A stretch of 63,289 bases of DNA, filler included, from Octopus bimaculoides (taxonomy: Eukaryota), in the NCBI RefSeq assembly GCF_001194135.2. It is 6 parts of 6 records of this genome, joined end to end, with 100 filler letters (N's around TTAATTAATTAA, not from the genome) between each part and the next. Parts side by side here need not be neighbours in the genome. Positions count along the whole stretch, not along the records: positions 48,916 to 61,925 come from NC_069009.1; 5 more parts are not named here. One strand, written 5' to 3'. This document shows positions 1 to 63,289 of this stretch, in pieces (position 1 is the first letter of the stretch; the number at the start of each line of letters is the position of its first letter). The position numbers and the translations under genes were made by a program. The notes under the pieces were generated by a model that saw only the letters and a program-made list of their open reading frames with translations, searched no databases and had not been told where the DNA came from.

Positions 1-175
1 TATATATGTATATATATATATGTATGTATATATATATGTATATGTATATACATATATGTATTTATATACGTATGTATGTATGTATATATATATATATAGA
101 TATATATACATGTAGGTATGTATATATATATATATATATGTATGTATATAATATATATGTATGTATATGTGTGTC
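1..175. repeat. (TA)n/(TATG)n microsatellite
   Basis: Direct reading; explains the YI/MY ORFs. Confidence 0.95.
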
Positions 176-942
176 TTACTGGCGATAAATCTCTACGTAT
201 AAAACAGCATTTTCCCCCCAAATTCCATAAAAGGAAAATAAACAGAAAACTAACTCAATAAAATCAAAATGGCGTTTCTTGTTATTTTTTTTCCAACTTC
301 CTCTTCACGATATCGAACATGTTTACTCGAACCGCCATGTTTCTCCATATTTTCTGAAACTTTTCAATGCATTAATAAAACTTCTTGTTAGACTACAATC
401 GACTAAATAAACACATAAATAAATATATTTACGAAAAGATAAAAGAAGAAAAAGAAGGAGTTTTTAGAATAGTAATAGTAAAAGAATAGAAGTCAAAATA
501 CGCTGAAACTTCACGAAAAGATAAACTACAGCGCCGAAACAACAAATCGTGTTTGATTGACTTAGTCTACACAGATCCCACATTACAAGATGTCATTTGC
601 CTTCAATATAATCGACTTAGCAATATGGACTTCGCCTGGAAGCTGTTTATCTCCTGACAAAGTGGTATTCTTATATGCATCAGCGACCAACGACCAAAAC
701 CACCGATCTTTCTTTCTTTCTTTCTTTCGTTTTGTTTAGTTTTGTTTAGTTTTCGTCGTTGTCTTTTCATCTTTTGCTTCTAAGATTAAGTCAAGTAATG
801 TCATTGCTTTATGAAACCTGTCACGAACAATGTTCCAATAGAAATTTTAATCAAAATGTAGTTATTTTGTAAATTCCACCAGGATGTCACCAGCTAATTC
901 ATGTCTATACACATACACAATCGCAGCTACGCAGACACACAC

Positions 943-985
<43 letters not shown>

Positions 986-1243
986 TCAGTGTACATACAT
1001 GAACACCTGCCTACTTACCTGTTCACATAATACAAACATAGATACGTACATACATACACACATACATACTCACTCATATATATGTATATAAATGATCCCG
1101 TGTAGTTCATAACGAAAATGAAGAGCATGCAATACGAGATAGAAAGGTTTGTGAGTAACATCGTTTTATATGTATGTATATGTGTATATATATATATATA
1201 CACATATATATATATATACATATACACACACATATATATACAT

Positions 1244-1300
<57 letters not shown>

Positions 1301-1379
1301 TACACACACACATATATATATATATATATTCATAATTGGCTGTTCGCTCGTGACCGAGAAGACTGTCATCGACGATTAC

Positions 1380-1850
1380 TCATGCAAAATGCTAGTAAAG
1401 ACGGTGCAAAAGGTTATTGCAACAACAGTCGGCTTCACCCGTGTTCGCGCCCGCGGCTTCCACGCTCGTCGTGGTGCCCTCCTACTCGACCAGGCATTGG
1501 ATAGTCTCCCCGCCGGCAATTGCACAGCCTAAACTTCACAAACACTCTCCACCCAAATTACATGATCCAGAGACAAGCCATGGGCAAGATTTACAGTGCC
1601 ATTATGGGCCGAAGGCTTAGGAATGTGGGAGTAGTGCCATGATCTGAAAATGCTATGGAATGCTTTATTCCCATTGGTCTTCCAGCATGCCGGACGCCAA
1701 CTACGAATTTCTGAGGGTCCGTGCTATTGCTAGATAGTCGTTGATCTTGTAAACTTTCCCATGGGTACTTCTGGTAACATGAGATCGACTACAACCTGTT
1801 GCATTGTTGGATCGTCGGTGACTGAACCAGCTCAGCCACAAGGCTTGCCT
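1380..1850 (+). mobile_element. Highly degenerate Gypsy gag-end/protease relic
   Basis: Conceptual translation gives CHYGPKA*EC (gag-end CxxH..FG.KA..C-like) and SLIL*TFPWVLLV...DYNLL (retropepsin LRRTFPW..V...HYNLL-like); many stops. Confidence 0.35.
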
Positions 1851-2141
1851 GATGAGGAGTATTGCTAGAAACCCAGCACGACTTAAAACAAGACCTGTTA
1901 AAAGAAAAGGACAGATATACGTATATACACAATATATATACACACAAAATTAATATAGACAACAGTTTGAAATGTTTCACCAAAAGGAAAATCTATAATT
2001 CTCACTAAATGTGACTAAGATGATAGAGCCACCTACATTGCTAGAAATAAGAGCTAAAATGCTCTAAAGCTGTAGTCAAAGCACATAATTGTATACATAT
2101 ATACTGACAGGGATTCGTCTGAAAACACCGTTCGAGAATTC

Positions 2142-2188
<47 letters not shown>

Positions 2189-2563
2189 NNNNNNNNNNNN
2201 NNNNNNNNNNNNNNNNNNNNNNNNNNNNNNNNNNNNNNNNNNNNNNNNNNNNNNNNNNNNNNNNNNNNNNNNNNNNNNNNNNNNNNNNNNNNNNNNNNNN
2301 NNNNNNNNNNNNNNNNNNNNNNNNNNNNNNNNNNNNNNNNNNNNNNNNNNNNNNNNNNNNNNNNNNNNNNNNNNNNNNNNNNNNNNNNNNNNNNNNNNNN
2401 NNNNNNNNNNNNNNNNNNNNNNNNNNNNNNNNNNNNNNNNNNNNNNNNNNNNNNNNNNNNNNNNNNNNNNNNNNNNNNNNNNNNNNNNNNNNNNNNNNNN
2501 NNNNNNNNNNNNNNNNNNNNNNNNNNNNNNNNNNNNNNNNNNNNNNNNNNNNNNNNNNNNNNN

Positions 2564-2755
2564 ACAAAAACACCAGGACTTACAAATATATATATACCAT
2601 ACAGAAAATTGCACTACTGGGCACTGCACACATCCTACGCAAAACACTTTTAATACAGTAACCATAAGAGCATCACAGCAAACCACAGCACGTACCCAAG
2701 GCACACAAAGCTGCGCTCGGTAGTGTAGTGAAAACACGCTATAAAAATAAAACTA

Positions 2756-2843
<88 letters not shown>
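2564..2843 (+). mobile_element. R4/Dong-like non-LTR retrotransposon 3' end with (TAA)n tail
   Basis: IQKIALLGTAHILRKTL C-terminus, 3' UTR, then ~28 TAA units; upstream part lost in gap. Confidence 0.85.
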
Positions 2844-2844
<1 letters not shown>

Positions 2845-3275
2845 CAGATATAGTTGTCAAAGATCATAAAGGAAAAAAATGCATTCTAATTGATGTATCA
2901 ATACCAGCAGATGACAACGTTTCCCTAAAAGAAATGGAGAAACTTTCAAAATACAAAGACCTGGAAATAGAGGTAACTCGAATGTGGAATCTAAAAACAG
3001 AAACAATTCCTATCATAGTAGGCGCATTAGGTATGATAAAAAAAATATTCAGACAAATCCACAACAAAAACACCAGGTCTTACAAATATATATAACATAC
3101 AGAAAATTGCACTACTGGGCACTGCACACATCCTACGCAAAACGCTTTCAATACAGTAACCATAAGAGCATCACAGCAAACCACAGCACATACCCAAGGA
3201 ACACAGACAGAGTTGCGCTCGGTAGTGAAATGAAAGCACGTTATAAAAATAAAACTACTGAATGATAATAACAAT
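2844..3275 (+). mobile_element. R4/Dong-like element, 5'-truncated, RLE endonuclease domain
   Basis: PDIVVKDHKGKKCILIDVSIPADDNVSLKEMEKLSKYKDLEIEVTRMW...IQKIALLGTAHILRKTLSIQ*; one frameshift; PD..D..E.EK..KY motif. Confidence 0.9.
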
Positions 3276-3462
3276 TATCATTATTTTACTGGTTTCAAGG
3301 ACTGCACTATAAATTTCGCTGCCACGTATGACTGCGTTATTTGTTTGTTATGGAATTTTTCTTGAAGAAGACAAAGATGGTTTCCATTATCTTCCTTCAA
3401 GTATTTTTTTACAAGATGCCATTTTCTTGGCTACATACAAACGAGTTCACCACCACACCTAG

Positions 3463-3830
3463 TTAAGTACTTAGTTTGTAAAGAGCGGTGATAAATACCA
3501 CAAAGCATTGCGTCCAACACTGCAACGACTCTGTCAGTTCACCAATGTTCATTTTATCGATCTCAGAAAGTTGTGACTGAACGTAAAGAGCAGGAATAAA
3601 TACGACCAGGAATTTGGCCCACCTCTCTAACATTCCTGCCAAGTCATAACTTTTTAACTTCCTACCTTCTAATTTAAATTCCTGCTGTAGTCGATGATGC
3701 TTTTCATGTGCAAGCGATCGATACAAAAAGTACCATATACGTACTCGGGTAAATTCAGTCGGTTGTGCTTATTCTTCGAGAAAATTTCTAGCAGTGTGCT
3801 AAAGATAGGATGTACTATTGACTGACATGC
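3463..3830 (-). pseudogene. Unassigned coding relic A (hydrophobic internal repeat), paralog of 5905-6310
   Basis: LAGMLERWAKFLVVFIPALY...LTESLQCWTQCFVVFITALYKL; DNA and protein similarity to relic B. Confidence 0.45.
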
Positions 3831-4017
3831 AGACAATTAAATATTGACGTCTAAATTTGACCCAAAGCCATGCATTCATATGGATTCGGAGAGGAATCAG
3901 TTATATCGCTTTTAGTATATTATTATTATTACTTATATAAGTTGTTTGCTTGCTCCACTTGCAAAAAATAGCGGTTAATTTTCTTTCAAATCATATCTTT
4001 TCTACCTTTTACCATTT

Positions 4018-4377
4018 ACTTGTCTCAGTCATTAGACTGCGGCCATGCTGGGGCACTCCCTTCAACACCTTTTTTAGTCGAATGAATTGACCACAGTACT
4101 TATTCTTCAGGCTTTATTCTATCGGTCTCCTTTGCTGAACGGTCAAGTCACGGGGATGCAAACACACCAACACCAGTTGTGACGCGATGGGGGGAGGACA
4201 CAGACACAAAGGCACACACATAGATATATATACATATATATACGACGGGCTTCTTTCAGTTTCCGTCTACCAAATCCACTCACAAGGCTTTGGTCGGCCC
4301 GAGACTACGTAGTGAGACTGAACCCTGAACCATGTAGTTGGGAAGCAAGCTTCTTACCACATAGCCACGCTTACGCC
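4018..4377 (-). mobile_element. tRNA-derived SINE, family B
   Basis: Matches other copies in window (head GGCGTGGCTGTGTGGTAAGAAG, core GGAAACTGAAAGAAGCCCGTCG, tail CCAGCATGGCCGCAGTC). Confidence 0.85.
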
Positions 4378-4903
4378 TAATAACTTTCTTAAAATAGAAA
4401 CTTTGTTCTTGCTGCATTTTTATTGGATGTTTACAGGATGGTCACCGTTGGAATTATAAATCAGTTAATCTAGGATAAACGGTAAAACAAGACTAAAAAT
4501 AATTCGAGCCAATAAGAGGGTCTTTAAGTTATCAGATAACTAGTAACAAATAGCTGTCGAATCATCCTTAAAGCGTATCACCTTACTCTTTTACAAAAGG
4601 GGTGATGTAGATCTAGGTGCACAATATTTCGAAAAAGGTGAGGCGATGGTTAGAGCTGGAATACCTTTCATCATAGGCTTGCTTGAATACAGGAGCTAGA
4701 ACAAGAACATCAATAACAATAAGAACAACTATAGTAGCAACAAATGCAACAACAACAACGACAGCAACAACAATAGCAGTCTCAGTAACAACAATTACGG
4801 CAAGAAAAACATTAACAATTAAGACTTCTTTGATAGGTACCTGCTCGAATCACCCCCACTCTCACGACAGGTACAATCGGCTAAAGTAAGAATTGAAATT
4901 ATA

Positions 4904-5041
4904 TGGGCACAGTACACATCCTACGCAAAACACTTTCAATACAGTAACCATAAGAGCATCACAACAAACCACAGCACATACCCCAGGCACACAGAGCTGC
5001 GCTCGGTAGTGAAGTGAAAGCACGTTATAAAAATAAAACTA

Positions 5042-5118
<77 letters not shown>
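4904..5118 (+). mobile_element. R4/Dong-like 3' tail with (TAA)n
   Basis: Near-identical to 2620-2843. Confidence 0.85.
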
Positions 5119-5120
<2 letters not shown>

Positions 5121-5334
5121 TGTAACAACGAAAGAATGAGATCTCGATATTAGAGAAATAGAGGAATATTTATGTATGTTATAAATTAGAAGAAACTGTA
5201 AAATGTTGTCATTATGTGTGTGTGTAAATGAAAGCGCGTGGCTCAGTGGCTAGAGCGTCGGGTTGAATCATAAGATAGTGATTTGAACTCAGACAGATGA
5301 TGAGCCGCTAAGCATTTCGCCCGGAATTAATCCC

Positions 5335-5818
5335 CATATCCTTGAATAGAGTCTTAGTGAAGTTGCTGGTCAATCCCTCAGTGGAGAGGTTTGCTGTTGG
5401 AAGGCCATATGTGTGGCTCCTTGCTATACATATGGAACGAGTAAGAAGTGGTTTTAGGAGAATTTTCTACGAATTCACTAGCCTCCTAATTGCTACGATT
5501 GTAAATCCCATGAATTACTATGTGTGGGACACGACTGAGAAAGACACACCGACCGCTTTGTCTGTAACATCAAGGCTAAACTGGTACCCAAGATTAAGAG
5601 GGTGTCCGAAGATCTTCTCATGAACGCAATGAGGAATGCATGCACCAAGTTCCAAAGCCGTCTTGTGGCTGTTGCTAAAGCTGAGAGAGGTGAATAAATT
5701 GTTATCTCGCAAGTATAATCGAGTTGATATTTTTTGAAATAGTTTTGTTTGTGGATAGGATATTGTGTTTTCGTTTCCTTTTCTCTAAACTGCCAAATTT
5801 AGCCCGGATAACCCTGTA
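5335..5818 (+). mobile_element. maT/mori-like (Tc1-mariner, DD37D-type) transposase 3' fragment with right TIR
   Basis: GRPYVW, NPMNYYVWDTTEKDT, NACTKFQSRLVAV; ends ACCCTG-TA. Confidence 0.75.
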
Positions 5819-5904
5819 TAATATGGATTTTTAACAAAAGACAAAAGGTTATATACGTTGGGGTTAAGACAATCAAAATAACTTCTGTATATTACATTGG
5901 TTTA

Positions 5905-6310
5905 TATAATGTGGGGAATCAGCGGCATCATTGAGTGGAATACCTTGCAGTATTTATTCCGATTCTCTGCACGTTGAGTTCAAAACTGGTCAGGAACAAC
6001 CTCCCCTCTTATCCTATCGATTTTAATAAATTAGCTACCTGTGTAGAGAGTGGATTGATTGAATTGTTAAACCTTTGGACGAAATGTCTTGTGGAAGCTA
6101 TTTCGGTTTTTGCTGAATTAAAAAATCGAACTGCCAATTACGTTGATTACGAAAGCAACGCGAACAACGACAAAATATAACAAACGAAAACAACGAGGGC
6201 TTTGCAGATCGAGGAAAGTGCTAGTGTGTCAGACGAAATGCTTTGTAGTATCTGCTCTTGTTTGTTTTTCATCCAAATTAAAATTCCGCTTGCAGTTGCC
6301 GCGCCCCGAA
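5905..6310 (+). pseudogene. Unassigned coding relic B, paralog of 3463-3830
   Basis: EYLAVFIPILCTLSSKLVRNNLPSYPIDF...LIELLNLWTKCLVEAISVFAEL; frame continues past one TAA. Confidence 0.45.
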
Positions 6311-6984
6311 TAAACACAAACATACACATTACACACATACTTACATACATACATGCACACACACATACACACATGCATACATATACACACATATGCACAC
6401 GCCCCATACACACCCGTGAACGCATACTGACGCACGTACACAAAACAAGGCGAGTGTTTTGGGTCATGGTCGAGGATGATTTGCCTTCACTGTCAGATGG
6501 AGTGATGAGTCAAATGAAGGACAATCTCGCTCACATCAATATGTATAACAAGTGAATCCTGGAAGCTGGTCAAACTCTCGTACAAGAAGACCAATATTAC
6601 TGTTATTTATTTCATAAGCTTCGGAAAATTGAAAGGCAAAGTTGACCTCTGCAAGGTAAAAGAATATAACTACATGGCCGACTCAACGTCAAATTGTAAT
6701 GATTTCTCACATTAGACAAATGTTAGAAGAGAACACATTGAAATAAATTGGTTCCAATTACGTTTCTGACATCGGATTTGAACTCGGATCATGTAGAGAT
6801 ATAATTGAATACGTCTCTATATTATCTGGTTTAGGATACTACCGTTTCTGTCCACTCTACCAACCAATAAAAAACAGAAACTTTCCAGATTTCCATTTCA
6901 AAGAAATACTTTGCCACCTAAAAATTTAAGACAGGACAAAAATCCAACAAAGATATCAGGTAAAGAAAAAGAAAAGAAATGATT

Positions 6985-7860
6985 ATTTTTTTGTCCACCT
7001 AGTTCGAGTTTGTCTGCGCAAATGAAGGATATCAAATGAAGGATATCAAATAACAAGGAAAAGTGAAGAGTAAAGAAACAAGTTTATGATATTCTAGAAA
7101 TAGCATCAACATAGAAAAAAATAAAGAAATGAAAGTAAAAAAAAAAAAAGATAGCAAAGAGATAAAAATGTCAAATGCAACTGATATAAATCAACTAATT
7201 TATGCAACAGCCCGTGTAATAATGGAAGAAGCCAGCATTGAAATCAATGAATGAAAACACGAGAAAACAAACAATTCAACCAGACTAGAAACAGAAGAAA
7301 GAAATAAAGAGAGAGATAGAAAAGGAAAAGAAAAGAAAAAAATACTTCCAATTCAAAACGAACAAGACGTTCTTTCCTTTCTTCTCCACGACCCCCCCCC
7401 CACAAACACGCACATACAAGTAAAAAAAAATGGAGAATAAAGAGATTTGCCAAGAGAATAAAGCAATCCAAGCAAAATAAAATGTTCCGAGAAGATAAAG
7501 AATGTCTATATAATAAAACTATTAAAAGTAGGAAGAATTCTTCTCTAACAAAAGACGAAATACAAGAATTTTGAAGAAACATCTAAAAACAGAAACAAAA
7601 CCGAAAACAAAAAAATATATAAAACTAAAAACAAGTTAAAAAAACGAAACGAAACAAAACAAAATAAAACAACTAGAACCAAAACTAACCGTCAATGCCC
7701 ATAAAGCAAACGACCTAATCAAAAGGAAAGGAAACTTAAAAAAGCCAAAAAACAAAAACGAAAAACGAAAACAACAGCAATAATATTCGTTATACAGTGT
7801 ACCACAACAGACATGTTTAAATGTCATAAAGGAAGAAGTGAAGCAAGGGGTCATATCTGC
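6985..7860 (+). mobile_element. Degenerate R4/Dong-like element, region N-terminal to RT
   Basis: INQLIYATARVIMEE; RFAKRIKQSKQNKMFREDKECLY; TKDEIQEF*RNI (FW..I motif). Confidence 0.65.
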
Positions 7861-7924
7861 AAGGAGTCATACAACAGAGCGTTAGACAAATGTTCTTGAT
7901 TTTATTTATATTAATTTTAGGTGA

Positions 7925-7939
7925 AATGATGATGGTAGC

Positions 7940-7980
<41 letters not shown>

Positions 7981-8245
7981 GGGTGGTGGTGGTTGTTGAT
8001 GATGACGATGACGATGATGTCATGATAATGACAATGGTGATGGTGGTGATGGTAGGGGCGTTAACGATAGTGATAATGATGATGATTATAATGCTGAAGA
8101 TGATAATGGTGATGGTGAGGTTGATGACAATGATGGTGATGGTGTTGATAATGATGACGACGACGACGACGATGATGCTATGTTGATGATTATAGTGATG
8201 ATGATGATATTTATGATGATGATGATGAAGTTGTTGACATTTATG
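7925..8245. repeat. Degenerate (GAT/GGT)n low-complexity tract
   Basis: Direct reading. Confidence 0.9.
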
Positions 8246-8834
8246 ATAACAATCATTATTAACCCCCACCTCCAATGCTAGTTTCGATTAAGCAAATCTA
8301 TAATGAAAAGCATCCAAGCTATGACCATCTCGTCTCTTGATCCAACATGTCTTCGTTATCTAAGATAGTAGGATGCAATTTGAGAAGTATTTGGTTACTG
8401 TGTCTAGCAACTTGAGTGACTACAGAGAGGCTTCTCATTGGCTCAGGGAAAAGAATGGCATGTTGTGTCGGTCATGCTACTACAAGCATTACATAAGTAA
8501 ACAGCACAGAAATGCCTGCAACCAAGAATCAAAACCGAATCTATAACACAAATCACTCGTTACTTTACATCTTAAACACAAGCATCCGCCACAGTATTTG
8601 GTGTATATAAAGACAGAGGAACGAGCGTATATAAAGACAGAGGAAATAAAGACCCCCCCCCCCCNNNNNNNNNNNNNNNNNNNNNNNNNNNNNNCCCCCC
8701 CCCCCCAAGAAAAATAATGCGTTGGAATCGAACACGCATAACTAAGTTGAGAGACATATCCTAGTACAAGTCTAAGTGTAGAAAGTCTTAGGTTCAATAA
8801 AAATCGCATAAATTGTAGTGAACAAGGACGATCC

Positions 8835-9160
8835 CTTTTGGTCATGAATGACCATAAGATTACACCTGGAAAGTTCCCCTCCGAGGCACAAGTCCAGGCA
8901 AGATTGTTTACGGAAGACCAATAGTCACCCATGCATACCAACCTCCCCTTTTCACACCGCCCATGTTATCCAAGGGAAAGGTAAACACCGATACAGCTTG
9001 GAACTAGTGACGTTACAACTCAGTTCTACAGCTGAGTGAATTGGAGCAATGTGAAATAAAGTGTGTTGCTCAAGAACACAACACACACCTCGATCTGGGA
9101 ATCGACCTCACTACCTCATGATTGTGAGTCCGACGCTCCAACCACTGGACCATGCGCCTT
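8835..9160 (-). mobile_element. tRNA-derived SINE, family D
   Basis: tRNA-like head, TGTGTTCTTGAGCAA core, tail shared with 52975-53270. Confidence 0.75.
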
Positions 9161-10499
9161 GTATGTAATATGGTTAGTAAGAGTTTCAATTATTATAGCG
9201 TAAGCATAAGGTAGGACGGTCGATTGGCAGAATTGGTTAGAACATTGCAAGATGCGTTGGAATATTTATTCCGACTAAGGCGTCGAGCTAGCAGAAATGT
9301 TTAGCGACATTTCGTCTGTCTTTGGATTTTGTGACAATAGTGGCCAAATATGCTACCTCTGGGTTCACGATGAGTAAAGCTGTTAATTTGGTCTTCTTTA
9401 AAGACTTGAAGAAGGGACGTCATATGTTGGATAACTATTTTCATTGTGGGATATATAAAGAAATCACTCATTTACGTAATTAAAATATGGTAGAAAGAAG
9501 TAGGCTCATAGGCTTATCTTTAATGTGCGTCCACTTCAATTCTGTTACGTAATAAGAGAAAAGTATATGTGAATCGGATTTTTTTCCTAAGGAGTTGAGC
9601 CGGTTCCAAGTATTGAGTCCACAGTAACAGGAACTGAAGTCGATTACGCTCGAGTCACATACAACCGACATGCAAATGGTCAACTAGTGGCAGTTCCAAC
9701 AGCGTGATAATTTCGCAGGTGAAATAATTGACCCAATAATAAATCAGTATTTAAACGTATGAACCCTTCCCCACGCCGCCACATATTTTTTTTAAATATG
9801 TAAATGCGATTGACATTAAAATGTATTTTTGCACTACTAGTTATATCCATCAATATCTGAAGTAAATCGCTTTTTGATGTGTCAGTATTCGTGTAGACGT
9901 ACTTTTTTTTATGAATGTTTTCCGTTAATGTAATTTCCTATTTTATATAATCTGTATCTCATGTAATATATGACATGAATAGATAGACTGCGTTATCTAA
10001 TATCTAAATAACGTGCAATAAAAGGCAGAAATCAGAGAAAAAAATTCAAGGAAAATATGAAAGCAATTTTTGTTATTTTCCTTAGTATAATAATTAATAA
10101 AAAATAATTTCAGTTCCTTACATTCAGTAATTTCTAAAACAAGTTTGATGCTCAAACGATTAATGTATTAAACCAAAAAGCAGACGTTATAAAAGAATGA
10201 CGCCATGAAAATTATTATTGCTTTTTTTTTATATCTTAGTTGTGTAGATCAATGACCAAAGGTGCTCAAGATGAGTCCTTCCCATTTTAATTGTTACTTT
10301 TAGACTCAATGTGTTTAAGTCAACGTTATTCGGGGAGCATTTCCAATTTTTCAAGACGGTAGATCGATATCTGGAGAAGACATTTAGCTGCTGCTTCTCA
10401 AGTCGAACAGCTACATTGAGGTTCTCTCGTTGCCTAGATTTAATAGTTGAATATGTTGGATATAAGTGATGGCATCAGTGAAACACATGTATAAGGATA

Positions 10500-10887
10500 G
10501 TGGGATGTAACAGACCGCCACCCCCGCGAAAAAAAAAACAAGAACTAAACAAAACAACGATCAGTGGAAGAGATATATATTCATTAACTATAACTTTTGT
10601 GATATTAACTCGTAATTGTATGAAATTATCTCCTCTTTGTTTCGAAAGTTGCTAATAGTTACCTCTAAGCTTTTCTTTTCCCTTTCTAGCTAAAAATCAA
10701 ATGTATTCGAAAAGACAATTGGAATTGGACAATGTTGGATATTCTCACTCAGATAAAACCTAAGACACTGGAAAAAGTTCTCGAGCAAACTGAAATCTCA
10801 GAAAGACAGCAGTTGCAAGCGGGAGTGTTGGTAGAAGGCCTGGGTGCTACGATTGTGGAAACATTAATCGCCTCAAGGCTTACTGCC

Positions 10888-10959
<72 letters not shown>

Positions 10960-12375
10960 GAATGACAACTGAAACATGGCTTCCACTACTGCCAACACAA
11001 CATAAACTCGAACAATAACAAGAAAAAAAAACAGCTACATCAACCCCAACAACAATATGCAACCGCAGTAAACGAGATTGTAGCAACAACTACAAGACTA
11101 ACAACAGCTCCTACCGCAACAGTTGCAAGAACAACATAAACTGTGGAAGCACTAGCAGCAAAAGCAATAAAAAGTACAAAACCACCAAAGACCACAACTT
11201 CATAGACACAGCAACAACAAAAAAAAAACCGCAATTCCTCATGACATGCTCCCTCCGCGACTCATACCACACAGGCATGTCATGTGGGGAAGGTGACGGC
11301 GAGGAGCCCAAATGGAAATAAATACAAATGAAAACAAAAGGAAAAGAAACAAAACACGCCTACGAAAAAAAAAAAACACTCCAAAATTGAAAAGGAGAAA
11401 GGACACACTAACACCACCTCCAACACCACATGCACAAATATGAAAACTTTTATCACCACAACGGTCACTATTATAGACACCATCATTGCAGGTACAACCT
11501 AATGCTCACAAAACAGTACGAACACACTCCAGCAAGAAAAGAAGAAGATACATTAGCTACATAGCCATAAACAAGTAGAAAAACTAATGGATTACATACA
11601 GCAGCAAACAGTTATAATGAGCCATAACTGTATTGTTCTAGGATACATTAACTTTCTTGCACAAATAAATATCATTCAAATATTACAATTTACATTCACC
11701 ATCTTAAAAAATAAATACCCTAAAGGAGTAGATTTTAGTGGAAATATAAACAAAAGATTGTACGAAGAACTGCTGATGGAAATACCCTCAACCAATCGAA
11801 AGGACAGGAAATCTGATTCTCTACAGGGATAAGTTAAGTGGGACTTTCTCTCCTCCCTCCTTCCTTTTAGCATAGTCTTACTTAAGTATAGGTAGTATAG
11901 ATACACGTGGTGTGGGATGGCCATGGAAGCAAGGCCACCTGTTCAACGGGTTGACGTCAGTAGATGTAGATGTGGCGGCCATCAATGAGACCAGAATTTC
12001 AACCTAAGAGCGTTTAGTTCATTTTCGGTGGATAAGAGGTGCATATAATCACCAAGTCGACTAGGATTGGAAGGTGAAGTGACTGTGTTGCTTCGGAAAG
12101 GTCTTGATATCACAATATGGTCCTGGACATGAACAGCGGAGAATAGGGTGCTTTCAAACCAATAGCTGCCTACGACCAGACAGATACGGGATGGGCAGAT
12201 ATCTTCCAGCGTTTCGATGTTTTCTACGGAACATCCCACACTTTAATGTTAGTGGCTGGAATGCCATTTTGGATTCACATTTGAATTAGGTGGGGCTAAC
12301 TGATAGGAGAAATGTTGAAAAAGCCCCGCGAACCTGCTCAGACATTTACAACTGTCTTGACAGTTATCGACTAGT
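10500..12375 (+). mobile_element. L1/Tx1-clade LINE 5' part: ORF1 with CCHC knuckle and ORF2 AP endonuclease, decayed
   Basis: VLVEG/RPGCYDCGNINRLKAYC (CX2CX4[H>R]X4C); IGSIDTRG...VDVAAINETR; VTVLLRKGL; WNAILD. Confidence 0.8.
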
Positions 12376-12454
12376 GCAGTCTTTCAGCAAATTTGTTGAA
12401 AAGTAGGTGAACGGGGTAACGATGGTCCTAGGGAACGAGCTTGCTCTGCTCCGC

Positions 12455-13270
12455 CAGAGTCGACTTTGTCTTTCAGCTTTTCTGGTTTAATAAAATAAGT
12501 ATCAGTTAAGCATTGGGGTCGACATAATCGACTTACGTCCATCTCCAAAATTGTTGGTCCTATTCCAAAATTTGAAATCAATATTATCATGAGATAAAAG
12601 GCAGCGAGCTAGCAGAACAGTTCGTATACACGGGACATAATGCCTAGCAACAATTCGTGCGTATTTACATTCTGAGTTCAAATTCCTCCGAGCTCTGCCT
12701 CTTATGCTTTCTGGGTCGATGAAATAAGTACCAACTGAGCAATGGAGTCGATGTAATGGACTTAGCCCCATCCCCGAAATTGCTGACTTTGTGACAAAAT
12801 TTGAAACCATCATAATGAATTAAGGGAACTTGCTGACGGAATCGTTAGCACGCCGGACGAAATGCTGCTAAATATTTCGCCCGTCTTTACGTTCTGAGTT
12901 TAAATGCCGCCGAGGTCAACTTCACCATTCATCCTTTTAATATCAATAAAATAAATACCAGTTAAACACTGAATCAGTGTAACCGACTATCCCCACTCCT
13001 AAAATTGCTGACATGGTGTCAACATTGGAAACTATTAATATTATTATGAATTACTCCAGAAGCATTAGTTTAATAGAATCTATACAGCGTTGCGCCAAAT
13101 GCTTTACGATATGTAATGTTTCTACGGATCTTTACACTCTGAGTTCAAATGTCAACCCGAACAATTTTGATTTTCATTCTTCCGGGGTAGATTAAAACAA
13201 GTCTTGGGGTCGATACAATCGACTGTACTCTCACCATCAAATTTGTGGCGCTGTGTTATAAATGACAAAT
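12455..13270 (+). repeat. Head-to-tail array of four SINE family C copies
   Basis: TCTGAGTTCAAAT and GGGGTCGA motifs recur at ~220-bp spacing. Confidence 0.75.
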
Positions 13271-13846
13271 AGTCTTAGCAGCTGTAGCAGTAACCGTAGC
13301 ATTAGTATTATAATCAAATATACCATTTATCAGATAACGTAAAACAGATTTAAAAGTTTCACTTTTTTCCCATTCTGTTTTATGTTTATTATTATTACAT
13401 TTTTTCTAATAACAAATAAAAAAAAAAAAGAAAGAAGAGAAACTTCTTTGGTTAACAACAGTCACTATCTACTTCACAAGATTTTGCTTCATCTCTGTTC
13501 TGAAATTTTCAAACACTCATATAATGCTGTCGGTTTTTTACTATCTTCACATATCAAGTCCAGATCGATAATGCTGCGCTGCTTTTCATATTTTCAACGG
13601 AGTTTTGCCCTCAAGCTATCGACATTTTGAATCCTGTAGAAAATCAAATACTTTCAGATTGATCAATAATACAAGTCTGTCTGGACGGATTCCAAAAAAA
13701 CATTTGATCTCTACCTGTACCTCGTGCTCTCTCATCGTTTTCTTTTTATTTATTTACTAAAATTTTAACGTCTTAGTTATTTGTGTGCGTGCACACGCAC
13801 ACACAAACGGACAGACATACACACGTATATACATGTGTATATGTAT

Positions 13847-13890
<44 letters not shown>

Positions 13891-14160
13891 GAATACTCAT
13901 ATATATGTATATAAATTGTAAAAAATAAAGTGCATACGTACGTGCAAACACACATTCAGCTATTGAAAAATAAAACTGTATGCATGCATACTTATACATG
14001 CATACATACATACATACATACATACATACATACATGTAAATATATATATATGTGTGTGTGTGTGTGTCTGTGTGTGTATGTATAAATGCGTGTCCCATTA
14101 TGAATGTGCGTGTGTAAAGTACACGTATATCATGCTTTTATGCATATATATTTTTTATAG

Positions 14161-14196
<36 letters not shown>

Positions 14197-14393
14197 TTCC
14201 CACACCCACACTCGCGAGTACACTCATTCACACACACATACGCACATGCACGCACGCACGCACGCACGCACGTACATTTGTGTGATGTGTGTATTGATAT
14301 ACACATGGATTGACTGACTGATAAGCAGTTAGAGAGACGGTGAGAAAGAAAGGGAGATAGACCGATGGAGGCAGAAACAGAGAGGAAGTGACC

Positions 14394-14437
<44 letters not shown>

Positions 14438-15117
14438 GAGGGGGGATAATAAGAGGAACAGAAAGAGAAAAAGGAGAGTAAGAGACATGTTCTTTCAAAG
14501 GTTTTATTGTCGTAGATGTTACTGCTTTTATTTAAGATAATAATATAATAATAATAATATTAATAATAATAATAATAATGGTAACAGCAACAATCACAAT
14601 AGATACATATGTATGTATGTATGTGTGTGCGTGTATGTATGTATGTATGTATGTATGTATGTATGTATGTATGTATGTGTGTGCGTCTGTGTATGTATGT
14701 ATGTATAAAAAAATTGTGTTTTCTAGTGCTTGCCGACAAGTAGTCTGCAGCAATATTTGCTCGTTATCTTTCCTAAGATACGATGGCGTTTACGATGTGT
14801 TTACATACATTGCCTGTCTGCTAAAGATGAACGTCCGTCTCCCCAGGATGGCCAAGATATAGCTAGAGATGGTTTATTTTGTGACTACCAATATATTTAA
14901 ACTGTGCCAGACAACAACAACAACAACAATAACAGCTATGATGACAACAACTACAACAGCAAAAACTATACGATAGTGTCCACCATCAATAACTTTACAA
15001 CGTCGTCATATATTTGTGCATCCATGTTGAGTTCCGACAAGGTGAATATAAGTGCTAAATTTCCCTCAAATCACACACGTTACCTATCTTACTGTCCCTT
15101 CCTATATATGTTACAGG

Positions 15118-15265
15118 CCCAGGCGTGGCTGTGGGGGTAAGAAGATTGGTTCTCAACCACAGTTCCGGATTCATTCCCACTGTGTGTCACTCTGGGCAAC
15201 TGTCTTCAACTAAAACCCCATTGTGAGTGGATTCAGTAGACGGAAACTTAAAGAAGCCCGTTGTA
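15118..15265 (+). mobile_element. SINE family B, 5' half
   Basis: Head and core match other copies. Confidence 0.75.
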
Positions 15266-15289
15266 TATATATTAATAAATTCTCATATA

Positions 15290-16580
15290 ATCCAACTTCC
15301 GTCTTTCATATATGTCGTTGGCTACGTTGAGGCCCTAATATTCTCAAATTTCATTGGTCCCACTCCCGAACTATACGGCCATTACATTGACGACTTTATC
15401 GGTGCGACCTCACCCTCCCGCGAACATCTAGACGCCTTCCTCTCTTTTGTCAGATCTTTCCTTCCAGCACTCCACTTCTCCTGCACTATCTCTGACACCT
15501 CTGTCTCCTTTCTTGACATTTCGGTCAGCATTCATCACTCCACTCTCACCACCTCCATCCACTACAAACACACAGACTCACACTCATACCTCAACTTCTC
15601 CCCCTCCCATCCTAAACACACCAAGCTTTCCATCCCCTATTCCCAATTTCTTCGTCGACGCAGGCTCTGCAGTGACGATCATGACTTTGACACTCAGTCT
15701 CAACTCATAGCTCGCCACTTCATTCTACGTGGATATCCCCTCACCACTATCCACACCACCCTTGCCAGAGCACGTTCCGTGGACCGTGCATCTGCCCTCT
15801 TCCTCTGCACCCCCGCAGTCTCCCGTCTCCCGTCTCCCGTTTCCCCTCACCTNNNNNNNNNNNNNNNNNNNNNNNNNNNTCTACGTGGATATCCCCTCAC
15901 CACTATCCACACCACCCTTGCCAGAGCACGTTCCGTGGACCGTGCATCTGCCCTCTTCCTCTGCACCCCCGCAGTCTCCCGTCTCCCGTCTCCCGTTTCC
16001 CCTCACCTACCACCCCACCACTCCAACGCACCATTCTCCGAGCCTTCCGGCGGCTCGAGTCCGACCCCTCCACTTCGCAAATCTTCCCTAACCGACCCAC
16101 CCCTCATTCAAACAAGCCCATAACCTACGAGACCTCTTGGTCCACAGTTTCTTCCCTAACCCAACCTCCCAACCCGGCTCGTTCCCCTGCATCCGCCCAC
16201 GCTGCCACACTTGCACTTACCTCTCCAACACCACACTCCTCACCGGCACCCATCATCGACCCTATTATATCACCGAATCTTTCACTTGCACTTCTACCAA
16301 TGTCGTCTACTGCATCTCCTGCTCTCTCTGCCCTTTTCCATACATCGGGCAAACGGGACTCTGCTTGGCTCACCGGTTCGCGGAACACCTCTGAGACATC
16401 CGACTCTGAGACATCCGACTCTGAGACATCAGTCTCGCGCCATTTCCACTCCACCGGTCACTCTTTGCAACACCTTCTGTGTTCGGATTGTCCTTGCACA
16501 TGGGCATCCGGACTCCCGTCTTCGCCGTGATCAGGGATTAATCTTCTTTCTTCGCTCCTTTGCGCCTCATGCGCTCAATA
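15290..16580 (+). mobile_element. Penelope-like element (Neptune-type): RT C-terminal half plus GIY-YIG endonuclease
   Basis: YIDD, FLDI, YKHTDSHSYL, SIPYSQFLR, RGYP; C.RPRCHTC; FTCTSTNVVYCISCSLC..YIGQTG...RFAEH; some stops. Confidence 0.92.
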
Positions 16581-17394
16581 CTCATCCCCTCTTCATCTAG
16601 CTCTCCTCTCGTTCTCTCACACCTTCTTCCTCCCACCCACCTCTCCTCTCTTGCTCCGACTTCTTCTTCTTCGCTTCACTTCTACTCTCCTTCTCTCTTC
16701 TCTTCACTTCTACCCACCTTCTCCTTTCCACCTCTCTCTTCATTGTCACCCCTCCCTCGTAACCCCACGCCTACACAATCCAACTCCAACTTCCCTATCC
16801 ATGCCATCCCACCCCACCGCATCCATAACACCCACTCCCACATACTCCACCTCTACCCCCACCCTCAGCCTAAACCACACCCACCCTTGCTTTCCCCACG
16901 CTCGCCTTCCCCACATCCCAACACCANNNNNNNNNNNNNNNNNNNNNNNNNNNNNNNNNNNNNNNNNNNNNNNNNNNNNNNNNNNNNNNNNNNNNNNNNN
17001 NNNNNNNNNNNNNNNNNNNNNNNNNNNNNNNNNNNNNNNNNNNNNNNNNNNNNNNNNNNNNNNNNNNNNNNNNNNNNNNNNNNNNNNNNNNNNNNNNNNN
17101 NNNNNNNNNNNNNNNNNNNNNNNNNNNNNNNNNNNNNNNNNNNNNNNNNNNNNNNNNNNNNNNNNNNNNNNNNNNNNNNNNNNNNNNNNNNNNNNNNNNN
17201 NNNNNNNNNNNNNNNNNNNNNNNNNNNNNNNNNNNNNNNNNNNNNNNNNNNNNNNNNNNNNNNNNNNNNNNNNNNNNNNNNNNNNNNNNNNNNNNNNNNN
17301 NNNNNNNNNNNNNNNNNNNNNNNCCACACACATACACATGCACACACGCACACGTCAAGGTCCCCAGCCCTCTTGCACACGCACATACACGCAC

Positions 17395-17655
17395 GCGCAC
17401 CTTCGTTTTGGGATTACCACTACTTTATTGTCTCCCCTTCTTCCTAGCTCTCCTGTGTGACCCCTCTGTCTGGCATTCGCCATGATAGATCGCTAGCCAC
17501 TACACATTCTTTATTTTCTCTCCTTGTTTCTTTCTGTGGAAGAGTGTAGGCTCGAAACGTTAAAGACTTTTTCACTTCCCGAGCGTTAAACTAATACATC
17601 TGTTTGTTGTCTACTCTACCTGTTTTCGTCTTTTGTTTTTTTTGTGAATTCTCCG
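17395..17655 (+). mobile_element. Penelope pseudo-LTR/3' region containing an HHR-like motif
   Basis: Follows the CT-rich tail of the Penelope element; related sequence at 20965-21140. Confidence 0.65.
17529..17566 (+). ncRNA. Minimal type I hammerhead-like motif (non-canonical core)
   Basis: TCTTT-CTGTGGA-A-GAG tgtagg CTC-GAAA-CGT-T-AAAGA; stems I and II pair; palindromic ACGT. Confidence 0.6.
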
Positions 17656-17710
17656 CCTATAAATTATTAAGGTGGCTTATTCGCATTTATAACCAAAAGG
17701 CACAAGTATA

Positions 17711-18034
17711 GACGTCATTAAGTTGAGTAAGGGTGCTAACCAGCACCAGAGTTGCTAGAAATAAGAGTCACAACAACTCTTAGTTATATGAAGCGCTTAT
17801 CTAGTGACTGACAAGGGAGACAATCTCCCTACAGCAAGCAAGACAGAACCAGATTACCGATGAAGATTAATCAAATACGAAATCATCGATTATTTGGCTC
17901 TGTCTCGCTTGCTGTAGGGAGCTTGTCTCCCTTGTCAGTCATTATACAAGTGCTTCCCGTGGCTAACAGTTGTTCTCACTCTTATTTATAGCAATGCTGG
18001 TGCTAACTAGCGCCCTTAGTCACCTTAGTGACGT

Positions 18035-18035
<1 letters not shown>
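17711..18035. mobile_element. Fold-back MITE-like element (imperfect ~140-bp arms)
   Basis: e.g. GTGACTGACAAGGGAGACAATCTCCCTACAGCAAGC versus GCTTGCTGTAGGGAGCTTGTCTCCCTTGTCAGTCAT. Confidence 0.75.
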
Positions 18036-18094
<59 letters not shown>

Positions 18095-18194
18095 NNNNNN
18101 NNNNNNNNNNNNNNNNNNNNNNNNNNNNNNNNNNNNNNTTAATTAATTAANNNNNNNNNNNNNNNNNNNNNNNNNNNNNNNNNNNNNNNNNNNN
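18095..18194. other. Artificial scaffold join (44N+TTAATTAATTAA+44N)
   Basis: Identical 100-bp format at 25922, 38396, 48816 and 61926. Confidence 0.95.
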
Positions 18195-18819
18195 ATATGT
18201 ATATATATATATGTGTTTATATATATATGTATATAGATATGTGTTTATGTATGCATGCAAGTATGTAAATAAAAGGTATGTATAGCCACATACATATTAT
18301 AAACCTTGCAGAATTCTCTGAATCCTTTGACTGGACAAGTCCTAACTTTCTATTTATTTTATTTTTTTTTTTTTCACAAACATCACTTATAATTTAGAAT
18401 ATTAAAAGTGATGTTATGGCTATTGAAATATTGCTAACTGTATGCGTTTATATGAATGGCTTAACCTTTCGGCAAACGGGGTTCTTTTTTTATCTCTTAT
18501 TTATTTAGAATAGAGCAATGTTTGCATAGTTTTCCAACCCTTATTATACAACATTCGCGTCCATAATCATTACAGTTGCTAGGAAGTGTTTTCTTTGAAA
18601 ACAAATGGTAAAATTTCAAAACAAATTGGAATGTCAGACATATATACATACACGTATATAACATATATCTCTATGTACGTATGTATGTGTTCATGTGTGT
18701 ATATATATATGTATGTGTGTGTGTGTGTGTGTGTGTTTATGTGTGTGTTTGTGTATGTATGTACGTATCTATCCATCTATATCTATATATATATATATGT
18801 ATATATAAGTGTGTGTGTA

Positions 18820-18854
<35 letters not shown>

Positions 18855-18864
18855 NNNNNNNNNN

Positions 18865-18907
<43 letters not shown>

Positions 18908-19211
18908 GCATATACACACAGGTATATATATGTATTATATATAAATATAAATATACATATTCGTACACACATGGCATATATATTTGAGGTGAATAGATAG
19001 ATATTTTTATAGACAGATAGATAGATAGATAGAAACATACATACATACATAGACATGTAGGAAGGTAGGTAGGTAGGTAGGTAGGTAGGTAGGGAAGTAG
19101 GTAGTTATACTTACTTATGCGTCGATCTTTCCATTTCTATATATGTATATGTGATCATATATATATATATATATATATACCTCTGTATAAATATATGAAT
19201 AAGTGACTTAC

Positions 19212-19247
19212 ACTGGATTTCTTGAGGACCTTTTGACTTTTTCTGCA
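19212..19247 (-). CDS. S-crystallin short loop exon (CRKSQKVLKKSS), phase 0-0
   Basis: tattttcag|TGC...AGT|gtaagt; 36 nt, open, in phase with the upstream exon; sits where S-crystallins carry their inserted peptide. Confidence 0.7.
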
Positions 19248-19464
19248 CTGAAAATAGTTTTAAAAATCATAATTTGTAATTATGTGTGTTGCAGATATAT
19301 TTTCGGTTGTCTGGAATCTACTCTTCATCACAATAAATATTATATTTGCGAAATTAATGTACTGACACATATGTGTGTGCGCTTGTATATCTGCAGATAT
19401 TTTCGTATGTATTTGCATATATATATATATGCCACGTATTCGTATGCAGTTTTGTTTAGTGTGG

Positions 19465-19522
<58 letters not shown>

Positions 19523-19986
19523 GTGTGTGTGTGTGTGTGCGTGTGCGTGCGTGTATGTGTGTGTATGTGTGTGTACCTATTTGACTTTGTTTTTGTCGCT
19601 ATTTATAGGTGGATATATTTAATGGCGGTTTATCATTTTTGATAAAATCATTGCCAGCAACTAAAATAAATGTGTTGGTTTTCCGTTAGTAGGTATGTTG
19701 TTACAAATTCTCTTTGCAAGTGCGATATTGTGGTAGTCATACATTTATCCAGACTATTTAGATTAAACGTTTTGCAACAGAGCGACATCTTATTTGTATT
19801 ACATGTCTACAATGAATCTTCCTATTTTTTTTTTTTTTTTTGTGTTACTTAGTCTGGCGCATTCTCTGTTATCTGTAATCCTCCGAAGAATTGAGCCGGA
19901 AGATCATGGTTAGGTCTTTTCTATTTCATGTTTCACTTTGCTATACCTAGTTCAACAAAATCCCACGTAGAATTTATTAAAATACT

Positions 19987-20712
19987 TCTAACTGCTTAAA
20001 CTTTAAATCTTTTGACGCAGTTTGTGCTAACTCCATCTTCGTACCTTGTATTCTTTCTGCTTCTTTTATCTTCTCATATAGCTGTCTTTTCGCTAATCTA
20101 TCTTCATATATGGCAGTCTTTCTGCAAATTCCATCTATATCTCTCGCAGTCAATCCGCTAATTCTATCCTCATATCCGGTAGTCTTTCTCCTAATACCAT
20201 TTTCATACTTTGTACCTTTTCTGCTTAGTGGAGGCGCAATGGCCCAGTGGTTATGGCAGCGGACTCGCGGTCATAGGATCGCGGTTTCGATTCCCAGACC
20301 GGGCCTTGTGAGTATTTATTGAGCGAAAACACCTAAAATTCCACGAGGCTCCGGCAGCGGATGGTAGCGAACCCTGCTGTACTCTTCCACCACAACTTTC
20401 TCTCACTCTTACTTCCTGTTTCTGTTGTGCCTGTAATTCAAAGGGTCAGCCTTGTCACACTGTGTCACGCTGAGTATCCCCGAGAATTACGTTAAGGGGA
20501 CACGTGTCTGTGGATTGCTCAGCCACTTGCACGTTAATTTCACGAGCAGGCTGTTCCGTTGATCGGATCAACTGGAACCCTTGACGTCGTAAGAGACGGA
20601 GTGCCAACAACCTTTTCTGCTTATTCCACCTTCACATCTGGCAGTTTTTCTCCTAATTTCATCTTCAGATCTAACAGTCTTGCTCCCACAATTCCAGATA
20701 AGATGACTCTTT
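19987..20712 (-). pseudogene. Decayed 33-bp tandem repeat encoding 11-aa units (consensus ~MKMELAERLPD), interrupted by a SINE
   Basis: Unit starts at 20081, 20113, 20146, 20179, 20212, then 20641, 20674 after the SINE; in-frame stops and frameshifts. Confidence 0.55.
20228..20609 (+). mobile_element. Full-length tRNA-derived SINE family A with 14-bp TSD
   Basis: TSD ACCTTTTCTGCTTA at 20214-20227 and 20610-20623; A/B-box-like TGGCCCAGTGG and GTTTCGATTCC. Confidence 0.92.
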
Positions 20713-20964
20713 AGAAACACCAAGAATAACGTAAGTTATCATGAAATGTTTTCTTGAGTTTATCTTTTATCGTATTGTTGACAACTGTATAAAACTTTTC
20801 CCGTCAAACATCCGATATGTTGTCTATCTTTTCTCTTTATCCCTTACATATTTCAGTCATTAGACTGCAACGTGGCTGGAACATCGTCTTGAAGTGTTTC
20901 GTGGAACAAGTTGATCTCCCTACCAAACTAATTTTAAAGTCTGATACTTATTTTGAAATTTCCG

Positions 20965-21140
20965 TGACCGCTAGATCCACACGTTTCTTTTTTATTCTCT
21001 CTCTCTTTATTTCCTTTTGTTCCTCCCTGTTGAAGAGCGTAGACTCGAAACGTAAACGACTTACTCACCGTCCCCAGTGTGAAACTAATACACCTACTTG
21101 TTGCATATGCACCTTTCTCCGTCTTTTGTTTTTCAGTAAA
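20965..21140 (+). mobile_element. Penelope pseudo-LTR fragment with HHR-like motif (21027-21058)
   Basis: CTGTTGA-A-GAG cgtaga CTC-GAAA-CGT-A; similar to 17529. Confidence 0.6.
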
Positions 21141-21182
21141 TTTCTATATAAAATATATTTTCTCTATCTATCTATCTATCTA

Positions 21183-21235
<53 letters not shown>

Positions 21236-21283
21236 CTAGATAGATAGATACATTTCTTTTATGTGTGGCTAATAAAAGAAATG

Positions 21284-21374
<91 letters not shown>

Positions 21375-21911
21375 GCAAAATCTTGCTGTATTACTACAAT
21401 TATATATTATCAGGAACTGCATAAAAATTTTTAAATATTTTGTGTATAGTAGAGATATAACCAATTTATTACAAATAAATCTTAACAAGGTCTGATCTGA
21501 ACTGGTACTAATTACGAAAATCTAGTAACAGTCTCTCAACCTTGGGTTATCATATGTGATGGCCTAAAGACACGCGTACATATTAGATATACCCCAATTT
21601 CAGTAGGTGAATATTCAGGAAAAAAGCAGCGTTACGGTTAGGGTTGTGGTTAATGTTAAAGTTAGTGCATTAAAGCATGTAATATAGGCCCAACTTTGCA
21701 TATGCAAACTCGGAGTCATTTTCTGAGACATTTTTAAATAGAAAAGGTGTGTCTTATATGCTATCAAATACACTAATAGCTAAATTTTACAAATGTCAGA
21801 CGTCACAAGACTGTAGTACCGAATGGATCCAGCTTCGTGCTGTTATGTGTATAAGTATTTCTGTAACAAAGCAAAACGAATGCTTATTGAATAAAGAATG
21901 TGTGTTCTTAC

Positions 21912-22027
21912 TACAAGTCGACCATCCATCTCATGGTACATTCTCATGTAGACATCTAGTATTTCGTAAAGACAGTCCGTGATGGACTCCACTCGTGCCA
22001 TTTCTAGATTGCTTTTCCCATGAAGAC
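21912..22027 (-). CDS. S-crystallin exon ([39 protein letters not shown])
   Basis: catgttcag|GT...GTA|gtaaga; 116 nt, phase 1-0; matches S-crystallin GFHG.NN.EMARVD.I.DC.Y.I.DDYMRMYH motif; alternative donor 3 nt earlier is possible. Confidence 0.92.
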
Positions 22028-22034
22028 CTGAACA

Positions 22035-22036
<2 letters not shown>

Positions 22037-22105
<69 letters not shown>

Positions 22106-22263
22106 AAGAAGAAGAAGAAGAAGAAGAAGAAGAAGAAGAAGAAGAAGAACAAGAAGAAGAACAAGAAGAACAAGAAGAACAAGAAGAACAAGAAGAACAA
22201 GAAGAACAAGAAGAACAAGAAGAAGAAGAGCAACAACAGCATCAGTAACAAGAACAGCAACAA
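22037..22263. repeat. Compound microsatellite (AAT)n(AAG)n(AAC-AAG-AAG)n
   Basis: Direct reading. Confidence 0.95.
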
Positions 22264-22909
22264 TAAATATTTCTTTCGTAGTTACAGGTTATACAAAAAT
22301 GAAAAGAGGGGTGCAAGTGCGTGGGGTGGGGAAGGAATACTTATTACGTGGTTAAAAAGTTAGCTGAAAGGAAAGGTAGATAGAGAGAGATAGACAGGAG
22401 AGGCACTTATACTGAGAGAGAGAGAGATAGAGAGAGAGAGATGGAGAGAGAGAGAGTCAGATAGCCTTGGTGGTGGTGGTGGTGGTGGTGTGTTGATAGA
22501 ATCATCTTTTCCTTGATCTCATTTTTATTGTGACCATCGCTTAAAGGATGCGCATAAGTGCAATTATTTATCGTTTACTCCCTCAAAAAAATGATATTTG
22601 TTTATAAGGGTTACGTAAAGCCTAGACTCTGGATTCACAAAAAACACGGTTTCAAGCTGCACGAGAAAGGATGCGCAGATATAGAGCATGGATCAGAGAG
22701 GAACAGTGAGAAAATATAATAAGAGGTAGGAAAAGATAACGCCGATAGAGAGGTCAGAAAATGAATGTAGACGAACGTCAAGAATATTCAAAGGAAGATA
22801 AACAATGAATGATATAAAAATGCAAATTATCCATTCTTTCTCAAATAGGTCCTCTTAAAGTTATCAATTCCGTGGAATTCCCACGGGTCCCACAAGGAAA
22901 TATTAATGA

Positions 22910-24336
22910 GGCATAACTACAGGGTTTTACCCACCAGACTTTGGGAGGTCATAACTTTCAGAAAAATGAATATTTTTTAATGAAATTTTCTATGCATATA
23001 GTATTTACTATGTAAAATCCGAATATACAACAATTTCCGGTGAAAGTGTTTTGGAATGGGGGTGGGGGACAATTTTCGGAAATTCCAACAGAGTCCACTT
23101 AAATTCTTCTTAACTTCCAGGAAAATTTATATTTTTTCGTGAAAGTTTCTACAAATATACCTTGACGTATGTACATTTCGCGCATGTAGGAATTTTGAAG
23201 NNNNNNNNNNNNNNNNNNNNNNNNNNNNNNNNNNNNNNNNNNNNNNNNNNNNNNNNNNNNNNNNNNNNNNNNNNNNNNNNNNNNNNNNNNNNNNNNNNNN
23301 NNNNNNNNNNNNNNNNNNNNNNNNNNNNNNNNNNNNNNNNNNNNNNNNNNNNNNNNNNNNNNNNNNNNNNNNNNNNNNNNNNNNNNNNNNNNNNNNNNNN
23401 NNNNNNNNNNNNNNNNNNNNNNNNNNNNNNNNNNNNNNNNNNNNNNNNNNNNNNNNNNNNNNNNNNNNNNNNNNNNNNNNNNNNNNNNNNNNNNNNNNNN
23501 NNNNNNNNNNNNNNNNNNNNNNNNNNNNNNNNNNNNNNNNNNNNNNNNNNNNNNNNNNNNNNNNNNNNNNNNNNNNNNNNNNNNNNNNNNNNNNNNNNNN
23601 NNNNNNNNNNNNNNNNNNNNNNNNNNNNNNNNNNNNNNNNNNNNNNNNNNNNNNNNNNNNNNNNNNNNNNNNNNNNNNNNNNNNNNNNNNNNNNNNNNNN
23701 NNNNNNNNNNNNNNNNNNNNNNNNNNNNNNNNNNNNNNNNNNNNNNNNNNNNNNNNNNNNNNNNNNNNNNNNNNNNNNNNNNNNNNNNNNNNNNNNNNNN
23801 NNNNNNNNNNNNNNNNNNNNNNNNNNNNNNNNNNNNNNNNNNNNNNNNNNNNNNNNNNNNNNNNNNNNNNNNNNNNNNNNNNNNNNNNNNNNNNNNNNNN
23901 NNNNNNNNNNNNNNNNNNNNNNNNNNNNNNNNNNNNNNNNNNNNNNNNNNNNNNNNNNNNNNNNNNNNNNNNNNNNNNNNNNNNNNNNNNNNNNNNNNNN
24001 NNNNNNNNNNNNNNNNNNNNNNNNNNNATAACCTGCAGTTGATTCCTTCAAAATTCCTACATGCTCGAAATGTACATACACCAAGGTATATTTGTAGAAA
24101 CTTTCACGAAAAAATATAAATTTTCCTGGAAGTTAAGAAGAATTTAAGTGGACTCTGTTGGAATTTCCGAAAATTGTCCCCCACCCCCATTCCAAAACAC
24201 TTTCACCGGAAATTGTTGTATATTCGGATTCTACATAGTAAATACTATATGCATAGAAAATTTCATTAACAAATATTCATTTTTCTGAAAGTTATGACCT
24301 CCCAAAGTCTGGGGGGTAAAACCCTGTAGTTATGCC
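22910..24336. mobile_element. DNA transposon with >=290-bp TIRs and 8-bp TSD; interior in gap
   Basis: ATTAATGA|GGCATAACTACAGGG...CCCTGTAGTTATGCC|ATTAATGA; arms near-identical. Confidence 0.88.
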
Positions 24337-24415
24337 ATTAATGAATCATTCAAGGTCTATGATAATCATATAAACTTATATATATATATATATTGAGTCA
24401 CTATATTTTACTCAC

Positions 24416-48915: not shown

Positions 48916-49907
48916 AATAGGAACCAAATCCATTCACAAGGCTGGGGCTAAAGAAGAAGACACTTGCCCAAGGTGCCAGGTAGTGGGACTGAACTTGAAA
49001 CCATGTGGTTGGGAAGAAAACCTCTTACCACACAGCTACACCTGCTCCTACATATTTGCTGACTTTTATGGAAACAGCTGGAGGTGGATGATGATTATAT
49101 ATTTATTCTCACAAATCCACTCAGATAGCTTTGGTCAGCCTGAATCTATAGTAGGAGACACTTGCCCAAGGTGCCGCACAGTAAGACTGAACCCAGAACC
49201 ATGTGGCTAGGAAGCAAATCTCTTACCACACAGCCATGCTTACATTTATATATTTAGCGAAAAATATAAAATACTACGCAAATTGTTTTTGATAGCTAAA
49301 CGTACGTCTGTATTTTATGAGATATAGGATAAGAAGTTTAGGAAAAAAGCATTGGAAACAATGAAATGTTATCTATATGGTCATCTTCTGGGTGTTTTAT
49401 GAAACCAAAAACTAAAATGGAGAAAAAAGATAAGGAATTCGGTCAGAATTTTCTCTGAAACATTTAGAGGATATCAAGAATCATAAATTTATTTTACTGT
49501 TTGGCAAAAAAAGTAACTAATAAATGGAGAAAAAGGAATAAAACTGAAGAAATTTAGTTGAAATTTTGTCCTTGGGAATATTAAAATGATAATGTTCATC
49601 ATCAGCACTGTAACAACAACCACCAACAACACCACAACCAATACCACTATCATCAGTACTACTACCACCATCACCATCGGCAGTAAGACTACCAATATCA
49701 CATCCACCACCATCACCAAACCATCATCATCACCAGCACAACTAACACCACCGTCACTATCACCACCACCATCATCAACCTCCCTTCTGTAATCACCATC
49801 ATCACCACCACTACAAACAAGATCACCACCACAACCACCACCACCACCACCACCTTCATGAATGTCATAATTGTTTGATTTTTATGTTTGCATGACTGAG
49901 ACACATT

Positions 49908-50188
49908 ACCTCTCTACAACTTGAGGTAGGAATACAGACTTGGTTAGTCAGGGTTGTGAAAAAAAAAAATCATCCGAAACAAGAATCTACTCAGCAACAT
50001 CGCTTTTGGGTGAGACGAGGTTATCTCCCTTTGGTTGGTTCCAGTGGCAGTTCCAATTATCTTCAGTTCAAAGAGAGATAACACCACCTCACACCGAAAG
50101 GATGCTGCTCAGTAGCATTTCATTTCTGGGTATTTTTCACAACCAAATCAGACCAAGGTTGTATTCCTAACTCCAGTTGTAGAGAGGT
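49908..50188. mobile_element. MITE-like element with ~57-bp TIRs
   Basis: ACCTCTCTACAAC..TAGGAATAC..GGTTGTGAAAAA and its reverse complement; no TSD found. Confidence 0.7.
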
Positions 50189-50459
50189 GTCATGCCTGTG
50201 GCCAACAAGTTTGATGAGTCACCTACAACTCTTAGAACATTATAGGTGCAAAAGCAATGGTGACTCTCTAATCAACCATAACCAACAACCATATTAAATA
50301 TATATATATACCCAGAGGTGATAGTTTTCCTTCCTTATGGCGGTGCAGGTATTTTCGTGTTGATGGTGTGGTGTGAAGAGCATCAGTCTTGCTACACCTG
50401 AAGAAGTGCAGCAATTACTGTATTGTTAAGACAGAAACTTCAAGTCTTAATAAGTCTCA

Positions 50460-50650
50460 AAGCGACAAGCTGGCAGAAACGTTAGCGCGCCGGGCGAAAT
50501 GCTTAGTGGTATTTCATCTGCCATTAGGTTCTGAGTTCAAATTCCGCTGGTCGATAAGTTAAGTACCAGTTACGCACTGGGGTCGTTGTAATCAACTTAA
50601 TCCCTTTGTCTGTCCTTGTTTGTCCCCTCTATATTTAGTCCCTTTGGGAC
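50460..50650 (+). mobile_element. SINE family C
   Basis: GCTGGCAGAAACGTTAGCGCGCCGGGCGAAATGCTTAG...TCTGAGTTCAAATTCCG. Confidence 0.8.
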
Positions 50651-50654
50651 AGTC

Positions 50655-51276
50655 GCCTTGCTTAAGTTGGTGAAGGCTGCCATAATTCTTGCCTTCAGTT
50701 CATCTTTGGTGTTACAAGGAGTTTTGTTGGTCTCTCACTCAACTGAGCCCCACACATGATAATCAAAGAGGCTTCAGTCTGGTGAGTTAGGTGGCCAGAT
50801 GTTAGGGGGGATGTGGTCACAGAAATTGTCTGACAGCCATGGACTGGGTTCTCCTGCTTGTGCGACATGGTGCAGAGTCCTGTTGCCAGATGTAAAGTCT
50901 TCTAGCAGCCACTCTCTTGACCCAGGGAAGCACTACCTCTTCAAGGTCTCTGTGTTGAGTGTGAGGCTGTGTGGGAAGATGAAGGGAGGCATAACGTCAC
51001 CATCACTAGTAATCACACTAAACACCATGATGTTGAGTGGATATTTGATTTTTATTACTCTCAGCATGATTTTTATCACTTCAGGCATGAATACCAAGCA
51101 GTACAGCACACTGTCTCCAAATTTCTGGCTGAGTGAATTGTGTCATGGTGCTGTTTTTCTCACAGACGGTGCCCAGCTGACCCTACTATACTGTGCAGTC
51201 AACAAAATCAAAAACAATGTGCATGCAGGAAATTAAAAATATAAAACGGTGACAATTTACCCATCACGCCCTGTGT

Positions 51277-51277
<1 letters not shown>
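50655..51277 (-). mobile_element. Internally deleted maT-like transposon with left TIR
   Basis: VMVFSVITSDGDVMPPFIFP; WQQDSAP; TIR TACACAGGG. Confidence 0.8.
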
Positions 51278-51339
<62 letters not shown>

Positions 51340-52331
51340 CACATACATACATATATACACACACACACATACATAAATATATACACATACATATATATAC
51401 ACATAATGCAAGATAAGGAGTTTAATCGATAATTTTTAATATTTATAGAATATCTAATAAAGTTTATAAGTTTAAGTAGGTTTCTGGTGATGTGGGTCAA
51501 AGAGGAATTGGTGAGTGGGGGGAGGGGAGGACAAGAAATTTGTCTCCCCCACCTCCCCCCAAATAGAAGGGAGCCAAGAAAAAAATTATCAGATTATTTG
51601 TTTGTCTGTGCAGTAAGATCTTATCTGAACTAACTTCATCGTCTTCGTCATCCCCGCTGTTGTCATTGTTTTTATCATCATCATCATCATTATCCTCACT
51701 ACCATTGTTATTGTCTCCATCAGTGTCACTTCTGCTACTACCATCGCCACCACCACCACCACCACTACCGTCAACACTATTGTTACCACTTCTACTGATA
51801 TTGTCCTCATCATCATCATCATCATCACCATCATCAATCATTATTGTAATGGTCATCAACATCCTTGTCATCACCACCACTGACATCATCATGATCATGA
51901 ACATTATCAAGCTCATCACCACCACCACCACAACTAACAATCGTCATCATCAACAACATCACCACACCATAGACATCACCATTCTCTTCCCCTTCCTCAT
52001 CATTACCCTTCCCCCCCTCCTCATCATTGTTTTCACATCTACTTTTCCATGCTTGCATGGGTCGGATGAGTGTATACGGGGGCAGTATTTTCCATAGCTG
52101 GATGCTCTTCCTGTCATCAACCCCTCACTTGTTTCAAAGCAAAGTAATCACACAGTTCAATGAACAGCAAACATCCCAGACATGCTTTTGTGGTGGATTG
52201 CAAGCGAATGACTTAAGTGAAGCCTTTGCTAATAACCAGTAATCAAAATGCATGTATAACCAAAGGAAATATACACTCACTCACTTACACACACACACAC
52301 ATATATATACATATGTATATAAACATGTATG

Positions 52332-52384
<53 letters not shown>

Positions 52385-52974
52385 NNNNNNNNNNNNNNNN
52401 NNNNNNNNNNNNNNNNNNNNNNNNNNNNNNNNNNNNNNNNNNNNNNNNNNNNNNNNNNNNNNNNNNNNNNNNNNNNNNNNNNNNNNNNNNNNNNNNNNNN
52501 NNNNNNNNNNNNNNNNNNNNNNNNNNNNNNNNNNNNNNNNNNNNNNNNNNNNNNNNNNNNNNNNNNNNNNNNNNNNNNNNNNNNNNNNNNNNNNNNNNNN
52601 NNNNNNNNNNNNNNNNNNNNNNNNNNNNNNNNNNNNNNNNNNNNNNNNNNNNNNNNNNNNNNNNNNNNNNNNNNNNNNNNNNNNNNNNNNNNNNNNNNNN
52701 NNNNNNNNNNNNNNNNNNNNNNNNNNNNNNNNNNNNNNNNNNNNNNNNNNNNNNNNNNNNNNNNNNNNNNNNNNNNNNNNNNNNNNNNNNNNNNNNNNNN
52801 NNNNNNNNNNNNNNNNNNNNNNNNNNNNNNNNNNNNNNNNNNNNNNNNNNNNNNNNNNNNNNNNNNNNNNNNNNNNNNNNNNNNNNNNNNNNNNNNNNNN
52901 NNNNNNNNNNNNNNNNNNNNNNNNNTATATATATATATACATGTATAAATACAGTTATATATATATATATGCTG

Positions 52975-53270
52975 AGACCCCCTTCGGTTATGACTGACCA
53001 TGGGATTGCACCTAGAAAGTTACCCTCCGAGGCACAAGTCCAGGCAAGGTTGTTTATGGAAGACCAGCAGTCGGCCATGCATACCAGCCTCCGCTCTCCA
53101 CGCCACCAGTGGTATCCAAGAGTTAGGGGCTGATACAGCTTGGCACCTATGATGTCGCAACACATTTCTACAGCTTAGTGAACTCAAGAACACAACAAGC
53201 AGCCCGGTCTGGGATTCGAACTCACAACCTCGCGATCATAAGCTCAATGCTCAAACCACTGAGCTATAAT
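52975..53270 (-). mobile_element. SINE family D
   Basis: Homologous to 8835-9160. Confidence 0.75.
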
Positions 53271-53294
53271 ATATCGAAAGGACGTGTTATAATA

Positions 53295-53525
53295 CTATTC
53301 CACATATACAAAACTACTCTAGGCACAAGGCCCGAAATTTTGAGGGGAGGGGGCCAGTCAATTAGATTGACCTCAGTACGCAACTGGTACTTAATTTATC
53401 GACCCCAAAAGGACAAAAGGCAAAGTCAACTTTGGCCGAATTTGAACTCAGAACGTAAAGATAGATGAAATACTGCTAAGCATTTCGCACGGCGTGCTAA
53501 CGTTTCTGCCAGCTCACCACCTAAG
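53295..53525 (-). mobile_element. SINE family C
   Basis: Homologous to 50460-50650. Confidence 0.85.
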
Positions 53526-55187
53526 CAAAATATTAAACTACAGTATATATATATATATATATGTATACACACACACACAAAATTTATATATATGTGTGTG
53601 CATGTGTGAGGGTGTGTATATATATATATATACACACACAAACACATACACATAGAAATCTTCACATATAAACGCGAGTCACGGATATTTATAAAATAAG
53701 ATGATTCCACAAGAGACAAAGAGAAACAGAGAGAGAGAGAGAGAGAGAGGGGGGGGTAAGTGAAAGAGAGAAAGAAAGATAGAGAAGAGGAAGAGAGAGA
53801 GAGAGAGAACAGATTGAATCGTAAAAATGGTAGTGAAAGTAGAGCCAAATGTTAAATACAATAAAAAAAAACGTACATAAAAATAAACAAACAAACAAAC
53901 ACAAACACAAAACAGACAAACGAAAGATACTGAAATTGGCGTAAAAAATATCTATTTTATCTTCTTGCAATTCCTTATGAAAATAACTGACTTTTATGCT
54001 ATTTTTGTGTAGTTTTATTCTTGTATTTTGGTTCTCTTTATACTTTTTACATATTTTTCTTAGCTCACTCTCCTTATTTTCTTTACATTTTTTTTTTGTT
54101 ATTTATTTATCAATATTTGCTCCTACCACTTTTTCTGCTTATATTTGGAACAATAAAAAACACACAGAAGTAAACAATATCCATGATTGTATGTGTGTGT
54201 ACTTATCTTATTAGTATATAATTATTNNNNNNNNNNNNNNNNNNNNNNNNNNNNNNNNNNNNNNNNNNNNNNNNNNNNNNNNNNNNNNNNNNNNNNNNNN
54301 NNNNNNNNNNNNNNNNNNNNNNNNNNNNNNNNNNNNNNNNNNNNNNNNNNNNNNNNNNNNNNNNNNNNNNNNNNNNNNNNNNNNNNNNNNNNNNNNNNNN
54401 NNNNNNNNNNNNNNNNNNNNNNNNNNNNNNNNNNNNNNNNNNNNNNNNNNNNNNNNNNNNNNNNNNNNNNNNNNNNNNNNNNNNNNNNNNNNNNNNNNNN
54501 NNNNNNNNNNNNNNNNNNNNNNNNNNNNNNNNNNNNNNNNNNNNNNNNNNNNNNNNNNNNNNNNNNNNNNNNNNNNNNNNNNNNNNNNNNNNNNNNNNNN
54601 NNNNNNNNNNNNNNNNNNNNNNNNNNNNNNNNNNNNNNNNNNNNNNNNNNNNNNNNNNNNNNNNNNNNNNNNNNNNNNNNNNNNNNNNNNNNNNNNNNNN
54701 NNNNNNNNNNNNNNNNNNNNNNNNNNNNNNNNNNNNNNNNNNNNNNNNNNNNNNNNNNNNNNNNNNNNNNNNNNNNNNNNNNNNNNNNNNNNNNNNNNNN
54801 NNNNNNNNNNNNNNNNNNNNNNNNNNNNNNNNNNNNNNNNNNNNNNNNNNNNNNNNNNNNNNNNNNNNNNNNNNNNNNNNNNNNNNNNNNNNNNNNNNNN
54901 NNNNNNNNNNNNNNNNNNNNNNNNNNNNNNNNNNNNNNNNNNNNNNNNNNNNNNNNNNNNNNNNNNNNNNNNNNNNNNNNNNNNNNNNNNNNNNNNNNNN
55001 NNNNNNNNNNNNNNNNNNNNNNNNNNNNNNNNNNNNNNNNNNNNNNNNNNNNNNNNNNNNNNNNNNNNNNNNNNNNNNNNNNNNNNNNNNNNNNNNNNNN
55101 NNNNNNNNNNNNNNNNNNNNNNNNNNNNNNNNNNNNNNNNNNNNNNNNNNNNNNNNNNNNNNNNNNNNNNNNNNNNNNNNNNNNNNC

Positions 55188-55458
55188 CCTTAACGTAGTT
55201 CTCGGGGATATTCAGCGTGACACAGTGTGTGACAAGGCTGACCCTTTGAATTACAGGCACAACAGAAACAGGAAGTAAGAGTGAGAGAAAGTTGTGGTGA
55301 AAGAGTACAGCAAGGTTCGCCACCATCCCCTGCCGGAGCCATGTGGAGCTTTAGGTGTTTTCAATCAATAAACACTCACAACGCCCGGTCTGGGAATTGA
55401 AACCGCGATCCTATGACCGCTAGTTCGCTGCCCTAACCACTGGGCCATTGCGCCTCCA
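55188..55458 (-). mobile_element. SINE family A (3' end in gap)
   Basis: Homologous to 47228-47610. Confidence 0.88.
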
Positions 55459-55539
55459 TTTATTGATATATATATATATATGTATGCATGTATGTATGTG
55501 TGAATATGTATGTATACACACACACACACACACATATAA

Positions 55540-56050
55540 TGGACTTTCATCAAAGACGATGTGTAAACGGTCAGCATGTGGTAAACGGTCTGCATAGAGC
55601 TCAAGAACACAACGCACCACCCAGATCCTTATGGTAATGAGCTGAATCCTGTTGCCACACATATGGCCTTCCAGCAGCAATGCTCTCCAGTCAAGGATTG
55701 ACCACAATATCCAGCAGCTTCACATAGTTAGGTGAATTGAATCTAACGCCCAGTACAAAGATGTGGGGTGGCATGATGCCAACCTCAATGGAGACATGCA
55801 AAGACCATCAGATTTTGGGCAAACTTGTTTTTCATCATGTCCATTATGTCGTACAGCTTTTACAGAGTTCAGGGAGCATTGGGCAGCAGTCATGATGCTG
55901 GATTTGAGTTGGAAGGCATCAAACCTGTTCCACTTTCTATTCAATGATGGAACTAATAACTTCCATTATCCTTTTCCAGGGATTCTCCTCAAAACTCTAC
56001 CTCTGGAACTGCTAACTAACATTATCTTTTACCTCGGATTTTATTAACTC
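55540..56050 (-). mobile_element. maT-like transposase fragment
   Basis: IMPPHIF..GVRFNSPNYVKLL...AAGRPYVWQQDSA. Confidence 0.75.
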
Positions 56051-56197
56051 CCTGACCATGGAAATACCAAACACATCTATCTTTCACCCTTGGTTTCTTG
56101 AAGAAATGGTAACTATTAATATCCTCAACTGAGAATATTCTAAATTTCTATACTTTCTTATTTTTCTCTCTCTGATGATGGAATAAGAGGCGGTATC

Positions 56198-56471
56198 CAG
56201 TGGCTCAGGAACGAAATTTGCTTAGGGGGTGCAAACCCAGGTCCAAAATTTTTTACAAATTTGGTCTTGTTTTTTTTTTCTGTTATTTATTTTTGTGATT
56301 TGTTCTTTGAGAAGGAACCTAACTTCAAGGTACTTTTTACACATCACTTTTTTATTCACGGTTTTGTAAACCTGAGTAAAATAAGTAGGGCTGCAAATTT
56401 TGGTTCTGCACTCCGCAAAAATTCTAGGGGGTGCACTTGCACCACCTGCACCCCCTGTTCCCGGGCCCATG
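56198..56471. mobile_element. hAT-like MITE with 8-bp TSD
   Basis: GCGGTATC|CAGTGGCTCAGGAAC...GTTCCCGGGCCCATG|GCGGTATC; 11/15 TIR match. Confidence 0.85.
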
Positions 56472-56627
56472 GCGGTATCAAAACATTCCTGGACTTGTTA
56501 TGTAGCAGGCCAACTGATGGCGGCACACAGTTGAGTGTGCAGTGAGAGCAAGCAATGACCTTCATGAGACAGTGTGCTAAGTGATACTGCTGTGTTTACA
56601 TTATTTACATAATTCCTCATCTCTTAA

Positions 56628-56848
56628 CCCTTTAGTGTTTAAACCAGCCATATCCGCCCCAATATATTCTACATGTTTTATATTCAAACTGGCCATATCT
56701 AGCCTCTCACACCTAACCTACATTGACATTCTAAAAATAAACAATCACATCATTGAAATCTCAAAGCTATAAGATAATGCATGATTAATTCAAAACAATT
56801 TGAGTGAAAAAGTATTATATTTAACAGGGTAATCTGATCACTAAAGGG
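56628..56848. mobile_element. piggyBac-like MITE
   Basis: TTAA|CCCTTTAGTG...CACTAAAGGG|TTAA. Confidence 0.9.
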
Positions 56849-57041
56849 TTAAATATAGAACTGTATTATCTAATCGGTACGGAGCCGACATTAGACTTCA
56901 ATAGAGAAACTCCATCAAAAACTAGCTCATCTTTCAAACCATCTAACTTTAGCCCATGGGCATATGGTATAGTGGTTAAGAGCGCGAGCTACTAACCACA
57001 ACTTTCCGAGTTTGATTCCAAGAAGTAACCTGAACATTAAC

Positions 57042-57078
<37 letters not shown>

Positions 57079-57126
57079 TTGAAAAATACCTTAGAAATGA
57101 GAACCCAGGTTCGAAATTTCCCCAAG

Positions 57127-57170
57127 ACACCTGATGAAGGCTGGAAGGTATATCAGCTGAAACATTGTGT
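57127..57170 (+). ncRNA. Minimal type I hammerhead
   Basis: ACAC-CTGATGA-A-GGCTG(10 nt)CAGCT-GAAA-CAT-T-GTGT; repeated at 57409-57452 in the duplicated block. Confidence 0.75.
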
Positions 57171-57323
57171 TAACAACAAACAAGATGAGGACAAATATCC
57201 GTCAAATGTAAGTAATGTAAATAATGTACATAATTCCTCATCTCTTAAATATAGAACNNNNNNNNNNGAGCTACTAACCACAACTTTCCGAGTTTGATTC
57301 CAAGAAGTAACCTGAACATTAAC

Positions 57324-57360
<37 letters not shown>

Positions 57361-57589
57361 TTGAAAAATACCTTAGAAATGAGAACCCAGGTTCGAAATT
57401 TCCCCAAGACACCTGATGAAGGCTGGAAGGTATATCAGCTGAAACATTGTGTTAACAACAAACAAGATGAGGACAAATATCCGTCAAATGTAAGTAATGT
57501 AAATAATGTACATAATTCCTCATCTCTTAAATATAGAACTGTATTGCCATGTTTACTTTGCAAGTTTGAAATTTTGTGTTTTTGTGATC

Positions 57590-58030
57590 ACATGTATGCT
57601 GTAGTCTGCAATTTTATCATGGACAGGAACAGAGCCAATGCGAAATTTTGCTTTAAACTTGGGAAGTCTGCTACAGAGACATTGAGCATGATTTGGCAAG
57701 TTATGGCAATAAGGCAATATGTTTTGAGTGACACAGGTGCTTCAAAAGCCAAAGAATGTCCCTGGAAGACTATGTATGATCTGGAAGACCTACTATGAGT
57801 AACACCCCTGGAAATGTGGCATTTTGCATCGAGAGTTCATCCCCCAGGATCAGATCACCAATTGAGACTCCTATCATGATGATTTGAAGCATTTGAGGAA
57901 GGACATTTGGCGAAAACGACCAGATCTGTGGAGCATGAAGAATCTGATTCTTCATGATGACAAAGTCCCTGGCACCGAGTTCTCCTCACTCAAGAGTTTC
58001 TTGTGAAAAACAGCATGGTATCACTTCTAC
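57590..58030 (+). mobile_element. Internally deleted mariner relic
   Basis: RANAKFCFKLGKSATETLSM; RKRPDLWSMKNLILHDD; EFLVKNS. Confidence 0.8.
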
Positions 58031-58923
58031 TAATGGCTTCTTTCAGTTTCCGTCTACGAAATCTACTGACAAGATTGGTCCAAGGCTATAGCAGAAGCCC
58101 AAGACGTCATGCAGTGGGACTGAACCTGGAACCATGTTGCTGGGAAGCAAGCTTCTTATGACAGTCATGCTTGCACCTATTTGAAAGCGACATCATCTTT
58201 TTTATAAGTATCTGTTAAATCACATATAGAAATTTGATTGGCCACCAGCAGATATATATACACAAGCACATATATATACACACGCACATGCATATACACA
58301 AATGCACAGACACACAAACAAACACAAGTACATGCACACATAAAAACACACACATGCACGTACACTCTCACACACATACGCACACACTCATAAATACATA
58401 CAAGCATATATATACATACATACACACACACATATACACAAACATACATACACACAGACATGCACACACTCACACACATACACACAAATACACACACAAA
58501 CAGCCTGAACACTCGGCCACAAATAATTACTTTTAAAAATTTTAAATTCATAATATTCGTATTCCTTTTATTTTAAATTCTCTAAATAAAAACAAAATAC
58601 TTTAATTGCAAAAATAATTACGCACTATTTAAATTCCGTTAAGCAATTTATGTTTTAATTATTTACATGGCATCCCTGCCTCTACCAATTCCAATACAAA
58701 CGGCAATGGGAGTAAGCATATATTTAACTACAACAAGGCTACAGGCATTCCACTTATAAAGCTGCCCTTTAAAGATATTGCCAAATGGTTTCCTCTCAGA
58801 TTTAAATCTGTAATTCTTCAAGTCAAGTTACTGCGCTTTACCGAATTTCATTGCTGTCGGTCATTTTATTTTGGATTCATTATGGAGACAGACACACATA
58901 CTGACATATCACAAATTTATATA

Positions 58924-58962
<39 letters not shown>

Positions 58963-58964
58963 AA

Positions 58965-59330
58965 GGCATGGCTGTGTGGTAAGAAGCTTGCTTCACAACC
59001 ACGTGGTTCCTGTTTCAGTCCCACTGTGTGGCATCTTGGTTAAGTGTCTTCTATCTGTAGCCTCGGGCTGACCAAAGCCTTGTGAGTGGACTTGGTAGAT
59101 GGAAATTGAAAGAAGCCCGCGTGTGTGTGAATCGTGTGTTTGTCTCCTACCACCACTTCATAGCTGATGTTGGTGTGTTTACGCCCTTGTAACCAAGCAG
59201 TGCAGCAAAAGAGATTGATAGAATAAGTACCAGGCTTAATAAAAAAAAAGTACTTGAGTCCATTCATTTGATTAAAAATTCTTCAATGTGGTGCCCCAGC
59301 ATGACCACTGTCTAAATGACTGAAACTACG
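58965..59330 (+). mobile_element. SINE family B
   Basis: Full head, core and tail. Confidence 0.85.
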
Positions 59331-59357
59331 AAACAAATTATATATACATATATATAC

Positions 59358-59417
<60 letters not shown>

Positions 59418-59736
59418 TATAAATAATATGTATATATGCATATATACACACACACATGTACATGCCTACATATATGTGTATATATACATGCATATATGGC
59501 TACAGGACATCAATAAAAGCTTGGAAAACGAACATTTTTCGAACAACGAAAGAAAGAAATAGAGAAATGAAACAGGCAACATTTGTCCCGTTGTATCTAC
59601 TCCGTGTATATATGTATGTATATATATATGTAAATATATATAATTAACTTTAAAAAAAATGGAGTAAAAAAGATAACAGGAAAAAACAACAATGCGAGGA
59701 CGTGGTGACGCTCAGGGTAGGAAACAAAGAATGGTT

Positions 59737-59771
59737 GTTTTACGTTTCAAGCAAAGCTCTGCTTCAGGAAC
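59737..59771 (-). ncRNA. Degenerate minimal hammerhead in a Penelope-type tail
   Basis: GTTC-CTGAAGC-A-GAGC ttt GCTT-GAAA-CGT-A-AAAC (A9>C). Confidence 0.6.
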
Positions 59772-60054
59772 AGGAGACACAGGAAAGTCCAGAAGAAAAG
59801 GAAGAAAAGATCACCAACAGTCCACGTGTAGTTACATATATATACACACATATAAGTGTATGTAAGTATGGATGTTTGTATATATGTATGTATTTGTATG
59901 TCTGTGTTTGTCCCCCAACCATTGGTTGACAACTGATGTTGGTGTGTTTTCATCCCCGTAACTTAGCAGTTCAACAAAATAGACCGATAGAATAAGTACT
60001 AGGCTTACAAAGAGTAAGTCTTGGGGTTGATTTGTTCAACTAAAGCAGTTAAAT

Positions 60055-60121
<67 letters not shown>

Positions 60122-60994
60122 NNNNNNNNNNNNNNNNNNNNNNNNNNNNNNNNNNNNNNNNNNNNNNNNNNNNNNNNNNNNNNNNNNNNNNNNNNNNNNN
60201 NNNNNNNNNNNNNNNNNNNNNNNNNNNNNNNNNNNNNNNNNNNNNNNNNNNNNNNNNNNNNNNNNNNNNNNNNNNNNNNNNNNNNNNNNNNNNNNNNNNN
60301 NNNNNNNNNNNNNNNNNNNNNNNNNNNNNNNNNNNNNNNNNNNNNNNNNNNNNNNNNNNNNNNNNNNNNNNNNNNNNNNNNNNNNNNNNNNNNNNNNNNN
60401 NNNNNNNNNNNNNNNNNNNNNNNNNNNNNNNNNNNNNNNNNNNNNNNNNNNNNNNNNNNNNNNNNNNNNNNNNNNNNNNNNNNNNNNNNNNNNNNNNNNN
60501 NNNNNNNNNNNNNNNNNNNNNNNNNNNNNNNNNNNNNNNNNNNNNNNNNNNNNNNNNNNNNNNNNNNNTTCATAACAGATTATAAATCACATAAAAAAAA
60601 AAATGAGGAAAACTTGTCTTCATTAAAAAAAATTATTTCAAGTAATATTAATTTTGTTATGAAACCAATAATAATAATAATTAATAATTAATTTTTCATT
60701 ATAATTATAACCATTATTTATTTTATTTTGCTTGAATTTGATTTGTAAGAATTTTTATTTCAAACTGTGTGTGTTGAAGCCAATTATGTTATATTTCGGG
60801 AAAATCATACTGTTAAAAACAGATTCTCTGCTTGTGGTTTATGTGACATTTTGGTAAAATATTCAGAAATATTTCATCACAAAATCCTGTGATCCGACAA
60901 CTTGGCCATGATGTTTCATCAAAGCTTGTATCCTCTAAACTACATCAGAGCTGGAAACTTCAAGTTCTGTTTGAGAGCTGAATATGTTGTTGTT

Positions 60995-61346
60995 GGGTTC
61001 CAGTTGATCCGATCAACGGAACAGCCTGCTCATGAAATTAACATGCAAGTGGTTGAGCACTCCACGGGCACATGTACCCTTAACGTAGTTCTCGGGTATA
61101 TTCAGCGTGACACAGTGTGACAAGACTGACCCTTTGAATTACAGGTACAGCAGAAACAGGAAGTAAGAGTGAGAGAAAGTTGTGGTGAAAAAGCACAGTA
61201 GGGTTCGCCACCATCCCCTGCCAGAGCATCGGGGAGCTTTAGGTGTTTTCGCTCAATAAACACTCACAATGCCCGGTCTGGGAATCGAAACCGCGATCCT
61301 ATGACCGCGAGTCCGCTGTCTTAACCACTGGACCATTACACCTCCA
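60995..61346 (-). mobile_element. SINE family A
   Basis: Homologous to 47228-47610. Confidence 0.9.
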
Positions 61347-61550
61347 CAAGAGTTGAATATACAAACATACTTTTGTACCTATATATAGGTGTGGTATGAA
61401 GATTGCTTCCCATCCACATGAGTTTGGGTTCAGTCCCACTGTGTGGTACCTTGGGCAGGTATCTTCTACTATAACCTCACACTGACGAAAGCCTTGAGTG
61501 GATTTGGTATAGTGAAACTGAAAGAAGCCTGTTGTGTGTATATATATATA

Positions 61551-61687
61551 GATGTTTGCGATCTAGTTTGGATTTTTTGCCTTCAAATTTGAATTCTTTG
61601 CCATCAAATTTGAATTCTTTGTAATCAAATTTGGTGGCAAAAAATTCAAATTTGAAGGCAAAAAATCCAAACTAGATCGCAAACATT
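61551..61687. mobile_element. Short hairpin MITE in a TA context
   Basis: ATGTTTGCGATCTAGTTTGGATTTTTTGCCTTCAAATTTGAAT and its reverse complement. Confidence 0.85.
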
Positions 61688-61711
61688 TATATATTCCCTT
61701 CCATATCAGGT

Positions 61712-63289: not shown

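What the first reader, a model, noticed from the sequence alone, without database searches (positions are those of the whole stretch)
56607..57545. tRNA-headed, hammerhead-containing, terminally redundant unit (family R2)
Seen: the same 34-nt sequence opens (56607, split by a MITE) and closes (57228/57508) a ~396-nt unit. The unit contains A/B-box-like motifs, an (AAT)n tract, a degenerate HHR-like module (ATGA-GAACC ca GGTTC-GAAA, same stem II as family R1) and a well-formed HHR. Known: schistosome SM-alpha repeats combine Pol III promoters with HHRs, and retrozymes give terminal redundancy. Inference: a SINE/retrozyme hybrid that can self-transcribe, self-cleave and perhaps circularise, probably using Penelope RT.
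Basis: partly seen in the sequence, partly recalled or inferred. Interest (0 to 1): 0.85.

Follow-up and report, generated by a model that had tools for sequence, protein, structure and literature searches.

The report
Octopus SINE carrying a minimal hammerhead
This is one decayed copy of a tRNA-derived short interspersed element (SINE) of Octopus whose conserved body holds a minimal hammerhead ribozyme motif of the kind found in Penelope-like retroelements; it is a new example of a known kind of element, and nothing here shows that this locus makes RNA circles.

Summary
A 36-nt sequence (not 34) occurs at 56607-56627+56853-56867, split at TTAA by a piggyBac-type MITE, and again at 57510-57545. 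There are A and B boxes with exact tRNA spacing, an (AAT)13 tract, and a complete hammerhead core at 57126-57171.

The hammerhead is the minimal type I form without helix III, as described for Penelope-like elements (PLEs). No Rfam model matches it. A min-HHR descriptor matches it, and 0 of 300 shuffles of the piece do.

Spurious ORFs and eight fetched DNA relatives show a widespread tRNA-headed SINE family. The hammerhead core is its best-conserved part. The 36-nt "redundant" sequence is the family's own 3' end, not a target-site duplication.

Three cautions apply:
- The "double closure" at 57228/57508 rests on 272 identical bases on each side of a 10-N gap, probably one element assembled twice.
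- This copy has lost the ACGU palindrome and the G10.1-C11.1 pair through CpG decay.
- None of six relatives' loci shows the terminal redundancy.

The element is a SINE with a hammerhead, like schistosome Sm-alpha. Retrozyme behaviour at this locus is unproven.

The parts
56607..56627 (+). Upstream copy of the SINE 3' end, first 21 nt (ACATAATTCCTCATCTCTTAA). Imperfect similarity (11 of 14) extends to about 56593.
   Evidence: (D2)
56628..56848 (.). piggyBac-type MITE inserted at a TTAA inside the upstream tail copy (TTAA at 56624-27 and 56849-52). It is a later insertion and not part of the element.
   Evidence: (I6: 14-nt perfect inverted arms)
56853..56867 (+). Upstream copy of the SINE 3' end, last 15 nt (ATATAGAACTGTATT).
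   Evidence: (D5)
56868..56951 (+). Spacer of unknown origin between the upstream tail copy and the SINE head. It shows no similarity to the SINE on either strand or to the relatives.
56952..56957 (.). Candidate left target-site duplication GCCCAT(G).
   Evidence: read. It matches GCCATG directly after the SINE 3' end. Modest significance only.
56958..57033 (+). tRNA-derived head. Predicted +1 is at 56958, the A box at 56965-56975 and the B box at 57009-57019.
   Evidence: It aligns with the heads of relatives and with the abundant octopus SINE head. It is not recognised as a tRNA.
57038..57076 (+). (AAT)13 linker. Relatives have an AAT-rich or A-rich linker at the same place.
57097..57116 (+). 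It lacks C3, U4 and G5.
   Evidence: helix 1: 78% of cells paired
57126..57171 (+). Minimal type I hammerhead motif. Helix I is 57126-30 with 57167-71. CUGAUGA is at 57131-37, with an unpaired A at 57138. Helix II is 57139-44 with 57153-58. GAAA is at 57159-62, CA at 57163-64, U16.1 at 57165 and U17 at 57166. The predicted cleavage is between 57166 and 57167.
57172..57257 (+). 3' body with (AATGTAANT)x3.3 at 57205-57234 and the first 30 nt of the 36-nt tail (57228-57257), ending at the gap.
57258..57267 (.). 10-N assembly gap.
57268..57539 (+). Exact second writing of 56986-57257 (it includes a second (AAT)13 at 57320-58 and a second hammerhead at 57408-57453). Probably the same DNA assembled twice; alternatively a true second unit.
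   Evidence: (D1)
57510..57545 (+). Complete 36-nt 3' tail of the SINE. The family similarity ends at 57545.
   Evidence: L013 tail is 89% identical
57546..57551 (.). Candidate right target-site duplication GCCATG.
   Evidence: read
57572..57583 (+). First T runs downstream (TTTT, TTTTT), a possible Pol III terminator. The SINE itself has no TTTT on this strand.

Best explanation
The core of the finding is one copy (56958-57545, about 306 bp once the gap duplication is collapsed) of a tRNA-derived SINE of Octopus bimaculoides or a close relative.

The element has four parts:
- a tRNA-like head with A and B boxes;
- an AAT-rich linker;
- a conserved body that contains a minimal type I hammerhead motif;
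- a 3' tail ending ...TCATCTCTTAAATATAGAACTGTATT.

Inferred mode of action. RNA polymerase III starts near 56958 and reads through to T runs in the flank. In intact master copies the body folds into helix I and helix II around a complete CUGANGA/GAAA core. Because helix III is only the palindrome ACGU, two motifs (two RNAs, or two units of a tandem transcript) must pair to form the active dimer, which cuts after GUU. The RNA is then copied into DNA by a retroelement reverse transcriptase, most likely that of a Penelope-like element.

The copy in the window is decayed at both CpGs of the motif: C11.1 to U and G16.2 to A. It is probably a poor ribozyme or a dead one.

The 'terminal redundancy' is a second, 36-nt copy of the SINE's own 3' end, lying 84-90 nt upstream. 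It is either a Penelope-type partial-tandem 'tail' or a separate, severely 5'-truncated insertion. The apparent second unit is most likely an assembly artefact.

Shown: the anatomy, family membership, conservation of the core, and that the repeat is family sequence. Inferred: transcription, cleavage, dimer action and the Penelope partner.
For: - Motif. The descriptor matches at 57131-57166 with an extra nucleotide after A9, a 6-bp helix II and a 5-bp helix I, and 0 of 300 shuffles match. The helix I + II fold is -11.1 kcal/mol against an MFE of -12.1, and the MFE keeps both helices.
- Family size. An ORF across the body hits O. bimaculoides A0A0L8FV75 at 84% identity. A profile finds 67 clusters at 50% identity.
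- DNA relatives. Eight fetched relatives are 70-81% identical over unit positions 217-396.
- Core conservation in DNA. 9 of the 16 invariant alignment columns are core or cleavage-site positions: U4, G8, A9, the extra A, A13, A14, A15.1, U17 and 1.2.
- Core conservation in 60 translated relatives. The best-kept columns are K28 = A13-A15.1 (0.97), C30 = U17-G1.1 (0.86), G21, E20 and P18. D and E alternate exactly at the free position N7. R/H/C at 15.2-16.1 is the CpG-decay series CGU/CAU/UGU.
- Pairing. 80% of cells pair in register against 20-40% when the partners are slid.
- Consensus. With the CpGs restored it gives G10.1-C11.1 and the palindrome ACGU. These are the features listed for Penelope min-HHRs in PMC4209133.
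- Head and body. They co-occur in L004-7 and in both L011 copies. The L004 head-to-head pair places the family's 5' end at GCATATG, which corresponds to 56960.
- Tail. P0001 and L013 run from the body straight into the 36-nt sequence, and the relatives diverge right after it.
- Penelope hints. Copies lie in inverted pairs in 3 of 6 relatives' loci. A 30-40-bp tail and partial tandems are Penelope hallmarks (PMC8557442). Penelope families are recently active in O. vulgaris (PMC13282606).
Against: - No Rfam hammerhead model matches the window or any relative.
- No covariation beyond shuffles was found in nine decayed copies.
- G12 is kept in only 5 of 9 DNA copies. This is explicable by CpG decay, but it is an essential base.
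- None of the eight relatives' individual copies passes the descriptor.
- Min-HHRs cleave poorly in vitro, and relaxed descriptors give many hits genome-wide (PMC4209133).
- No Penelope gene is in the piece, and no comparison with a Penelope terminus was possible.
- The head is not recognised as a tRNA.
- The TSD GCCCAT(G)/GCCATG has an indel and only modest significance.
- If the spacer belongs to the unit, the simple 306-bp reading is wrong.
- The conservation pattern comes from hits selected by a profile, which inflates conservation near its most informative columns.
Confidence: 0.6

Rival explanations
1. This is a true tandem (retrozyme-type) array. The real locus is [36-nt partial unit][396][396], with 124 nt hidden in the gap. 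Two hammerheads lie 396 nt apart in one transcript, form the dimer, release a 396-nt RNA, and a tRNA ligase circularises it. The spacer 56868-56951 is then part of the repeat unit.
For: - TRF reports 2.0 copies, each with a complete min-HHR.
- The partial upstream unit fits Penelope-type partial tandems, which are known to break short-read assemblies.
- Relatives in other organisms appear as ~129-nt tandem arrays inside ORFs.
- An assembler would normally merge a perfect 272-nt overlap, so the failure to close hints at a repeat.
Against: - The gap is 10 N, while the other gaps in the piece are sized. 124 nt would have to be hidden.
- Identical duplications abutting both gap edges are a classic assembly artefact.
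- The spacer is absent from relatives, and the family's 5' end is at the tRNA-like head.
- A candidate TSD brackets 56958-57545.
- The fold of the 396-nt unit is not unusual (z -1.47).
- The helix III palindrome is lost in this copy.
Confidence: 0.2
2. The hammerhead likeness is coincidental or vestigial. The stretch is one of the 'highly conserved domains' of SINE superfamilies (for example the V/Vhc stem-loop), kept for a non-catalytic reason such as RNA stability, transcription or recognition by the reverse transcriptase. The element is then an ordinary LINE-mobilised SINE.
For: - SINE superfamilies with conserved central domains of unknown function are well documented, including a 39-bp Vhc block predicted to form a stem-loop in molluscs, arthropods and cnidarians (PMC4758252; PMC4824008).
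- The stem GGCUGG/YCAGCC is the main structural element.
- There is no Rfam match and no covariation.
- Helix I shrinks to about 3 bp in the most widespread subgroup, as inferred from codons.
- From memory, the zebrafish DANA V-domain has a similar GCUGGAAGG...GCUG...AAAACAU string.
Against: - The features not needed for a plain stem-loop are exactly the best conserved: CUGA-N-GA with free N7, the unpaired nucleotide, GAAA, the ACGU palindrome and U17 followed by G1.1.
- The test against a zebrafish DANA-like fragment was not significant (p 0.08 and 0.33), so membership of the V superfamily is not established.
- Inverted copy pairs and the 36-nt tail look like Penelope rather than LINE insertions.
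Confidence: 0.15
3. The 36-nt repeat is an ordinary long target-site duplication made when a 360-nt element inserted.
For: The repeat is perfect and flanks the unit.
Against: - The same sequence follows the body in an independent O. bimaculoides copy (P0001) and, at 89% identity, in another organism's copy (L013).
- Its translation (HNSSSLKYRT / HQASSQKFRQ) is conserved across the family, and similarity stops right after it.
Confidence: 0.02

Closest known systems
Minimal type I hammerheads (min-HHRs) of metazoan Penelope-like elements (Cervera & de la Pena 2014, PMC4209133)
   Same: - Complete CUGANGA/GAAA/UH core.
- No helix III hairpin.
- An unpaired nucleotide between A9 and 10.1.
- A long helix II (6 bp) and a short helix I (5 bp).
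- In the family consensus, G10.1-C11.1 and palindromic 15.2-16.2 (ACGU), implying action as a dimer.
- Widespread, mostly single, decayed copies.
   Different: - It sits in the body of a tRNA-headed SINE, not in the terminal repeat of a Penelope element. No Penelope ORF is nearby.
- The window copy has G.U at 10.1-11.1 and non-palindromic CA.
- Cleavage is untested.
Sm-alpha / Sj-alpha SINE-like elements of Schistosoma (Ferbeyre et al. 1998; recalled from memory, cited within PMC4209133)
   Same: A short non-autonomous retroelement that combines Pol III A/B boxes with a type I hammerhead.
   Different: - The schistosome hammerheads are canonical, with loop-loop contacts and a short helix III, and Rfam-type models match them. 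This one is the minimal form.
- The phylum and the sequence are different.
- This element has an AAT-rich linker giving a two-part layout.
Metazoan non-LTR retrozymes (Cervera & de la Pena 2020, PMC7229834; Li et al. 2026 preprint)
   Same: - Low-GC unit of a few hundred bp with a type I hammerhead.
- A proposed Penelope partner.
- Relatives elsewhere seem to occur as tandem arrays.
- As written, the assembly has two units with complete motifs.
   Different: - Retrozymes are defined by real tandem units and circular RNAs. Here the second unit is probably an artefact, and no expression data exist.
- Retrozymes are not described as having tRNA-derived Pol III heads.
SINE superfamilies with highly conserved central domains (V/Vhc, CORE, Deu/Nin-DC, Meta, Ceph; PMC4758252, PMC4824008)
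   Same: - A tRNA-derived head plus a body conserved far beyond one species (67 clusters at 50% identity).
- A stem-loop at the centre of the conserved block.
- Variable heads (L009 has a different head) on the same body.
   Different: - I could not assign the body to any named domain. The V-domain test was not significant.
- None of those domains has been described as a ribozyme in the papers read.
Insertion architecture of Penelope-like elements (Craig et al. 2021, PMC8557442)
   Same: - A 36-nt extra copy of the element's end upstream of the full copy (the paper describes a '30- to 40-bp tail' and partial tandems).
- Inverted copies next to each other in relatives.
- Trouble in a short-read assembly.
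   Different: - The extra copy is separated from the SINE head by 84-90 nt that are not family sequence.
- None of six relatives' loci shows it.

Membership tests
Minimal type I hammerhead of Penelope-like elements (PMC4209133) | Catalytic boxes CUGANGA and GAAA with a UH cleavage site in type I order | tested here: met
   CUGAUGA is at 57131-37, GAAA at 57159-62 and U16.1-U17 at 57165-66. The same is true of the family consensus.
Minimal type I hammerhead of Penelope-like elements (PMC4209133) | One unpaired nucleotide between A9 and 10.1 | tested here: met
   A at 57138. This column is invariant in 9 of 9 DNA copies.
Minimal type I hammerhead of Penelope-like elements (PMC4209133) | Conserved G10.1-C11.1 pair | tested here: inconclusive
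   The window has G.U. The nine copies show GU:4, GC:3 and other:2. C11.1-G12 is a CpG, and P (CCN) slightly outnumbers L (CUN) in 60 translated relatives, 26 to 25, so the ancestral state was probably G-C.
Minimal type I hammerhead of Penelope-like elements (PMC4209133) | Palindromic positions 15.2-16.2 (dimeric helix III) | tested here: not met
   The window copy has CA (ACAU), which is not palindromic. The family consensus is CG (ACGU): 6 of 9 DNA copies keep G16.2 and 7 of 9 keep C15.2, and R is the commonest residue at that codon.
Minimal type I hammerhead of Penelope-like elements (PMC4209133) | Long helix II (6-8 bp) and short helix I (4-5 bp) | tested here: met
   Helix II is 6 bp (two of them G.U) and helix I is 5 bp.
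Minimal type I hammerhead of Penelope-like elements (PMC4209133) | Families with covariation / compensatory changes | tested here: inconclusive
   80% of cells pair in register, but covariation is no higher than in shuffles. Only nine decayed copies were available.
Minimal type I hammerhead of Penelope-like elements (PMC4209133) | Location in, or homology to, the terminal repeats of a Penelope-like element | not testable with these tools
   No Penelope sequences could be compared, and there is no RT ORF in the piece.
Minimal type I hammerhead of Penelope-like elements (PMC4209133) | Self-cleavage (as a dimer) | not testable with these tools
   Needs in vitro transcription.
Canonical type I hammerhead (Rfam Hammerhead_1 and related models) | Match to a curated covariance model; helix III hairpin; loop 1-loop 2 contacts | tested here: not met
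   No hammerhead family matched at E<=1 on 13 kb, at E<=10 on 1 kb, or at E<=10 on six relatives' loci. Only 2 nt lie between A15.1 and U16.1.
tRNA-derived SINE | Internal Pol III A and B boxes with tRNA-like spacing at the 5' end | tested here: met
   The A box is at 56965-75 (11 of 11 to TRGYNNARNGG). The B box is at 57009-19 (9 of 11 to GGTTCGANNCC). They are 44 nt apart. The family's 5' end is at the head.
tRNA-derived SINE | Head recognisable as a tRNA | tested here: not met
   ARAGORN found none and there was no Rfam tRNA match. The head does align with the head of the abundant octopus SINE.
tRNA-derived SINE | Dispersed copies sharing head, body and tail, with unrelated flanks | tested here: met
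   See P0001, L002-L013 and 67 protein clusters. The flanks diverge right after the tail.
tRNA-derived SINE | Target-site duplication | tested here: inconclusive
   GCCCAT(G) at 56952-58 against GCCATG at 57546-51. There is one indel and only modest significance (read).
Metazoan non-LTR retrozyme (PMC7229834; preprint 10.64898/2026.07.22.740005) | At least two consecutive tandem units, each with a complete hammerhead | tested here: inconclusive
   Formally met in the assembly. However, the second unit is a 100% identical duplication across a 10-N gap.
Metazoan non-LTR retrozyme (PMC7229834; preprint 10.64898/2026.07.22.740005) | Low GC (<45-50%), unit of 150-450 bp | tested here: met
GC is 0.35-0.37 in the 1-kb windows that cover it.
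Metazoan non-LTR retrozyme (PMC7229834; preprint 10.64898/2026.07.22.740005) | Expression as linear and circular RNA of unit length | not testable with these tools
   No transcript data. The fold of the 396-nt unit is not unusual (z -1.47).
V-SINE / Vhc superfamily (PMC4758252) | Sequence similarity of the body to the V domain (39-bp Vhc block at least about 78% identical to the fish consensus) | tested here: inconclusive
   The only reference available was a zebrafish DANA-like 3'UTR fragment printed in PMC5147938; that it is a V-SINE is my recollection. The local alignment gave only GGCTGGAAGG, p 0.08 and 0.33.
Penelope-type insertion architecture (PMC8557442) | Partial tandem or 30-40-bp 'tail' at one end; inverted adjacent copies | tested here: inconclusive
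   The 36-nt tail copy is present but lies 84-90 nt from the head. Inverted pairs occur in L004, L011 and L013. No tail redundancy was found in six relatives' loci.

The most novel reading that the evidence does not exclude
The deeply conserved 'central domain' of a whole superfamily of tRNA-derived SINEs (67 clusters at 50% identity, with both SINE-like and ~129-nt tandem-array forms) is a minimal hammerhead ribozyme. It may be identical with one of the named conserved SINE domains whose function has been an open question since 1999-2002. These SINEs would then be Pol III-driven, Penelope-mobilised relatives of retrozymes. This octopus locus would be a real 2.09-unit array able to release a 396-nt circular RNA.
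Probability: 0.15. Interest if true: 0.7.

Novelty: new member of a known kind. Interest (0 to 1): 0.45.

Why it matters
Hammerhead-bearing SINE-like elements (schistosome Sm-alpha), Penelope min-HHRs and animal retrozymes are all known. An octopus SINE with a minimal hammerhead mainly adds a member and a phylum-level example.

Two points go a little further:
- The hammerhead core is the best-conserved part of a SINE body that is shared well beyond one species. This suggests a concrete, testable function for at least one 'highly conserved domain' of SINEs.
- The same core seems to exist both behind a Pol III head and as short tandem arrays. That would link SINEs and retrozymes as two ways of driving one Penelope-dependent RNA.

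For annotation there are two practical lessons. Rfam models miss this motif. A gap-flanking duplication can also make an automated pipeline call an 'active retrozyme'.

Tried and rejected
1. My first reading was that the CUGAUGA...GAAA pair was chance. There are seven such co-occurrences in the piece, no Rfam hit, and no helix III or cis cleavage site. I rejected this after the family data. My scan had demanded at least 2 bp in helix III. With the published min-HHR layout the motif is complete, and no shuffle matches it.

2. DNA pattern scans of metagenome, viral and GTDB contigs found nothing related. L001 is a rodent B2-like chance match.

3. A six-frame concatenated protein query found nothing.

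4. A look-up of the DNA encoding P0001 failed: it is not on record. No second O. bimaculoides copy could therefore be read as DNA.

5. Assignment to the V/Vhc domain rested on my memory of zebrafish DANA. The only printed fish fragment gave a non-significant alignment.

6. I tested whether the spacer 56868-56951 is an inverted copy of the SINE head, as in the L004 head-to-head pair. It was not significant (p 0.58).

7. I looked for further family copies in the piece and in the loci with blastn and nhmmer. There were none beyond those listed.

8. Searches of papers for the run accessions, to name the relatives' organism, and for the motif strings gave nothing useful.

9. A Pfam scan of the flanking ORF that looks mariner-like was negative.

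10. I considered an ordinary TSD and rejected it (see the rival explanations).
Full report
WHAT IS IN THE SEQUENCE. The piece is AT-rich, repeat-dense animal DNA with (TA)n/(TG)n tracts and several transposon relics. Around the finding the order is as follows:
- 56607-56627: ACATAATTCCTCATCTCTTAA.
- 56628-56848: a 221-bp MITE with perfect 10-nt terminal inverted repeats CCCTTTAGTG/CACTAAAGGG. The TTAA it inserted at (56624-56627) is duplicated at 56849-56852 (I6).
- 56853-56867: ATATAGAACTGTATT.
- 84 nt of unassigned sequence.
- A tRNA-like stretch.
- (AAT)13 at 57038-57076.
- A body with the hammerhead-like boxes.
- The same 36 nt again.

THE GAP. 56986-57257 equals 57268-57539 over all 272 nt, and the two copies touch the two edges of the 10-N gap. 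The other three gaps of the piece are sized (541, 960, 447 N) and show no flank duplication. Two readings fit. Either two contig ends overlap by 272 nt and were not merged, so there is one element. Or there is a true second 396-nt unit with 124 nt hidden. Gap-flanking perfect duplications are a common artefact, and the gap was given the minimum length, so I lean about 2:1 to the artefact. The tools cannot settle it. The 36-nt redundancy does not depend on this question: contig A alone holds the split first copy and 30 nt of the second.

THE HAMMERHEAD. Rfam gave no hammerhead and no tRNA match, at E<=1 over the piece or at E<=10 over 1 kb. ARAGORN found no tRNA. A first hand-and-script analysis found no helix III and no cleavage site with at least 2 bp in helices I and III. 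CUGANGA...GAAA pairs occur seven times in the piece. I therefore first took the motif for chance. The family data changed that.

Cervera and de la Pena (PMC4209133) describe 'min-HHRs' of Penelope-like elements. These are type I motifs without a helix III hairpin. They have a long helix II, a 4-5-bp helix I, an unpaired nucleotide between A9 and 10.1, a conserved G10.1-C11.1 pair, and palindromic 15.2-16.2, so that two motifs form helix III between them.

The window reads GACAC / CUGAUGA / A / GGCUGG-AAGGUAUA-UCAGCU / GAA-A / CA / U / U | GUGUU at 57126-57171. A descriptor written to that layout matches it, with an extra nucleotide, a 6-bp helix II and a 5-bp helix I. It matches nothing in 300 shuffles of the piece. 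The helix I + II fold costs -11.1 kcal/mol against an MFE of -12.1, and the MFE keeps both helices. The window copy departs from the published features in two places. The 10.1-11.1 pair is G.U, and 15.2-16.2 is CA, so ACAU is not a palindrome.

THE FAMILY. The reading frame across the body hits one UniRef entry, A0A0L8FV75 of Octopus bimaculoides, at 84% identity. This names the organism or a close relative and shows that a second, diverged copy exists. A profile of the two against 1.84 billion cluster representatives gave 67 hits at E<=0.001 (sequences). These are short spurious ORFs sharing ...TP[DE]EGW[RK].Y[QR][PL]K[RHC]C.NN..DED......N....SS.K[FY]R[QT], after which they diverge. Many begin with MANGIRTGDPRGFNKG, which reads as a translated tRNA T-arm/B box; this is an inference from codons. 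Several repeat the 43-residue block in tandem.

A second profile search returned nine proteins, eight of which could be traced to DNA. The unit matches these loci at 70-81% identity over positions 217-396.

The alignment shows the family layout: tRNA-like head (GGTTAAGAGCRYGGGCTACTAAC...TTCAATTCC), AAT- or A-rich linker, body, tail. Head and body co-occur in L004-7 and in both copies in L011. L009 carries a different tRNA-like head on the same body. In L004 two copies lie head to head and share GCATATGC, which puts the family's 5' end at the head. In the window this corresponds to 56958-56960, exactly where +1 is predicted from the A box.

CONSERVATION OF THE CORE. In nine DNA copies the mean column identity is 68%. 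Of the 16 invariant columns, 9 are U4, G8, A9, the extra A, A13, A14, A15.1, U17 and position 1.2. The variable core positions are the two CpGs. C11.1-G12 reads CG, TG or CA among other states, and C15.2-G16.2 reads CG, CA or TG.

In 60 translated relatives the best-kept columns are those that encode the core: K28 at 0.97, C30 at 0.86, G21, E20 and P18. D and E alternate at the codon whose third base is the free N7. R/H/C at the next codon is the CpG-decay series. The hits were chosen by a profile, which inflates conservation, so I treat this as supporting evidence and not as proof.

Helices I and II and the upstream hairpin pair in 80% of cells in register, against 20-40% when the partners are slid. 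Covariation does not exceed shuffles. None of the relatives' individual copies passes the descriptor, whereas the CpG-restored consensus does, with G-C and ACGU. No relative has an Rfam hammerhead match.

THE REDUNDANCY. The 36-nt sequence is not a TSD. P0001 runs from the body into HNSSSLKYRT. L013 has the same 36 nt at 89% identity, 11 nt after the body. The family alignment ends there. It is therefore the SINE's 3' tail, and 57545 is the SINE's 3' end.

Why a second copy of that tail lies upstream is open. It is 36 nt perfect, and 11 of the next 14 nt also match.
- Reading 1: a Penelope-type partial tandem or '30- to 40-bp tail' (PMC8557442). The 84-nt spacer would then have to be part of the unit.
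- Reading 2: an independent, severely 5'-truncated insertion.
For reading 2: GCCCAT(G) directly before the predicted +1 matches GCCATG directly after the tail; the spacer is unrelated to the SINE on either strand and is absent from relatives; and none of six relatives' loci shows a tail repeat. For reading 1: two copies of a modest family within 90 nt are unlikely by chance; three of six relatives' loci hold inverted copy pairs, a Penelope habit; and Penelope families are recently active in O. vulgaris (PMC13282606). I cannot choose between them.

THE FIRST 'DEGENERATE' MODULE. The stretch 57097-57116 (AUGA-GAACC-CA-GGUUC-GAAA) is conserved in the close relatives and pairs in 78% of cells. It has GAA or GGA where C3-U4-G5 should be. 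In the widespread subgroup the stem is not kept, as inferred from codons. I read it as a B-box-like hairpin, not as a hammerhead.

WHAT IT MOST LIKELY DOES. By analogy with tRNA-derived SINEs, Pol III starts near 56958. The element has no TTTT on this strand, and the first T runs are at 57572-57583. In intact copies the body would form the minimal hammerhead and cut after GUU when two motifs pair. The 3' tail would be recognised by the reverse transcriptase of a partner, most likely a Penelope-like element. These steps are inferred. Published min-HHRs cleave poorly in vitro, and their role is itself uncertain. This particular copy is CpG-decayed and probably inactive.

COMPARISON AND NOVELTY. 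The closest known things are Penelope min-HHRs, schistosome Sm-alpha (a SINE with a canonical hammerhead; recalled from memory), animal non-LTR retrozymes (PMC7229834; the 2026 preprint), and SINE superfamilies with conserved central domains. As written, the assembly meets the preprint's operational retrozyme rule, two consecutive units with complete HHRs, but only through the gap duplication.

I could not assign the body to a named SINE domain. A lead to the V/Vhc domain, from memory, failed a significance test.

I file the element as a new member of a known kind. The wider idea, that a conserved SINE domain is a hammerhead shared by Pol III-headed SINEs and tandem arrays, is the most novel reading not excluded.

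Noticed in passing
window 56628-56848 (TTAA at 56624-27 and 56849-52): A 221-bp piggyBac-type MITE with perfect 10-nt TIRs CCCTTTAGTG/CACTAAAGGG and a TTAA duplication, inserted into the upstream tail copy.
   Followed up: partly
window 56198-56471 (TSD 56190-97 and 56472-79): A hAT-type MITE. It has TIRs CAGTGGCTCAGGAAC / GTTCCCGGGCCCATG (11 of 15 complementary) and a perfect 8-bp duplication GCGGTATC. Read by eye.
   Followed up: no
window 58020-58180(-), 58980-59117(+), 61395-61529(+), 48966-49027(-), 49179-49244(-): Five copies of an abundant tRNA-derived SINE (...GGTAAGAAGCTTGCTTCCCAACCACATGGTTCCGGGTTCAGTCCCACTG...GGAAACTGAAAGAAGCC). Its head is distantly alignable with the head of the hammerhead SINE. 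Their (TA)n/(TG)n tails coincide with the sized assembly gaps.
   Followed up: partly
window 61547-61691: A near-perfect 145-nt hairpin scoring 101 bits on the plant MIR7533 model, far below its gathering score of 230, and on both strands of MIR7504. It looks like a palindromic MITE, not a miRNA gene.
   Followed up: no
proteins P0005, P0007, P0011, P0012, P0019, P0027, P0031, P0032: In other, unidentified organisms the same hammerhead-encoding block recurs every ~43 residues (~129 nt) within one ORF. That is, it forms tandem arrays that look like retrozyme-type repeats. No DNA could be fetched for them.
   Followed up: partly
L004 1-130; L011 136-365(-) and 690-930(+); L013 151-254(-) and 481-656(+): Three of six relatives' loci hold two family copies in inverted orientation, 0-430 nt apart. 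In L004 they lie head to head and share the palindrome GCATATGC. This is reminiscent of Penelope-type inverted insertions.
   Followed up: partly
UniProt A0A0L8FV75_OCTBM (P0001): This annotated 51-residue 'uncharacterized protein' of O. bimaculoides is a spurious ORF across a copy of the hammerhead SINE. So is the 145-aa ORF at window 57361-57798.
   Followed up: yes
window 57600-58000: This stretch reads like a decayed N-terminus of a mariner-type transposase (NAKFCFKLGKSATETLSMI), an impression from memory only. A Pfam scan of the 59-residue ORF found nothing.
   Followed up: partly
window 56595-56610 vs 57206-57221: The 16 nt just upstream of the first tail copy are 94% complementary to the (AATGTAANT) repeats near the SINE 3' end (I4). 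This could be chance in AT-rich simple sequence or a trace of an inverted fragment.
   Followed up: no
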